A stretch of 64,000 nt of DNA from Desulfosoma sp. (GTDB lineage Bacteria; Desulfobacterota; Syntrophobacteria; Syntrophobacterales; DSM-9756), in NCBI GenBank assembly GCA_037481835.1, contig JBBFKW010000004.1, forward strand, positions 46,569 through 110,568, written 5' to 3'. The notes below the pieces were generated by a model that saw nothing but the letters and a program-made list of their open reading frames with translations, ran no database searches and was not told the DNA's origin. Both the position numbers and the translations under genes were made by a program. This document shows positions 1 through 64,000 of this stretch, in pieces (position 1 is the stretch's first letter; every line of letters begins with the position of its first letter).

Positions 1-12
1 TCCCCGGTTCCG

Positions 13-1092
13 TCATGTCCTTTTATTCATAAACTTTTCGTAGGCCAAAAGGAAAGTCTCCACAGCGGCGGGCGGGAGCCTCAGCTGATAGCCCGTTCCC
101 CTTGGGATCTGTCCCCGCCGCAAGGCCGGGTTCAACCTCTTGAGGTCCTCCAGGGGGACGCCCGTCCACTGGGACGCTTGGCTGAGCGTCAAAGGACGAT
201 GGACCCACACGGTCGTAAAAGCCCACAGGGGGGAATAGGTCGGCTTCTGGATGCCGTATTCCTGCAGGTTTCGAAGCACTTCCACGGCCGCCAGCACCTT
301 GGGCACGAACCGGCGGGTCTGTTGGGGCAACGCCCCCTTTTTCCACAGGACCCAAAAGTCGCTGGTGCGACACCGACCCATGGCCTCCTTGACCACCCCA
401 TCTCCTGCATTGTACGCCGCCAGGGCCAGTTCCCAGGACCCGAACTGTTCGTAGAGATCCAAGAGATAAACGGTTGCGGCCCGGGTGGATTTAATGGGGT
501 CGAACCGCTCGTCCACATAGCCGTCCACCCGCAAGCCCAAAGACCGTGCCGTCTTAGGCATGAGCTGCCAGAACCCGGCGGCTCCCGCCCCGGAACTGGC
601 ATGGCCGCGAAATCGGCTTTCCACAAAAACGACGGCAACCAAATCCGACGGAGCGCCCAAGATATCGAGGATTTCCTTCATTACGGGGAGGTAGATCCAT
701 GCCCGGTCCAACATCTCCTGGAAGCCTTCAAGATCCTTAACGGCGTATTCGTGAACCTGCTTTGTGATGCTGGGGTGGGATGGAAAGGAGATGAAGCGCT
801 CTTGAGGACGACCTCCCGGGGAGGGGATTGGGCCCGGGTAGGACGGCGACGCCCCGGATGTGACGGGGACCGCCGCCAGGAACGAGCCGGATGACGCACG
901 GCCGACTGTGTGGTTCGCCCCGAGAAGCTGCTCAAGGGGATCGACCGAGGCGGCGAACGCCTCCGAAAGTCCCGCGAGGGAAAAGCTCATGAAGGCCAAG
1001 AGCAGAATGTAACGTGAGAAAGATCCGATCGCCCTAGCGCGCTCTTCCTGTGGCCGGATAACCCGATGCCTGAGGATAGCCGCCATGCTCAC
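13..1092 (-). CDS. Lytic transglycosylase, MltD-like (SLT domain, N-terminal hydrophobic segment, C-terminal LysM-like region)
   Basis: Motifs VESRF, GAAGFWQLMP, LALAAYNAG, T..FVPK; C-terminal LKRLNPALRR. Confidence 0.85.
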   Translation of the reverse strand: MSMAAILRHRVIRPQEERARAIGSFSRYILLLAFMSFSLAGLSEAFAASVDPLEQLLGANHTVGRASSGSFLAAVPVTSGASPSYPGPIPSPGGRPQERFISFPSHPSITKQVHEYAVKDLEGFQEMLDRAWIYLPVMKEILDILGAPSDLVAVVFVESRFRGHASSGAGAAGFWQLMPKTARSLGLRVDGYVDERFDPIKSTRAATVYLLDLYEQFGSWELALAAYNAGDGVVKEAMGRCRTSDFWVLWKKGALPQQTRRFVPKVLAAVEVLRNLQEYGIQKPTYSPLWAFTTVWVHRPLTLSQASQWTGVPLEDLKRLNPALRRGQIPRGTGYQLRLPPAAVETFLLAYEKFMNKRT

Positions 1093-1440
1093 TCCTTGTT
1101 AAAGATCCACCAAGGGGGCCCCTAGGGAGCGGCCCGTGGTTTCCTGGACTCCTTTAGCCGCCGACCTACGCTGCTGGCAAATCGTGGAAAGGGGCGTTTC
1201 GCGCCTTTTGAGCCCGTATTCACGGATTCCGCCCCCCTCTCGGATCAGGGCGATCCCCTGTGTTTTTCCCTCATGAAGGCGGATTCACTCTTTCACCCGT
1301 TCTGACGGATCCTCCCCTTTTCGGACAAAAACTTTTTTTCACTCGCCTTGGCCCTGCGATTTCTTGTATAGAGGGCCGCTTTCTGGCACCATTTTTGATC
1401 ATGACAGACGGCCTGTCGGGCGAATCGAAGGATGGGGTTT

Positions 1441-2793
1441 ATGAAGGATAAGAGAGAGAGGGCCGCGGTGGTGAGCCTCGGCTGCGCCAAGAACCTGGTA
1501 GACAGCGAGGTACTGGCACACCAGATAAGCTTTCTAGGCTATGAACTGACCGACGATGCCTCCCAAGCCAGTCTCGTTGTGGTGAATACCTGCGGCTTTT
1601 TGGAATCGGCGGTGGAAGAAGCCGTGGAGCGGATCCTGGATCTGGCCCGCTTCAAGGAAGAAGGCTCTTGCACCCACCTGGTTGTGGCGGGGTGCATGGT
1701 GCAGCGCTACGGTCGCAAATTGATTTCCCTCCTGCCGGAAGTGGATCTTTTTCTCGGCACGTCCCAGTACGATCGCTTTGCGGCCCTTTTCCAGGAATTC
1801 CGTGAAAAGGGCTTTCCGAAAATGCATCTTTCCCGCCCTACATATCTTTATCGCGGCGGCATTTCGAGGCTTCCGTCCACACCGGCGCACTGGACCTACG
1901 TGAAGATCGCCGAAGGGTGCAGCAACCGCTGCTCTTTTTGCCTCATTCCGTCTCTGAGGGGGCCGTACCGAAGCCGTACCGTTGACGATGTTGCGGCCGA
2001 AGTGGGACGCCTTGCGGAAGCGGGAGTGGTGGAGGTCAATCTCATTGCCCAGGACACGACGGCCTTCGGCAGCGATCGCCGCGACCCGAGCGCACTGTGC
2101 CGGCTTCTGGAAGCCTTGGAAGGCGTCAAATCGCTGCGATGGGTACGGCTTCTCTATGCCTACCCCTACGGCGTCACCGACGCCCTCCTAAAGACCATGG
2201 CGTCCAGTTCCAAGGTGGTCCCTTACTTGGACATCCCCTTTCAGCACTGCGTCCCCAGAATTTTGGACGCCATGCATCGACGGGGCGGAAGTCTTCGTCC
2301 CCATGAAGTTATCGACCGCATTCGAAAGCACCTGCCCAACGCAGCACTAAGAACGTCGCTCATGGTAGGCTTTCCCGGAGAAACCGAAGAGGATTTCCGG
2401 GCGTTGTGTCGATTCGTGGAAGACGTTCGATTCGACCACATGGGGGTTTTTGCCTTTTCCCCGGAAAAGGGATGCCGGGCCGCCCGCTATCCCGATGCCG
2501 TGCCGGATGAGGTGAAAGAGGCACGCCGTGCGGCACTCATGGACCTTCAGCGTGACATCTCCCGAAGCATCCTCCGGCGCTTGGTCGGACGCGTCCTGCC
2601 CGTCCTGGTGGAAGGGGCTCACCCGGAAACGGAATTCTTGGCCGTGGGGCGCTTACCCGGGCAAGCCCCGGAAGTGGACGGCTGCGCCCTGATTGTTGAG
2701 GGAAACGCCCGTATCGGCGACATCGTCCCCGGGGAAATCCTCAAAGCCCACGACTACGACGTGGAAGTGCGTCTAAGGATGGAAAGATTTTGA
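1441..2793 (+). CDS. rimO: Ribosomal protein S12 methylthiotransferase
   Basis: SLGCAKNLVDSE, VNTCGF, radical SAM motif CSNRCSFC, C-terminal TRAM domain with APEVDG. Confidence 0.95.
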   Translation: MKDKRERAAVVSLGCAKNLVDSEVLAHQISFLGYELTDDASQASLVVVNTCGFLESAVEEAVERILDLARFKEEGSCTHLVVAGCMVQRYGRKLISLLPEVDLFLGTSQYDRFAALFQEFREKGFPKMHLSRPTYLYRGGISRLPSTPAHWTYVKIAEGCSNRCSFCLIPSLRGPYRSRTVDDVAAEVGRLAEAGVVEVNLIAQDTTAFGSDRRDPSALCRLLEALEGVKSLRWVRLLYAYPYGVTDALLKTMASSSKVVPYLDIPFQHCVPRILDAMHRRGGSLRPHEVIDRIRKHLPNAALRTSLMVGFPGETEEDFRALCRFVEDVRFDHMGVFAFSPEKGCRAARYPDAVPDEVKEARRAALMDLQRDISRSILRRLVGRVLPVLVEGAHPETEFLAVGRLPGQAPEVDGCALIVEGNARIGDIVPGEILKAHDYDVEVRLRMERF

Positions 2794-2818
2794 CACCCTT
2801 TGTCTTTTTCGCTATGAA
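2790..2818 (+). promoter_or_regulatory. Putative sigma70 promoter upstream of ispB
   Basis: TTGACA-17 bp-TATGAA overlapping the rimO stop codon. Confidence 0.4.
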
Positions 2819-2874
2819 CCGGGTCGGATTTTCCTAACCGAAAGCCCCGATGCCAGCCCGGCACGGGATTCTCC

Positions 2875-3921
2875 TTGAGGAGTAAAGCCGCCGCCGTGAC
2901 CGTGCCCGTCTCCCCCCCCTTCAGCCATCCCCCCGTAACCGGCGATGTGCTCAAAGCCCGGATTTACGCGAGCATACGCCCGGAATTGGACCGGATCGAA
3001 AAAGCCATACGGAGGCATTTAAGCTCCAGTGTTCCGCTCATCGAGGTCGTTGGGCGCTATATCATGGAAAGCGGCGGCAAACGCCTGAGGCCGCTTCTGA
3101 TGGTTCTCTCTGCCAAGCTCTGCGGCTATCGCGGCACCCGGGATGCCGATCTTTCCGTGGTTTTCGAATTTCTCCACGCGGCAACCCTTCTGCACGACGA
3201 TGTGGTGGACAATGCGGAAATTCGGCGCACAAAGCCCGCCGCCAACACCCTGTGGGGCAATCCGGCCGTCGTGCTGGTCGGGGATTTTCTCTATTCCAAA
3301 GCCATTCTCATGACTGTCTTGTACGAAAATCTCCGGATTCTCGAAGTCCTCTCGGAGACGACCACGCGCATGGCCGAGGGGGAGGTCCTTCAGCTTATCC
3401 ATTCCGATGATTTGGAAACGGATGAGCCGGCTTATATGGAGGTCATCATCCGCAAGACGGCGGTCCTCATGAGCGCGGCCTGTCAAATCGGGGCGATCTT
3501 CGCCGAGGCTCCGCCCGCTCAGGAAAACGCCCTTCGCGACTACGGCCGCCATTTGGGGATAGCTTTCCAGCTGATCGACGACGCCTTGGATTACGTGGGA
3601 ACCGTCGGGGAATTGGGAAAACCCGTGGGCAACGACCTTCAGGAGGGGAAAGCCACCCTGCCGCTCATCTACGCCATGGCCCAGGCGGACTCCGATGGCC
3701 GGGACTTGATTCGCAGGGTTTTTACCGCCGACACACAAACCCCTCAGGAGATCCAGGCCGTCCAGCGGGTGGTTCAGGAATTGGGCGGGGTGGATTACAC
3801 GGTTCGGCGCGCCGCCGAACATGTGGCCGCGGCCAAGAAGAATCTGCAAAGCTTTCCTGCGAGTCCCACCAGATCCCTTCTCGAGGATATAGCCGACTAC
3901 GTCCTGTGCCGGCGCTCCTAG
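2875..3921 (+). CDS. ispB: Polyprenyl (octaprenyl-like) diphosphate synthase; true start may be GTG 2896 or 2947
   Basis: GGKRLRP, LLHDDVVD, LIDDALD, NDLQEGKATLP. Confidence 0.9.
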   Translation: MRSKAAAVTVPVSPPFSHPPVTGDVLKARIYASIRPELDRIEKAIRRHLSSSVPLIEVVGRYIMESGGKRLRPLLMVLSAKLCGYRGTRDADLSVVFEFLHAATLLHDDVVDNAEIRRTKPAANTLWGNPAVVLVGDFLYSKAILMTVLYENLRILEVLSETTTRMAEGEVLQLIHSDDLETDEPAYMEVIIRKTAVLMSAACQIGAIFAEAPPAQENALRDYGRHLGIAFQLIDDALDYVGTVGELGKPVGNDLQEGKATLPLIYAMAQADSDGRDLIRRVFTADTQTPQEIQAVQRVVQELGGVDYTVRRAAEHVAAAKKNLQSFPASPTRSLLEDIADYVLCRRS

Positions 3922-4046
3922 CCCCCTTCGGCCGCCCGGTCCACAAGCGGGCCGGAGGTCGCGCTCCCAGGAAAAACATCGCCATTTTTTATTATCGGAG
4001 AAGCTCTAGGGTTTGTGAGGAGATGGGGGTCGGGGAAAAGGGGTTT

Positions 4047-4147
4047 CGTTGGGATTCGCTTCGCTCACCCCAACCTACACCTACACCTTGCCGGCCCACA
4101 TCCTTGAATAAACGCGTCGGTTGGGTTTAGCGAAGCGAACCCCAACG
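4047..4147. repeat. Inverted pair of GTAG-family REP-like palindromes (REP doublet)
   Basis: 4047-4078 reads on the minus strand GTAGGTTGGGGTGAGCGAAGCGAATCCCAACG; 4116-4147 reads GTCGGTTGGGTTTAGCGAAGCGAACCCCAACG. Confidence 0.8.
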
Positions 4148-4495
4148 GACATTTTGTTTCGGCGGAACGACAAACCATGGAGGTCCGGCCTTCTGAGGCT
4201 CTGAACCCGACTTTCATCCAAACACGGCCGATGAGCCATTGCCGGACAAACTCCCTGAGCCTTTCGGCCCGCAACCCATGGGGCTCTCGAGCCTTCTCGA
4301 CGGCGGCGCGCCGATCCGGCCCGACGCCGTCCTTGCCAAAGGGGCCTGACGTCAGGCGTCCTGCCGGCACGCCGTCCCCCTCCATCCGCTTGCCCTCACA
4401 TGACCTGCCGTGATAAACGAAGCCCGGGTTTGCGAGCGGTACGGCTCTTTGCAGAAGGCGCGCGCCCGATAAATTACCCGGAGAAAAAGCGCTCA

Positions 4496-5209
4496 GTGAA
4501 CGAGACCGCATCTTCATGCGAAGGATCATGGTATCCGCTGTTCCTATCCCTGACCGATCGGGTGTGTCTGGTTGTGGGAGGCGGGGCCGTGGGCGAAAGA
4601 AAGGTGCGGAAACTTTTGGAGCACGGGGCCCGGGTCCGGTTGGTGGCTGAGGTGCTCAGCCCGTGGCTTGAGCAGGCGCGGCGGCGGGAAACTCTGTGCT
4701 ATCTCGGACCGGCGTACTGCAGTGACCACATGGTCGGGGTGGACCTGGTTTTTGCCGCCACCAACGACGACGCCTTGAATCGCCGGATCGCCGAGGATGC
4801 TCGCCGAAGACGCGTCTGGTGCAACATGGCCTCCTCCCCGCACTTGGGAACCTGTCTTGTGCCGGCGTCCTTTCGCCGCGGGCCTTTGACCATCGCCGTG
4901 GCCACGGAAGGGCTGAGTCCCGCCGTCGCCAGGCGGATCCGCCAAAACCTTGAGGAACAGTTCGGCCCGGAATGGGAACCCTGCTTGCGTTTTCTCGGGT
5001 TCTTGCGCCGCGAAATTCAAGATCGCACCCGGGACAGCGCCCTCAATCAGGAACTCTTTCGGGCTCTTGCGGACCTGCCGCTCACCGAGTGGATCCGGCA
5101 GGGCCGGTTTGCCGAAATGACTGACGCCGTCTGCGATCTCTGCCGGGGGATCGTGCCCCATGAGCAGGTGGCTTCCTTATGGGACAAGGCATGGAACACG
5201 TCCTGCTGA
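4496..5209 (+). CDS. sirC: Precorrin-2 dehydrogenase/sirohydrochlorin ferrochelatase (CysG N-terminal / SirC type)
   Basis: YPLFL..CLVVGGGAVGERK Rossmann motif, AATND, SPAVARRIR; GTG start with GGAG upstream. Confidence 0.85.
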   Translation: MNETASSCEGSWYPLFLSLTDRVCLVVGGGAVGERKVRKLLEHGARVRLVAEVLSPWLEQARRRETLCYLGPAYCSDHMVGVDLVFAATNDDALNRRIAEDARRRRVWCNMASSPHLGTCLVPASFRRGPLTIAVATEGLSPAVARRIRQNLEEQFGPEWEPCLRFLGFLRREIQDRTRDSALNQELFRALADLPLTEWIRQGRFAEMTDAVCDLCRGIVPHEQVASLWDKAWNTSC

Positions 5210-6015
5210 TCCTGGCGGCATGCGTCTACTGCATCGGGTCCGTGGGCTATTTCGTTTTCCTGGTCCGCAACGAGGAAAACGTCCATCGGGCGGCATTGGG
5301 CATATTGGTGGCCGGGGCGGTTTTTCACGGCACGGCCATCGTGCTGCGCTCCGCGGCCGCGGGGCACCTGGCCGTGACCACCCTTTCGGAAGCCCTGTCG
5401 TTCTTCGCCTGGCTCATGGTCGTGGCCTATGTGCTCATCCAAAACCGCTTGCGGCTGAGGGTCCTGGGGAGCTTTGTGGCGCCCTTGGCCGCTGCGTTCA
5501 TGTTCGGTTCGGCCATCCTGCCTTCGCACATGATCCCCGCAACCCCGCTCCTCAAAAGCACCTGGGTGTGGATTCACGTCAGCACGCTCTTCGGGGCCAA
5601 CGCCCTGTTCGCGGTGGCGTGTGCCGCCGGCATTCTTTACCTCTATCAGGAACGGGCCATTAAGAGGAAAAGGCTCGGGCCCCTCTACGGTCGCCTGCCG
5701 TCTCTGGAGCGGCTGGATCGTGTCAATCACGTCTGTCTGCTCATCGGATTTCCCCTCATGACCGTGGGGCTCCTCGCCGGCTTTCTCTACGCCAGCACGG
5801 TGTGGAAATCACCGTGGAATTGGGATCCCAAGGAAATTTTCGCCCTGATCACGTGGCTCATCTACGCCGTCCTGCTGCATGAGCGCCTCGCCGTGGGCTG
5901 GCGGGGCCGAAGGGCGGCGTGGCTGGCCATTTTGGGCTTTTCCGCCGTCTTGATCACCTTTTTAGGCGTCAATCTCTTCCTAAAAGGGCATCATACCCTT
6001 TTCGTCACTCAATGA
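5191..6015 (+). CDS. ccsA: Cytochrome c biogenesis protein CcsA/CcsB family (HemX-like)
   Basis: Multiple TM helices, WNWDPKE WWD domain, GWRGRRAA. Confidence 0.85.
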   Translation: MEHVLLILAACVYCIGSVGYFVFLVRNEENVHRAALGILVAGAVFHGTAIVLRSAAAGHLAVTTLSEALSFFAWLMVVAYVLIQNRLRLRVLGSFVAPLAAAFMFGSAILPSHMIPATPLLKSTWVWIHVSTLFGANALFAVACAAGILYLYQERAIKRKRLGPLYGRLPSLERLDRVNHVCLLIGFPLMTVGLLAGFLYASTVWKSPWNWDPKEIFALITWLIYAVLLHERLAVGWRGRRAAWLAILGFSAVLITFLGVNLFLKGHHTLFVTQ

Positions 6016-6025
6016 GGATGCGGCG

Positions 6026-7330
6026 ATGGACATCTACCTTGTCGGCATGAATCACAAGACGGCCCCGGTGGACATTCGGGAGCGCATCGCCCAGGTCTGT
6101 CGAATGGATGCCAACCCGCTGGAGCAGCGGCCCCATTGCAAGGCCGTGGAAGAATTGTTTTTCCTTTCCACGTGCAATCGCGTCGAGTTTCTCTTTACCA
6201 CGCGAAACGGATCCGACGGCGTCGAGGAAATCACGGACCTCATGGTCCGCCTCATCGGCCTGCCCAAGGAGATGGTGCTCAAGCATTTTTATGTTCATAA
6301 GAATCTGGAAGCCGTGCGGCATCTTTTCCGCGTCGCATCCGGTTTGGATTCCATGGTGGTCGGCGAACCCCAGATCCTGGGCCAGATCAAGGACGCCTAT
6401 CGGGAAGCGACCCAATACCGGACGGTGGGTGTGGTCTTGAACCGGCTGTTACACAAGACCTTTTCCGTAGCCAAACGCGTGCGCACGGAAACCAACATCG
6501 GCTGTCACGCGGTGTCGGTGAGCTATGCCGCGGTGGAGCTTGCGAAAAAAATCTTCGGGGACCTCAGGGACAAACGGGTCATGCTCGTCGGCGCCGGAGA
6601 GATGGCCGAACTGGCCGCCGAGCATTTTCGGGGCCAAGGCGTTCGGGACATGGTCGTTGTCAATCGGACGTTGGAACGTGCCGTAGAGTTGGGCCGGCGT
6701 TTTCATGCCCAGACAGTCCCCTTCGCCCACTTCCCCGACGCCCTCCTGGACGTGGACATCGTGCTGTGCTCCACGGCGGCCGCCCAACCCATCCTTACCG
6801 CCGCCGACCTTAAACCCCGCATGCGCAAGCGCAAGAACCGCCCCTTGTTTTTCATTGACATCGCCATGCCGCGCAACGTGGATCCCAAGGTCCACGAAAT
6901 CGACAATGTCTACCTTTATGACATCGATGACCTCAAAGGCATCGTGGACCTGAACCTTTCGGAAAGGCGCCACGAGGCGGAAAAGGCCCAGTTCATCATC
7001 GACACCGAAACCTTGCAGTTTCAACAGTGGCTCCAGACCCTGGACGTGGTGCCGACCATTATCGCGTTGCGCCGTAAGGCCGAAAGCATTCGGCAGGCGG
7101 AACTGCGCAAGACCCTTTCCCAACTGCCCGGATTGGGCGATAAGGAAAAGGAAGCCATCGGAGTCTTGACGGAGTCGATGATCAAGAAGCTCCTGCACGA
7201 TCCCATTGTCTTCCTCAAGAAGAAATCGGTGCGGGAATCCAAAAAACTCTATGTCAGTTTCACGCGGCAGTTGTTCAATCTCGATCAGGAGGACGCGCCG
7301 GCACGCTCGCTTGACTGCACCGACGGGTGA
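6026..7330 (+). CDS. hemA: Glutamyl-tRNA reductase
   Basis: GMNHKTAP, LSTCNRVE, GLDSMVVGEPQILGQ, GAGEMA. Confidence 0.97.
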   Translation: MDIYLVGMNHKTAPVDIRERIAQVCRMDANPLEQRPHCKAVEELFFLSTCNRVEFLFTTRNGSDGVEEITDLMVRLIGLPKEMVLKHFYVHKNLEAVRHLFRVASGLDSMVVGEPQILGQIKDAYREATQYRTVGVVLNRLLHKTFSVAKRVRTETNIGCHAVSVSYAAVELAKKIFGDLRDKRVMLVGAGEMAELAAEHFRGQGVRDMVVVNRTLERAVELGRRFHAQTVPFAHFPDALLDVDIVLCSTAAAQPILTAADLKPRMRKRKNRPLFFIDIAMPRNVDPKVHEIDNVYLYDIDDLKGIVDLNLSERRHEAEKAQFIIDTETLQFQQWLQTLDVVPTIIALRRKAESIRQAELRKTLSQLPGLGDKEKEAIGVLTESMIKKLLHDPIVFLKKKSVRESKKLYVSFTRQLFNLDQEDAPARSLDCTDG

Positions 7331-7395
7331 TGTTAACGATCGGAGCCGCCGGCCGGCGCAAAAGCCGGCCGAAGGCTGTAAGACAGGGGGGCGCT

Positions 7396-7800
7396 ATGGC
7401 GGAAATCCTTGAATTCGGTAAGAAAAGACATGACGGCGCCAAGGCCGAAAGAGACGCCGAAGATCGCCGCCGAAAGGTGGAGGCCCTGCGGAGCCTCTTT
7501 CAGTGCAGTCGATGCGCCTTCAAATGCGCCAAATGCGGCACCCAGCTGGACCAGGCGGATCGCTCCGGGCACCGATATGCCAGCCCATATCCGTTGTGTC
7601 GCCATTGCCACGAGGAATACCAGGAATACCGAATGCGCCTGGACCACCCCGACCGACCCGCCGCCCAGTACTGGCACAATGCCCTGTGGATGGGGGTGTG
7701 GGAAAGCTGGCTGGAACACCAAAGGCGGCTGGACGAATACCGCCGATCCAAAGAATTTCTCCAACTGGTGCAGGAAGTGGAAGAACTTTTGGGAACTTAA
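7396..7800 (+). CDS. Hypothetical Cys-rich (probable Zn-binding) protein
   Basis: CSRC-x3-CAKC...CRHC; GGGGG RBS-like run; coding-like composition. Confidence 0.7.
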   Translation: MAEILEFGKKRHDGAKAERDAEDRRRKVEALRSLFQCSRCAFKCAKCGTQLDQADRSGHRYASPYPLCRHCHEEYQEYRMRLDHPDRPAAQYWHNALWMGVWESWLEHQRRLDEYRRSKEFLQLVQEVEELLGT

Positions 7801-7821
7801 CGTCGAGCAAGGAGCCCTCAC

Positions 7822-8034
7822 ATGATTGGTGGCATCGGCATGTCCGAATTGTTGGTCATCTTGGTGATCGTTCTCATCATCTTCGGCGCCGGAAAGTTGC
7901 CTGAAATCGGCGCCGGTTTGGGAAAGGGCATCCGCAACTTCAAGAAGGCGACGCAGGAAGAGCCGGAACTTCCTGAGAAGAAAATGGAAAAGATTGAAGC
8001 CCCGGCAGGGGGAACGGAAAAGCCCTCCAGCTGA
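7822..8034 (+). CDS. tatA: Twin-arginine translocase subunit TatA
   Basis: [45 protein letters not shown]. Confidence 0.95.
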
Positions 8035-8166
8035 GGCCTGGGCGGTTCCTTAAATCCGAGGCCCTGACGAGCGCTCCCCTCCTTCCCCATGCTTTCGGGG
8101 CGGGCTTTGCGCCCCTTGGTCGAGCCGCCGCGCGGCGCCGCTCGCCGTGCTCCGGAACGAAAACTT

Positions 8167-8637
8167 TCAAAACGGGATGTCGTCCCCTTGGGGTCCGGGC
8201 ATTTCCGGCAAGGCATCGGGAAAGGGCTCTTCGGCCTTGGGTTTTGGACCCGGCTCCCGGCGCAAAGGCGCCTGGCCCGTTTCGGCGTGAACCGGCGCAT
8301 CCCGCCCGCTGTCGAGAAAGCCCACATCGGAGGCCACGATTTCCGTCGTCGATCGGCGCACGCCCTGGGCATCCTCCCACTGGTTGGTTCGCAGCCGCCC
8401 TTCCACGTAGACCAGACGTCCCTTGGAAAGGTAATTGGCGCAGTTTTCGGCGATCTTGCCGAACACCACGATGCGGTGCCATTCGGTGCGGTTTTCCCAA
8501 TTGCCTTCTCCAGCCGGCACCCTTTCGTCCGTCGCCAGGTTGAAGCGCACCACCGGCAATCCGCTTTGGGTATAGCGCACATCGGGATCGGCGCCCAATC
8601 GGCCGATAAGAATGACCTTGTTCAAAGTCCGCGCCAT
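8167..8637 (-). CDS. ssb: Single-stranded DNA-binding protein
   Basis: LNKVILIGRLGADP, TEWHRIV, C-terminal DDIPF. Confidence 0.97.
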   Translation of the reverse strand: MARTLNKVILIGRLGADPDVRYTQSGLPVVRFNLATDERVPAGEGNWENRTEWHRIVVFGKIAENCANYLSKGRLVYVEGRLRTNQWEDAQGVRRSTTEIVASDVGFLDSGRDAPVHAETGQAPLRREPGPKPKAEEPFPDALPEMPGPQGDDIPF

Positions 8638-8777
8638 GACGTCCCTCGCCTTTCTATGGCCGCTGGGGCCGTTTTGCTGCAAAATACCGGCATGTTTCGA
8701 AACGCCCTTATTTTAATGATTCTATAACACAGGCCCTTCTGTCGTCACAAGCTCGGCGTGACGTGCCGCGAACGAAG

Positions 8778-8806
8778 TTGACTCCATGGGGGAAAGCCTT
8801 TACACT
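8778..8806 (+). promoter_or_regulatory. Putative sigma70 promoter of the plsC-rnj-ftsK operon
   Basis: TTGACT-17 bp-TACACT. Confidence 0.6.
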
Positions 8807-8863
8807 CTCGCCCGTTCAAGGATTTTAAGTCCTTTTTCCCTATAGTTAAATCGAGGGTCCCGC

Positions 8864-9631
8864 ATGAGGTGTGTGCGTACGGTTACTTTTTACGCCATGT
8901 TGCTCGTCTCGACGATCCTTTTGGGGATTTCGGCCATCACCATCGTCCTGGTCACCCGCAGAAGCGACTGGGCCCATTTGTGCGGCCGCCTGTGGGGAAA
9001 TCTCAATTTATGGGCGGCTGGGGTCACCGTGGACGTCCTGGGAAGGGAAAACCTGGATCCTCGAAAACCCGTGGTGTATGCCGCCAATCACCAAAGCTGG
9101 TTCGATATCTTCGCCATCCTGGGGAAACTCCCGGTGCAATTTCGATGGCTGGCCAAGGAAGAACTGTTTCGCATCCCCATCATGGGATACGCCATGCGGC
9201 TGATCGGCTACGTGCCCATTGACCGTTCCGACCGGAGAAAAGCTTTTCAGAGTCTGGAAGAAGCCTCCCAGCGAGTTCGCGAAGGGACGTCCGTCGTCAT
9301 TTTTCCCGAAGGCACTCGAAGCCGGGACGGGGTCATCCAGCCCTTCAAGAAAGGCGGCATCATTTTGGCCATCAAGTCAGGGCAGCCCATCGTGCCGGTC
9401 AGTTTGAGCGGATCTTACAAGATTCTTCCCAAAGGGGGCCGCCTGGTGCGCCCGGGGCGGATCCGCATGACCATCGGCACTCCCATCGAGACGGCCTCCA
9501 TGACCCTGGAAGACCGGGACCGCGTGATTCACATGGTCCGCGAAGCCATAAGGCTCCACCTCACCGAAAGGGAAGGGGGCTTGCTGAGCGACGATCCACC
9601 CGTCGCACAGGTCCGCCCCGCCGTTCTATGA
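8864..9631 (+). CDS. plsC: 1-acyl-sn-glycerol-3-phosphate acyltransferase
   Basis: NHQSWFD, IFPEGTRS. Confidence 0.9.
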   Translation: MRCVRTVTFYAMLLVSTILLGISAITIVLVTRRSDWAHLCGRLWGNLNLWAAGVTVDVLGRENLDPRKPVVYAANHQSWFDIFAILGKLPVQFRWLAKEELFRIPIMGYAMRLIGYVPIDRSDRRKAFQSLEEASQRVREGTSVVIFPEGTRSRDGVIQPFKKGGIILAIKSGQPIVPVSLSGSYKILPKGGRLVRPGRIRMTIGTPIETASMTLEDRDRVIHMVREAIRLHLTEREGGLLSDDPPVAQVRPAVL

Positions 9632-11307
9632 CCATGAAGCCCTCCGACACCCTTCCGCTGCGCCTGATCCCCCTCGGGGGATGCGGCGAAATCGGCCTCA
9701 ACATGCTGGTCATCGAATACGGGGACACCATCGTCGTCATCGATGCCGGCTTGATGTTTCCCGAAGAGGAAATGCTGGGAATCGACATCGTCATTCCCGA
9801 CTTTTCTTATCTTCGGGAACACAAGGAAAAGGTCCAGGCCCTCGTGGTCACCCACGGCCATGAAGACCACATCGGGGCCATCCCCTTTTTCATTCGCGAA
9901 TTTCCGGTCCCCATCTATGGCACGGCCCTGTCCCTCGCCCTCATCGAAGAAAAACTTCGGGAACACAAGCTCCTGGAACGTACGGTGCTCCATAGGATCC
10001 AGGCTCGAGACCGCTTGGCCGTCGGCCCTCTGACCTTGGAGTTCATCCAGGTGTGCCACAGCATTCCGGACGGGGTGGGAGTGGCCGTGGAGACCCCCCA
10101 GGGGATCATCGTCCATTCGGGGGATTTCAAGATCGACCATACACCCCTGGACGGCAAGAGGTTTGACACGGCCCGATTCGCCGCCTACGGGGAACGGGGG
10201 GTTCTCGCCTTGCTTTCCGATTCCACCAACGTGGAAAAGGAAGGCTACACCTTGTCCGAAAAAGATATCGGGCATACTTTTCGGGAGATTTTTCGGGAAT
10301 GTTCCGGGCGGATTATCGTGGCCGTCTTTGCCAGCAACATTCATCGCATTCAACAGGTCTTGAATCTGGCCGAAGAATTCGGCCGGAAGGTTTTTTTCAG
10401 CGGCAAATCCATGGTGACCAACGTCCGGATCGCCAGGCACCTGGGATATCTTGACTTCAACCCGGAGAACGAAACCTCGCTGGCAGAACTCCAGCATCTT
10501 CCCGACAACCAGGTGCTCATGCTCACCACCGGAAGCCAAGGCGAGCCCATGAGCGCCCTGACCCGGATGGCCTTCAACGTGCACAAGAAGCTGTCCATCA
10601 AAGCCGGCGATACGGTAGTCTTCTCCTCCAAGTTCATTCCGGGAAATGAACGCGCGATCCATAACATTATCAATCACCTGTACCGCCACGGCGCCCAGGT
10701 CATCCACGACCAGGTGAAAGAAATCCATGTGTCGGGACATGCCTACCGGGAAGAGCTTAAAACCATGATCAATCTGGTGCGCCCCACGTATTTCATCCCG
10801 ATCCACGGGGAATACCGGCACCTTGTCCAGCACAAGCACCTGGCTCAAAGACTCGGGATCCCCGATGACCACTGCCTGGTTGTGGAAAACGGCGACGTCG
10901 TCTCCTTCGACAGGGGGGCCGCTACGGTGCAGAAGCGCATCGAGACCGGGAGGGTTTTTGTGGACGGCAAAGGAGTCGGGGATGTGTGCGATTTGGTGTT
11001 GCGAGACCGCCGGCACCTTTCCGAAGACGGCATGGTATTGGTTTCCCTGGTGGTGAGCAAAGAAACCCGGGAGATTCTCAGCGGCCCGGAGGTGGTGAGC
11101 CGTGGGTTCATTCTCGAAGAGACCAAGCCTGAAATTCTCGACAGTGCGCGGTGTCTCATCTTGGACGTGCTCGAACGGTTTCAGGCCGAGGGTGAGATGA
11201 TGGACTGCGGGGATTTTCAGTTGGAAATCCGAAGGGAGCTCAAAAGGTTTTTCCAGAAGGTGCTGGAAAGACGGCCGTTCATCCATCCCATGGTGGTGGA
11301 AGTCTAG
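9628..11307 (+). CDS. rnj: Ribonuclease J
   Basis: LGGCGEIGLN, THGHEDHIG, HSIPD, GSQGEP, HVSGHA, PIHGE. Confidence 0.96.
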   Translation: MTMKPSDTLPLRLIPLGGCGEIGLNMLVIEYGDTIVVIDAGLMFPEEEMLGIDIVIPDFSYLREHKEKVQALVVTHGHEDHIGAIPFFIREFPVPIYGTALSLALIEEKLREHKLLERTVLHRIQARDRLAVGPLTLEFIQVCHSIPDGVGVAVETPQGIIVHSGDFKIDHTPLDGKRFDTARFAAYGERGVLALLSDSTNVEKEGYTLSEKDIGHTFREIFRECSGRIIVAVFASNIHRIQQVLNLAEEFGRKVFFSGKSMVTNVRIARHLGYLDFNPENETSLAELQHLPDNQVLMLTTGSQGEPMSALTRMAFNVHKKLSIKAGDTVVFSSKFIPGNERAIHNIINHLYRHGAQVIHDQVKEIHVSGHAYREELKTMINLVRPTYFIPIHGEYRHLVQHKHLAQRLGIPDDHCLVVENGDVVSFDRGAATVQKRIETGRVFVDGKGVGDVCDLVLRDRRHLSEDGMVLVSLVVSKETREILSGPEVVSRGFILEETKPEILDSARCLILDVLERFQAEGEMMDCGDFQLEIRRELKRFFQKVLERRPFIHPMVVEV

Positions 11308-11320
11308 AAGGGGACGAGTT

Positions 11321-13555
11321 GTGGAGCGCAAGAAACACGAAGCCTGGGCCTTAGCCGTTTTGACGGCGAGTGTTCTTACGGCGGCGAGTCTCTTTTCGTA
11401 CCACAGTGCCGATCCCACTTTTTTTGGCTCTTCGGCCGCCGGTCGCACCATAGCGAACTGGATCGGCACGCTGGGCGCACACCTCTCCTGGCTCCTCTTT
11501 TTTCTGATCGGCTTGGGAGCTTATGCTCTTCCGCTCTTTGGTTTTTGGTGGAGCTGGTCGCTTCTTAAGGGCCGTGCCGTGTTTCCCTACGGGGGGATGC
11601 ATGTGGTGGGGCTGGTCCTCATGCTGTGGAGCGCCGTCACCCTGGCCGCCTTTCACGGACCGAAAGCCTCAGTGTTCGGCCAAGAAATCCTCGTGGGAGG
11701 CCAGCTGGGCACCCTTTCCGCGACTTGGCTTGACGCTCGTTTGAATCTTTTGGGTGCACACGTGCTCCTGGGAGGCCTCTTTCTCATCGGGCTCGTCCTT
11801 GCCACCCCTTTCAGCCTGAAATCCTTCGGGCGGCTTGTCGTGGCCATCCCTCTCGGTGTTTTTGCCCTCTTTAAGAGGTCTCGCCTTGAGGCAGCCAGAA
11901 CCGTGCCGAAAGAATCCACGGAAGAACGACCTGCAACCGCTCCGGCTCCGCGACCGAGCCGGCGCTCCAAGGGCTCGGCCGGCTCGGAGCGCAAGCTTGC
12001 GGAGGCGGCTCCTGCGCCGCCGCGCCCTGCGGTGGAAGAACCGGCTCTTTCACCTCGACAAAAGGCCGTCCCTTCGGGGCGCTCCCCCGAGGCGGTTTCC
12101 TTGCCGCCCGTCGATCTTTTGGATTTTTACGAAGCCGAAGAGGCCACACCGGATCCTTCCGTCCTCCAGCAAAGAGCCCGAACCCTGGAAGAAAAGCTCG
12201 GAGATTTCGGCGTCCAGGGCCGCGTTGTGGGGATCAATCCCGGCCCGGTGATCACCATGTACGAATACAGCCCGGCACCGGGCATCAAGATCAGCCGCAT
12301 CGTCGGCTTGGCCGACGATCTCTCCATGGCCCTCAAGGCGACAAGCGTGCGGGTCGTCGCCCCGATTCCCGGAAAGGCGGCCATCGGTATCGAAATTCCC
12401 AACGAAAAACGGGCCATGGTTTCCCTTCGCTCCATCATCGAATCCAAAGCGTTCAGCGCGTCCCCATCGCCTTTGACCATCGCTCTGGGCAAGGACATCA
12501 CCGGGGATCCCGTGGTTACCCAATTGACCCGCATGCCGCACCTGCTCATCGCCGGGGCCACCGGGACGGGGAAATCCGTGTGCATCAACGCCATCCTGCT
12601 CAGCCTCCTCTATCGGAACACGCCCGACACCTTGAGGTTCCTGTTGATCGATCCCAAACGCATAGAATTGAGCACGTACGAAAACATTCCCCATCTGCTC
12701 CATCCCGTCGTCACGGAACCCAAGATGGCCACTCGCGCCCTGCGATGGGCCGTTCAGGAAATGGAACTGCGCTACAAGCTCTTGGCCGACAAAAACGTCC
12801 GCAACATCGAAACCTACAACCGGGTATTGGGAAAGCAAGACTTGCGAAAAACCCCGGAAGGCCAGGTTAGGGAAACGGCCAACGGTTTGGTGCTGGAACA
12901 TCACCCTCTGCCGTACATCGTCCTGGTCATCGACGAACTCGCCGATCTCATGATGGTCGCTTCCCGGGAAGTGGAAGAATACATCACGCGGTTGGCCCAG
13001 ATGGCCCGAGCGGCTGGCATCCATCTCATTTTGGCGACCCAAAGGCCGTCCGTGGACGTTTTGACCGGTATCATCAAGGCCAACATCCCGACGCGCATCT
13101 CCTTCCAGGTGTCCTCCAAGGTGGATTCCCGTACCGTGCTCGACACCAACGGAGCCGAAACCCTCCTGGGGGCCGGCGACATGCTTTTCCTCCCCCCCGG
13201 GACGGGCAAATTGCAACGCATCCAGGGCGCCTTCGTTTCCGATGCCGAGGTGCAGCGGGTGACGGACTTCTGGCGCGAACGCCATCCCGAGGCGGATCCC
13301 ATGGCGCAACGGGTGACCTTTGCGGACAAGGAGTCGGGATCGGAAATCGCGGAAGAAGAAATGGACGAAAAGTATGAGGAAGCGGTGCGGCTTGTGGTGG
13401 AAAGCCGCCAGGCTTCCATTTCCATGATCCAAAGGCGGCTTCGGATCGGCTACAACCGGGCTGCGCGAATGATCGAAATCATGGAGCAGCAAGGAATCGT
13501 CAGCCCCTCGGACGGGAGCAAACCCCGCGAGGTTCTGGTTCCCAAGGAGCCCTGA
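11321..13555 (+). CDS. ftsK: DNA translocase FtsK
   Basis: N-terminal 4TM region, AGATGTGKS, IDELADLMM, ATQRPS, gamma domain IGYNRAAR. Confidence 0.96.
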   Translation: MERKKHEAWALAVLTASVLTAASLFSYHSADPTFFGSSAAGRTIANWIGTLGAHLSWLLFFLIGLGAYALPLFGFWWSWSLLKGRAVFPYGGMHVVGLVLMLWSAVTLAAFHGPKASVFGQEILVGGQLGTLSATWLDARLNLLGAHVLLGGLFLIGLVLATPFSLKSFGRLVVAIPLGVFALFKRSRLEAARTVPKESTEERPATAPAPRPSRRSKGSAGSERKLAEAAPAPPRPAVEEPALSPRQKAVPSGRSPEAVSLPPVDLLDFYEAEEATPDPSVLQQRARTLEEKLGDFGVQGRVVGINPGPVITMYEYSPAPGIKISRIVGLADDLSMALKATSVRVVAPIPGKAAIGIEIPNEKRAMVSLRSIIESKAFSASPSPLTIALGKDITGDPVVTQLTRMPHLLIAGATGTGKSVCINAILLSLLYRNTPDTLRFLLIDPKRIELSTYENIPHLLHPVVTEPKMATRALRWAVQEMELRYKLLADKNVRNIETYNRVLGKQDLRKTPEGQVRETANGLVLEHHPLPYIVLVIDELADLMMVASREVEEYITRLAQMARAAGIHLILATQRPSVDVLTGIIKANIPTRISFQVSSKVDSRTVLDTNGAETLLGAGDMLFLPPGTGKLQRIQGAFVSDAEVQRVTDFWRERHPEADPMAQRVTFADKESGSEIAEEEMDEKYEEAVRLVVESRQASISMIQRRLRIGYNRAARMIEIMEQQGIVSPSDGSKPREVLVPKEP

Positions 13556-13560
13556 GATCC

Positions 13561-14340
13561 ATGAGCACATCACATCGGCGTTTCAGCGCGGCATGGAGCC
13601 CTGTTTTGGGCTTCGCTTATCGATTTATGATAGCGGTCTTCATCGTGCATGGGGCCGTGAGCGCGGCTGCAGCGGCCTCCGCCGGCGACGGTGCGGATGC
13701 CGGAGTGCAACACATTCTGAGCAAAATGGAAGACCACTACCGAAGCGTCTCGGCTTACACCGCGGATTTTTCCCAGTGGACCACATCCGTGGCCGCTTCG
13801 GGGGCGACCACGGAAGCCCGCGGTGTTTTTTACTTTCAAAAACCCCGGCGCATGCGCTGGGAATACGAACAGCCGGAACGCCAGATCTTCATTGCGCTCA
13901 AGGACACGGCGTGGCTTTACGTCCCCGAAGACCGGCAGATCTCTCTTTTCGAAATGAAGGAACTCATGCAGTCACCCATCATGCGCACCTTTTTTGAAGG
14001 GGTCGTCCCGTTGCGGGAAAGCTTCCAGGCTTCCTTCGACGCCGCAGCAGCGACGGAACAAACCGCCGTCCTGCGCCTCACCCCGAAGCAGGAAGATCCC
14101 AATGTGCGCGCCCTGCGCGTGTGGGTCGACACCCACGACTACAAGATCACCGAAATCGAAGCCCAAGACGCCCTGGGAAATCTCAACCGCATCCAGTTTC
14201 AAAACCAAAAGGAAATGCCCGCGCTGCCCAAGGAGCTTTTCGCTTTCGACCCGGACGATTCCATCGTCGTCTTGGACCCGAGCGGTCGCAAGCTGAACCG
14301 GGAAGAGATCGGCGCCATCAAACGCCGACTGAGAGACTGA
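13561..14340 (+). CDS. lolA: Outer-membrane lipoprotein carrier LolA
   Basis: Signal peptide, ADFSQ, G.FYFQKP.RMRWEY; adjacent to ftsK. Confidence 0.85.
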   Translation: MSTSHRRFSAAWSPVLGFAYRFMIAVFIVHGAVSAAAAASAGDGADAGVQHILSKMEDHYRSVSAYTADFSQWTTSVAASGATTEARGVFYFQKPRRMRWEYEQPERQIFIALKDTAWLYVPEDRQISLFEMKELMQSPIMRTFFEGVVPLRESFQASFDAAAATEQTAVLRLTPKQEDPNVRALRVWVDTHDYKITEIEAQDALGNLNRIQFQNQKEMPALPKELFAFDPDDSIVVLDPSGRKLNREEIGAIKRRLRD

Positions 14341-14352
14341 ACGGAGATTCGC

Positions 14353-15264
14353 ATGTCGTCCGACGATCGGCTCATCGCAAGAATCGCCACACTGAGGAAG
14401 GAAAAAAACGCCGTCATTTTGGCGCACAACTACCAGCCCGGCATCATCCAGGACCTCGCCGATCTTACGGGCGATTCCCTGGAACTGAGCCGAAAGGCGA
14501 GGGAGACGGACGCTCATGTCATCGTCTTTTGCGGCGTCCATTTCATGGCGGAAACCGCGGCCATCCTCAACCCCGACAAGGTGGTCGTCCTGCCCAATCC
14601 GGCGGCCGGGTGCGCCATGGCCGACATGATCACCGCCCGGGACGTGCGCCGGATCCGAGAAGATCACCCCGGGGTGCCCATCGTCACCTACGTGAATTCC
14701 ACGGCGGAAGTGAAGGCGGAAAGCACGGTCTGCTGCACCTCAGCCAACGTCACTCGCGTGGTGGCATCCTTCAAAGACGAAAAGGCCCTGTATCTCATCC
14801 CCGACCAAAACCTTGCCTTGTATGCCGCACGCCATACCGACAAGACGATCCACTACTGGAAGGGGTATTGTCCCATCCACCACCGCTTGACGGCGGAAAC
14901 GGTCCGCCAAGCCCGGCAGGCCCACCCGGACGCTTTGTTTATCGCTCATCCCGAATGTCGGCCCGAAGTGTTGGACCTGGCCGACGTGGTGACAAGCACT
15001 TCCGGGATGCTGCGCTTTGCCAAGGAAAGCCCCCACCGGGCCTTCATCATCGGGACGGAAACGGGCATCCTTCACCCGCTTCGTCGAGACAATCCCGACA
15101 AAGCCTTTTATCCCGTCTCCCCCCGGATGGTGTGCCCCGACATGAAAAAGACTTCCTTGGCCGATATCGTGCGCAGCCTGGAAACGCTCAGCCCCAGAGT
15201 CCAGGTGCCCGAAGAAATCCGAGTCAAGGCGCTCGAGGCCGTGGAGCGCATGCTGCAGATTTAA
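14353..15264 (+). CDS. nadA: Quinolinate synthase
   Basis: LAHNYQ, FCGVHFMAE, AGCAMAD, YVNS, CTSAN, HPEC. Confidence 0.97.
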   Translation: MSSDDRLIARIATLRKEKNAVILAHNYQPGIIQDLADLTGDSLELSRKARETDAHVIVFCGVHFMAETAAILNPDKVVVLPNPAAGCAMADMITARDVRRIREDHPGVPIVTYVNSTAEVKAESTVCCTSANVTRVVASFKDEKALYLIPDQNLALYAARHTDKTIHYWKGYCPIHHRLTAETVRQARQAHPDALFIAHPECRPEVLDLADVVTSTSGMLRFAKESPHRAFIIGTETGILHPLRRDNPDKAFYPVSPRMVCPDMKKTSLADIVRSLETLSPRVQVPEEIRVKALEAVERMLQI

Positions 15265-15273
15265 GGAACTGCC

Positions 15274-16380
15274 ATGGGCGAAGAGGGTTCACCGAAAAAG
15301 CCTGTTTTGGCCGTGACGATGGGGGATCCCGCTGGGGTGGGCCCGGAAGTGATCGTCAAGGCGGTTCACGAGCCCTGGGTGCGGGCGGCGTGCCGCCCCT
15401 TGATCATCGGCGATGTGAAGGCGCTTCATCGGGAAATGGACGCCTTGAATCTTCGCCTTCCTCTGAAGGTTCTTGGGGACGCAGAAGACGTCCAGGGATT
15501 TCTTACCGATGAGGCCCTTTGCGTGCTGTGCCCCAGACCCTTGAGTCCGGGCGATATCGCCTACGGCCGACCGTCAGCGGAGGCATGCCGGGAAACCATC
15601 CGTTTCATTCGAAGGGCCGTTGACTTGGCCATGAAGGGTCGCGCCGACGCTGTGGTCACCGGCCCCATTCACAAGGATATGCTTCAAAGGCACGGCTTCG
15701 CCTTTCCGGGGCATACGGAATTCCTCCAGGATCTCACCGGGGCCCCGCACGTGGTCATGATGCTTGCCGGACCGAAACTCCGTGTGGCCCTCCTCACCAT
15801 CCATCGCCCCCTTCGGGAGGTGGCCGATGCCGTCACACCCGAAAGGATCCTTAAAACGTTGGATGTGCTGGTCGCCTCTTTGAGGCGGGAGTTCGGGATT
15901 TCCCGGCCCAGAGTGGCCGTCGCGGGGCTCAACCCCCATGCCGGGGAATCCGGTCGGTTCGGCCGAGAAGAGCTGGACATCATCGGCCCGGCCATCGACA
16001 GTTTCCGCCGAAATCACCCGTCCTGCGATGTTTCGGGCCCTCACCCGCCGGATACGGTCTTTGTGCGGGCCTTCGAAGGGGCCTTCGACGCGGTCCTCGC
16101 CCTGTATCACGACCAGGGACTCATCCCGTTGAAACTCGCCCATTTTTATGAAGCCGCCAACGTCACCTTAGGGCTTCCCATCGTCCGCACGTCTGTGGAC
16201 CACGGCACGGGATATGACATCGCCGGCACGGGAAAGGCCCATCCCGGAAGCCTCCTATACGCCATGAAAACGGCCCTCACCATGGTCCATCACAGGGCCG
16301 CCGGAACCTTGCGGGAACGCACGGATTCCGGGGAAACCCCGCGTGGCGCAGAAAGTCTTGTCGTGAGTCGTGAGTCGTGA
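15274..16380 (+). CDS. pdxA: 4-hydroxythreonine-4-phosphate dehydrogenase
   Basis: TMGDPAGVGPE, GHTEF, LNPHAGE, YHDQG, RTSVDHGT. Confidence 0.95.
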   Translation: MGEEGSPKKPVLAVTMGDPAGVGPEVIVKAVHEPWVRAACRPLIIGDVKALHREMDALNLRLPLKVLGDAEDVQGFLTDEALCVLCPRPLSPGDIAYGRPSAEACRETIRFIRRAVDLAMKGRADAVVTGPIHKDMLQRHGFAFPGHTEFLQDLTGAPHVVMMLAGPKLRVALLTIHRPLREVADAVTPERILKTLDVLVASLRREFGISRPRVAVAGLNPHAGESGRFGREELDIIGPAIDSFRRNHPSCDVSGPHPPDTVFVRAFEGAFDAVLALYHDQGLIPLKLAHFYEAANVTLGLPIVRTSVDHGTGYDIAGTGKAHPGSLLYAMKTALTMVHHRAAGTLRERTDSGETPRGAESLVVSRES

Positions 16381-18914
16381 GCCCACAGGCCTGGATTCGC
16401 ATCCGAAAAGCCCGACAAAACAACCTCCAAGATCTCGACGTGGACCTTCCCAAGAACGCCTTTGTGGTCGTCACCGGCGTCAGTGGCTCGGGCAAGTCCA
16501 CGCTGGTTTTCGACGTCCTCCACGCTGAGACTCAAAGGCGGTATTTCAATTCCTTCCTTCCCACTTCCAGCATGGCCCTTCTGCCCAGCTTTCGTCGGGA
16601 AAAGCCGGATGTGGAGGCCATCGACGGCTTGAGTCCCTCCATCGCCGTGGAACAGTGCCGGTTTCCTTCCAACCCTCGATCCACGGTGGGCACCTATACC
16701 GACATTTACGATTTCCTGAGGCTCCTCTTCACCCGACTGGGAACCCCCACGTGCCCCTCGTGCCGGATTCCCATCCGATCCCACACCATCCGCCAAATGA
16801 TCGAACACCTCCTCCAAAGCCCGGAAGGCACCCGGGTGATGATTACGGCTCCTCTGAAACCCATTCCCGAAAAGAAACTCGCCCGCCTCTTGGCCTCCCT
16901 GAAGCGGGACGGTTTCATGCGGATCCTGTGGGACAATGAAGTGTATCTGCTGGATCCCATGCCGGCGCTTCCGCGCCGGCCCCAATACGCCCTGGAATTG
17001 GTCGTCGACCGCGTGAGCCTCAAAGCCGAAGCGTCAGGGCGCCTTTCAGGCTCTTTGGAGCTTGCCGCACGATACGGAAGCGGAACCGTTCGGATCGCCT
17101 TCGAAACAGGAGAGAGCCTCACCTTTTCCCAGAACGCCGCGTGCCCGCGGTGCGGACATGTGGCCCCCCCGCCTTCCATGGCCCTCTTTTCCTTCTTTCA
17201 TACCAAGGGGATGTGCCCGCGCTGCGAGGGAACAGGGGTGGATCCGGCCGGCTCGCCCAAGAAGGCGCCGGCGGAAGAAGACGTTCTCGATCTTCCCCGG
17301 GGCACGCCTTGCCCGGAATGCAAAGGCACGCGCTTGAACCAAAACGCCCGGTCGGTGCTTGTCGAAGGATGTTCCATCGGAGCCGTCCACGCCATGACGG
17401 TTTCGGACATGGACGCCTGGCTTAAAGGTCTGGATCCGGCGCCCCATGAAAGAGAGATCGCGGAAAAAATCCGAGAAGAAATACGCCAGCGCCTTCAGGC
17501 GCTGGAAAGACTCGGGCTGGGCTACGTCTCCCTGGACCGCCCCGTCGCCTCCCTTTCTTCCGGGGAAGCCCAACGCATGCGTCTCGCCCAACAGGTTTCC
17601 GCCCCGTTTTCCGGAATCATTTACATCATCGACGAACCCAGCGTGGGACTGCATCCCCAGGATATGGAAAGACTCATGGAAATCCTGCGGGATCTTCGGG
17701 CCCGGCAAAACACGGTCATCGTCGTGGAACATGATCCCGCCACCGTGCTGGAGGCCGACTACGTGGTGGAACTTGGCCCCGGGGCCGGCCCCGCCGGCGG
17801 CCGACTGGTCTTCGCCGGACCGCCCAAAGAACTCCAGCAATGCCGCCATTCCATCACCGCACCCTATTTGAAAAGAATCCGCGCCGCGGCACTCAAACCT
17901 TCCACCGGGGCAAAACCATTCAACCGGTTTCTCGTGCTGGAAGGTGCCAAAGGCCACAATCTCCAAAACATCACGGTTCGCTTTCCCCTGGAGGCGCTCA
18001 CGTGCGTTACCGGTGTTTCCGGATCCGGCAAGAGCTCCCTCGTGGTGCAGACCCTCTATCCCGCCCTGCTACGCGCCATCCACAAGGTGGACGCCCCGGC
18101 CTTGCCCTTTGAGGCCCTTGCAGGCTGGGAAAGCCTGCGCCGCATCCTGGTCATGGACCAATCCCCCGCAGGGCGGTTGCCAAGGTCCGTCCCGGCCACC
18201 TACTGCGGCGTCTTCGATCCCCTGCGGACCCTCTTTGCCGGACTTCCCGAAGCCAAGGCGCGGGGGTACTCGGCCGATCGGTTTTCATTCAATGTTTCCG
18301 GAGGCCGATGCGAAACCTGCCGGGGAGAAGGCCGCGTGCGCGTGGAAATGTTCCTTCTTCCCGATGTCTTTATCACCTGCCCCCAGTGCGGCGGGTCTCG
18401 CTACGACGATGAGACTCTCTCCGTTCGTTTCAAGGGACTGTCCATCGCCGACGTGCTGAACCTCAGCGTCTCTCAAGCCGCAGACCTCTTTCGCAACCTT
18501 CCCACCATCCGCCGCAAGCTCACCGTCATGGAAGAAGTGGGGCTGGGCTACCTTCGGCTCGGCCAACCGGGCAATACCCTTTCGGGCGGCGAAGCCCAGA
18601 GGCTCAAGCTGGCCCGTGAACTGGCCCGATCCGGTCGCCAACCGTCCTTGTACCTTTTCGATGAGCCCACAACTGGGCTTCATCCTCACGACGTGGAAAA
18701 GCTGGTGGCCCTTTTGCGCCGCCTCGTTTTAGCGGGGCATACGGTGATCGTTATCGAGCACGACCCGGATTTCATCCGATGCGCGGATTATCTGGTGGAT
18801 TTGGGTCCAGGAGCCGGACCCGAGGGCGGTCGCGTCGTGGCCGAAGGCCCCATGCCGGAGGTGCTCACCAGCTTCCATACACCCACGATCACGGCCCTGC
18901 GCCTCGGACGGTGA
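16377..18914 (+). CDS. uvrA: Excinuclease ABC subunit A (UvrA homolog lacking the insertion domain)
   Basis: Two GVSGSGKS Walker A motifs, [13 protein letters not shown] signatures, Zn fingers. Confidence 0.9.
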
Positions 18915-18972
18915 TCCCTGGGAACAACCGTTTGGAATGAAAGGAGGGGAGCCTCCGGCGCGAGGTGTCGGC

Positions 18973-19605
18973 TCACACGCCGGTAGACAGGTGGTAGGCG
19001 ATACAGTCCAGTTTGATGGTAAAATCCACGTTTTCCACGTGGCAACAGTCGGGAACCTGGATTTGAACGGGCGCGAAATTGAGGATCCCGTTGATGCCTG
19101 CGAGGATGAGCTGGTTGGCCACACTTTGGGCGGCGCTGGCCGGCGTGGCGATGACGCCGATGTGCACGTCCCGTTCCCGCACCACTTCTTCCAATTCATC
19201 CACGTGGTTGACAATGAGCCCGTTGGGGAGTTTTTTCCCCACCTTCTGGGGGTCCACATCGAAGGCCGCCGTGAAGATGTAGCCGTGTTTCACGAAATTG
19301 CCATGCCGGATCATGGACGAGCCGATATTGCCCAGGCCCACCATGGCCAGGTTCCACGTGCGGTTGAGGCCGAGGATTTCCTTGATCTGGTTGACCAAAT
19401 CCGCCACATGGTAGCCCACACCGCGCACGCCGAATTCGCCGAAGTAGGCCAGGTCCTTTCGAATCTGCGCCGGGTTCACCCCGCATTGCTTGGCCAGCCG
19501 CTCCGAAGAAATGACATCCACGTCATCCTCCAGGAGCTCCTGCAGGGTTCGGACGTAGATGGAAAGGCGGTTGATGGTCGCCATGGGGATTTTGGCAAAT
19601 TTCAT
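18973..19605 (-). CDS. rex: Redox-sensing transcriptional repressor Rex
   Basis: IPMATINRLSIY, QIRKDLAYFGEFGVRGVGY, VGLGNIG, ILNFAP. Confidence 0.96.
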   Translation of the reverse strand: MKFAKIPMATINRLSIYVRTLQELLEDDVDVISSERLAKQCGVNPAQIRKDLAYFGEFGVRGVGYHVADLVNQIKEILGLNRTWNLAMVGLGNIGSSMIRHGNFVKHGYIFTAAFDVDPQKVGKKLPNGLIVNHVDELEEVVRERDVHIGVIATPASAAQSVANQLILAGINGILNFAPVQIQVPDCCHVENVDFTIKLDCIAYHLSTGV

Positions 19606-19689
19606 CCTCTGCCCCTCATGCAGCCGTTGGTGCCGCGCCGGAACGCGCCTTAAAAGCCCTTGTGCATGCAGCCATGCCACGGATCCGTG

Positions 19690-19707
19690 TTGTGCTGCTC
19701 TTCACAT
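19690..19707. promoter_or_regulatory. Possible Rex operator upstream of rex
   Basis: Minus strand ATGTGAAGAGCAGCACAA versus consensus TTGTGAAnnnnTTCACAA. Confidence 0.4.
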
Positions 19708-19750
19708 GGCCAGGTTTAAAAGAAGGCCAAACCACCCGCTTACGGGGCAT

Positions 19751-19780
19751 GGGGACCGAGGGCGATTTCCCTCGATCCCC
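19751..19780 (-). terminator. Stem-loop after atpE (possible terminator)
   Basis: GGGGATCGAGGG-loop-CCCTCGGTCCCC; no strong U tract. Confidence 0.45.
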
Positions 19781-19820
19781 ACGGAGATTCAGCCTTCGTC
19801 GGAGCGCCTTCGCCTCGTCT

Positions 19821-20192
19821 TTAGTGCGCCAGGCCCACGAAGCCCTGGATGAGCTTGGAGACCGGGTTGGCGTAGATGAGGATGAGGGCGATGACCAGAG
19901 CGTAGATACACAGGGACTCGATCATGGCCAGACCGATCATCATGGTCACCGTGATCTTGCCGGAGGCTTCCGGGTTGCGGGCCACACCTTCCACGGAGCT
20001 CTTGATGGCCATGCCCTGGCCCAAGCCCGTCCCGAAGGCGGCGATGGCGATCCCGAATCCTGCGGCCACGGCCGAATACATGAAGAACCGAAGGCCTTCG
20101 ACCTTTTCGGCCGATCCCGCGTCCGCAGCCATGGCCAACGTGGTCAACCCGAGAACCAACAGCGTCGTGAAGAACCCAACTTTCCTAGACAT
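19821..20192 (-). CDS. atpE: F0 ATP synthase subunit c, with N-terminal signal-peptide-like extension
   Basis: [30 protein letters not shown]. Confidence 0.96.
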
Positions 20193-20272
20193 CGATACAA
20201 CCTCCTTGGATTGAGAATTAAGTTTATGCGGCCTTTCCTCCAACCGTAACCGCCTCAGGGAATCCTTAAATC

Positions 20273-20995
20273 CTAGTGGGCTTCTTCGATGGCCCCGGCA
20301 AAGTACATGGATGAGAGCAGGCAGAAGATGAAGGCCTGCACAAAACCCGTGAACAACCCCAGGAACATGATGGGCAGGGGTGCCAGGTACAGGCCGGCGA
20401 GGAAAAAGAGAATGGCCAAGACCAGCTCCTCCCCGAAGATGTTTCCGAAAAGACGGATGGACAGGCTGAGCACGCGGGCCGTGTGGCCGATGAGTTCAAT
20501 GGGGAAGATTAAAGGGGTCAGCCACCAAATGGGGCCCATGAAATGCTTGATGTACTTGATGCCATGGAATCGCACGCCGATGACATGGGTAAAGGTCACG
20601 ACGATCAAGGCGCAGGCGGCCGTCGTGTTGATGTTGGCCGTGGGGGCGAAGAAACCCGGAATCATGCCCATGTAGTTGCTGAGCAGGATGAAAAAGCCCA
20701 GGGTGGCAATGAGGGGAAAGGCGAAGCGGCCCTCCTCTCCGGTGATCCCCACCATGAAGTCTTCGATCCCCGTGATGACCATCTCGAAAAAGTTCTGGCC
20801 TCCCGACGGGACCAGCTCCAGGCGGCTCACGGCCAGCTTGGCCAAAATGAGCAAGACGGCGGCCACCACCCATGTGTAGACCACATGGGGCAGAAGCAGC
20901 TTTTGCAGGAAGGTGTGGGCCTCATCGGCACTGTGGACGATGGGAAGTCCCAGCTTTTCCAACAGAATGCTGAGAAACAAGACCGGATGTTCCAT
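20273..20995 (-). CDS. atpB: F0 ATP synthase subunit a
   Basis: [35 protein letters not shown]. Confidence 0.96.
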
Positions 20996-20998
20996 AGC

Positions 20999-21397
20999 TT
21001 ACCTCTCTCCCCTCATGACCATTTTCACGGCTTCCTCTATGGCCACCAGCACAATGCTGACCATCACCACCGACAATCCCGCCAGGAACGCCGGTGGATC
21101 CACCCACCCGTAGTAAAGCACCGTAAAGACCACAAACACGGTGCCCAGGAATCGAAGGTAGTACTTGACGAAGAGCACCCCCTTGGAAGGGACGCGGCCG
21201 GGATGTTGAAACGCCCGCCGCATTTGCCATTTCATCACCTGAAAGCTCACCGTAACGGTGGCCCCTCCCAGGAGCACCCCCAGAGCGTCACGTATGGAAA
21301 AGAACAAGGCGGCACCCAGCGCGGCACAAAAGAGAAGAATCACATTCACAAGCTGGATGCGCCGAATCAGCCTTTCATCGCTCAGCAGTGTCCCCAA
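20999..21397 (-). CDS. atpI: ATP synthase protein I
   Basis: 4 TM helices; directly upstream of atpB. Confidence 0.75.
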   Translation of the reverse strand: MGTLLSDERLIRRIQLVNVILLFCAALGAALFFSIRDALGVLLGGATVTVSFQVMKWQMRRAFQHPGRVPSKGVLFVKYYLRFLGTVFVVFTVLYYGWVDPPAFLAGLSVVMVSIVLVAIEEAVKMVMRGER

Positions 21398-21404
21398 GAG
21401 TCTC

Positions 21405-21638
21405 TTACGGCGTGCGCCGGTCCTCGCGCTGCTGCCTCCGCATGAACCGCACGTAGTTGCGAAAGCCCGCGATGATTCCCATGACCAAAAACACCAAGGT
21501 GAGCCATGGGAAGGTCCCGAAGTGGGAATCCAGCCAAAAGCCTATGGCAACGCCGATGAAAATGGCGAAAGCCACCGAAAATCCCAGGGTGCTCGCCAAA
21601 CCGACCTGTTTCAGGTATTTTTTCGTCTCTTCTTTCAT
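21405..21638 (-). CDS. atpZ: AtpZ/AtpI-family small membrane protein
   Basis: G.WLDSHFGTFPW...GIIAGFRN, 2 TM helices. Confidence 0.8.
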   Translation of the reverse strand: MKEETKKYLKQVGLASTLGFSVAFAIFIGVAIGFWLDSHFGTFPWLTLVFLVMGIIAGFRNYVRFMRRQQREDRRTP

Positions 21639-21646
21639 CGGCCACT

Positions 21647-21664
21647 TCGTGTAAAATATCACAG
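21647..21664. promoter_or_regulatory. Putative Rex operator of the atpZIBE operon
   Basis: TCGTGTAAAATATCACAG (GTG-N8 AT-rich-CAC) just upstream of the atpZ ATG and downstream of TTGACT-N16-TAGGTA. Confidence 0.6.
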
Positions 21665-21782
21665 ACTACCTAGCATAGGCCCCCACCCAAGTCAACGCAA
21701 TTTTTCGTCGGCCCCTGGGGCAGGCTCGACAACGCCACAGAAGCCCACACGGCGTGCCCGATTTTTTTCAGCGCGCTTCTCC

Positions 21783-23105
21783 TCATGACCGCAGGGCCTT
21801 GCCCCCACTGCACATTTCCTTGACGACCCGAAGGGATTCCAAGGCCGCCTCGGCGGTGCGATCCAGGTCTTCCCGGCTGTGAGCCGTGCTCAGGAAAAAG
21901 CTTTCGAATTGAGATGGGGCGAGGTAGACGCCGCGAGAGCGCATCTCCCGGAAAAAGACGGCGTAGGCGGTGGTGTCCGCCTTGAGGGCCGTTGCAAAAT
22001 CCGTGACCTTCGCATCGGTAAAGAAGGCTGTTCCCATGGATCCCACGCGGTTCAAAGTCACCGGCACTCCGGCGATCCGGGACGCTTCGCGCAAGGCGGC
22101 TTCCAAAGCCGCCCCTTTTTCTTCCAGCGATTCGTAAATCCCGGGGCCACCGAGTATGGTGAGGGTCGCCAAGCCTGCGGCCATGGCCAGAGGGTTTCCG
22201 GAAAGCGTCCCCGCCTGGTAGACATCTCCCAAGGGTGCCACCCTTTCCATGATCTCCCGCCGGCCGCCGTAGGCCCCCACGGGAAGGCCGCCACCAAGGA
22301 TCTTTCCCAAGCAGGTGAGGTCGGGGCGGACGCCGAACCGTTCCTGAGCCCCTCCGGGAGCGAGGCGAAATCCGGTGATGACTTCATCGAAGATAAGCAG
22401 GCTGCCGTAGGTGTCGCACAACCGCCGAAGTCCCGGTAGGAAATCGGGCTTGGGGATGACGGTTCCCATATTGCCTGCAACGGGCTCCACGATGATCCCG
22501 GCAACGGTTTCGCCGTGGGCTTTCATGACCGCCTCTACTGCGGCGAGATCATTATACGGAACCGACACGGTGTGGGCCACCACTTCGGGCGGCACGCCGG
22601 GACTTCCGGGAATGCCCAAGGTCGCCAGGCCTGACCCCCCTTTGACCAGGAGGCAGTCGCTATGGCCGTGGTAGCACCCGTCGAATTTGATGATTTTCGG
22701 CCGCCCCGTATAACCCCGGGCCAGCCGAACGGCGCTCATGGTTGCCTCCGTTCCCGAATTGACCATGCGGACCATATCCATGGACGGGACCATGGCCACC
22801 ACTTTTTCCGCGAGCTCCACTTCCAACCGGCAGGGAATGCCGTAGGACATGCCCTGGGTCGCCGCAAAGCGCACGGCTTGGACCACCTCGGGATGGGCAT
22901 GGCCGAGGATCATCGGCCCCCAGGAGCCCACGTAGTCGATGTAGACGCGGCCGTCTTCGTCTTCCAGCCGACACCCGGAGGCTTTCTTGACAAAAAAAGG
23001 GGAGGCGCCCACCGATCGGCAGGATCGTACCGGAGAGTTTACCCCGCCGGGGATGAGGCCCTGAGCGTGCCTGAAGAGCGTTTCCGAAATGGTGTTTTGT
23101 CCCAT
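21783..23105 (-). CDS. hemL: Glutamate-1-semialdehyde 2,1-aminomutase
   Basis: [41 protein letters not shown]. Confidence 0.97.
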
Positions 23106-23189
23106 GAGACCCCCTTTTGTCCTTTATCTTTCCGGTGCGGGAAAGCGGATCACAGGACCGCGGGGTTTCCAAACAGCCCCCCCGCGCCC

Positions 23190-24965
23190 TTAGTCTTCCC
23201 GCAGCTTCTGCATTTCCCTATGGTAGGCGTGCATGAGATCCTCCAAACGGAGCATCCCCACCACCCCCAAGTCCCTCTCTTCCACGGGGATTTGACCGTA
23301 GCCCGAAGCCAGGAATTTCATCAAGGCCTCGTAGAGGCTTTCATCCGGCGAAAGGCGCACCGGAGGCGAAGCGAGTTCACCGACCACGACAAGTTCCGCA
23401 ATGGAGTCTTCAAAGAGCACCGTGCGAATATCCTGGAGCGACAGAATCCCTTTGAGGTGGAATCGGTCGTCCACCACAGGGAAGAACGATTCCCGGGTGT
23501 GGACCATGAACCGCTTGAGTTCCCGAAAGGTCATGTCTTCGGGAAGGCTGGTGACGGGCAGGCTCGGATCGTAGGCATCCCGGACCTTCAAATCCTGCAG
23601 GACATTCATCACCATGTCGGTGCGGTGCGCCGGAGAATGGAACTTGTTCAAGACCTGTTTTTCATACAAGGCCCACCCGTGGGAGCACAACACGGCGATG
23701 ACGGAGGCGAACATCAGGGGCACCACGAGGCCGTATCCTCCGGTCATTTCGCACACCATGAGCAAGGCCCCGATGGGGGCCTTGGCCACCCCGGCGAAAA
23801 ACGCCCCCATTCCCACCAGGGCAAAAGCCCCGGGGTTTGCCACCCATTGAGGGAATAGCCCGTAGGACACCTGCCCCACGGCGCCCCCCAGCATGGCGCC
23901 GATGAAAAGGGACGGGCCGAACACGCCGCCGCTGCCTCCCGAGGAAATGGTAAAGGACGTGGCAAAGATTTTAAGCACGGCGAGGCTGAGCATTAGGGTC
24001 ACAGACAACTGCCCGAACAGGGCTTTTTGAATGGTCCCGTAGCCGCCGCTCATGACCTCAGGCCTCCAGTAGGCGATCAGGCCCACCATGAGGCCCCCGA
24101 CCGAGGGAATCAAAGCCTTTTTCAAGGGCAGCCGGCGAAAGAAATAGTCGCGCATCCCGTAGAAGATCTTCACGTAGGCAAATCCGAAAGGGACGCAGAC
24201 CAGGCCGAGAGCGGCATAGAACAGAAGTTCCACGGGATTGGCGAAATGAATGGGGGGAATGTCGAAGATGGGTCTTTGCCCGAAAATACTAATAAAAATG
24301 GCATTGGCGATGACGGACGACATAATACACAGGATAATGCCTTCCGTCTCGAAATCCTCTCGATAGAGCACTTCAATCGCTGTGAGCGCTCCGCCTAGGG
24401 GGGCCCGGAAAATGGCACCCAGCCCCGCAGCGCACCCGGCCAGGAGCATGAGCCGCCGTTCCCGCACGCTCATTTGGAGGAACCGGGCCACCCACGAGCC
24501 GAAGCCCGCTCCGATTTGGGCGATGGGCCCCTCACGCCCGGCGCTGCCCCCTGTGGACAGGGTGATGATGGAGGCGATCCCCTTCACGTAGGGCACACGC
24601 GTGCGGATAATGCCGTTTTTGTTGTGGAAGGCGTCAATGAGGGCGTCCGTGCCGTGCCCTTCGGCTTCCGGTGCATAGCGGTACACTAAGAAACCCGAAA
24701 GGAGCCCCCCGAAAGCGGGGAGGAAAAGGAGCATCCAACGGCGGAAAACGCTCGAGCCCTCCAATGACACCAGGTGTTCCCCGCCGGGCTTGGTGAGCGG
24801 GTACCCCGCCAAATACTCCAAGAAAAAATACTTGCCCCACTCCAGCAGGACGAAAAACAAGCAGGCCCCCAGGCCGCTGACCACCCCCACGACCACGCTG
24901 TAAAGAACCCAGCGCAGAGTCTTGTTGCGCTCCAGAGCACCCCGCATCCCAGCCAGTCGTATCAC
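23190..24965 (-). CDS. CLC-family chloride channel/antiporter with C-terminal CBS pair
   Basis: GREGP, GAIFRAP, GGSGGVFGP, MVCEMTGGY; CBS motifs FPVVD and IPVE. Confidence 0.92.
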   Translation of the reverse strand: MIRLAGMRGALERNKTLRWVLYSVVVGVVSGLGACLFFVLLEWGKYFFLEYLAGYPLTKPGGEHLVSLEGSSVFRRWMLLFLPAFGGLLSGFLVYRYAPEAEGHGTDALIDAFHNKNGIIRTRVPYVKGIASIITLSTGGSAGREGPIAQIGAGFGSWVARFLQMSVRERRLMLLAGCAAGLGAIFRAPLGGALTAIEVLYREDFETEGIILCIMSSVIANAIFISIFGQRPIFDIPPIHFANPVELLFYAALGLVCVPFGFAYVKIFYGMRDYFFRRLPLKKALIPSVGGLMVGLIAYWRPEVMSGGYGTIQKALFGQLSVTLMLSLAVLKIFATSFTISSGGSGGVFGPSLFIGAMLGGAVGQVSYGLFPQWVANPGAFALVGMGAFFAGVAKAPIGALLMVCEMTGGYGLVVPLMFASVIAVLCSHGWALYEKQVLNKFHSPAHRTDMVMNVLQDLKVRDAYDPSLPVTSLPEDMTFRELKRFMVHTRESFFPVVDDRFHLKGILSLQDIRTVLFEDSIAELVVVGELASPPVRLSPDESLYEALMKFLASGYGQIPVEERDLGVVGMLRLEDLMHAYHREMQKLRED

Positions 24966-25065
24966 GGAATCTTCATGCTCCCCAGGAGGCTCGACCGCTC
25001 AACTCGCCCGACACTGTTCGCTGTCTTCCACATCCGGGCTGATGGGCGGGCACAACGCCCTTCGG

Positions 25066-26622
25066 TCAGTTTTCTTCCAGCGTGATTTCATATTGTTCCA
25101 AATGAAAGCTCCGCTCGCCCTGGACATGGAAACACGCATGAAGGGCTTCTTCCAGTCTTTCCAGGGATGCCCGTTCTTCGTCCAGAAGCCTGGCCGCCAC
25201 GTGGGGGTGAACTTGAATGAGGACGTTTCGGCCGAAGAGCTCCCGCTGTTCCCTTTGGATTTCCCGAAGGATTTCATAGCACAGGGTTTGGGTGGATTTG
25301 AGCTGCCCGTGGCCTTCGCAGTAGAAACAGGGTTCGCAGAGGGTTCTTCCGATGCTTTCGCGCGTCCGCTTTCGCGTCATCTCGATGAGGCCCAGTTCGG
25401 ACATGCGCAGAATGTTGGTCTTGCTCTTATCCTTTCGGACCGCCTCCTTGAGGGCGTTAAAGACCTTTTCCCGGTTGGCTTCCTTTTCCATGTCGATAAA
25501 ATCGATGATGATAATGCCGCCGATGTTGCGCAACCGGAGCTGGCAGGCGATTTCTTTGACCGCTTCCAGGTTGGTCTTGAGAATGGTTTCTTCCAGATTG
25601 CGTTTGCCCACGTATCGGCCCGTATTCACGTCGATGGCCGTGAGGGCTTCCGTCGTTTCGATAACGATATAGCCGCCGGACTTGAGCCACACCTTCTTGC
25701 TCAGCGCGCGCTGGACTTCCATTTCAATGCCGTAGGCGTCAAAGATGGGTTCGCTCCCTTCGTAGAGTTCCACGCCGTTTTTCAACGACGGCAGAAAGGT
25801 TTCCGTAAATTGCAGGACCTTTCGGTACTCCTGGGGATTGTCGATGATGAGCCGGTCCACTTCTTTGGTGAAAAGATCCCGAACGGCCCGCAGCGTGATA
25901 TCCAAATCCCGATACACCAGGGACGGCACCGCTGCGGTTTCCGCCCGGCGCTGAATGTTCTGCCACAACTTCAGGAGAAACTCCATTTCCGCCTGGATCT
26001 TTTCCGGGTCTTCCCCTTCGGCCGCCGTGCGCACGATAAAGCCGCAGTGGGCCGGCTTGATTTCCAGGACCAAGTCCCTGAGCCGTTTGCGTTCTTTTTC
26101 GTCTTCGATGCGCCGTGACACCCCCACGTGGTCCATGAGGGGCATCAAAACGAGGTTGCGACCCGGCAAGGTCACATGGGTCGTGATTCTCGCCCCTTTG
26201 TTGCCAAGGGGTTCTTTGGCCACCTGCACCAAGATCTCCTGGCCTTCCCGCAGCCTGTCTTCAATGGGCACATCGACCAGTTCTCTGTCATCCAAAGAGG
26301 ATTCGGATGAGTCGGCATCTTGGAAAGGAGCCGTCCCCTGATTTTCTTCCAGGCCGGATCCGGAGTCTTGAAAGATCTGATCCATTTCCATCAAAGGATG
26401 ATGGACATCGCTCACATAGAGAAAGGCCGCCTTTTCCAACCCGATGTCCACGAAGGCCGCCTGCATACCGGGAAGCACTCGAACGACCCTTCCTTTATAG
26501 ATGTTGCCGGCAATGCCTTCATCGGAAGCCCTTTCGATATAGAGCTCGGCCACCTGGCCGTTTTCGACGAGGGCCACACGGGTTTCGTAAAAATCCGCGT
26601 TGATGATCAATTCCGAAGCCAT
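25066..26622 (-). CDS. rng: Ribonuclease G/E family
   Basis: GNIYKGRV, GMQAAFVDIG, IDVNTG, GGIIIIDFIDM. Confidence 0.95.
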   Translation of the reverse strand: MASELIINADFYETRVALVENGQVAELYIERASDEGIAGNIYKGRVVRVLPGMQAAFVDIGLEKAAFLYVSDVHHPLMEMDQIFQDSGSGLEENQGTAPFQDADSSESSLDDRELVDVPIEDRLREGQEILVQVAKEPLGNKGARITTHVTLPGRNLVLMPLMDHVGVSRRIEDEKERKRLRDLVLEIKPAHCGFIVRTAAEGEDPEKIQAEMEFLLKLWQNIQRRAETAAVPSLVYRDLDITLRAVRDLFTKEVDRLIIDNPQEYRKVLQFTETFLPSLKNGVELYEGSEPIFDAYGIEMEVQRALSKKVWLKSGGYIVIETTEALTAIDVNTGRYVGKRNLEETILKTNLEAVKEIACQLRLRNIGGIIIIDFIDMEKEANREKVFNALKEAVRKDKSKTNILRMSELGLIEMTRKRTRESIGRTLCEPCFYCEGHGQLKSTQTLCYEILREIQREQRELFGRNVLIQVHPHVAARLLDEERASLERLEEALHACFHVQGERSFHLEQYEITLEEN

Positions 26623-26625
26623 GGT

Positions 26626-29241
26626 CTATTCCTCGAAAGGCACCACGGAAACCTTGCACACGCGGCATGCCCCTAGGGCCTGGGACGCATCGGGCAGCAG
26701 CAGTTCCAGGAAGCTCTGGGGACGAAAACGAGCCTGGGGGCTTTCCACCAGCTCCATAGCCACACCCGTGGGGTCGATCCGGCGCACGGAAAGGAGCACA
26801 TCGGCGCAGCGGGCTTCAATGTGCCCTCTTTTGGTCTTTTTGCTCACGAGGCGATCCGCGTACAGGGCATGGCGTGTCATGATAGCTTCCGCCATTTCTT
26901 CGGTCAAACCCGAAACGTGATAAGTCACCCGAAGGACGGACGGTTTTGCCGCCCCGGCAGCCAGGCGCTTTACGCCACACACACGAAGCCCCGCGGGTAA
27001 CTCCCTGTTGAGCCGATCCTGGATTTCCGAAGCCTCCAAGGCTTCTTCCAGCTGGATTTCCGCGTGCTCCGCTTCGCTTTCCATCCCCACGGGCAACGCT
27101 TCGCAAAAGGAAATCTTGGGATGGGGATGGAAGCCTTGGCTGAAGATTACGGGAAGACCCGATCTTCGGACCGCCCTTTCCATGATACGGCTCACTTCCA
27201 ACTGACCGTAGAAGCGGGCTTGATCCTTTTTGGCGAAACGGATTTCGTAGGTGTAGAGCGGCCCGTGGAAACCGCCGGGGGCATTCGGTTCCGGAATCGA
27301 ACACGCCTCGGCCAGCGGTTCCTCGTGAAGACGCGGTGCGACGGTTTCGCCGTCACAGGCGCCGCATCCCGAGCACGGTTCCCAGCGGCAATCCCCCGTC
27401 CGGGCATACGCCAAGGCTTTTTGCCATTCGTCCCAAAGATAAGATTTCCGCACTCCCGCACTCAGGTGATCCCACGGCAGCGGGTCATCTTTGTCATAGG
27501 CGCGCTGTGCCTCGGCATCGGCCGAAAGGCCGTGTTCGGCAAAGGCCTCGTCCCACAGGTGGCGCTGAAAGTGTTCTTCCCAGGCATCGAATCGCGCCCC
27601 CTTGCGCCACGCTGACGCCAGCACGGCGGCCAGGCGCCGGTCTCCTCGCGCCAAAGCCGCTTCCAGGACGCTCAAATCCGGACCGTGCCATTTAAAACGA
27701 ATCCCAGGGTGTCTTAAACGTTCCTTGAGAAAATCCAACCGCACGACCATTTCTTCTCTGGGGATCTGGCCCGTCCATTGAAAAGGCGTCATGGGCTTGG
27801 GGACGAACGTGGAGACGGCCACGTTGACGCCGGCCCGATGAGGTTTTCCCAGGCGCCAGACCTTCATGGACAAGGCCGCGATCTCTTCCACGTCGTCCAG
27901 AGTTTCGGTGGGCAGCCCCATCATGAAATAGAGTTTGATGCCCTTCCACCCGAGGGCATAGGCATCTCGCACCGTCTGAAACAGGTCTTCGTCCTCGATG
28001 TTCTTGTTGATCAGCCTTCTCAGCCGCACACTGCCCGCTTCCGGGGCCACCGTAAAGCCGGTCTTACGCACCCGGCGGATGCATTCCATGAGATCCTGGG
28101 AAAGGGTCCCCACCCTCATGGACGGCAAGGAAACGGCCACCCGTCGGGACGCCATCTCCCCCATCACGGCCCCCAGCAACCATCCCAGCCGGCAGTAATC
28201 CCCGGTGCTCAGGGAAAGGAGCGACACCTCTTCAAAGCCCGTCTCCAGAACGGCCCGGCACGCCTTGTCCACAAGGGTTTTCGGGTGCCGCTCCCGCACC
28301 GGCCTATAGACAAACCCCGCTTGGCAGAACCGACACCCCCGGGTGCACCCCCGGGCGATTTCCAGACCCAAACGGTCGTGAACAATTTGCACCAGGGGAA
28401 CCAGAGGACGGTCCGGGAGCGGGCTTTCCCGGTCCAGGTCCGAAAGGACCCTTTTTCTCACCCCTGTGTAGTCGGCGTAGAGCGGTTCCAGTCCTTCGAA
28501 TCGGCCTCTCCCATCGTAGCGGGCTTGGAAAAAGGACGGCACGTACACCCCGGGGATCGTCCGCGCCTTTTCCAAGAATTCGCGTCGAGAACCGCCGCAT
28601 GCGCGCCAATCCCTGTAGGCCGCCGTCAAGTCCGCCAAGACCTGTTCTCCTTCGCCCAAAACAACGAGGTCGAAGAAAGGGGCCAGAGGTTCCGGATTGT
28701 AGGCGCAGGGGCCTCCCGCGATCACGAAAGGGTCGGACTCACGCCGGTCTTGGCTGTAAAGCGGAATTCCGGCCAGATCCAGCATGGTGAGGATATTCGT
28801 GTAGCTCAACTCATACTGAAGGCTGAACCCCACAAAGGCAAACGCCCTGAGGGGGCGCCGGCTTTCCAGGGCGAAAAGCGGGCGGCGGCTCTCTCTTAGA
28901 CGCCGCTCGAAATCGGGCCAGGGGGCGTAGACCCGATCCGCCAGGACACCGTCCAAGTCGTTGAGTCGATGGTAAAGGAGCTGGAGACCCAGGTGGCTCA
29001 TCCCCACTTCGTACACATCGGGAAAAGCCAGGGCGTAGCGCACGTCCGCGTCATGAAAGTCTTTTCGGCGGGCATGGATTTCCCCCCCCAGGTACCGACC
29101 GGGCCGGGCGATGTCTCTAAGAAGCGACTCCAGCACGACCTCCGGCACGGGGGCGAAATCGGTCAAGGCCTCTCGGACTGTCCTTGGGGCCTCCGGGTCG
29201 CAGGGCCCGGAGACGGCACCGAGGTTGCTTCGAACATTCAT
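26626..29241 (-). CDS. Radical SAM protein (TIGR03960-like) fused to a C-terminal radical-SAM-linked domain (TIGR03936/DUF2344-like)
   Basis: FPDVYEVGMSHLG, RGCTRGCRFCQAG, APEAGS; C-terminal FSQGFHPHPKISF. Confidence 0.85.
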   Translation of the reverse strand: MNVRSNLGAVSGPCDPEAPRTVREALTDFAPVPEVVLESLLRDIARPGRYLGGEIHARRKDFHDADVRYALAFPDVYEVGMSHLGLQLLYHRLNDLDGVLADRVYAPWPDFERRLRESRRPLFALESRRPLRAFAFVGFSLQYELSYTNILTMLDLAGIPLYSQDRRESDPFVIAGGPCAYNPEPLAPFFDLVVLGEGEQVLADLTAAYRDWRACGGSRREFLEKARTIPGVYVPSFFQARYDGRGRFEGLEPLYADYTGVRKRVLSDLDRESPLPDRPLVPLVQIVHDRLGLEIARGCTRGCRFCQAGFVYRPVRERHPKTLVDKACRAVLETGFEEVSLLSLSTGDYCRLGWLLGAVMGEMASRRVAVSLPSMRVGTLSQDLMECIRRVRKTGFTVAPEAGSVRLRRLINKNIEDEDLFQTVRDAYALGWKGIKLYFMMGLPTETLDDVEEIAALSMKVWRLGKPHRAGVNVAVSTFVPKPMTPFQWTGQIPREEMVVRLDFLKERLRHPGIRFKWHGPDLSVLEAALARGDRRLAAVLASAWRKGARFDAWEEHFQRHLWDEAFAEHGLSADAEAQRAYDKDDPLPWDHLSAGVRKSYLWDEWQKALAYARTGDCRWEPCSGCGACDGETVAPRLHEEPLAEACSIPEPNAPGGFHGPLYTYEIRFAKKDQARFYGQLEVSRIMERAVRRSGLPVIFSQGFHPHPKISFCEALPVGMESEAEHAEIQLEEALEASEIQDRLNRELPAGLRVCGVKRLAAGAAKPSVLRVTYHVSGLTEEMAEAIMTRHALYADRLVSKKTKRGHIEARCADVLLSVRRIDPTGVAMELVESPQARFRPQSFLELLLPDASQALGACRVCKVSVVPFEE

Positions 29242-30428
29242 TGGGCCCCTCGAGACGAAGCCCGGGCGGCATAGAGGGGCGACATGGCCCGAAGTCGGGA
29301 GACCACCGCTTGGAGGGTTTCCACGGCATGGGCGACTTCCTCTTCGGTGTTGTCCTCATCCAGAGTGAAGAGCAAGGTCCCAAACGCCCCATCCCCCAAA
29401 AGGCCCATGGCCTCCAGGACGTGAGACGCCTTGGCCGTGATGGACATGCACGCCGAAGCGCCGGCGACGCAAATCCCCCGCAGATCCATGTGCAAAAGCA
29501 AAGCTTCCCCTTCCACGTACCGAACGGACACATTGACGAGGCCCGGCAGATGCCTTTCCGGATGGCCATTAAACCGCACGTCCTCGATCGTTTCGGCAAT
29601 GCGCTCCCGAAGCATCTTTTCCAACCGCGCGCACCGCTCCATCTTCGCGGGAAGCCTTTTGCGGATGCGTTCTGCGGCGGCGCCCAAGCCCACGATACCG
29701 GGGACGTTTTCCGTGCCGGTCCGGCGCCCGTCTTCCTGGCCGCCTCCGTGGAAAAGCGGCCACAAAGACACGCCCTTTCGGCAATACAGGGCCCCGGCGC
29801 CCTTGGGGCCGTTGAACTGGTTCGCGGCAAGACTCAAAAGATCCACGCCCAGATCCTTCACATCCACGGGGATGCGCCCCACCGAGGCGATGGCGTCCGT
29901 GTGGAGAAGAGCTCCCTGCTCGTGGACCACGGCGGCGACGTCCCCCAGAGGTTGGATGGTCCCCACTTCGTTGTTGGCGTGCATGATGGACACCAGCACC
30001 GTATCGGGCCGCATGGCCTTTTCCACATCCGCAGGATCCACCACGCCGTGCTCGTCCACAGGGACCAGGGTCACGGTGAATCCGAATTTCTCCAGAGCCT
30101 TCGCCGCATAAAGGACCGAATAGTGTTCCACGGCCGAAACGACGATGTGGCGCCCGTCGTGCATCCGATGGAAGGCGACGCCCTTAACGGCCAAATTGTT
30201 GGCTTCCGTCCCGCCGGACGTGAAAATGATTTCTTCGGGTTCGGCCCCGATGAGTGCCGCCGTTTGGGCGCGGGCTTTAAAAATGGCGTCCTGGGGCGCC
30301 TCGCCCAGATGATGGATGCTGGCGGGATTGCCGTAGTGCTCCGTGAGAAAAGGCGTCATTGCCTGGAACACCTCGGGAGCCAGAGGCGTTCCCGCAATGT
30401 GGTCCATGTAAATTCTTCGGCCCTCCAT
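29238..30428 (-). CDS. Cysteine desulfurase (IscS/NifS) homolog with the PLP lysine replaced by Gln
   Basis: YGNPAS, FTSGGTEANN, EHYSV, ANNEVG, RTGTEN, ASAC; SxHK motif reads AANQ. Confidence 0.85.
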   Translation of the reverse strand: MEGRRIYMDHIAGTPLAPEVFQAMTPFLTEHYGNPASIHHLGEAPQDAIFKARAQTAALIGAEPEEIIFTSGGTEANNLAVKGVAFHRMHDGRHIVVSAVEHYSVLYAAKALEKFGFTVTLVPVDEHGVVDPADVEKAMRPDTVLVSIMHANNEVGTIQPLGDVAAVVHEQGALLHTDAIASVGRIPVDVKDLGVDLLSLAANQFNGPKGAGALYCRKGVSLWPLFHGGGQEDGRRTGTENVPGIVGLGAAAERIRKRLPAKMERCARLEKMLRERIAETIEDVRFNGHPERHLPGLVNVSVRYVEGEALLLHMDLRGICVAGASACMSITAKASHVLEAMGLLGDGAFGTLLFTLDEDNTEEEVAHAVETLQAVVSRLRAMSPLYAARASSRGAQ

Positions 30429-31050
30429 TCCATTCCCCCCTCATCGTTGGCCATTCAGGGAAAACTCTAAAACCATTGTCGAAAAAGCATGTATCTATAC
30501 GTTCCCCGACGGGGCACCGTCAACCCCTAAGCCGGCATGGTTTCGAGCTTTGTCACAGCGGATGCCATCCGGCCCATCCCTGCGCCTGAGAAGCAGGCGT
30601 GTCCGAAATGGGCCCGAGTCGCAGTGGGCTCGCCCGCCATTTGCATCGCCCCGACGCGAACCCATCGGAGCCCATTGGTTTTCGACTGGGTCGCGGCGCA
30701 GTCCACATCCCGAAACGATCCTTTGGATCGAACGGCCACGCAAAGACGGTTGACGATGAAAATTGAAACATCAAGAGCCCTGAGCTCAACCCCATGGGTT
30801 CTGGCCGAAAAAAGGGCGGGTGCGTCGCCTGTGAAGGGGGAAAGGGCGGGAGCCGGGCGCGAGGGGGTTTTGCGCCCGAAGGATTGCGACTTTCTCCTTG
30901 CAAAAGCCTCGGGCCCATGCTAGAGGGTGCGTGAAATCTTTATCATGTCACGAGCTGCCGAGGAGGCAGTGCCTTCGGGATCGGGGGTTTTCACAACAGG
31001 GACAAGCGGCTGGTCACAAGGTCATCGGAGAAGCAGAAGGAGGCAAAGCG

Positions 31051-31362
31051 ATGAAGGTTTTCCTAGGCGGTCTTGCCGCAGCATTTTTCGGCATCATTGG
31101 TATTTTCATTTGGTTTAAGCCTTTCCTCAACCTGCTGGCGGGCGCCATCCCCTTGATGCTGCTCCTCGGCGGCGCCATGGCGGCCTACTTGGGCTACGAC
31201 GAGGTGAAGGATCAGCTCCCCTTTGGCAAGAAGAAAGAGGAAGAAGTCCCTCCGGCCGCTCCCACGGACGACCTTTCCAAGTACAAGGAAGAAGCGGAAA
31301 AGTACAAACAGGAAGTGGAAAAGCTCAAAGCCGAGCTGGAAAAGGCCAAGTCGGCCTCGTAA
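31051..31362 (+). CDS. Small membrane protein (2 TM helices plus charged coiled-coil tail)
   Basis: AAGGAGG RBS, strong codon bias, terminator follows. Confidence 0.8.
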   Translation: MKVFLGGLAAAFFGIIGIFIWFKPFLNLLAGAIPLMLLLGGAMAAYLGYDEVKDQLPFGKKKEEEVPPAAPTDDLSKYKEEAEKYKQEVEKLKAELEKAKSAS

Positions 31363-31389
31363 GGGCCGAAAGGGCCAGCGCTTTGTGTC

Positions 31390-31421
31390 AAAAGGCCTCC
31401 CGCGACGCGGGAGGCCTTTTT
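31390..31421. terminator. Bidirectional rho-independent terminator
   Basis: AAAAGGCCTCCCGCG-A-CGCGGGAGGCCTTTTT between convergent genes. Confidence 0.9.
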
Positions 31422-31456
31422 GCATCCGCCGCCCCGATCGCGGGCGGGTTCTTCTT

Positions 31457-33157
31457 TTACCGGTCAAACCCCTCCGCCGTATTCCCCACGGCCTTCCGCC
31501 AGATTTCGTAGGAACGGTATCCGCCGCTCAGGTTCTTGGCCCGGTATCCGTATTGGCGAAGGGCCCGCGCGGCCAGGTAGGAACGTTGCCCCACGTAACA
31601 ATAGGCCCAAATTTCCCGATCCTTGGGCAGTTCTTTCATGCGTTGCCGCAGGGCCCCCAGGGGGATATGGATGGCGCCGGGAATGTGCCCGCGCCGGAAT
31701 TCAAAGGGTTCGCGCACGTCCAATACCAGGACGTTTTCCGGAGGGTTGTCCATGTCTTGGGCGTGGACGACGTCCACATCGCCTCGAAGGACGTTGGCGG
31801 CGATCATCCCGGCAATATTCACCGGATCCTTGGCCGAACCGAACTGGGGGGCATAGCACAGTTCGGCCTCTTCGAGATCGAAAACGGTGCCGCCTTTTTG
31901 AACCGCCATGGCGATGACGTCCGTGCGACGCACCGCACCTTTCTTGCCCACGGCCTGGAATCCGAGGATTCTTCCGTCCTTTTTGGAAAAGATCAACTTC
32001 ATGGCGATGGTCTCCGCCCCCGGATAGTAGCTCGCATGGTGCCCCGGGTGCAGATAGACCTTCTCGCACGCGTACGGGTCATCCCACAGCCCCAGCGCCT
32101 TCAGCGTCTTTTCGCTGGGTCCCGTCATGGCCAACACCTGGTCAAAAAGCCCCACGACGGCCGTCCCTTGGACCCCTCGAAAGCGCGCATCTCGGCCACA
32201 AATGACGTCGGCGGCGATTCGGCCCTGTCGGTTCGCCGGCCCGGCCAGAGGCAGGAGGGTCTGGCGCCCCGTGACCACATGAACGACTTCCACAGCGTCT
32301 CCCACCGCCCAAATGGACGGGTCGCTGGTCTGCATCCTGTCGTTGACGCGGATGCCTCCGAGCGGGCCCAAGGCGAGGCCGGCATCGCGGGCGAGTTGCA
32401 CTTCCGGCCGCACCCCCACGGCCACGATGACCAGTTGGGCCCGGACGCTCTCCCCGGAACGCAGCCCCACCACCACGTCCTGCGCCCCCGCCTCCTGGAT
32501 GCGTTTCACCTCGGCCCCCAACCGCACGTCGACCCCTTTTTCGCCAAGGACTTCCTGCAAAGGCCAAACCATTTCGGGATCGCAGAGGGGCATGAGCTGG
32601 CGCTGCATTTCAATGAGGGTCACGTGCAGGCCGCGGCGCACCAGGTTTTCCGTCATCTCGATGCCGATATATCCCCCGCCGACCACCACTGCATTGCGGG
32701 CTTTTCTCTCTTCGATCATGCTCCGGATGGCTCGACTGTCTGGAATGGTGCGCACAAAGAAAACACCCGGAAGATCCAGTCCTTCGATGGGGGGCCGCAC
32801 CGGGGAAGCCCCCGGCGACAGGACCAAAGCGTCGTAGGATTCCTCATAGTCCCGGCTGGTTTGATGGTCCCGAACCAGGATCCGGCGACCATCCCGATCG
32901 ATGCCCATGACTTCCGAATGCAGGCGCACTTCGATATTGAACCGCTGTCGAAACATCTCCGGTGTGGCCACAAGGAGATGCTCTTCCCTGCGAATCACAT
33001 CCCCCACGTAATAGGGCAGACCGCAATTGGCAAAGGAGACGAAAGGCCCCCTCTCGAAGATGATAATTTCAACGTGTTCGTCCAATCGGCGGGCCCGTGC
33101 CGCACAGGAGGCCCCGCCGGCCACCCCGCCGACGATGCACAAGCGCTTCCCTTTCAT
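31457..33157 (-). CDS. CoA-disulfide reductase / NADH oxidase family flavoprotein with C-terminal rhodanese domain
   Basis: GGVAGGAS, SFANCGLPY, GGGYIG, LCYAPQF; rhodanese DVREP...YCYVGQRSY. Confidence 0.92.
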   Translation of the reverse strand: MKGKRLCIVGGVAGGASCAARARRLDEHVEIIIFERGPFVSFANCGLPYYVGDVIRREEHLLVATPEMFRQRFNIEVRLHSEVMGIDRDGRRILVRDHQTSRDYEESYDALVLSPGASPVRPPIEGLDLPGVFFVRTIPDSRAIRSMIEERKARNAVVVGGGYIGIEMTENLVRRGLHVTLIEMQRQLMPLCDPEMVWPLQEVLGEKGVDVRLGAEVKRIQEAGAQDVVVGLRSGESVRAQLVIVAVGVRPEVQLARDAGLALGPLGGIRVNDRMQTSDPSIWAVGDAVEVVHVVTGRQTLLPLAGPANRQGRIAADVICGRDARFRGVQGTAVVGLFDQVLAMTGPSEKTLKALGLWDDPYACEKVYLHPGHHASYYPGAETIAMKLIFSKKDGRILGFQAVGKKGAVRRTDVIAMAVQKGGTVFDLEEAELCYAPQFGSAKDPVNIAGMIAANVLRGDVDVVHAQDMDNPPENVLVLDVREPFEFRRGHIPGAIHIPLGALRQRMKELPKDREIWAYCYVGQRSYLAARALRQYGYRAKNLSGGYRSYEIWRKAVGNTAEGFDR

Positions 33158-33282
33158 AGACCGTCATCCTCCGTGATTTGAAAACGAACGGTTGGCCTTG
33201 GCATTTCTCCCCAACAACACTACAATCCCTCGCCAAAGTGCGCAAAAGAAAAGGCCGGTTTCCCGAGATGGGGCGGCGGGGG

Positions 33283-35097
33283 ATGACGCCATTGCAGCGG
33301 CACCGAAAAAGACGGTTTTTGCCCACACTCCTGGCGATGTCGGCCTTTTTGTTTCTCTTTCTTCACCATGGTTCCCGTGCCGCCTTCGCCCAACCTGTCC
33401 GCTACGAGGTGCGTTTCGACGACACCGTGGATGGGCGCTGGCGTGGGCCGCTCAGGGCGCTTTCCGACACTGCGGCCCTGGCGGCGAACGGAGCGGTTTC
33501 CTTGGCGCAGCTCAAACGCCGCGCCGAAAAGGATCAAGACCTTTTCCGCACCTATCTGCGGTCTCGAGGGCACTACGCGGGCACGGTGTCCTATCGCATC
33601 GACGAAAAGGCCGATCCCGTCGCCGTGATCTTTACGGTGGATCCCGGCCCCCTTTATCTCCTGGAAGAAGCTGAAATCGAGACGCCGGGCGTGGAGCCGG
33701 ACATTTTTCAGAAACTCGCCGAGGCCGTCCAGACCCTCCTTCCCGAAGGTTCCGCAGCCCTCGCCGAGCGGATTGTGCAAACCGACAAAGAGATTCTGGA
33801 GCTCCTCAGTCAGAACGGGTACCCCTTGGCGCGCATCGAGCAACGAAGAGTCATCGTCAATCACGACACCCGACGTGTCCTGACCCGGTATGCCGTGGCC
33901 CCTGGCGCGAAAAGCTTTTTCGGACCTGTAAGAATTCAGGGGCTTGAATCCGTCCGCGAAGAATCGGTCCGTCCTCGCATCCCTTGGAAGGAAGGAGACG
34001 TTTTCGATTCCCGGATGCTACAAAAGGCCCAGAACAATCTCATCCAAACGGAGCTTTTTTCGGTGGTTCGATTGGCCCATGCGCCGTCGGCGGATCCTGA
34101 GGGACGCCTTCCTGTGGACATAACGGTTGTGGAGAGAAAGCCCCGGACCTTCAAAGGAGGCCTTTTCTACGCCACGGACGTGGGCCCCGAACTCAATGTG
34201 TCCTGGGAAAACAGAAACCTTTCCGGGGGAAGGGCCAAGGTGGGGGCGGATTCTTGGCTTTCTTCCGAAAAAAAGATTTTGAAAGGCATTTATCTGTGGC
34301 GGGATTTCCTTCGCACGGACCAGTTCATCCAGGTGGACGGCAGATTGGCCGAAGAGGACTGGGACGCTTACTGGTCGCGCAATGTGGGCGCCGCAGTTGC
34401 CGTCAACCGGCAAATCAGCCCCTCCGTCAGAGCCGGGCTGGGATCCGGCTTTCGCCTTTCCAGTGTGGAACAGCGATCGGATCGGGAAACGTATGGTCTG
34501 GTCTTTCTCCCAGCCGTGTTCCATGCGGACACCACCGATAACCCTCTGGACCCGATGAAAGGGTTTCGCCTTAAGGTGCAAACCGCACCCTATTGGGATT
34601 TTACGGATACCTCCCTTTTTTTCTGGAAGAGTTCAACGGCCTTGAGCGCGTATTATGATTGGGCGGGTGACGGCCGATTCATCCTTGCCGGAATCCTGGG
34701 CGGCGGATCCATCGCCGGTGCGGCCTGGGAAGCGGTGCCGGCGGATGAGCGTTTTTACGTGGGGGGTGGCGGCAGCGTCCGCGGCTACGATTATCAAAGT
34801 CTCGGGCCTCGAAAGGAGGGCACGCCCCTGGGCGGCCGGTCCTACTTGTCCTGGAACGGCGAGCTGCGCTGGCGGTTTCGGGAACGCTTCGGCGTTGTGG
34901 GGTTTTTGGACGGGGGCACGGCCTACGAAGCCACCTTCCCCGATTTCAAACGCAGTTTTCGATGGGGCACAGGGTTGGGATTCCGCTACTATTCGCCGCT
35001 GGGCCCCTTCCGGATCGACGTGGCTTTCCCCTTAAACCGCCGAGCGGGCATTGACGATCCCTTTCAAATCTATGTAAGTTTGGGGCAAGCCTTTTAA
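33283..35097 (+). CDS. tamA: Omp85-family autotransporter assembly factor TamA (start 33268 or 33283)
   Basis: POTRA domains, RFYVGGGGSVRGY, GLGFRYYSPLGPFRID, C-terminal SLGQAF. Confidence 0.9.
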   Translation: MTPLQRHRKRRFLPTLLAMSAFLFLFLHHGSRAAFAQPVRYEVRFDDTVDGRWRGPLRALSDTAALAANGAVSLAQLKRRAEKDQDLFRTYLRSRGHYAGTVSYRIDEKADPVAVIFTVDPGPLYLLEEAEIETPGVEPDIFQKLAEAVQTLLPEGSAALAERIVQTDKEILELLSQNGYPLARIEQRRVIVNHDTRRVLTRYAVAPGAKSFFGPVRIQGLESVREESVRPRIPWKEGDVFDSRMLQKAQNNLIQTELFSVVRLAHAPSADPEGRLPVDITVVERKPRTFKGGLFYATDVGPELNVSWENRNLSGGRAKVGADSWLSSEKKILKGIYLWRDFLRTDQFIQVDGRLAEEDWDAYWSRNVGAAVAVNRQISPSVRAGLGSGFRLSSVEQRSDRETYGLVFLPAVFHADTTDNPLDPMKGFRLKVQTAPYWDFTDTSLFFWKSSTALSAYYDWAGDGRFILAGILGGGSIAGAAWEAVPADERFYVGGGGSVRGYDYQSLGPRKEGTPLGGRSYLSWNGELRWRFRERFGVVGFLDGGTAYEATFPDFKRSFRWGTGLGFRYYSPLGPFRIDVAFPLNRRAGIDDPFQIYVSLGQAF

Positions 35098-35121
35098 AAC
35101 CCTCTTCGGCTGGAGGCAAGG

Positions 35122-35661
35122 ATGCGCAAGCGAACGACGCTTTTCTTCTTGGCCTGGGCCTTGACCCTGTGTGCCCCCGCCGCGTGGGCCGCGGAAAAAC
35201 TGGAATTCGGGATCGGGGTGCGCTCGGGCTTTTCAGCCGTCAAGAAACAGGAGACGTTCCATATCCATGAGTTGATCGCCTACCACACGCTGCCGTGGGA
35301 TTGGCAATGGAACGGCGGCTGGGTTCTGGACACCTTTTGGGAAATCCATTTCGGGCTTTTGAGCGCGGCGGGCGAGGACCGCGTCTTGTTGTCCACAGGT
35401 CCCATGGTCACTCTGCAAACCCCTTGGAAATGGCTGTCCTTTATGGCCGCCGTGAGGCCGGCGTTTTTGGAAGATCACCTTTTCGGCAAGGAAAACCTCG
35501 GCGGTGAGATCCAATTTACGGAAGAAATCGGCCTCAACGTGGCCCTCAGCCGATACATTTCCATAGGGTATCGATTCCAGCACCTCTCCAACGCCAATCT
35601 TTACCAAAACAACCCCGGGCTGGACTTCCACGTCTTGGAAGTGCGGTGCCTCCTCCCCTGA
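35122..35661 (+). CDS. pagL: PagL-family lipid A 3-O-deacylase / acyloxyacyl hydrolase
   Basis: Signal peptide (AWA), LGG..QF, RFQHLSNA...NPG. Confidence 0.8.
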   Translation: MRKRTTLFFLAWALTLCAPAAWAAEKLEFGIGVRSGFSAVKKQETFHIHELIAYHTLPWDWQWNGGWVLDTFWEIHFGLLSAAGEDRVLLSTGPMVTLQTPWKWLSFMAAVRPAFLEDHLFGKENLGGEIQFTEEIGLNVALSRYISIGYRFQHLSNANLYQNNPGLDFHVLEVRCLLP

Positions 35662-35689
35662 TCGTGCGTGCGCACGGGTTTGAAAGACA

Positions 35690-38600
35690 ATGAAGCGGGC
35701 CCTTCGCGCGATGGCGGCTCTCGGCGGCGTTATCATCCTGATTGCCGCCGCGGCGTTCGGGGCCGCCCAGAGTCCCGCGGCCAAGCGGTTTTTCGCACGG
35801 GAATTGTCCAAGAGGCTTTCAGGCCCTGATCGAACGGTTGTCATCGGCACTCTAAGCGGGTGGATTCCCTTTGAACTGGGCGTGAGCGATCTGGAAATCC
35901 TCGATGCGCACGGACCGTGGCTCACCGTGCGCGACGTTTTCGTGCAGTGGCGCCCCACGGCCCTTCTTCGAGGGCGCATCCAAGGGGACCTCGTCACCGC
36001 CCGCGACGTTCATCTCGCCCGCCTTCCGTCTGCCGGCCGGGACCGCGAAGCTGTTGCCGATGAGAGCCCGGAGCAGGCCTTGCCCAACCTTCCCATGCCC
36101 ATCGTCTTGGAGCGATTCCTCCTGCACCAGGTGGTTGTGGACGCTCCGGTGACAGGGGTGCCTTTAACGGCCGCCCTTGAAGGTTCCATTGCCTTTCGGG
36201 AAAAGGATCGGGCCCAGGACGCCGTAATCAAAATGGTGGCACGCCATGCCCAGCGCGAAACGCTTCTCACCGCCCAGGCGACCTTGGCCCCGGAACAACC
36301 CCGTCTGCAAGTCCGGCTCACCCTTTCCGAACAAGAAAACGGATGGCTGGCGTCTCGCCTCGCCTTGAAAAATTTCGGAACCCTCCAAGGAAAACTCCAT
36401 GCCCGCCTGGATACCTCCCAGGACCCTTCGGGCACTCTGTGGATTGACGAACTGGAGTTCAAAGGTCGGGATGCGATAATGACGGCTCAGGGAGGCTTTC
36501 ATCCGAAAAGCCGGTCCTTGAAGCCCACTTCCTACCGGCTGGCAATCGACGACCTGAGCCTGCTCGGCGTGCTGACGAACGTCCCGCTGCGGGGCAAGGG
36601 AACCGCGGAAGGCACGGTGGAAGGTTCCTCAGCCGGCCTGCAAGGGGTCCTCGACCTTCGGGCGGATCAAGTGGAAACCCCATCCTGGAAGCTGCCCCAT
36701 GCGGAATCGCGCCTGAAATGGGCTCTGAAGCCGAACTCATCTTCCCCTTACCCCGAGGCCTCCGTCGATCTTCATGGGACGACTTCTTTTGTCCCCCTCA
36801 CAGGGAGCTCCCCACCCGCCCTGGAGGATCTCTCTCTGGAATTGACCGCCGCCCTTTCCGCCAGCGGAGGCCTGGACATCCAAAGGCTTCGGGTTTCTTC
36901 GCCCCATTTGGGTGAAACGGCCATGAACGGGCGCCTGCACCTTCGACGGCGCACAGCGGAAGGCCGAATCGCGCTCGATCTTTTTGATCTCTTCCCGCTG
37001 TCCACTCTCACCCCCAGGCCCCTGAAAGGAGATCTTCGCGGCGACGCCGCTTTTTCCGGCTCCTGGGACAACATGACCGTTCAGTCGACCCTCCACGGCA
37101 CAAGTTTCGCCTTCGGCCAAGCCCAGTGGACGGACTGGTCTCTGGACGTGCACACCTCAGGGCTGCCCCAAAACCCCACAGGGCGGATCACGTCCCGAGC
37201 CGTCTACAACGGCGGTCCCTGGCAGCTCGCTTTGAATTTCGCCAAAGAGGGTCCCTGGGTGCACGTGCAAAATCTATCTTTTCGATGCCAAGACGCCTCC
37301 GTGGAAGGATCACTGCGAGCCCACCTGGAAACCGCCTTGGCCGCTGGGTCCCTTCGCGTGTCTGTACCCAGGTTGGAAATCCTCTCCCCCTTTGTCCACA
37401 AAGACATCCGAGGTTCTCTCAAGGGCGCCCTGGAGCTTGAAGGTGAGGACGTCCAACAACAGCTCCGGGGGAACTTTACCGTCCGATCGGCGGCCTTCGA
37501 CGGCATTGGGATCGATCAGCTCCATCTCTTGGCGGAGTTGGAGGCCCTATCCCCGTCACCCCGCGGCACGGTGACGCTTGAGGTACGCAACCTGCAAAAA
37601 CCGCCGTGGACCGTGAGCGCCGGACAGGCGACAGCGAAGGGAGGCCCGGACGGGTTGACCTTTTCGTCGCGCGTCGAAGGAATGCTCAAACATCCCTTTT
37701 CCCTGAACGCTGCCGGGACAGCCCGTCTCGATACCGACAAGAAGGAACTGACCCTCACGGCCCTTTCCGGGACAAGCGGCCCGGCCCTCGTGGCCTTGGA
37801 AGGCCCTGCGCACCTTGAGCTCCATGAACGGGGCCTGGAAACATCCCTTATCCGAGTGCGCGTGGGGGAGGGTCGGGTTGACGGCCGCATTCAGTGGGTG
37901 GGGGAAAATCCCATGGCTTCGCTTGAAGTCCAAGAATTTCCCCTGGATCTTGTGCACCACTTCGGCGGGCCCGCCATGGAAGGACACCTCAACGCCAAAG
38001 GGATGCTGCGCCGGGTCCGGGGATCCCCGCAGGCGGAATTGAGCATTAGAGTCGGCGCCCTGCGAAGTCCCGCATGGTCGGCCGGGGAAGCCCTGTCCCT
38101 GAACGGTACGGCACGGGCCGATGGCGAAACGCTTCGTGTGGGCATGGAAGTGGACGGTTTGGGGCCCCAGCCGACCGTTGCGAACCTTTCCGTTCCCATC
38201 CGATTTCGAACCGATCCCTTGGATCTCGCCGTACTGCGAGAAAAACCCATGACGGGGGGAGCTTCCCTCGCCGTCTCGTTGGAGCGCGTGGGAACGCTTC
38301 TTGACGTGCAGCCCCACAAGATTCAAGGCCTGCTTGCGGGCCGGCTCGCCTTTTCCGGAACGTTCGACCGCCCGCTCCTCGACGGCGACCTCCGGCTGGA
38401 CAAGGGCCGCTACGAGCACGAAGACCTTGGAATTCTGCTTCAAGACATTTCGGCCGTTATGGACGGCAACGGCGAAATTTTGAACCTTCGGCAGTTCAAG
38501 GCGTCGGACGGCAAGAAAGGAACGATTCAAGGCATGGGAGAAATCCGCCTGGATCCCGGGGCTCGTTTTCCGTACCAGGCCACCTTGACCTTGGACGACC

Positions 38601-39550
38601 TTTCCCCTCTCCATCGGGATGACATCTCGGGAAACCTTAACGGAACACTCTCCCTCAGTGGCAGGGCCGAAGAGACGTCCATCAAGGGCTCCCTGAGGGT
38701 GCGCCCTCTTCGCCTCCGGCTTCCCGAACGTCTTCCCCCGGACGTGGTGAAATTAGACGTGGAAGAAATCGGCCAAGGGGCTCCGCCGGCCGGCCGCACA
38801 AGTCCCGGCGCGGCTCCGCGCGTCCCTCACCGGGTCCTTTTGGATATCGCCGTGGATTTTCCGGCCATGACCACCCTTTCGGGCTGGGGCTTGGAATCGG
38901 AATGGAAGGGGGCGCTCACGATTTCCGGCGAAGCCCCGAAACCTGTGGTGACGGGCGGCCTGCAGCTCCTTCGGGGACATCTGCTTTTTCTCAACAAGCG
39001 CTTTCGCCTCGCCCAGGGCGAGGTCTCCTTTTACGGGGACGTTCCACCCGACCCCGTCGTGAACGTCCTCGGGGAAACGGAACTTCGGGACATGACGGCT
39101 CAGGTGCGCCTCTCCGGTCGTGCCTCCAAACTCCAGCTGACCGTAGGATCCCGGCCCGAGCGACCCCAGGATGAGGTCCTGGCCCAGACCCTTTTCGGTC
39201 GGAGCGCCACCACCCTCAGCCCCTTCCAGGCTCTCCGGCTGGCTTCCGTCCTTCAGGCCCTTGCTTCGGGATCGGGCGGGGGTTCGACCTTCGACGTTTT
39301 GGGCAAAACCCGTGACCTTTTGGGCTTGGAACAACTGGAATTCCTTGGAACAGGTGTCGGCGAAGGTCTTCAGGTGGGCCTCGGCAAATACCTGGGCGAA
39401 AACGTTCGGGTCGACGTCAACCAGCGGCTCGAACAAGGCGATGTGTCTCTAAGGATCGAGGTGGAAGTCACCCCAAATATCACCCTGGAAACGCAGGCCG
39501 GCACCCAATCGCGCACCGGCGCCGGAGTTTTTTGGAAATACGACTACTGA
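35690..39550 (+). CDS. tamB: Translocation and assembly module TamB (DUF490)
   Basis: N-terminal TM anchor, long beta-rich body, P.DEVLA..LFG, GKYLGE, C-terminal WKYDY. Confidence 0.88.
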   Translation: MKRALRAMAALGGVIILIAAAAFGAAQSPAAKRFFARELSKRLSGPDRTVVIGTLSGWIPFELGVSDLEILDAHGPWLTVRDVFVQWRPTALLRGRIQGDLVTARDVHLARLPSAGRDREAVADESPEQALPNLPMPIVLERFLLHQVVVDAPVTGVPLTAALEGSIAFREKDRAQDAVIKMVARHAQRETLLTAQATLAPEQPRLQVRLTLSEQENGWLASRLALKNFGTLQGKLHARLDTSQDPSGTLWIDELEFKGRDAIMTAQGGFHPKSRSLKPTSYRLAIDDLSLLGVLTNVPLRGKGTAEGTVEGSSAGLQGVLDLRADQVETPSWKLPHAESRLKWALKPNSSSPYPEASVDLHGTTSFVPLTGSSPPALEDLSLELTAALSASGGLDIQRLRVSSPHLGETAMNGRLHLRRRTAEGRIALDLFDLFPLSTLTPRPLKGDLRGDAAFSGSWDNMTVQSTLHGTSFAFGQAQWTDWSLDVHTSGLPQNPTGRITSRAVYNGGPWQLALNFAKEGPWVHVQNLSFRCQDASVEGSLRAHLETALAAGSLRVSVPRLEILSPFVHKDIRGSLKGALELEGEDVQQQLRGNFTVRSAAFDGIGIDQLHLLAELEALSPSPRGTVTLEVRNLQKPPWTVSAGQATAKGGPDGLTFSSRVEGMLKHPFSLNAAGTARLDTDKKELTLTALSGTSGPALVALEGPAHLELHERGLETSLIRVRVGEGRVDGRIQWVGENPMASLEVQEFPLDLVHHFGGPAMEGHLNAKGMLRRVRGSPQAELSIRVGALRSPAWSAGEALSLNGTARADGETLRVGMEVDGLGPQPTVANLSVPIRFRTDPLDLAVLREKPMTGGASLAVSLERVGTLLDVQPHKIQGLLAGRLAFSGTFDRPLLDGDLRLDKGRYEHEDLGILLQDISAVMDGNGEILNLRQFKASDGKKGTIQGMGEIRLDPGARFPYQATLTLDDLSPLHRDDISGNLNGTLSLSGRAEETSIKGSLRVRPLRLRLPERLPPDVVKLDVEEIGQGAPPAGRTSPGAAPRVPHRVLLDIAVDFPAMTTLSGWGLESEWKGALTISGEAPKPVVTGGLQLLRGHLLFLNKRFRLAQGEVSFYGDVPPDPVVNVLGETELRDMTAQVRLSGRASKLQLTVGSRPERPQDEVLAQTLFGRSATTLSPFQALRLASVLQALASGSGGGSTFDVLGKTRDLLGLEQLEFLGTGVGEGLQVGLGKYLGENVRVDVNQRLEQGDVSLRIEVEVTPNITLETQAGTQSRTGAGVFWKYDY

Positions 39551-39551
39551 T

Positions 39552-39734
39552 TCAACGCCCGTCGCGGCCTTTGCGTTCAGCCCAGGGTTTGCCGCAATGC
39601 GGGCAAGGGCGGTCTTCGGCCCATCCTTCAGGAAGCACGGCGCCACAGGCGCGGCAGCTCTCCCGTCTCTTGGGCTTCGACGGTTTCTTTCCGGGCCGTA
39701 AAAGCATCATCAGGCTTGCCAATAATCCGCCCAT
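39552..39734 (-). CDS. Putative 60-aa zinc-ribbon microprotein
   Basis: CRAC-x13-CPHC; starts 3 nt after the kef stop and fills the gap up to the tamB stop. Confidence 0.5.
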   Translation of the reverse strand: MGGLLASLMMLLRPGKKPSKPKRRESCRACGAVLPEGWAEDRPCPHCGKPWAERKGRDGR

Positions 39735-39737
39735 CCA

Positions 39738-41744
39738 TCACCCTTTCGCCACGGAAGTGGGGGACGTGAGAAGGGGGTGGAGCTTCGTGAGGTCCTGCGT
39801 CCGCCCCAAGAGAATGACAACGTCCCCGGGCTTCAGGAGCATGTCCGGACCCGGATTGGGGCTCCATCCGTCTTCGCGCCGCACGGCCAAAACGGTCACC
39901 CCCCAGTTTTTCCTAAGGCCCAGCTCACCGATGTTTTTTCCCGCCAGGAGCGAACCCGGCGTCACACGCGTGGAACGCACCTCCATATCGGGGAGATCGC
40001 TCAGGATGTCGCACCACTGGATTGCCGGCAGCTGCCCCCCTTCCACCGACTGATACCCGTCGATCCGCACACGGGCGATGAGGGCCTCGATTTCTTCCCG
40101 GGGCACCAAATACTTGGTCAAGACCCGTGCGAAAATTTCGATGGATGTCTCCAATTCTTCCGGAATGACCTCGTTGGCACCCAGGGCCGTGAGCTTCTTG
40201 ACTTCGGACAAGAACCGGGTGCGCACGATGAGATACACCGCCGGGGCGGCGGCCCTCACAGCGGCCGTGATCCGCCGCACCATGGCGGGATCGGCCAAGG
40301 ACACGCACACGACCTTGGCGTCTTTGACGGACACATGTTCCAGAAGGGTCCCTTCCGAAGCATCGCCGAAGACGATGGGTTCCCCCTTTTTCTTTTCCTG
40401 CCGGACCGTCGCCGGGTTCATTTCCACAACGGCGTAAGGGATGCCGGCGGATTTGGCCGCTCGAGCGAGATTCCGCCCCACAGGACCGTAGCCCACGATG
40501 ACCAGATGGTTGGACAACGGCGGCAGGGTCTGGTCCTCTTTTTTCAACGACGGTGAGGAAAATCCCAAAAGAATCTTTTGAGGCAGAGGCCATCGGGAGG
40601 CTCCTTCGGCTGCTCGAGGGGCCACCGCGATGAGAAACGGGGTCATCATCATCGTCAAGGTGGACACGGCAAGGAAGAGGGGGACGTGATCCCCCACAAG
40701 GATTCCGTGGCCGATGCACACTGTGCACAAGACAAAGGAAAATTCCCCCACCTGAGCCAGGATCAGCCCGGTGTGCACCGCCATGCGCAGCGGGTAGCCC
40801 AGCGCGAGGACGACCAGGAGGCAGACGACGGCTTTGAGCCCAACGGCGAGGACGGAGAGCGACAGGACGGTCGCCAAGTGATGGACGACGAAGGAAAGGT
40901 TCAAGGTCATGCCCACGGAGACGAAAAACAAGCTGGTAAAGAGGTCTTTAAAGGGAAGCATTTGCGCCAGGGTCTGGTGGCTGTATTCGGACTCGGAAAG
41001 AACCAGGCCCGCAAGAAAAGCGCCCAACGACAAGGACAGCCCGGCGAACGACGTGATCCAGGCCACCCCGAAACAGAAAACCACCGCCGTCAGGAGAAAC
41101 ACCTCCCGACTGCGCGTCGCCGCCACGATGTGGAGCACCCGGGGAAGGACGTAGCGCTGGGTCAAGAAGACGACGAGGAAAATCCCCGCGGACTTAAGGG
41201 CGAGAATGCCCACGGCGCGGGAGAGGCTCTCGCCTGAGCCGCCCAACAGCGGGATGAGGAGCATCATAGGAACGACGGCCACGTCCTGGAACAAGAGGAT
41301 GCCAAGGCACATTTGCCCGTGAGGGCTTTCCAGTTCCATGCGGTCCTGAAGGGTCTTCAGTACGATGGCCGTGCTGCTCAACGCCACCATGAAGCCCATG
41401 GGCACGGCGAAGGATGCCCCGCGGAAAGCGAAGGTGGTAAGAGCCCACACGGCCGCCGTGGTGATGAGGACCTGCAAGCCGCCGCCGAGCATAACGATCC
41501 GCCGGATCCGGATAAGTTCTGAAAGGGAGAATTCCAACCCGATGGAAAAAAGAAGGAGCACCACTCCCAGTTCGGCGAGAAAGGAGACGTCCTCGGACGT
41601 CTTGACCAACCCCAACCCATGCGGGCCCGCAAGACACCCGGTGATGAGGAACCCAACGACGGGGGGAATTTTGACCCTATGGCATACCAGGATGACCCCG
41701 ACGGCCAAGGTCAAAACGATGAGCAGGTCAGCCAGCGTGTGCAT
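39738..41744 (-). CDS. CPA2/Kef-type cation:proton antiporter with TrkA-N and TrkA-C domains
   Basis: LFSIGLE, ALSSTAIV, LLFQD, GAFLAG, QVGEFSFV, GYGPVG, GDA. Confidence 0.92.
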   Translation of the reverse strand: MHTLADLLIVLTLAVGVILVCHRVKIPPVVGFLITGCLAGPHGLGLVKTSEDVSFLAELGVVLLLFSIGLEFSLSELIRIRRIVMLGGGLQVLITTAAVWALTTFAFRGASFAVPMGFMVALSSTAIVLKTLQDRMELESPHGQMCLGILLFQDVAVVPMMLLIPLLGGSGESLSRAVGILALKSAGIFLVVFLTQRYVLPRVLHIVAATRSREVFLLTAVVFCFGVAWITSFAGLSLSLGAFLAGLVLSESEYSHQTLAQMLPFKDLFTSLFFVSVGMTLNLSFVVHHLATVLSLSVLAVGLKAVVCLLVVLALGYPLRMAVHTGLILAQVGEFSFVLCTVCIGHGILVGDHVPLFLAVSTLTMMMTPFLIAVAPRAAEGASRWPLPQKILLGFSSPSLKKEDQTLPPLSNHLVIVGYGPVGRNLARAAKSAGIPYAVVEMNPATVRQEKKKGEPIVFGDASEGTLLEHVSVKDAKVVCVSLADPAMVRRITAAVRAAAPAVYLIVRTRFLSEVKKLTALGANEVIPEELETSIEIFARVLTKYLVPREEIEALIARVRIDGYQSVEGGQLPAIQWCDILSDLPDMEVRSTRVTPGSLLAGKNIGELGLRKNWGVTVLAVRREDGWSPNPGPDMLLKPGDVVILLGRTQDLTKLHPLLTSPTSVAKG

Positions 41745-41917
41745 GTTCTTCCTTGGATGTTCGTCTCGACGCGCACGTCTTGAACGACGTGCTCGCCTAT
41801 GACACCAGGATCGGCTGGGCGCGTCAACAAAAATGGGCTCGCTCCTTCCCTTCCACCCCACCCCGTCCCATAGACGCGTGTCCCTGGAAACCCGTGTTCC
41901 AATAAATCCCCAAATCC

Positions 41918-41948
41918 GCAGGTTGGGGTGAGCGCAGCGACCCCCAAC
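41918..41948 (+). repeat. Third copy of the GTAG-type REP (GCAG variant), with a degenerate inverted partner ending near 42008
   Basis: GCAGGTTGGGGTGAGCGCAGCGACCCCCAAC, close to the copy at 4047-4078. Confidence 0.75.
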
Positions 41949-42114
41949 ACACTCCCCGAACGCCCCAGTCACCGCAGCGGGCCCCCGAAGCACGAAGCGC
42001 CAACCTGCAAGCGCCTCCGCCTCGACTTTCCCATGCACATGGGGTAAAGAGATCCTCAGCGTCCGAAGGAAGATCCGACGGGAACCGACCGTTTTCGGAA
42101 AGGATGTTCGGCCT

Positions 42115-43788
42115 ATGGAATGCACCATCGTCATTGCGGGCAGCGCCGGAGAAGGCATCCAAACCATCGGGGATGTTTTGGCCGATACCCTGGCCGCTCA
42201 AGGGTATGGGGTCTTCACGTGGCAGGAATACGAGTCGCGCATACGAGGCGGCCAAAATTCCTACACCATTCGGGTGAGCGAATCGCCCGTGAACGCCCCG
42301 ACCATGGAAGCCGACATTTTCCTGTTTCTTAATTCGGAGTCCTTGGAAAAATATCGCCCTCGCATCAAGCCGCACGCCATTCTTCTCGGCGAAACACCGG
42401 CCGGGGAAGACTCCCTTGTCGTTCCTTTTAAAGAGATGGCCCGATCCGTGCTCGGCCGATCCATCTATGCCAACACCATCGCCATGGGGGCCTTGACCGC
42501 GGTGCTCGGTGTAGAACAGGAAACCCTGGAAAGGGTCCTGGCCGAAGAGTTCGCCGCCAAAGGCGATGAGGTGGTCCGCGCCAATCACAAGGCCGCCGCT
42601 CTGGGTTTCGACCATGCCCATCGAGCCTGCCGGGACCGATGCCCATGGGCGTTTCCCAAGACGGAGAAGACCTATTACCTCATTTCGGGAAACGAAGCGC
42701 TGGCTCTGGGTGCCTTTCATGGGGGATGCCGATTCATCGCCGCCTATCCCATGACGCCGTCCACAGGCATCATCACGTTTTTGGCCAAGCACTGGGAAGA
42801 GACGGGCGTTTTTTGCGAACAGGCCGAAGACGAAATCGCCGCCGTCAACATGGCCTTGGGAGCTTCCTTTGCAGGGGCTCGTGCCATGACGGCCACATCC
42901 GGCGGCGGCTTCGCCCTCATGGTGGAAGCCATCAGCCTGTCGGGCATGACCGAAGTGCCTGTGGTCATCGTTCTGGCTCAGAGGCCCGGTCCCGCCACCG
43001 GACTTCCCACTCGGACCGCCCAAGGCGACTTGCTTTTTGCCGTCCATGCAGGGCATGGAGAGTTTCCCAAGGCGGTGCTGGCCGCCTCCGACGCCCAGGA
43101 CGCCTTCCATACCATGTGCCGCGCCTTTCACCTCGCGGACCAATTTCAAATCCCCGTCATCGTCCTGAGCGATCAGCTGCTCGCCGATTCCCGTTTCAGC
43201 GTGGAGAACTTCCACCTGGAATCGGCCGTGCGGCACTCTTTCGCCCCAGATCCTAATGATTTCCAGGAGTATAAACGGTACGCCTTCACCGAAACGGGGG
43301 TGTCGCCCCGCCTTTACCCCGGCCGGGGGCCCCACCTGGTCACCGCCGACAGCGACGAACACGACGAATGGGGACACATCACCGAGGACCTGGCCGTGAC
43401 GGCGCCTTCCATGCACGCGAAGCGGCTCAGAAAGCAGGTCTTCCTCCAACAAGAGATGCGTGCGCCCTTCTCATACCGGACGGAAGACGCCGAGGACATT
43501 TTCTGCACGTGGGGGTCCACCAAAGGAGCGGCCCTGGAGGCCGTGGACGCCCTGCGTCGAGAAGGGGCCCGGGTCGGGCTCATGCACTGGTCGGAACTGT
43601 GGCCGCCGCCTTCGGCATCCTTTCCCCGTAAGGCTCGGCTCTGGACGGTGGAAAACAACGGGACGGGCCAGTGGGCTTCCTTGATGGCCCTGGGCTACGG
43701 TCGGGGTGCGGAAAAACGCATCCTGCGAAGCGACGGCCTCCCCCTTACGGCAGACGACATTCGGAGGGCCTATCATGAGCTCGGTTGA
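42115..43788 (+). CDS. 2-oxoacid:ferredoxin oxidoreductase alpha subunit (gamma-alpha fusion)
   Basis: GSAGEGI, ESRIRGG, GNEA, YPMTPS, QAEDEIAA, QRPGPATGLPT, SDEH. Confidence 0.93.
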   Translation: MECTIVIAGSAGEGIQTIGDVLADTLAAQGYGVFTWQEYESRIRGGQNSYTIRVSESPVNAPTMEADIFLFLNSESLEKYRPRIKPHAILLGETPAGEDSLVVPFKEMARSVLGRSIYANTIAMGALTAVLGVEQETLERVLAEEFAAKGDEVVRANHKAAALGFDHAHRACRDRCPWAFPKTEKTYYLISGNEALALGAFHGGCRFIAAYPMTPSTGIITFLAKHWEETGVFCEQAEDEIAAVNMALGASFAGARAMTATSGGGFALMVEAISLSGMTEVPVVIVLAQRPGPATGLPTRTAQGDLLFAVHAGHGEFPKAVLAASDAQDAFHTMCRAFHLADQFQIPVIVLSDQLLADSRFSVENFHLESAVRHSFAPDPNDFQEYKRYAFTETGVSPRLYPGRGPHLVTADSDEHDEWGHITEDLAVTAPSMHAKRLRKQVFLQQEMRAPFSYRTEDAEDIFCTWGSTKGAALEAVDALRREGARVGLMHWSELWPPPSASFPRKARLWTVENNGTGQWASLMALGYGRGAEKRILRSDGLPLTADDIRRAYHELG

Positions 43789-44650
43789 TCTTTTCCAAAA
43801 CGATGTGCCCATCCAATGGTGTCCCGGCTGCCCCAACTTCGGGATTCTCACGGCCGTCAAAAAGGCTTTGGCCGGCCTCGGCCTGAAACCCCAAGACGTG
43901 TGCCTCGTTTCCGGTATCGGCCAAGCGGCCAAACTTCCCCACTACCTCCGGTGTCACTACTTCAACGGCCTGCACGGCCGCGCCATCCCCGTGGCCACGG
44001 GCATCCACGCCGCCAATCCGCACCTGACGACCCTGGTGACGACCGGGGAAGGGGACTGCTACGGGGAAGGCGGCAACCATCTGCTCCACGCCTTCCGCCG
44101 AAATCCCCACATCACCCTCATCATCCACAACAACGAGATTTACGCCCTGACCAAGGGGCAAGGCTCCCCGACCACACCCGCGGGGGAAATCCGAAGCCTC
44201 CACCTTCAGGGCGTGGAAGCCTCCCCCATCAACATGCTCGCCGTGGCCGTGGCCCACGGGTGCCCCTATGTGGCCAGAGGCTTCGCCCTCGATCCCGAGG
44301 CCTTGAGCGGCCTCATCATGGAAGCCGTCCGATGGCCGGGCTTGGCCCTCATCGAAGTCATCCAACCGTGCATCACCTGGGGCCGGCATCCCCTGGACTG
44401 GTACCGTGAAAGGGTTCGCCAGATTCCTGGAACCCACGACCCCACGGACCAGAAAGCCGCCCTTTCCCTTCTCCTCGAGGACGAAAACCGATTCATGGTC
44501 GGCTGCTTTTACAAAAACGACACCCGAACGCCCTTCGGCGCCCGTTTTCGACAGCGCTTCGGCGATAGACCTCTGGCAGGAGAAGACTTTCCGGACATGG
44601 AGCGCACCCTGGAGATTCTGCGCACTTTTCGACCGACCCCACGCACATAA
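43775..44650 (+). CDS. 2-oxoacid:ferredoxin oxidoreductase beta subunit
   Basis: WCPGC, LHGRA, GEGD..GEGGNH, NN.IY.LTKGQ.SPT, QPC. Confidence 0.92.
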   Translation: MSSVDLFQNDVPIQWCPGCPNFGILTAVKKALAGLGLKPQDVCLVSGIGQAAKLPHYLRCHYFNGLHGRAIPVATGIHAANPHLTTLVTTGEGDCYGEGGNHLLHAFRRNPHITLIIHNNEIYALTKGQGSPTTPAGEIRSLHLQGVEASPINMLAVAVAHGCPYVARGFALDPEALSGLIMEAVRWPGLALIEVIQPCITWGRHPLDWYRERVRQIPGTHDPTDQKAALSLLLEDENRFMVGCFYKNDTRTPFGARFRQRFGDRPLAGEDFPDMERTLEILRTFRPTPRT

Positions 44651-44733
44651 TCTCTTCCGATGCCGGTCAAGATCATGTATAAAAATTCACGTGAGCGGCC
44701 ATTATCATCAACTTCAAGGACAAAGGAGTGGGT

Positions 44734-45138
44734 ATGCGACGGTTTCTTTGTATCTTCGTGGCTCTGGGTCTCATGGTTTCCTTCGGCTGCGCCAAGAAAG
44801 AACCTCAAGACGCCGCCAAGGCCTACGTGGATCAGCAGATCGCCAAACACAAAGGCTTTCAGCTGGACACCTCCAAGCTGAAATACCAGGTCGTGGAACA
44901 GACGGCCGATGCGGCCAAGGTGTCCGTCACGGGAACCATTGAAGTCAAATCGGTGATCCCGTTGGTCAAGAAGGGCAACGAATGGGTCCTTGCGGAAAAG
45001 GCGGAACCGGCCAAGGAAAAGGCGAGTGTGCCGCCCCCGGCCATGAAGGCCGCCAAGGCTCCGGCTGAAGCAAAACCCGCCCCTGCGGCCCACAAGGTTG
45101 AGGCGAAGCCCGAGGCGAAAGCGGAAAAAGCCCACTAA
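44734..45138 (+). CDS. Putative lipoprotein with Ala/Pro/Lys-rich tail
   Basis: AAGGAG RBS, lipobox SFGC, LVKKGNEW. Confidence 0.8.
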   Translation: MRRFLCIFVALGLMVSFGCAKKEPQDAAKAYVDQQIAKHKGFQLDTSKLKYQVVEQTADAAKVSVTGTIEVKSVIPLVKKGNEWVLAEKAEPAKEKASVPPPAMKAAKAPAEAKPAPAAHKVEAKPEAKAEKAH

Positions 45139-45313
45139 AATTGGAGTGCCGGGGAACGCCCCTGGTGGCGCCCCGGCACCGCCGTTGCTTTGCGTGATGA
45201 ACGCCCTTTTCCCCGGCGGGAGCGGGCATGAGCGCCGCGCTTGGCGTGTGCCAGGAATGCATGCACCACCCCTCGGCGCATGGCCCCCTCTTCCAAAAAA
45301 CCCGCCGGCGGAA

Positions 45314-45829
45314 TCAGCTGTGCCTCGCACCCCTGCGTCTGGCCCGTTCCTCCTGCAGTCTCCGGCGGGTCTGTTCCAACCGTGCCTTCACCTTACCGCG
45401 GTACCGCCCCACTGCCCATAAAGCCGCCCAGTATCCCGCAAAAGCCAGAGGCAGCCCCAGAACGATCCCGCCAAGGGTTACCGAGGCCAGAACGTGCGGT
45501 GTTTTGTGAAGAGCCCCCGAAATGATGCCCTGGGTTTCCACCGCTTGAGCCGTCCCGCCCGGCCACCCCATTTTCAGCAGGCGCGCCCCCACCCAGTAGT
45601 TCAGGGCGTAGATTCCGGGAGCCGTCATGGGATTGGTGATCCACACTCCCGCTGCGGCACTCCATTTGTTCCATCCGAGCAGCGCCGCGCAAAAGGCGGC
45701 GATGACCATCTGAAAACCCATGGTCGGGGACATACCGATGAAGAGCCCGAGGGCGAAGCCGAGGGCGATTTCCTGAGGATTGCCCCGAAGGCGGATGAAC
45801 CGTTCGTAAAAGCGCCGCATTCTCTTCAT
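45314..45829 (-). CDS. DUF2062-like membrane protein
   Basis: P.EIALGFALGLFIG, WITNP.T..IY. Confidence 0.8.
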   Translation of the reverse strand: MKRMRRFYERFIRLRGNPQEIALGFALGLFIGMSPTMGFQMVIAAFCAALLGWNKWSAAAGVWITNPMTAPGIYALNYWVGARLLKMGWPGGTAQAVETQGIISGALHKTPHVLASVTLGGIVLGLPLAFAGYWAALWAVGRYRGKVKARLEQTRRRLQEERARRRGARHS

Positions 45830-45927
45830 GCGTTCCCATTTTCTGAAGATCACGGCCCCTGGCGGTTTTCGAAAACCCCGCCGTTTTCGCAATCCCCCTC
45901 AAAGCGGGGAGGCTCGTCTCAGGAGGC

Positions 45928-48456
45928 TCAGTTTTTTTCCGACGCGGTGGGCATGGTCCGCACATGCACATCCAGCTGGGGAAAGGCGATCTCGATCCCT
46001 CTTTCCTGGAACAGTCGGTGGATTTCAAACCGGATATCGGTTTCCACCTGAAGGCACACCGGCACCGTGGTCCACAGGCGCAGCCGGAACATCAAGGCAC
46101 TGTCCCCGAAATCCACGAAGAGCACGCTGGGCTCCGGTTGCTTATACACCAAAGGATGGGCTTCGGCGATCTCCAAAAGGGTGCGGCGCACAAGGTCCAC
46201 ATCCGAACCGTAAGCCACCCCCACGTTGATGTTCCGACGGATCCTTAGATCTTTGAAACTCCAGTTCAGAACCCGACCGCTGATGAATTCGGAGTTGGGA
46301 ATGATCAAGGACGCGTTGTCCACGGTTTGCACGATGGTCGATCGCACGGTGATCCGGCGCACTTCGCCCCACGTGCCGTCGATTTCGATGGAATCCCCCA
46401 CCTGGATGGGCCTTTCAAAAAGTAGGATCAAGCCGCTGATGAAGTTGTTGAAGATGTTTTGGAGCCCGAAGCCCAGGCCTACGCCCAGGGCGCCGAAGGC
46501 GACCGTGAGGGAAGTGCCGCTGAACCCCAGGGCATTGAGCGCAACAAGAATGCCCATGAACCACAAAACATAGCCGGCGATGGAGACGACCGATTCCTGC
46601 AGGCCCCTTTCCAGCCCGCTGTGTCGCAAAAGGCGGTTTTTCACCAGACGCTTCAGCCATCTAGTGCCCACATGGGTCACGGCCACGATGACGGAGGCGT
46701 AAATGAGGCCCAGGACACGAAAATTGAGTCCGCCGAGGGGCAAAGGCGTGTTGAGCAAGTGGAAGAAGGCGACGATGAGCGCCTGCTTGGCGCCCCAGGC
46801 CAAGAGGAGCCCGAGGATTCCGGCGAAAAACCACACCCCCCATAGGGTTTTCACCGTGAGCCAGCGGAAGGAACTCCTGGTTTCTTCTTCGCCCTCCGGA
46901 GCGAAAGTGGCCGCCGTGTGCACGGACATGTCCCATTCCACAAGGCTTCTGAAAAAGAGAAACAACCACAGCGCCACCACCAGGGTTCGGGCCCACCCCA
47001 CATACCAAAAAGTCGCCAAGAGCCCGTAGCCGGCCAGTTCCAGGAGCAGTCCCGCCAGAGCGATCCCGTATCCCAAGACCATGAAAAGGTTCAGAATCCA
47101 GGGTTTGCCTTCCATCCACGAAGGGGGCGTCTCCGAAGCCTTTCGCCTCAGTTCCCGCCAGAACGCCACGCTCCAGGCCAGAAACGCCGTCTCCAGCGCC
47201 AATCGGTAGAGCAACAGTAAAGCGCTGGTCCGCCCCAGGCTTTCCTGAAGCACCACGTAGGCGAGGAGCAGCCATCGGCCGGCCGAAACCATGAGACGGA
47301 CCCGCCGGGCCGCAAAAGCAAAGCGTTCGGGCCGAAAGGTTTCCTTGAAGGCGCGCAGGAAATGGATGACCCAAGAAGTAAGCAGCCACACGACGAGGAC
47401 CTGGCACAGGCCCCTCAAGAAAACGGAGGTGTCGTAAAGGTCTCGAGCCAGGGTATAGCCGAAGACGAAAAGGGTCGCCCCCGCCAAGGGCAGGGAGTGA
47501 GTGAGCAGGCTCAGGGTGAGAAAATACCAAGGCTTCACCGAGCGATTGCAGCGATCGAGGAGCGCCTCGCTCAGGCGCCGAAACCGAAAGAACAGCCATT
47601 CCAGAATGGCGAAAACGAGGATCGAGGTGACGAGAAGCACCCCGCCGGCTTTCCAGAGCGCCCTGCCGAGTTCCGCCCACACCTTGGGCTGAAGACCCTG
47701 GCTGATGAGCAGGGCCGCGTTGTCCAGGTCGCGCCGCACTTCCGTCGGGTCCAAAACGGCCAAGGGGTTTCGACTCCGACGGAACAGGTCTTCCCGCTTG
47801 CGTTCGGCGATGCGCTTGCTGAGGCGATCCAGCAGGGCTGTCCCTTCATCGCGCACCGCGCTCCAGTCCTCGATGAGTTTCTGGTAGATGTCCTGGAACT
47901 CTCCCAGCCGTTTTTCTTTCTGCTTGAAGAGCTCGTTGGCTTCCTTGAGCTGTCCGGCCAAGGTGCGGATGATGGGAAGATCGTCCCGGCGCGTCTTCAA
48001 CGTCTCCATCCGGGTCTGGTTGGCGGCCCGCTGCTCCGCCAGAGCACCCAGCTTTGCGGCGATCTCCGTATGCTTGTCCTGAAACTCCTTCACCCGGGCG
48101 GCTGCGCCGTCTACCGTCTGCTTGAGCGATCCCAGGGCCTTGTCCAGATCTTCCAAGGCGGGGGAGGAGAGGGACATGAGGTTGCCGACGGCGGAAAGCT
48201 GGAGCCGCGCCGCATTGAGTTCCCCCGCCCAGGGGGTTTGCCACCGCTTGAGTTCCTCGAGGCTCTTCCCCAGCTGTTCCAGGTCCTGCTTTTCCGCCTG
48301 AATGGCCTTTTCCAAGGACGAAGACAATTCGGCGTACTGATCCTGGCCGTCGGTTCCCAAAACCTCGGAAGTTTGCGCCGACACGAAGCACGGCGCGACA
48401 AGAAACCCCAGGTAAACGACGACCAGGAGGCTCACTGTTCTCGGCTTGAAAAACAT
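45928..48456 (-). CDS. MscS/MscK-like mechanosensitive channel with periplasmic coiled coil
   Basis: GVGLGFGLQNIFNNFISG, ERPIQVGD, IPNSEF, GVAYGSD, IAFPQLDVH. Confidence 0.92.
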   Translation of the reverse strand: MFFKPRTVSLLVVVYLGFLVAPCFVSAQTSEVLGTDGQDQYAELSSSLEKAIQAEKQDLEQLGKSLEELKRWQTPWAGELNAARLQLSAVGNLMSLSSPALEDLDKALGSLKQTVDGAAARVKEFQDKHTEIAAKLGALAEQRAANQTRMETLKTRRDDLPIIRTLAGQLKEANELFKQKEKRLGEFQDIYQKLIEDWSAVRDEGTALLDRLSKRIAERKREDLFRRSRNPLAVLDPTEVRRDLDNAALLISQGLQPKVWAELGRALWKAGGVLLVTSILVFAILEWLFFRFRRLSEALLDRCNRSVKPWYFLTLSLLTHSLPLAGATLFVFGYTLARDLYDTSVFLRGLCQVLVVWLLTSWVIHFLRAFKETFRPERFAFAARRVRLMVSAGRWLLLAYVVLQESLGRTSALLLLYRLALETAFLAWSVAFWRELRRKASETPPSWMEGKPWILNLFMVLGYGIALAGLLLELAGYGLLATFWYVGWARTLVVALWLFLFFRSLVEWDMSVHTAATFAPEGEEETRSSFRWLTVKTLWGVWFFAGILGLLLAWGAKQALIVAFFHLLNTPLPLGGLNFRVLGLIYASVIVAVTHVGTRWLKRLVKNRLLRHSGLERGLQESVVSIAGYVLWFMGILVALNALGFSGTSLTVAFGALGVGLGFGLQNIFNNFISGLILLFERPIQVGDSIEIDGTWGEVRRITVRSTIVQTVDNASLIIPNSEFISGRVLNWSFKDLRIRRNINVGVAYGSDVDLVRRTLLEIAEAHPLVYKQPEPSVLFVDFGDSALMFRLRLWTTVPVCLQVETDIRFEIHRLFQERGIEIAFPQLDVHVRTMPTASEKN

Positions 48457-48528
48457 GGCTCTCCTTTCTCGGTCCCCCCGGCTTTGCCGGTCCGAGCCCC
48501 GCACGGGCTCGGATTTGTCAAACGGGCC

Positions 48529-49254
48529 TCAGCCAATGTGCGCCTTCTTTCGAACCCTGAGGTTCAACGCTTCCACGAAAACGGAAAAACCCATGGCGAA
48601 GTAAATGTAGCCTCGGTCGATGTGCTTGCCGAACCCTTCGGCCACCAGCATCACCCCGATGAGCAGGAGAAAGCTCAAAGCGAGCATCTTCAACGTGGGA
48701 TGCTTGTCAATGAAGGCGCTGACCATGCCGGCGAAAAGCATCATGGCCCCGACGGCCAAAATGATGGCCGCTATCATGATCGCGATGTGCCGGGCCATCC
48801 CCACGGCAGTAATGATGGAATCCAGGGAAAAGACGAGATCCAATAAAAAAATTTGAAACACCACTGAAAGGAAGTCGGCTGGGGCTTTGAGCCTTTTTTC
48901 CTGGGGCGTCGCCGGCCCTTCCAACTTGTTGTGAATTTCGTGGGTCGCCTTGCCGATGAGAAACAATCCCCCGAGAAGAAGAATGAGGTCCCGTCCCGAC
49001 ATGGGGTGGGACAAGAGGTGAAACAGCGGGGAGGTGAGCCGCATCATAAAAGTGAGGGTCAGAAGCAGACCGATTCGCAGGAACATGGCGCCGAAAAGGC
49101 CGAGTCTTCGGGCCGTCTCCTGCCTTTCCCGGGGCAGGCGTCCGGTGACGATGGCGATGAAGACGATGTTGTCAATGCCCAGGACAAGCTCCATGGCCGT
49201 CAGGGTGACCAGAGCCGCCGCATTTTCCAGGGTAAAGAGGTTTTCCAGCAACAT
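48529..49254 (-). CDS. TerC-family membrane protein
   Basis: ELVLGIDN, GGLFLIGKAT.E, DLVFSLDSIITAVG. Confidence 0.93.
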   Translation of the reverse strand: MLLENLFTLENAAALVTLTAMELVLGIDNIVFIAIVTGRLPRERQETARRLGLFGAMFLRIGLLLTLTFMMRLTSPLFHLLSHPMSGRDLILLLGGLFLIGKATHEIHNKLEGPATPQEKRLKAPADFLSVVFQIFLLDLVFSLDSIITAVGMARHIAIMIAAIILAVGAMMLFAGMVSAFIDKHPTLKMLALSFLLLIGVMLVAEGFGKHIDRGYIYFAMGFSVFVEALNLRVRKKAHIG

Positions 49255-49264
49255 TGCCGCCCTT

Positions 49265-50152
49265 TCAGTACACCTTGAGTGTGCCGTGGCGTTTGCCGAG
49301 GACCTCCAGCGTATCGTTGATGATGACGAAGGCGTGGGGGTCGATGCGAAAAATCGCCTCCTTGAGCTTGGGCAGCTCCGTCAGGGTCGTCACGGTGAGG
49401 ATCACGTCCCGATCTTCTCCCGAATAGCCCCCCGTGCCCTTGAGGAAGGTCACCCCGCGCCGGATTCCGTGAAGAATGAAATCCGCCGTTTCCTGCGCCT
49501 TCGAGGAAACGATCAAGACCATCTTTCGGCGGTTGAACCCCACCATGACGGCATCTACCACACGGCTGCTTGCGTACACGTAAACGATGGAATACAGGGC
49601 CTTCTCAAGGCCGAAGAAATAGCCGCCGATGCCGAGCACGAGGGCGTTTGCCGCCATGTAGGTGATGCCGACGCGAATCCCCCAGCGCGTGTTCAGATAG
49701 ACGGCCAAGATATCGAGCCCTCCGGCGGAGCCCAGGGACCGGAGCATGATACCGCCGCCCACGCCGCACCAGACCCCGGCAAGCACTGCGGCCAAAAGGG
49801 GATCGCTCACCGTGACCGACGGGACCTTGACCCAGGAGGCCGCCAGGGAAAAGAACACCATGCCGAACAGGGTGTATCCCATAAAACGCCGGCTTACGGA
49901 AACCCAGCCCAGGACCATGAGCGGGATGTTGCTCAAAAGATAAAAATGCCCCACATCCACGGAAGGGTAAAGGTAATGCAGGATGACAGCCACCCCGACA
50001 ACGCCGCCGCTCAGGAGCTTTTGCGGGATGAGCACGGCGTTCATGCCGAGCACATAGATGAGGCTTCCCAGAACAATCAAGGACACGTTGACGCCGAGGG
50101 ACTTCCAGTCCCACGCTGCCCGGAGGCGCCATCGCTGTTTCCGTAAATCCAT
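49265..50152 (-). CDS. YitT-family membrane protein (DUF2179 C-terminus)
   Basis: SGGVVG, N.PL, SAGGLDI, RGVT...GGYSG, IDPHAF. Confidence 0.88.
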   Translation of the reverse strand: MDLRKQRWRLRAAWDWKSLGVNVSLIVLGSLIYVLGMNAVLIPQKLLSGGVVGVAVILHYLYPSVDVGHFYLLSNIPLMVLGWVSVSRRFMGYTLFGMVFFSLAASWVKVPSVTVSDPLLAAVLAGVWCGVGGGIMLRSLGSAGGLDILAVYLNTRWGIRVGITYMAANALVLGIGGYFFGLEKALYSIVYVYASSRVVDAVMVGFNRRKMVLIVSSKAQETADFILHGIRRGVTFLKGTGGYSGEDRDVILTVTTLTELPKLKEAIFRIDPHAFVIINDTLEVLGKRHGTLKVY

Positions 50153-50247
50153 ATCCGTCCCTTCCTTGGCCCTGGCGAGTCTGCCGGCTCGGTGCCGGAG
50201 CGTGCAGCCCGGCGGACACGGTGATCCCGCGCGGTCAGCTCGAGGGG

Positions 50248-51810
50248 CTATGAAGCCGCAGCCGCCACGGTTTTGCAATAGATCATTTTATGATCGTCCG
50301 GGGCGTAAAAATCGGGAAGGGAGGCGACCCGAACATAACCGGCATGAAGGTAAAATCGCCGCGTCGGCTCGTATAAGGGTCGAGAGGACGTTTCCACATA
50401 AACTTTTCGGCCTCCGGCGCGCCTTATGGCCTCTTCCGTGGCATGGAGCAGGACCTTTCCGACGCCTCGGCCTTGCCATGCCGGGTCCACCACGATCCAG
50501 TACAGGTCGAATCTCCCGGCCGTCCCTGAAATGGGCCCGTAACACGTATAGCCGACGACGCGGCCGTCGTGTTCCGCCACGATGAAATAATAGCCCGAGG
50601 CGGCCGCCCCCAGGGTGAGATTCTGCCGGGCCAGGTCCCGGGCGACGGCGATTTCTTCCGCATTGAAAAAACCCGTCTCGGCCGCGATCTGCTCGACGGC
50701 ATCCATATCCGACGGCTTCAGATGGGTTCTCAGGGCGAGACCCGGCAGTGGCATGGCGTTGAGGGAGAAGCTCGTTTCCTGTTCGGAAAGAAAGTGCGTT
50801 TCAGAAAGCTTTCGGTCTGACGGTCGCGCTGCCGCGGCATCTTCCACGAGTCGATACACCACTGCGTCCATGTCCAACCCGGCTTGGCGCGCCGCGGCCA
50901 TGAAGCCCGCATCGGGCGAAAGGCACGGGTTGGCATTGATTTCCAAAACCCACGGCCGGCCGTCTTCGTCCACACGAAAATCGATCCGCGCGTAGCCCCG
51001 TAGGCCGAAAAGGTCCCAGCATCGCCGCGCGAGCGCCGAAAGCCGCTCCGCAAGCGCTCCATCTTCCCGGGCCGCCAAAAAAGACCTCACCGTGTGCCTT
51101 TCGGCAAAGGAGCCCTCCGCCCACTTGGCCTCGTAGTCCACAATGCGGTGCCGCTCCGGCTCGAACCCCTCGAAGCGCATCTCCGCCACCGGCAGCACCT
51201 CCACCCCTCCGGGCCGAGCGAGCAGCGCCAGATTGAATTCGCGCCCGTCGATGAAGCGCTCCGCAAAAAACCCTGCCGGTCCGAACCGGTTCCTCGCCCG
51301 GCGGACGGCCCGGTCCCACGCCTCGGGATCGGCCATTGAAACCACCGCCTCCTGGTCGATCCCCACCGAGGCATCTTCCCACAAGGGCTTGACGATGAGG
51401 AGGGTATCCGGGGCCCACGGCGGAGGCGGCCCTTCCGGCTCAAACCACTCCGGCGTAGGCAGACCCCACGCGGTGAGCCACTTTTTGGTGAGCACTTTAT
51501 GGGATGTGCAAAAGACGGCTTCCGTGGGGCATCCCGTGTAAGGGATCCCCTCGACGTCCAAAAGAGCGGGAGCCGTATGGGCCAGCCGCCCGGACCCTTC
51601 CACTGTTTCCACGAGGTTGACGACCACGTCGGGGCCCACGTGACGAAGGGTTCGGCGCATGCCCCCAAGATCCGAATGGAAGGGAAGAAAGATGACATCC
51701 CAGCCGAGCCGCTCCAGAGCCTCACCGATGCATCGGGCCTGGAACAGGACGTCCTGTTCGTCGGGCGGCGCTTCGGGAGGGACGGCGGAATGGAGCACGA
51801 CGGCACGCAT
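50248..51810 (-). CDS. Ddl-like ATP-grasp ligase fused to a C-terminal GNAT acetyltransferase
   Basis: IVKP..EDASVGI, ERFIDGREF, DYEAKW, GYARIDFR, LEINANP; GNAT FDLYWIVV..WQGRGVG, VETSS, FY...GY. Confidence 0.88.
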   Translation of the reverse strand: MRAVVLHSAVPPEAPPDEQDVLFQARCIGEALERLGWDVIFLPFHSDLGGMRRTLRHVGPDVVVNLVETVEGSGRLAHTAPALLDVEGIPYTGCPTEAVFCTSHKVLTKKWLTAWGLPTPEWFEPEGPPPPWAPDTLLIVKPLWEDASVGIDQEAVVSMADPEAWDRAVRRARNRFGPAGFFAERFIDGREFNLALLARPGGVEVLPVAEMRFEGFEPERHRIVDYEAKWAEGSFAERHTVRSFLAAREDGALAERLSALARRCWDLFGLRGYARIDFRVDEDGRPWVLEINANPCLSPDAGFMAAARQAGLDMDAVVYRLVEDAAAARPSDRKLSETHFLSEQETSFSLNAMPLPGLALRTHLKPSDMDAVEQIAAETGFFNAEEIAVARDLARQNLTLGAAASGYYFIVAEHDGRVVGYTCYGPISGTAGRFDLYWIVVDPAWQGRGVGKVLLHATEEAIRRAGGRKVYVETSSRPLYEPTRRFYLHAGYVRVASLPDFYAPDDHKMIYCKTVAAAAS

Positions 51811-51832
51811 CAGCTTGTCCTTTCTCAATGCC

Positions 51833-51940
51833 CCCTCACCCTGCCCTCTCCCCCAAAGGGGGAGAGGGATGTTGCGCACCAGGCAAGCCTGCAACCTTAA
51901 TGACCCTCACCCTGCCCTCTCCCCCAAAGGGGGAGAGGGA
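51833..51940. repeat. Two identical 37-bp palindromic REP-like repeats separated by 34 bp
   Basis: CCCTCACCCTGCCCTCTCCCCCAAAGGGGGAGAGGGA at 51833-51869 and 51904-51940. Confidence 0.85.
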
Positions 51941-52135
51941 AACATCCGGGCACATGGTCTTCCGTTTCGATGGGAATGACGGAAAAATCATGGACCTCCG
52001 CCTCTTCTCTTGATGGGTGTAGGGGGCAAAACAGGATCTGTCGGCCCCCCTTTATAAGGGGAGCGGCACATGCAGGTTCTCGCGTCTCCGCCTCTCGAGG
52101 GTGAGAACGGGAAATTCGCCTTCATTCATGGTTCT

Positions 52136-53113
52136 CTAAGGCGCACACCTTCTGATGGCTTCCTCCAGGATCGTTTCGATGAGCTCCTGGTAGGACATGC
52201 CCACGAGGGTGCACAAGATGGGCAGGTCGGAATGATGGGGATGGAGGCCGGCCAAGGGGTTGGCTTCGAGAAAATGGGGCCGGCCAAAGGCATCGGAACG
52301 CACATCGATACGGCCGGCATCGCGACATCCCAAGACCTTCCAGGCTTCCACGGCGATGCGCTCGGCTTGGCGCGCCTCCTCATCGTCGACCAGCCGATAA
52401 AGGACGCGCTCTTCGCACCATTCCTTGTTGGCGTAGGAATAGACCTCGGCATCGGCGTTGTCCCGAAGGATCACTTCCATCACCCCTACGGGTCGCGCAC
52501 GACGGCCGGTCCCCAAAATTCCCACGGTGAATTCACGCCCCGGCAGAAAGGTTTCCACCAAAACGGGCTGCCGAAACGCGGCCAGGAGCTCTGCGCAGAC
52601 CGCCGCCAGTTCTTGCGAAGTGTGCACTTTGGATGCCGGCGTGATGCCTTTGCCCGTCCCTTCCCGCACCGGCTTGGCGAAAACCGGCCACGGGAGGTCG
52701 AGCTTTTTCAGGTCCTCCCCATGGTCGATGAGGGCGAAGGCCGGCGTGGGCAGCCCGGCGTCGCGCACCATGCGTTTGGCCACCGATTTATCCAAGGTGA
52801 CGCACAAGCCCACGGGATCGGAAAACGTGTAGGGGATGCCGTATGCGTCCAGGAGCGCCGGGACCTGGGCTTCGCGGCCCGAGCCCCGAAGCCCTTCGGC
52901 GATGTTGAACACCAGGTCCCACCGGTGCCCCGAAATCAGCCGTTCCATGAGGTCCTGCAGCCGCCCGATGCGGTCGGTTTCATGCCCCAAGGCTCGGATG
53001 GCCTCTTCCAGGGCGTCCACCGTGTCTCCCCGGTCGAATTCGGCGGTCTCTTCTTCCGAATACCCCTCGGCGAGGTAGACCTCCCGAAGATCATAGGTCA
53101 GCCCGATTCTCAT
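52136..53113 (-). CDS. D-Ala-D-Ala-ligase-like ATP-grasp enzyme
   Basis: VFNIAEG, REAQVPALL, TLDK, KPVREGTGKGI, ETFLPGREFTV, RIDVR, LEANP. Confidence 0.88.
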   Translation of the reverse strand: MRIGLTYDLREVYLAEGYSEEETAEFDRGDTVDALEEAIRALGHETDRIGRLQDLMERLISGHRWDLVFNIAEGLRGSGREAQVPALLDAYGIPYTFSDPVGLCVTLDKSVAKRMVRDAGLPTPAFALIDHGEDLKKLDLPWPVFAKPVREGTGKGITPASKVHTSQELAAVCAELLAAFRQPVLVETFLPGREFTVGILGTGRRARPVGVMEVILRDNADAEVYSYANKEWCEERVLYRLVDDEEARQAERIAVEAWKVLGCRDAGRIDVRSDAFGRPHFLEANPLAGLHPHHSDLPILCTLVGMSYQELIETILEEAIRRCAP

Positions 53114-53124
53114 GGGCCCCTCCC

Positions 53125-54462
53125 CTAAAACGCCCCCCGCGCCACTCTGTGGGGTTCCGCGGGCGTCTCAAAAGCTTTGGGGTACCGAAAGAGGCGGTGT
53201 TCGTAGTTTCGAAGCACCAGGTCATCCCCATCCACACCTTGCACGTAGTCTGGAAGAAGCGGGATTTTGCCGCCGCCTCCCGGGGCGTCCACGACGTAGG
53301 AAGGAACCGCATAACCGGAGGTGTGCCCGCGCAGGCCGTCCATAATTTCCAGGCCGCGGCGGATAGTCGTGCGAAAATGGGCCGATCCGGAAATGGGATC
53401 GCATTGATAAAGGTAATACGGGCGCACACGAAGTCGCATGAGCCCTTGGAAGAGATCCTTCATGGTCTGGATATCGTCGTTGATGCCTTTAAGGAGCACC
53501 GTCTGGCTTCCCAAGGGGATGCCCGCATCGGCCAGCCGGGCGCACGCTTCGGCCGTCTCGGGGGTGAGCTCGTCCGGATGGGTGAAGTGGAGGCTCATCC
53601 ACAACGGATGAAAGCGGCGCAGGAGCCGGACCAAGTCCCGGGTGATGCGCTGGGGCAAAACCGCCGGCACCTTGGTGCCGATACGGATCACTTCCACATG
53701 GCGGATGGCTCTGAGCCGCTCCAAGAGCCAGCCCAGGGCGTCGTCGGCCAGCGTCAAGGGGTCGCCGCCGGAGATGAGCACATCGCGGACGGCGGGGGTT
53801 GCTTCGATGTAGCCCAGAGCCTTTTCCCACTGCCGGCGGCTTGGATGCCCGCCCGCCCCGTGCCGTCCCACGACACGCGACCGGGTGCAGTATCGGCAAT
53901 ACGTGGAACAAAAGCCTGTGACGAGAAACAGCACGCGGTCCGGGTAGCGGTGCACGAGGCCCGGCACCGGGGAATCCTTGTCTTCTCCCAAGGGATCGTC
54001 CGACTCTCCGGGGCTTCGCATCCATTCATCGGGAAGCGGCACCACGGATCGGCGCAACGGCTGCGAGGGATTGGTCTCGTCGAGCAAGCTCGCGTAATAG
54101 GGCGTAATGGCCGCGGGGAAGCGCGATGCCGTGTCGCGCAGGGCTTCCTTTTCCGCCTCCGTCAGACGGAGGATACGGCTTAGGCCGTGAAGCGATCGGA
54201 ACCGATGCTGCACCTGCCAATGCCAGTCGTTCCAAAGAGAGAGGCTGAGGTGGGGAAAATGCTTTTTCTTGAAGGCTTTTGAGAGGTTGCCCATGGGCAT
54301 GGCGGCGGACTTTCGGCCCGAAAGGCCCCGGGACCGCCGCGGGGAAGGTGATGACTCTTCGGGGTCTGAGCCCGGAGGTTCGCTTGGAGGCTCCTCCGTC
54401 TCCGAGGAGTCTTCGCACAGAGAAGATGCGTCCTGTCGCCATGTTCGATCGGTGTTTTCCAT
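53125..54462 (-). CDS. kamA: KamA-family radical SAM aminomutase (lysine 2,3-aminomutase-like)
   Basis: HRYPDR, CSTYCRYCTR, SGGDPL, YYLYQCD, VDAPGGGGK (PLP lysine). Confidence 0.9.
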   Translation of the reverse strand: MENTDRTWRQDASSLCEDSSETEEPPSEPPGSDPEESSPSPRRSRGLSGRKSAAMPMGNLSKAFKKKHFPHLSLSLWNDWHWQVQHRFRSLHGLSRILRLTEAEKEALRDTASRFPAAITPYYASLLDETNPSQPLRRSVVPLPDEWMRSPGESDDPLGEDKDSPVPGLVHRYPDRVLFLVTGFCSTYCRYCTRSRVVGRHGAGGHPSRRQWEKALGYIEATPAVRDVLISGGDPLTLADDALGWLLERLRAIRHVEVIRIGTKVPAVLPQRITRDLVRLLRRFHPLWMSLHFTHPDELTPETAEACARLADAGIPLGSQTVLLKGINDDIQTMKDLFQGLMRLRVRPYYLYQCDPISGSAHFRTTIRRGLEIMDGLRGHTSGYAVPSYVVDAPGGGGKIPLLPDYVQGVDGDDLVLRNYEHRLFRYPKAFETPAEPHRVARGAF

Positions 54463-54778
54463 ATCGACGCCCTTTCCTCGTCCTTATGGTGTTCCCATCC
54501 ACGACCACATCCAGAACCGTTCACACCGCGCTCGGCACGAGGCCGCCGAGGCCGGTCCCGTCGCCCCGAGGGGGCCTTGATCAGCCTAACCGGCACTGCC
54601 GCTCACACGCACGCACCATTTATCCGAAATCCATTTAAAGAAAAACTTTTTTTTATGACCGGTCCCATTCAATGGATAAGCCCCGGACGGGTCGAAACAT
54701 CCCAGCCCGGGGCGGAGCCCCGGGGAAGGGGGCCGGGGATGCGGGCGGACGGAGGAACACGAAGAATCCGTGGGGCGC

Positions 54779-57490
54779 TCAGTTGTGGGCTTCGGCCCAA
54801 TTTTTCCCCCACCCCATGTCCACCACCAAGGGCACACGCAAACGGAGCACCCCTTCCATCCGATCTTTGACCATCTGCCGCACCTCGTCCAGTTCGTCCT
54901 CCGGCACCTCGAAGACGAGCTCGTCGTGCACCTGCAACAACATGGCGGTCGTCAGGCCTCGAAATCGAATCTCCCGGTCAATATCGATCATGGCCTTCTT
55001 AATGACGTCCGCCGCCGTCCCTTGGATGGTCGTGTTGACGGCAAGCCGCTCTCCTTGCTGGCGCACCGTGCGGTTTCGGCTTTGCAGTTCGGGAATGAAT
55101 CGGCGCCGTCCCAAGAGGGTTTCCGCATACCCCCGCTTTTGCGCCTCTGCGACCACCTGCTCGATCCAGCGCTTTACCCCCTGATACTTTTCAAAATACC
55201 GCTCGATGGCCGCCTTGGCGCTGGTCTGGTTGATCTTGAGCTGCTTCGCCAGGCCGTACGGGCCCATGCCGTAAATGATCCCGAAATTGATGGTCTTGGC
55301 ATGGCGGCGCATTTCCGCCGTGACTTCATGGGGCGCCACACCGAACATTTCGGCGGCCGTGCGCCGGTGGATGTCGTCCCCCGCCATGAAGGCGGCCAAG
55401 AGCCGCTCATCGCCGCTGTAGTGGGCAAAGATGCGCAGTTCGATCTGGGAATAATCGGCGGCGAGAAGGACATGGCCCTCATCGGCGATGAACGCTTCGC
55501 GGATGCGGCGGCCTTCCTCGCCTCGCACGGGAATGTTTTGCAGGTTGGGCTCGGAGCTGCTCAGCCGGCCCGTGGCCGTGACGGTTTGGTTGTAACTGGT
55601 GTGGATGCGCCCTGTTTCAGGGTGGACCAAGAGGGGGAGCGCATCCACATAGGTGTTTTTCAGCTTGGCCAGGCTGCGGTAAGCCACGATGTGCTCGGCG
55701 ATGGGATGGTGTGCCGCCAGCTCTTCCAGGACGCTCATGTCCGTCGAAGGCCCCGTCTTGGTCTTTTTAATCACCGGAAGCTGCAACTTGCCGAAGAGGA
55801 CGTCCCTGAGCTGGACGGGCGATTGAATATTAAATGGAGCGCCGGCGATCTCGTAGATGGTCCGCTCTTCTTTGCGCAGCCCTTCTTCAAAAGCTTCCGA
55901 AAGTTCCTTGAGTTTGGCCGTATCCACCCGGACCCCTCGCAGTTCCATACGCGCCAGAACATCGATGAGGGGCCTTTCCAGGGTGTCCATGAGGGTCGTC
56001 AGGCCTGCCTCTTCGAGCTTCCTCCGGAGAATCGGAACGAGCCGAAAGGTACTTTCCGCATCGCTGCAGGCATAGGCGGCGGCGTCGGCGATGGGCACCC
56101 GGGAAAAGGGCACTTCCTTGGCTCCGGATCCGGCCACGTCCCGATAGGCCGCCTTGGGTTCCCCCAGATGCTCGGCCACGATGCGTTCGAGCCGGTGAGA
56201 GGGGTTCCCCGGATCCAGGAGGTAACTCGCCACCATGGTGTCGAAGTCGATCCCGTTGAGTTCCACGCCGTGCCGCTTCAGGACGACCCATTCGTACTTG
56301 ATGTTTTGTCCGACCTTTTTGGGGGTGTCCCCTTCCAGCACGGGCCTGAGCCCCTCCAAAACCCGGGACATAGCCAGTTGCGCTTCACGCTCGGGCCCCT
56401 CGTGGCCCACGGGAATGTAGGCCGCCTCATGCTCCCGCCAACTCAGCGCCACCCCCACGATTCGGGCGCGCATGGCATCCTGGGAGGTGGTTTCCAAATC
56501 GATGGAAAGAACGGGCGCCTGTCGGACTTCTTCCAGGATGTCCCGGAAGGCGGCCTCGGAGAGCACGATGCGGTCGCGTCGTTTCGGCGCATCCCTTTCG
56601 GGGGCGGCCTCCGCCGATGGCGCCTCCCGGGACAGGTCAGCCAGAAAGCGACGCAATCCCAAACGTTCGTAGAGCTCGGCGAGAGCCTCCGTATGGGGGG
56701 ATCCCCTGCGGCACTGAAGCACGTCCAGGTTCACGGGGGCATCGTCCCGCAGGCTCACCAGTTTCCTGGAAAGTACGGCCGCATCCTTTCCCGCTTCCAC
56801 CTTTTTGCGCACCGCCGCGCTGGGAATCTCGTCCAGCCGCCTGAAAAGCTCGTCCAGGGTTTCAAAGCGACGCAAAAGTTCTTCGGCGGTCTTTTCCCCT
56901 ACGCCGGCGATCCCCGGCACATTGTCGGAACTGTCTCCCATGAGCGCCAGGAGATCCCGCACCTGGTCCGGCCGAACCCCGAGGCGTCGGACGACTTCTT
57001 CGGCGGTGAACCATTTATCCTTTTGGGGATCCCACTGGAGCACCCAAGGCTCTTGCACCAGCTGGTGGAGGTCCTTGTCCCCGGAGACAATGACCACGGG
57101 GATTCCCGCTTCCTTAGCCCGCCGAGCCAGGGTGGCGATGACGTCGTCCGCCTCGTAGCCGGGCACTTCCAGGGACGGAATCCCCAGGAGGTCCACCATC
57201 TGTTTGATGATGGGCACCTGCACCACCAGGTCTTCCGGCATGCGGTCCCGCGTGGCCTTGTATTCCGGGTAGGCGGCGTGGCGAAAGGTGGGACCGGGCG
57301 GGTCGTAGACGACGCACAAGAGTTCCGGCTGCTTGTCTTTGAGCACTTTGTGGAGCATCTGGTGGAAGCCGAAGACGGCTTGAGTGGGAGTGCCGTCGGG
57401 TGCCGTGAGACGCCGGCCCATGGCGTAAAAGGCCCGATACATGTAGGAACTGGCATCGATGAGGTAAAGGATCGGCTTTTTCTCCGTCAT
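54779..57490 (-). CDS. polA: DNA polymerase I
   Basis: 5'-exonuclease EADDVI and GDSSDN, DLETT, TGRLSS..PNLQNIP, ADYSQIELR, QVHDELV. Confidence 0.97.
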   Translation of the reverse strand: MTEKKPILYLIDASSYMYRAFYAMGRRLTAPDGTPTQAVFGFHQMLHKVLKDKQPELLCVVYDPPGPTFRHAAYPEYKATRDRMPEDLVVQVPIIKQMVDLLGIPSLEVPGYEADDVIATLARRAKEAGIPVVIVSGDKDLHQLVQEPWVLQWDPQKDKWFTAEEVVRRLGVRPDQVRDLLALMGDSSDNVPGIAGVGEKTAEELLRRFETLDELFRRLDEIPSAAVRKKVEAGKDAAVLSRKLVSLRDDAPVNLDVLQCRRGSPHTEALAELYERLGLRRFLADLSREAPSAEAAPERDAPKRRDRIVLSEAAFRDILEEVRQAPVLSIDLETTSQDAMRARIVGVALSWREHEAAYIPVGHEGPEREAQLAMSRVLEGLRPVLEGDTPKKVGQNIKYEWVVLKRHGVELNGIDFDTMVASYLLDPGNPSHRLERIVAEHLGEPKAAYRDVAGSGAKEVPFSRVPIADAAAYACSDAESTFRLVPILRRKLEEAGLTTLMDTLERPLIDVLARMELRGVRVDTAKLKELSEAFEEGLRKEERTIYEIAGAPFNIQSPVQLRDVLFGKLQLPVIKKTKTGPSTDMSVLEELAAHHPIAEHIVAYRSLAKLKNTYVDALPLLVHPETGRIHTSYNQTVTATGRLSSSEPNLQNIPVRGEEGRRIREAFIADEGHVLLAADYSQIELRIFAHYSGDERLLAAFMAGDDIHRRTAAEMFGVAPHEVTAEMRRHAKTINFGIIYGMGPYGLAKQLKINQTSAKAAIERYFEKYQGVKRWIEQVVAEAQKRGYAETLLGRRRFIPELQSRNRTVRQQGERLAVNTTIQGTAADVIKKAMIDIDREIRFRGLTTAMLLQVHDELVFEVPEDELDEVRQMVKDRMEGVLRLRVPLVVDMGWGKNWAEAHN

Positions 57491-57547
57491 CTTTCCACAC
57501 TCCCGTGCGCATCCCCATGGAAAGAAAAGGGTGACGCCCGCAGCCCG

Positions 57548-58339
57548 TTACCCGTCCTCCTCGCCCTGAGGCCGCTTCCCCTTTTCACCTTTATGGCCCC
57601 CCGATCCCCCTTTTAACGGCGGAGGCAGATACTCCCAATTGATGTGGCTCATGGCGTGAAAGATATTCCCGCGGATCTTGCGGTTTTTTCGATACAACCC
57701 GAACAAGAAATCCCGGATTTCCGTCCGTGCGTTCCGACCCGCCGAAGGACACGGATTTTCCACCACGGGCAATCCCAGCCGCCGCGCCATGCGCTCCACC
57801 TTGTGGCTGTCCACCAGGGCCAGGGGCCGAATGACGATGAGGGAACCCCCGAAGAAGCTCTGGCGCGGCACGATTCCGGCCGTCTGCGCCCCATAGAGGA
57901 TGTTGATGAAAAAGGTTTCGATGAAATCATCCTGGTTGTGGGCGAAAGCCACCTTGGAACAGCCCAAAGCGCGGGCTTCCCGGAAAAGGGCCGCACGGCG
58001 CCTTCGCGCGCACAGAAAACACGGGTTTTCCCGGTTTTCAGGGCGATGAGCCTGCAGCCCGTAGTCCGTTGGAAGAATGCGATAGTCGAAACCTTCCCAC
58101 CGGAAAAACTCTTCCAGGGGCGCCGCGGTGCTCGGTTCAAACCCGAGATCCACATGAACGGCGACGAGTTCATAGCGGATGGGCACGTGGCGCAGCCTTT
58201 CCCGCAGGAGCCACAAGAGGAGCAGGCTGTCCTTGCCGCCGGAGACGGCCACGGCGATGCGGTCCCCGTCGTCGATCAAGCCGTAGTGGTGGACGGCTTT
58301 GCCCACCAATCGCCGCACTTCCTGGTCGATATAGGCCAC
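57548..58339 (-). CDS. ttcA: tRNA 2-thiocytidine biosynthesis TtcA-family protein
   Basis: PP-loop SGGKDS, PCFLCARRRR, AHNQDD, IRPL, NPCP. Confidence 0.85.
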   Translation of the reverse strand: MAYIDQEVRRLVGKAVHHYGLIDDGDRIAVAVSGGKDSLLLLWLLRERLRHVPIRYELVAVHVDLGFEPSTAAPLEEFFRWEGFDYRILPTDYGLQAHRPENRENPCFLCARRRRAALFREARALGCSKVAFAHNQDDFIETFFINILYGAQTAGIVPRQSFFGGSLIVIRPLALVDSHKVERMARRLGLPVVENPCPSAGRNARTEIRDFLFGLYRKNRKIRGNIFHAMSHINWEYLPPPLKGGSGGHKGEKGKRPQGEEDG

Positions 58340-58341
58340 GG

Positions 58342-59541
58342 TTACGCCGCCTGGTCCACCCCTTGACCCTGAATGTTGAGATATGCCGTGGCGTTTTTGA
58401 TGCCGCCCAACGTCAGGTCCTCCATGTGGAAAATGTCGCCGATTCGGCCGATGGTCGGGCTGTTCCACGGCCAGTGATCCCGAGGAATGGGGTTCAGCCA
58501 GACGCTCACGGGAAAGGCTTCCCGCAGTTCCCGGAGCCAGACGAAGCCGGGTTTGCGGATGGCCGTCGCCGGGTCGATGGACCCGTAGGACGCCATGAGT
58601 TCGGCCGGCGCCATGTTGGCGTCCCCGATAATGATGAGCCGCGTCTTTTTGCCGGACGCCAAGAGTTTTTCCCACGAGACGGGTTGGCGACGCTGCGGGT
58701 CGGCATAGACCGTGCCGTAGATGCAGTTGTGGAAGTAGTAGAACCGCACGTCGCGAAAACAGTCGCGGATCTTGTTGAAGACCGTTTTCACCAGGTCCAC
58801 GTAGGGGACCATGGAATAGCCGCCGTTGTCCACAAGGACAATGAGCTCCACCCGGTTGCGAAGTTCCCGTTGAAAGACCAGTTCGATTTCGCCGCCGTTT
58901 TTGGCCGTGCGGTAAATGGTCGTGTCCACGTCCAGTTCGTTTTCGGGCCCCACGGGGCGGAGGCTCTTGAGCGTGGAGAGAACCTGGCGCAGGTTTTCAC
59001 TCCTGAGGGGCGTCTCATCGCTGTACTGGATGTAGCGGCGGGCGCCGATGACCTTTTGGGCCGTCCCGTGCAGGCTTTCCCCGTAAACCCGGATACCGCC
59101 CCCATGGCGGCCGCTGTGGCCGAAGGGGGAGCGGCCGCCCGTGCCCACCCACGTGTTGCCGCCGTGATGTTCTCCGTCCTGGGCCATGACCGTGCGCCAG
59201 AACCGCTCCAAGAGTTCCTCATTGTCGAATTCGCGCAAGGCTTCCAGAGGAAGACGGCCGCTTTCCACTTGGCGGCGCAGCCATTCTTGGAAGGGCTTGC
59301 CCGTGAGCAGGGCTTCCCAGTCTTCGGGATCCACGGAGGGATCCCCGAGGAAAACGTGCCGAAACACCTGTTCGAAGGCGTCGTAATGTTCCACCTTCTT
59401 GACGAAGACCAATCGGGCGAAAAGAAACAGCCGGTCCAGGTCGGGGGCGATCCCGGCACGCAGCCCCCGGTAGAATTCCAGGATGTAGTGGACGCTCACC
59501 GGGATGCCCGCCCGCATGAGCCCGTAGATGAAATCGATCAT
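58342..59541 (-). CDS. VWA-domain protein (CoxE-like / COG3825 type)
   Basis: GGNTWVGTGGRSPFG, DNGGYSM, YFHNC.Y, GDA.MAP.EL, WLNP. Confidence 0.85.
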   Translation of the reverse strand: MIDFIYGLMRAGIPVSVHYILEFYRGLRAGIAPDLDRLFLFARLVFVKKVEHYDAFEQVFRHVFLGDPSVDPEDWEALLTGKPFQEWLRRQVESGRLPLEALREFDNEELLERFWRTVMAQDGEHHGGNTWVGTGGRSPFGHSGRHGGGIRVYGESLHGTAQKVIGARRYIQYSDETPLRSENLRQVLSTLKSLRPVGPENELDVDTTIYRTAKNGGEIELVFQRELRNRVELIVLVDNGGYSMVPYVDLVKTVFNKIRDCFRDVRFYYFHNCIYGTVYADPQRRQPVSWEKLLASGKKTRLIIIGDANMAPAELMASYGSIDPATAIRKPGFVWLRELREAFPVSVWLNPIPRDHWPWNSPTIGRIGDIFHMEDLTLGGIKNATAYLNIQGQGVDQAA

Positions 59542-59553
59542 GGCGCGGTCCTT

Positions 59554-60381
59554 TCAGAACCGGAGGGCTTTGCGAATCCCTTTGAATTTCAAGATGTCCT
59601 GGGTCCTCTTGAGGAGCGTCCCGATGTGGGCCACGTCCTTTCCCGCCCCGGGGCCGCGCACGCCGCCCGCCCTCATGGCCCCGATCCAGTCCAGGAGTTC
59701 GGCCGTGGCGGGCGGTTTTTCGAAACCTTCCTCCCGAAGCCGATAGAAGGTCTCCAAAGAGGCGTGCAGGAACGCCTCCGGGATGTCCGGGTAGTGAAGC
59801 CGCACGATTTTCACCATCTCCTCGGGACCGGGAAAGGGAATGTAATGGCAGAAACAGCGCCGCAGGAACGGGTCTGAAAGCTCCCGCTTGGCATTGCTCG
59901 TAATGATAATGATCGGCCGCTGTTTCGCCCGGATCTTGTGGTTGATTTCCCGGATGATGAAGGCCCCGTCTTCCAGGACATCCAGAAGATTGTCTTGGGT
60001 GTCTGAATCCGTCTTGTCGATTTCGTCCAGAAGGAGCACGCGGCGATCCTCGCACGTGAAGGCCCGGCCGATGGGCCCGAACCGGATGTAGTCCCAAATG
60101 TTGTTCACATCTCGGCCCGTGTCCCCTGAGCCGAACCGGGAGTCATTGAGCCGAAGGACCGTGTCGTAGACATAGCACAGTTCTTCGCCCTTGAAAGTGG
60201 ACTTGCACCGTGCCTCCTCCATGCGCAGGTTGAGGGCTCGGGCGATTTCGAAAGCGAGTTGGGTCTTGCCCGTGCCGGCTTCCCCGGTGAGAAGGAGGGG
60301 TTTTCCCATGGCGATGGCAATGTTGACGATTTCCCGAAGCTCCGAATTGAGATAGTAGCGGTCGGTTCCTTCAAACCGCAT
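59554..60381 (-). CDS. MoxR-family AAA+ ATPase
   Basis: GEAGTGKT, LLDEIDK, ITSN..RELSDPFLRRC, ELLDW. Confidence 0.9.
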   Translation of the reverse strand: MRFEGTDRYYLNSELREIVNIAIAMGKPLLLTGEAGTGKTQLAFEIARALNLRMEEARCKSTFKGEELCYVYDTVLRLNDSRFGSGDTGRDVNNIWDYIRFGPIGRAFTCEDRRVLLLDEIDKTDSDTQDNLLDVLEDGAFIIREINHKIRAKQRPIIIITSNAKRELSDPFLRRCFCHYIPFPGPEEMVKIVRLHYPDIPEAFLHASLETFYRLREEGFEKPPATAELLDWIGAMRAGGVRGPGAGKDVAHIGTLLKRTQDILKFKGIRKALRF

Positions 60382-60729
60382 GGGGCTGGATTCGCAAACA
60401 TTCTGCACGACGAACCTCCTGTGAGGGGACGCTGCGGCTTTCGCATCCGTTGTCATTTCCCGCCGATCGGCGGCATCATAGAGTATTTCGAAACGCTCTT
60501 GAAGCCTAGATGCGAGCATGTCTTCGGCGCGCCTTTTCTTAAAGCCGCCAGGGATTCGCGGCGAGGTTCATGGCCTGCGGCGCGGCCACAGAGGGCTTTC
60601 GGAGGCGCCCGCCCTGTGGTATGGATGGTTGAAAGAGAAACGGCGGAAACGGCAGAACGACACGCAGGGCCATCCCGAAACGCGCCGGAACGCTCTCATT
60701 CGGTGCGACCAAAGGAGGCAAAATCCGCG

Positions 60730-61944
60730 GTGAAACGCTCCTCCGTGGCTTCGTTCAATGTGTGGGCCGGGCGGCCGACGCCGTCTTTCGCCCTGAGTCT
60801 CTTTTTGGCCTGCACACTCACCTTCGGATTTTACACCGCATCCTACATGCGCATCCCCGTGGTGCCGCTCTACGCCAAAAGCCTGGGGGCGGGGACCGCC
60901 ACCGTGGGCTGGATCAATTCCGTTTTCTTTTTGACGGCCGGGTGCCTTTCCCTTCCTGTCGGGCTTCTCTCCGACCGCTGGGGGCGGAAACGCCTTGCCT
61001 TTTGGGGCGTCCTGGTGGTGAGCCTCACCTCCTTCGCCCTAGCCTGGGCTGAAACACCATTGCATCTCATGATCATTTATTTCTTCTTTGGAATCGGTCT
61101 TTCGGCTTACGGCCCCACCATGATGAGTTACGTGGCGGATATTTCGCCCCTCACCCACCTGGGCCGGTCCTACGGCTGGTACACCACGTCGCTCTATGTG
61201 GGCATGAGTGTGGGGCCGGCCATCGGGGCGTGGATCGCCGAGCGGTTCGGGTTCCAGGATGTGTTTGTGGCCTCGGGGGTGGTCACGGCCGGGCTGCTCC
61301 TCGTGCTCGCTTTGTTCCTGCCCCCGCCGCCCACATCGGGTGTCAAGGCGGGGGAAAAGCCGCCCCTTCGCCGCGCCGCCGCCGAGGTTCTTCGGTGCCG
61401 TCCCTTATGGGGTTGTTGGCTCGTCACCTTGGGGCTCTGTTTCGGTCTGGGGATGTTCGTCACCTTCATCCCGCTGCATGCCCGTCAGAGCTCCATCCCC
61501 ATCGCCTCCATCGGTCTCATTTTCATGGTGCAAGGCATTTCCAATGCGCTCTTTCGCATCCCTTTCGGCCATTGGAGCGATCGGACCTCGGACCGGCGGC
61601 GTCTGGTGGCCTTGGGCTCCTTGGGAACGGCAGGGGCCATGGCGGGATTCGGCGCATCGGGCGTGCTGTGGCATTTTCTTTTGTGTGCCGGGATCTTGGG
61701 AGCCAGCCTGGCTTTGGCCTTCACGTCCATCGGAGCTCTCATCGCCGTGGTGGCCGACCCGCGCCTTCGCGGGCTCGCCATGGGAGGCTACAACACGTCG
61801 ATTTACTTCGGCATCATGGCGGCTTCGGCGGCCATGGGAACCGTCATCGCTTCCAAAGGCTACTTTTTCGCCTTCGCCGCCGCGGGGGTGCTGACCGTCG
61901 CATGCCTCATCCTTTTCGCCGCCTTGATGAGGCCCCCTCGGTGA
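60730..61944 (+). CDS. MFS transporter
   Basis: GLLSDRWGRK motif A, about 12 TM helices; AAGGAGG RBS before GTG 60730. Confidence 0.88.
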   Translation: MKRSSVASFNVWAGRPTPSFALSLFLACTLTFGFYTASYMRIPVVPLYAKSLGAGTATVGWINSVFFLTAGCLSLPVGLLSDRWGRKRLAFWGVLVVSLTSFALAWAETPLHLMIIYFFFGIGLSAYGPTMMSYVADISPLTHLGRSYGWYTTSLYVGMSVGPAIGAWIAERFGFQDVFVASGVVTAGLLLVLALFLPPPPTSGVKAGEKPPLRRAAAEVLRCRPLWGCWLVTLGLCFGLGMFVTFIPLHARQSSIPIASIGLIFMVQGISNALFRIPFGHWSDRTSDRRRLVALGSLGTAGAMAGFGASGVLWHFLLCAGILGASLALAFTSIGALIAVVADPRLRGLAMGGYNTSIYFGIMAASAAMGTVIASKGYFFAFAAAGVLTVACLILFAALMRPPR

Positions 61945-61990
61945 CGGACTTGCGAAGTCCCAAAGAGGGCGTTCCTTCGGAAAAAGGGGC

Positions 61991-62019
61991 TTGACACCCG
62001 AACGCCCCTGGGCTAGTAA
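61991..62019 (+). promoter_or_regulatory. sigma70 promoter of the tRNA pair
   Basis: TTGACA-17 bp-TAGTAA with an A-rich upstream stretch. Confidence 0.65.
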
Positions 62020-62045
62020 GAAGCCCCGTTCGTCGGTGCGACCAT

Positions 62046-62122
<77 letters not shown>

Positions 62123-62133
62123 GAAATGCACGT

Positions 62134-62209
62134 GGGCCGTTAGCTCAATGGGTAGAGCAGCTGACTCTTAATCAGGAGGTTCGGGGTTCGAGTCCCTGAC
62201 GGCCCACCA
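62134..62209 (+). tRNA. tRNA-Lys (anticodon CUU)
   Basis: Cloverleaf, CTGA-CT-CTT-AA-TCAG, GTTCGAGTC, encoded CCA. Confidence 0.97.
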
Positions 62210-62217
62210 GAAAAATC

Positions 62218-62250
62218 AAGGGGTTAGGTCAATCGGCCTAACCCCCTTTT
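62218..62250 (+). terminator. Rho-independent terminator after the tRNAs
   Basis: GGGGTTAGGTC-AATC-GGCCTAACCCC followed by a T tract. Confidence 0.8.
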
Positions 62251-62484
62251 GTTTTCGTGTCTCCACTGTGTGTCCACGGGGAACCAAAAACAATCGTAGT
62301 GGAAACCCTACCCCCTTCCGGCTCACTGTCGGGACGCAGCGCCGGAGCTCTTCTTGAGCCTCGATAGGGAGGAATCGGAAATTCCAGGGCTTCCCCAGGA
62401 GGCGGCTTCGGGAACTTGGGCCTTGGTGAAAGGGCTCCTGCGTGTTATAAGGCGTTCAGCACGGCCTAGGCCATGGAGGGTTTG

Positions 62485-63159
62485 ATGGCAGGATCTTCTC
62501 TTCCCATTCCCGAATCGGAACTGCGGCAGTGGATCGCCGCAGCCGTGGGGGACCTTTTCCAGGAAAAGCTGGACCAGCTCTTTTCGGAAAAAGTGGCGGC
62601 CTTTGTGGCGGAAAACGAACGGCGCGCCCGGGAACTGTCCCTTATGGAGCGGGTCGTTCGCGTGGAAGAGGAGCTCAAAGCCCTCAGGGAAATCGAAGCG
62701 GCCCGCTTTGACGCCTCGGAGAAGCGTTTCGAGGCGTTGCAGCGGGAGATGATCGCGCGCTTCGAAGCCATGGACAAACGGTTTGAGGCCTCGGAAAAGC
62801 GCATCGAGGCGCTGCAGCGGGAGATGATCGCGCGGTTCGAAGCCATGGACAAACGTTTCGAGGCCGTGGAGAAACGCTTCGAAGCCTTGCAGCGGGAGAT
62901 GGCCGCGCGATTCGAGGCGGTGGATAAGCGATTTGAGGCCATGAACGAACGTTTTGTGGCCATGGACCAGCGTTTTGTCGCCATGGACCAGCGTTTCGTG
63001 GCCATGGACCAGCGTTTTGTCGCCATGGGCGAGCGTTTCGTCGCCATCGAAAGGCGCTTCGAAGCCATGGACAAGCGGTTTTCCGTCTTGCAGTGGACAA
63101 TCGGCATCGGCTTTTCCATCCTCGCCATCCTCATTGGTCTCATTCGGCTTCACCCTTGA
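62485..63159 (+). CDS. Repeat-rich coiled-coil protein with a C-terminal membrane anchor (DUF1640/CCDC90-like architecture)
   Basis: RFEAMDK/RFVAMDQ heptads and RFEALQREMIA 11-mers; C-terminal TM helix; GGAGG RBS. Confidence 0.8.
   Translation: MAGSSLPIPESELRQWIAAAVGDLFQEKLDQLFSEKVAAFVAENERRARELSLMERVVRVEEELKALREIEAARFDASEKRFEALQREMIARFEAMDKRFEASEKRIEALQREMIARFEAMDKRFEAVEKRFEALQREMAARFEAVDKRFEAMNERFVAMDQRFVAMDQRFVAMDQRFVAMGERFVAIERRFEAMDKRFSVLQWTIGIGFSILAILIGLIRLHP
62704..63081 (+). repeat. Intragenic 21-bp/33-bp tandem repeats
   Basis: e.g. CGTTTTGTGGCCATGGACCAG x3 near-identical, plus a roughly three-fold 75-bp super-unit. Confidence 0.9.
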
Positions 63160-63519
63160 CCTTCCCCTGGGTCACCTGCCCGCCCGTTCCCACCATCCCG
63201 CAGATTCCGTCTTCTAAGGCCCATCGCGAACCTTTCGGCACCGGTGCCTGTCGCGGGGTTGCCGGCGCGGCGCTGCGGAAACGCAAGCCCGGCGCTCCGC
63301 AGACGTATTCTCGCCTACCGTGTCCCCCTGCCCGTGTCAGACGCATCCGAAGCCGCCCGCCGGTGGGGTCACGGCCCGTCGAGTGTCCCAGGGAAAGGGC
63401 GGGGCGGTTTGGAGTTTTAAGACGACGGCCGCCGTGGTAAAGAAACGGCTAACGAGAGGTCTTGCGGGATCGGATTGGACGCCCATCGGCACGCGGTGTT
63501 TCAGGCATGGGAGGATTTC

Positions 63520-64000
63520 ATGACGGAGAGTGCACTTTCGGCACACGGGGGCGAATTGGTCAACCTGGTCGTGGATGAATCGCGAGCCCGGGTGCTGCGC
63601 GAGCTGAGCCACGGCATTCCCAGCCTTTCGCTGAACGCACGGCAGCTGGCCGATTTGGAACTCATCCTCAACGGGGCCTTCTCTCCCTTGCGGGGCTTCA
63701 TGAAAAGCGCCGATTACGAATCGGTCCTGGACCGCATGGAGCTCCAAAACGGGACTCTCTGGCCCCTTCCCGTCTGCCTCGATGTGGCGGAAGCCGATGC
63801 CCGAACCCTGGATGCGGGCCAGTCCGTGGCGCTTCGCGACGCCGAAGGGTTCATGGTGGCCGTGCTCCACGTGGAAGACATCTGGCCCATCGACAAACTG
63901 CGGGAAGCCCACTGCATCTACGGAACCACCGACACGGCCCATCCCGGCGTGGATACCCTTTTCCATCACACCGGGACCCACTACGTGGGCGGCACGGTGG
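63520..64000 (+). CDS. sat: Sulfate adenylyltransferase (N-terminal part, runs off the window; possibly the Sat/APS-kinase fusion type)
   Basis: My translation: HGGELVNL, DLELILNGAFSPLRGFM, WPLPVCLDV, YGTTDTAHPGV; GGGAGG RBS; absent from the ORF track because it has no stop in the window. Confidence 0.9.
   Translation, partial: MTESALSAHGGELVNLVVDESRARVLRELSHGIPSLSLNARQLADLELILNGAFSPLRGFMKSADYESVLDRMELQNGTLWPLPVCLDVAEADARTLDAGQSVALRDAEGFMVAVLHVEDIWPIDKLREAHCIYGTTDTAHPGVDTLFHHTGTHYVGGTV

Follow-up and report, generated by a model that had tools for sequence, protein, structure and literature searches.

The AblA/AblB route to N-epsilon-acetyl-beta-lysine, which is found in methanogens and some bacteria, pairs a lysine 2,3-aminomutase with a GNAT that acetylates beta-lysine. 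In Bacillus, kamA-yodP comes with the yodQ deacetylase. In the pyrrolysine pathway, a radical-SAM lysine mutase (PylB) feeds an ATP-grasp ligase (PylC), and an amide bond is made to a second amine. The Ngg/AsnO pathway reportedly makes N-acetylglutaminylglutamine amide (NAGGN), and Ngg, whose product is an N-acetylated dipeptide solute, carries a GNAT and an ATP-grasp ligase in one polypeptide. The ablA/ablB pair is presented as an osmolyte route in one article (PMC3543383).

We analyzed a locus in a 64,000-nucleotide stretch of Desulfosoma DNA (the window) that resembles each of these systems in part (Table 1). Like AblA/AblB, it pairs an aminomutase with a GNAT. However, two ATP-grasp ligases lie between them, its GNAT had no match to the AblB model TIGR03827 at an E value of ≤0.001, and its product must exceed acetyl-beta-lysine in size. 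PylB is a methylornithine synthase, whereas the KamA found here is a PLP-dependent 2,3-aminomutase. The PylC model TIGR03909 had no match in either ligase even at an E value of ≤10, and in the cassette the place of a PylD-like dehydrogenase is taken by a further ligase and a GNAT. In Ngg the GNAT precedes the ATP-grasp domain, whereas the order is reversed here; the Ngg model TIGR03103 (cut-off, 569 bits) gave 29 bits on Lig1 and no match on Lig2-GNAT. The NAGGN pathway lacks an aminomutase, and the cassette lacks a linked amidotransferase. No comparable system and no described product of this architecture were found in the open-access literature searched, in keeping with the preliminary description.

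Table 1. Features of the kamA-Lig1-Lig2-GNAT locus, in window coordinates
Feature	Position	Strand	Description	Basis
kamA	53125..54462	(-)	Radical-SAM/PLP lysine 2,3-aminomutase type, 445 aa	PF04055, PF12544
Lig1	52136..53113	(-)	Ddl-fold ATP-grasp amide ligase, 325 aa	PF07478
Lig1-Lig2 spacer	51814..52135	(-)	322 bp, REP-like repeats	Sequence
Lig2 domain	50779..51813	(-)	ATP-grasp, residues 1-345 of 521-aa fusion	PF07478
GNAT domain of Lig2-GNAT	50248..50733	(-)	Residues ~361-520 plus stop codon	PF00583, PF13508
polA-kamA intergenic region	54463..54778	(-)		Sequence

Gene order and conservation of the cassette

The three open reading frames were found co-oriented, as first described, with exactly 11 bp (53114-53124) between kamA and Lig1. 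The frame given earlier for Lig2-GNAT is real, but its TTG start at 51894 was not upheld. Homologues and a 520-aa database record begin at MRAVVLH, and the ATG at 51813 is therefore the likelier start.

That the three genes work as a conserved unit was supported by the related loci in which 2.6 kb or more of DNA precedes Lig2 (n = 60). KamA, Lig1, and Lig2 occurred together in 52 of them, across many phyla, a linkage that is far beyond chance. The GNAT adjoined in 75 of 80 related loci, and three of the five misses were truncated by contig ends. Exceptions were loci with KamA but no adjacent Lig1 (L010 and L051), loci without a GNAT nearby (L047 and L058), and loci with Lig2-GNAT alone (L028 and L061). 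According to database record titles, the hosts include Thermodesulfobacteriota, Bacteroidota, Planctomycetota, Spirochaetota, Gammaproteobacteria, Kiritimatiellia, and Calditrichota, among others. Natural fusions were seen for KamA-Lig1, Lig1-Lig2, Lig1-Lig2-GNAT, and Lig2-GNAT. In three loci a small DMT_6 membrane gene adjoined Lig2 within the cassette, in two of them between Lig2 and the GNAT.

No other gene was conserved beside the cassette, the next commonest neighbour being present in 12 of 80 loci, most of which, judging by record titles, belong to related Smithella/Syntrophales-type genomes. An osmolyte role had been weakly suggested from the nearby YitT, TerC, and MscS genes. Linkage to these was seen in none of the 80 related loci and was also absent from a relative in the same order, which leaves the hint unsupported. 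Judging by record titles, many hosts appear to have been sampled in fresh water, peat, groundwater, or digesters, habitats that lend no support to a salt-specific osmolyte.

In 16 of 80 cassettes we found a module in which a GNAT is joined to a deacetylase of the acetylpolyamine amidohydrolase (APAH) type, a member of the HDAC family that is often part of the same polypeptide as the GNAT of the cassette; the acetyltransferase-deacetylase pairing recalls that of the Bacillus kamA operon. Over its whole domain, the deacetylase matched APAHs of known structure (6PHR, E = 1e-76; 9GKZ; 3Q9B, E = 4e-62), its best solved relatives, from which it differs in carrying one or two GNAT domains as fusion partners and in lying within a beta-lysine cassette. 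The module points to a small amine as the substrate. No deacetylase of this type is encoded in the window, and the genome lacks a close homologue of it, although four distant HDAC-family paralogs of about 30% identity are present.

The module also allows another account of the pathway, in which the end product would be a free, cationic, polyamine-like beta-lysine amide and acetylation would be transient, the deacetylase freeing the active compound. The acetyl group would then block the epsilon amine during carboxylate activation or mark an inactive storage form. Besides the linked deacetylases, the four paralogs could serve such a scheme by acting in trans. Against it, 64 of 80 cassettes, that of the window included, have no linked deacetylase, and complementarity between the cassette and spermidine genes was not clear among 151 genomes of the phylum. 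In cassette-positive versus cassette-negative genomes, speE-like genes were present in 20/53 versus 41/98, nspC in 6/53 versus 22/98, and either one in 26/53 versus 63/98, counts that are not independent because the genomes are related. We regard this account as possible but rather doubtful.

The window copy is unusual in its spacing: the median Lig1-Lig2 gap was 25 bp in 67 related loci, versus 322 bp here. The spacer holds two copies (51833-51866 and 51904-51937) of a 34-nt REP-like palindrome that occurs 14 times in the genome at up to 4 mismatches. Neither a promoter-like site nor a T-tailed terminator was found in it, and it may uncouple Lig2-GNAT from kamA-Lig1 in this window. Between polA and kamA, a GC-rich hairpin follows polA, and the region also contains an A/T-rich stretch and a purine-rich ribosome-binding site. 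There was no evidence of a structured leader upstream of kamA from either Rfam, with no match at the gathering score (best, Acido-Lenti-1, 23.1 versus 37 bits), or the folding z-score (+0.62).

The aminomutase

KamA closely resembled a lysine 2,3-aminomutase of known structure (PDB 2A5H; E = 2e-129), and its YQCD and VVDAPGGGGK motifs were identical to those of 2A5H in a pairwise alignment. Asp293 and Asp330 of 2A5H are reported to bind the epsilon-ammonium group of lysine, and both are present in the window KamA, together with the radical-SAM CxxxCxxC motif (CSTYCRYC) and the PLP-binding lysine (GGGGK). When the protein was aligned with 52 cassette KamAs, CSTYCRYC, the Asp of YQCD, and the Asp and Lys of DAPGGGGK were at least 95% conserved. 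The lysine-type residues noted in the preliminary description are thus kept both in the window and across the cassette KamAs aligned with it.

The subfamily model TIGR00238 gave 357.1 bits (cut-off, 199.2). Among the models for lysine, glutamate, and arginine aminomutases, the NCBI AblA equivalog TIGR03820 scored best, with 480.7 bits versus 417.8 and 387.1 for the other two, but stayed under its cut-off of 525.4. This match covered model positions 4-359 of 417, which indicates that the C-terminal part is missing, and a short C-terminal tail was also seen in the alignment with the cassette KamAs. Because of the score under the cut-off and the short tail, lysine specificity is judged from the sequence to be no more than likely. 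Residues 1-55 form an extension rich in S, P, and E that lacks conservation among relatives.

In the KamA tree, the window protein fell in a clade of 23 rows (SH-aLRT, 100), all 23 linked to the cassette. The known outlets for KamA products had been considered not to account for this locus. Other contigs of the genome indeed encode EpmA (318 bits, exceeding its cut-off) as well as a second KamA paralog, and this separate provision for EF-P indicates that the window KamA is dedicated to the cassette. A whole-genome search for AblB (TIGR03827) gave at best 20.1 bits versus a cut-off of 205.1, with no match at the cassette, and KamD was not found in a search run without a positive control.

The two ligases and the GNAT domain

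Both ligases belong to the fold of Ddl and VanA. PF07478 was the sole Pfam match of Lig1, and the AF2 model of Lig1 (pLDDT, 93.9) had Ddl as its best fold match (Z scores of about 27-31; TM, 0.79), followed by LysX/ArgX (Z of about 25) and RimK (Z, 22.7); PylC, with a Z of 18.4, ranked under many other ATP-grasp families. Lig2 is the more divergent of the two (70.5 bits on PF07478), with the ATP-grasp residues K, E, R, D, E, and N invariant in its alignment. The catalytic residues of ATP-grasp enzymes (Lys, Arg, Asp, Glu, and Asn) are retained, as is an acidic residue equivalent to Glu15. With roles assigned by mapping to Ddl, the invariant residues are K109, K147, K230, R268, D270, E283, and N285 in Lig1 and K105, K141, K229, R275, D277, E290, and N292 in the Lig2 alignment.

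The Pfam/NCBI name of the family, D-alanine--D-alanine ligase, could be taken to mean that the two enzymes are spare D-Ala-D-Ala or D-Ala-D-X ligases of cell-wall synthesis that lie beside kamA by coincidence. On the best Ddl model (NF002378; cut-off, 243 bits), however, Lig1 scored only 151.7 and Lig2 100.7 bits, both were under every other Ddl cut-off as well, and neither matched the Ddl N-terminal domain PF01820. In a quick maximum-likelihood search of 102 rows, Ddl (29 rows, all from one phylum), Lig1 (33 rows), and Lig2 (40 rows) each formed one side of a branch with an SH-aLRT of 99. The scores, the absence of PF01820, and the tree placement all speak against D-Ala-D-Ala ligase identity. 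The substrate pocket also differs: in E. coli Ddl numbering, Tyr216 is replaced by Glu or Trp, and Leu282 by an invariant Asp in Lig1. The cassette ligases never lay in a mur/dcw context among the loci here. A canonical Ddl was kept in 41/41 sampled genomes of the phylum, and the one in this genome, on another contig, carries PF01820 and reaches 194 bits with PF07478. Given also the conserved linkage to KamA and the gene fusions, the coincidence reading is strongly disfavoured and very improbable, and the view that the ligases are not true Ddl enzymes is sustained.

The GNAT domain scored 53 bits on PF00583 (cut-off, 20.7) and 53.4 on PF13508 (cut-off, 27). The acetyl-CoA pyrophosphate-binding loop of GNAT enzymes has the motif Q/R-x-x-G-x-G/A, present here as QGRGVG. 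The domain matched the solved but functionally unassigned PDB structure 2R7H, annotated as a "putative D-alanine N-acetyltransferase of GNAT family," with an E value of 8e-35. Its best named family was RimI, at 39.4 bits, far under the cut-off of 86.4.

RimI, together with LysX/ArgX and RimK, the protein-acting folds nearest to Lig1 after Ddl, would fit a post-translational role in which one or both ligases, in the manner of RimK, LysX, or EpmA, add beta-lysine or a peptide containing it to a protein and the GNAT acetylates the modified protein. We consider this improbable: Ddl is clearly the closest family to the ligases, the cassette has no conserved neighbour that could be the target, its accessory deacetylase belongs to a small-molecule polyamine type, and EF-P has its own EpmA and KamA paralog in this genome.

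Proposed pathway and its meaning

We put at about 0.5 the probability that a self-contained, horizontally mobile cassette makes a small beta-lysine-derived amide. KamA would first isomerise L-lysine to beta-lysine, a step well supported by homology. Lig1 and Lig2, which appear to descend from D-Ala-D-Ala ligase without being that enzyme, would then form two ATP-dependent amide bonds involving beta-lysine. From the fusions, Lig1, the ligase joined to KamA, probably comes first, and Lig2, joined behind Lig1 and ahead of the GNAT, probably comes second. The ligation partners are likely to be ordinary amino acids or additional beta-lysine, given that precursor-supply genes are not conserved alongside.

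The last point, with the presence of two different ligases, would also suit an oligo- or poly-beta-lysine or a mixed chain, a cyanophycin-like nitrogen store or polycation capped by the GNAT. With two amines and one carboxylate, beta-lysine should be able to condense with itself. Yet neither ligase is closer to a known polymerising ATP-grasp enzyme than to Ddl, and primer, granule, and depolymerase genes are not linked; the chance of a polymer appears slim.

In the small-amide pathway, the GNAT domain would finally acetylate a free amine from acetyl-CoA. Going by the type of the optional deacetylase, the most likely site is the beta-lysine unit's terminal (epsilon) amine. Acetylation would neutralise charge or keep an activated intermediate from cyclising or oligomerising. 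As the product we predict a soluble, cytoplasmic N-acetylated beta-lysine di- or tri-amide, which the linked APAH-type enzyme could deacetylate in about one-fifth of the cassettes, this genome excepted. A protein or cell-wall target is less likely in view of the APAH-type accessory deacetylase and the small DMT genes inside some cassettes.

The GNAT-deacetylase module, the 2R7H match, the lack of conservation of YitT, TerC, and MscS, and the comparison with spermidine genes are new or extended here. The cassette constitutes a widespread, uncharacterised bacterial gene set of which the three window genes are one copy. Its product is probably a small N-acetylated beta-lysine amide or peptide, which may serve as a stress-protective solute or a regulated cation.

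Gene order and linkage of the cassette

The cassette, comprising kamA, the Ddl-like ATP-grasp ligase gene Lig1 and a further ATP-grasp gene with a fused GNAT domain (Lig2-GNAT), is found with its neighbors on the same strand. The gap of 11 bp between kamA and Lig1, claimed in the preliminary description, was confirmed from the coordinates. The long open reading frame of Lig2-GNAT opens at a TTG (51894). Its start is likely a downstream ATG because the sequence MRAVVLH forms the N terminus in 20 homologues and in an identical 520-aa database record. Since the median Lig1-Lig2 gap is only 25 bp across 67 related loci, the much longer spacer in the window was considered a local insertion. Within it lie two REP-like palindromes of 34 nt (51833-51866 and 51904-51937, minus strand), a repeat of which the genome has 14 copies at ≤4 mismatches, often paired and separated by a few hundred bases or less. 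Such a repeat may stabilise or uncouple the transcript. Upstream of kamA, no leader RNA or riboswitch was seen: nothing in Rfam reached its gathering score, and the fold z-score was +0.62. A promoter and terminator scan gave no promoter-like sites and terminator-like sites no commoner than in shuffles. A weak match to the Acido-Lenti-1 sRNA model of Rfam in the polA-kamA intergenic region (54679-54724, minus strand; 23.1 bits, with 37 as the gathering score, and E=0.051) is probably due to chance.

Table. Coordinates of the cassette, its neighbors and related genes elsewhere (L, related loci; C, contigs of the window's own genome)
Feature	Location	Strand	Remark
polA	54779-57490	-	first in listed order
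kamA	53125-54462	-	next after polA
Lig1	52136-53113	-	first Ddl-like ATP-grasp gene
Lig1-Lig2 spacer		-	322 bp
Lig2-GNAT	likely start ATG 51813	-	second ATP-grasp gene, GNAT fusion
YitT	49265-50278	-	
TerC	48529-49254	-	
MscS/MscK-like channel	45928-48504	-	858 aa
CxxCxxCC protein gene (example)	L034:6298-6987		
DMT_6 gene	L055:8999-9346		
DMT_6 gene	L057:1270-1620		
DMT_6 gene	L062:9859-10194		
Second kamA paralog	C1:177561-178514		357 aa
EpmA (genX)	C10:110996-111862		318 bits

A total of 2841 relatives of Lig2-GNAT were found at E≤0.001 among 8000 candidates scored, and a scan of one genome per species gave at least 627 loci that encode such a relative. The best 80 of these were used for a neighborhood survey. 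Conserved linkage, a check put forward in the preliminary description, was found: KamA and Lig1 were both present in 52 of the 60 loci that had at least 2.6 kb upstream of Lig2, the remaining 20 being too short to judge. Lig1 occurred without KamA in three of the 60 (two interrupted by a contig end, with L042 as a real exception), KamA without Lig1 in three (L010, L050 and L051), and neither in two (L028 and L061). The GNAT was adjacent in 75 of the 80 loci; it was absent despite sufficient room in L047 and L058, and the contig ended too early in L062, L075 and L076. According to the titles of their records, the hosts include Thermodesulfobacteriota, Bacteroidota, Planctomycetota, Spirochaetota, Gammaproteobacteria, Kiritimatiellia, Lentisphaerota, Calditrichota, Aminicenantes and others. 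When the flanking open reading frames of the same 80 loci were clustered all against all, no other gene was conserved across phyla; the next commonest neighbor families, PHO4 and PhoU_div, were found in 11 to 12 of the 80, largely, by the same titles, in related Smithella/Syntrophales-type genomes.

Fusions were found among the longer database proteins. KamA is fused to Lig1 in, for example, P0191 (63% identical to KamA and 60% to Lig1), Lig1 to Lig2 in, for example, P0125 (64% identical to Lig1 and 43% to Lig2), and all of Lig1, Lig2 and GNAT in P0171 and P0182. Together with the Lig2-GNAT of the window, each adjacent pair of the gene order is thus fused in some protein, which argues for a single pathway and probably for proteins that associate physically. 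The gene cluster of the preliminary description is real, and its idea of a pathway is well supported. Its hint of an osmolyte role, drawn from the neighboring YitT, TerC and MscS genes, was not supported: YitT, TerC, MscS and PolA were linked in 0 of the 80 loci, and they were absent within 7.7 kb upstream and 1.7 kb downstream of the cassette of a same-order relative. The MscS-family channel of the window has a long N-terminal region and is closest to MscK (233.5 bits, below the MscK cut-off); its residues 27 to 229 gave weak coiled-coil-type matches (SMC and EzrA).

Within the window's own phylum, a Lig2/GNAT relative at E≤1e-40 was present in 53 of 151 sampled genomes (39 of 111 genera). 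Of the families listed, most had it either in all of their sampled genomes or in none, as would fit occasional transfer followed by vertical inheritance. DNA of the window also recurs in hot-spring and sediment metagenomes.

Predicted enzymes of the cassette

KamA matched lysine 2,3-aminomutase of Clostridium, for which a structure is solved (PDB 2A5H), at E=2e-129. The radical-SAM CxxxCxxC motif, the lysine of GGGGK and the Asp residues of YQCD and VDAPGGGGK were all kept, and the same features were ≥95% conserved in an alignment of the window KamA with 52 cassette KamAs. Both Asp residues, which bind the lysine epsilon-ammonium in lysine 2,3-aminomutase, are present as previously described. 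On the NCBI AblA equivalog model, KamA scored 480.7 against a cut-off of 525.4, with the C-terminal part of the model unmatched; the scores were lower on the glutamate aminomutase (417.8) and arginine aminomutase (387.1) models. Cassette KamA tails past GGGGK are short, and no CxCxxC motif was conserved among them. Residues 1 to 55 (54298-54462) form a Ser/Pro/Glu-rich N-terminal extension missing from most relatives. The tblastn matches mostly begin near residue 61, and the ATG at 54462 is preceded by a purine-rich ribosome-binding site; the true start could instead be Met55 or Met57.

A KamA tree of 46 rows was made by a quick maximum-likelihood (ML) search, with the window KamA, 27 rows drawn from 41 sampled genomes of the phylum and every third of the 52 cassette KamAs; two short rows were left out. 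The window KamA fell in a 23-row clade in which 23 of 23 were cassette linked (SH-aLRT, 100), and the other KamA paralog of the window's own genome clustered with copies that were not. The cassette also occurs in at least two additional types that are more distant (L144/L145 and L149/L150, from genomes G011, G002, G010 and G003), with KamAs 50 to 55% identical to that of the window and lying outside the main cassette clade, and with ligases about 30 to 50% identical. Three other genomes (G018, G037 and G012) had a KamA of this distant kind and a ligase pair on separate contigs.

For Lig1 and Lig2, Pfam matched only the C-terminal Ddl domain, and the scores were far under every Ddl, VanA and VanC cut-off. 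According to a quick ML tree of 29 Ddl proteins from the phylum, 33 Lig1 and 40 Lig2 (every second orthologue plus those of the window; one too-short Ddl locus dropped), Ddl, Lig1 and Lig2 were each set apart by a branch with an SH-aLRT of 99. The phylogeny against true Ddl suggested in the preliminary description thus places both ligases outside the Ddl group. Each of the 41 genomes sampled from the phylum has kept a canonical Ddl; that of the window's genome lies on contig C1 and carries both Ddl Pfam domains. When this Ddl was aligned with 63 Lig1 and 78 Lig2 orthologues, with residues numbered as in E. coli Ddl, the ATP-grasp catalytic set was kept in both ligases. The Glu15 position stays acidic (AEFD in Lig1 and DExD in Lig2), the Tyr216 position is Glu in Lig1 and Trp in Lig2, and in Lig1 the Leu282 position is invariably Asp (HSDLP); the loop NPCLSPDAGF is invariant in Lig2. 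The kept catalytic set and the altered pocket residues together indicate, as judged from these alignments, that Lig1 and Lig2 are competent ligases with re-modelled substrate pockets. The AF2 model of Lig1 (pLDDT, 93.9) has a Ddl fold (TM of 0.79 to DdlB, PDB 8EVZ). Fold searches with this model ranked Ddl entries first (Z of about 27 to 31), followed by LysX/ArgX (about 25), RimK (22.7), L-amino-acid ligases (about 21 to 22) and PylC (18.4), and they gave no clue to the substrate of Lig1; the ESM Atlas returned only "D-alanine--D-alanine ligase family" clusters. The cassette GNAT is a small domain with a QGRGVG loop. At E=8e-35 it matched PDB 2R7H, a structure entered under the name "putative D-alanine N-acetyltransferase of GNAT family," and no functional paper on this protein was found in the open-access literature.

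Accessory genes and known beta-lysine outlets

In 16 of the 80 loci, an HDAC-type domain is joined to a divergent GNAT. In 11 of these, the GNAT-HDAC module precedes the cassette GNAT in one fusion protein, as in the 752-aa GNAT-HDAC-GNAT protein of L073 (L073:9841-12099); two more modules are interrupted by a contig end, and three (L008, L031 and L082) lie between KamA and Lig1 or, at a contig end, just upstream of Lig1. The best solved relatives of the HDAC-type domain are acetylpolyamine amidohydrolases (APAH; 6PHR, 1e-76; 9GKZ, 2.5e-72; 3Q9B, 4e-62). The substrates of APAH enzymes are small aliphatic polyamines that carry an acetyl group on a terminal amine. By analogy, the cassette product would be a small molecule acetylated on its epsilon amine, mainly because the accessory deacetylase is of the APAH type. 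In the window's genome, the only paralogs of this module share about 30% identity with it. A PF03692 CxxCxxCC protein (170 to 230 aa, putatively Zn/Fe chelating) is inserted in 5 of the 80 loci (L017, L021, L034, L043 and L060), between KamA and Lig1 where the contig has both; in L017 it closely precedes Lig1. This protein might donate electrons to the radical-SAM enzyme or assist it in another way. In three loci, all of the Smithella/Syntrophales type, Lig2 adjoins a gene for a small membrane protein, DMT_6 (DUF486). It lies between Lig2 and GNAT in L055 and L057, the contig of L062 stops just past it, and remnants were found in L048 and L072. It is possibly a transporter of the product or of a substrate.

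The second KamA paralog of the window's genome (49% identity) keeps both Asp residues and lies beside cysS and an MFS gene. Together with EpmA, which scored over its cut-off, it likely forms the pair for EF-P beta-lysylation; EF-P modification therefore has its own genes in this genome. AblB was not found there, nor was KamD, for which the search gave no match in control genomes either. Of the routes described so far, AblA/AblB, the Pyl pathway and Ngg/AsnO come closest to the cassette. Ngg/AsnO involves a fusion of GNAT and ATP-grasp domains that makes the N-acetyl dipeptide NAGGN, but there is no family match to the cassette. AblA/AblB shares with the cassette the same aminomutase and an acetylation, whereas it has no ligases and uses a different GNAT family. 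The Pyl pathway combines a lysine mutase of the radical-SAM type with a ligase that uses ATP to join two lysines (PMC8225853). By family model, the Pyl ligase is not homologous to Lig1 or Lig2. The cassette resembles a combination of these three systems and is a member of none.

A candidate product

As in the preliminary description, which knew of no characterised product for this architecture, none was found in the open-access literature; a description may exist in subscription journals or bioRxiv supplements. Replacement of polyamines by the product was also considered and is not supported. An nspC or speE-like gene was present in 26 of 53 cassette-positive versus 63 of 98 cassette-negative genomes, with no clear complementarity among these 151 statistically non-independent genomes of the phylum. 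The boldest reading, to which we give a probability of roughly one in four, is that the product would be an acetyl-capped beta-lysine oligo-amide, used by strict anaerobes of a dozen phyla as a general cytoprotectant or switchable polycation; the GNAT would then form, with the APAH-type deacetylase, a dedicated on/off pair for this small molecule. By analogy with PylC, and within the same estimate, two or three beta-lysine or lysine units could be joined via side-chain amines.

If true, this would be a so far unknown metabolite class. Because the cassette consists of just three or four genes, heterologous expression can test the question directly. Naming the product would add an outlet for beta-lysine beside acetyl-beta-lysine, EF-P modification, fermentation and antibiotics. 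It would also define the substrate specificities of two large clades mis-named "D-alanine--D-alanine ligase" and give a function to the structural-genomics protein 2R7H.
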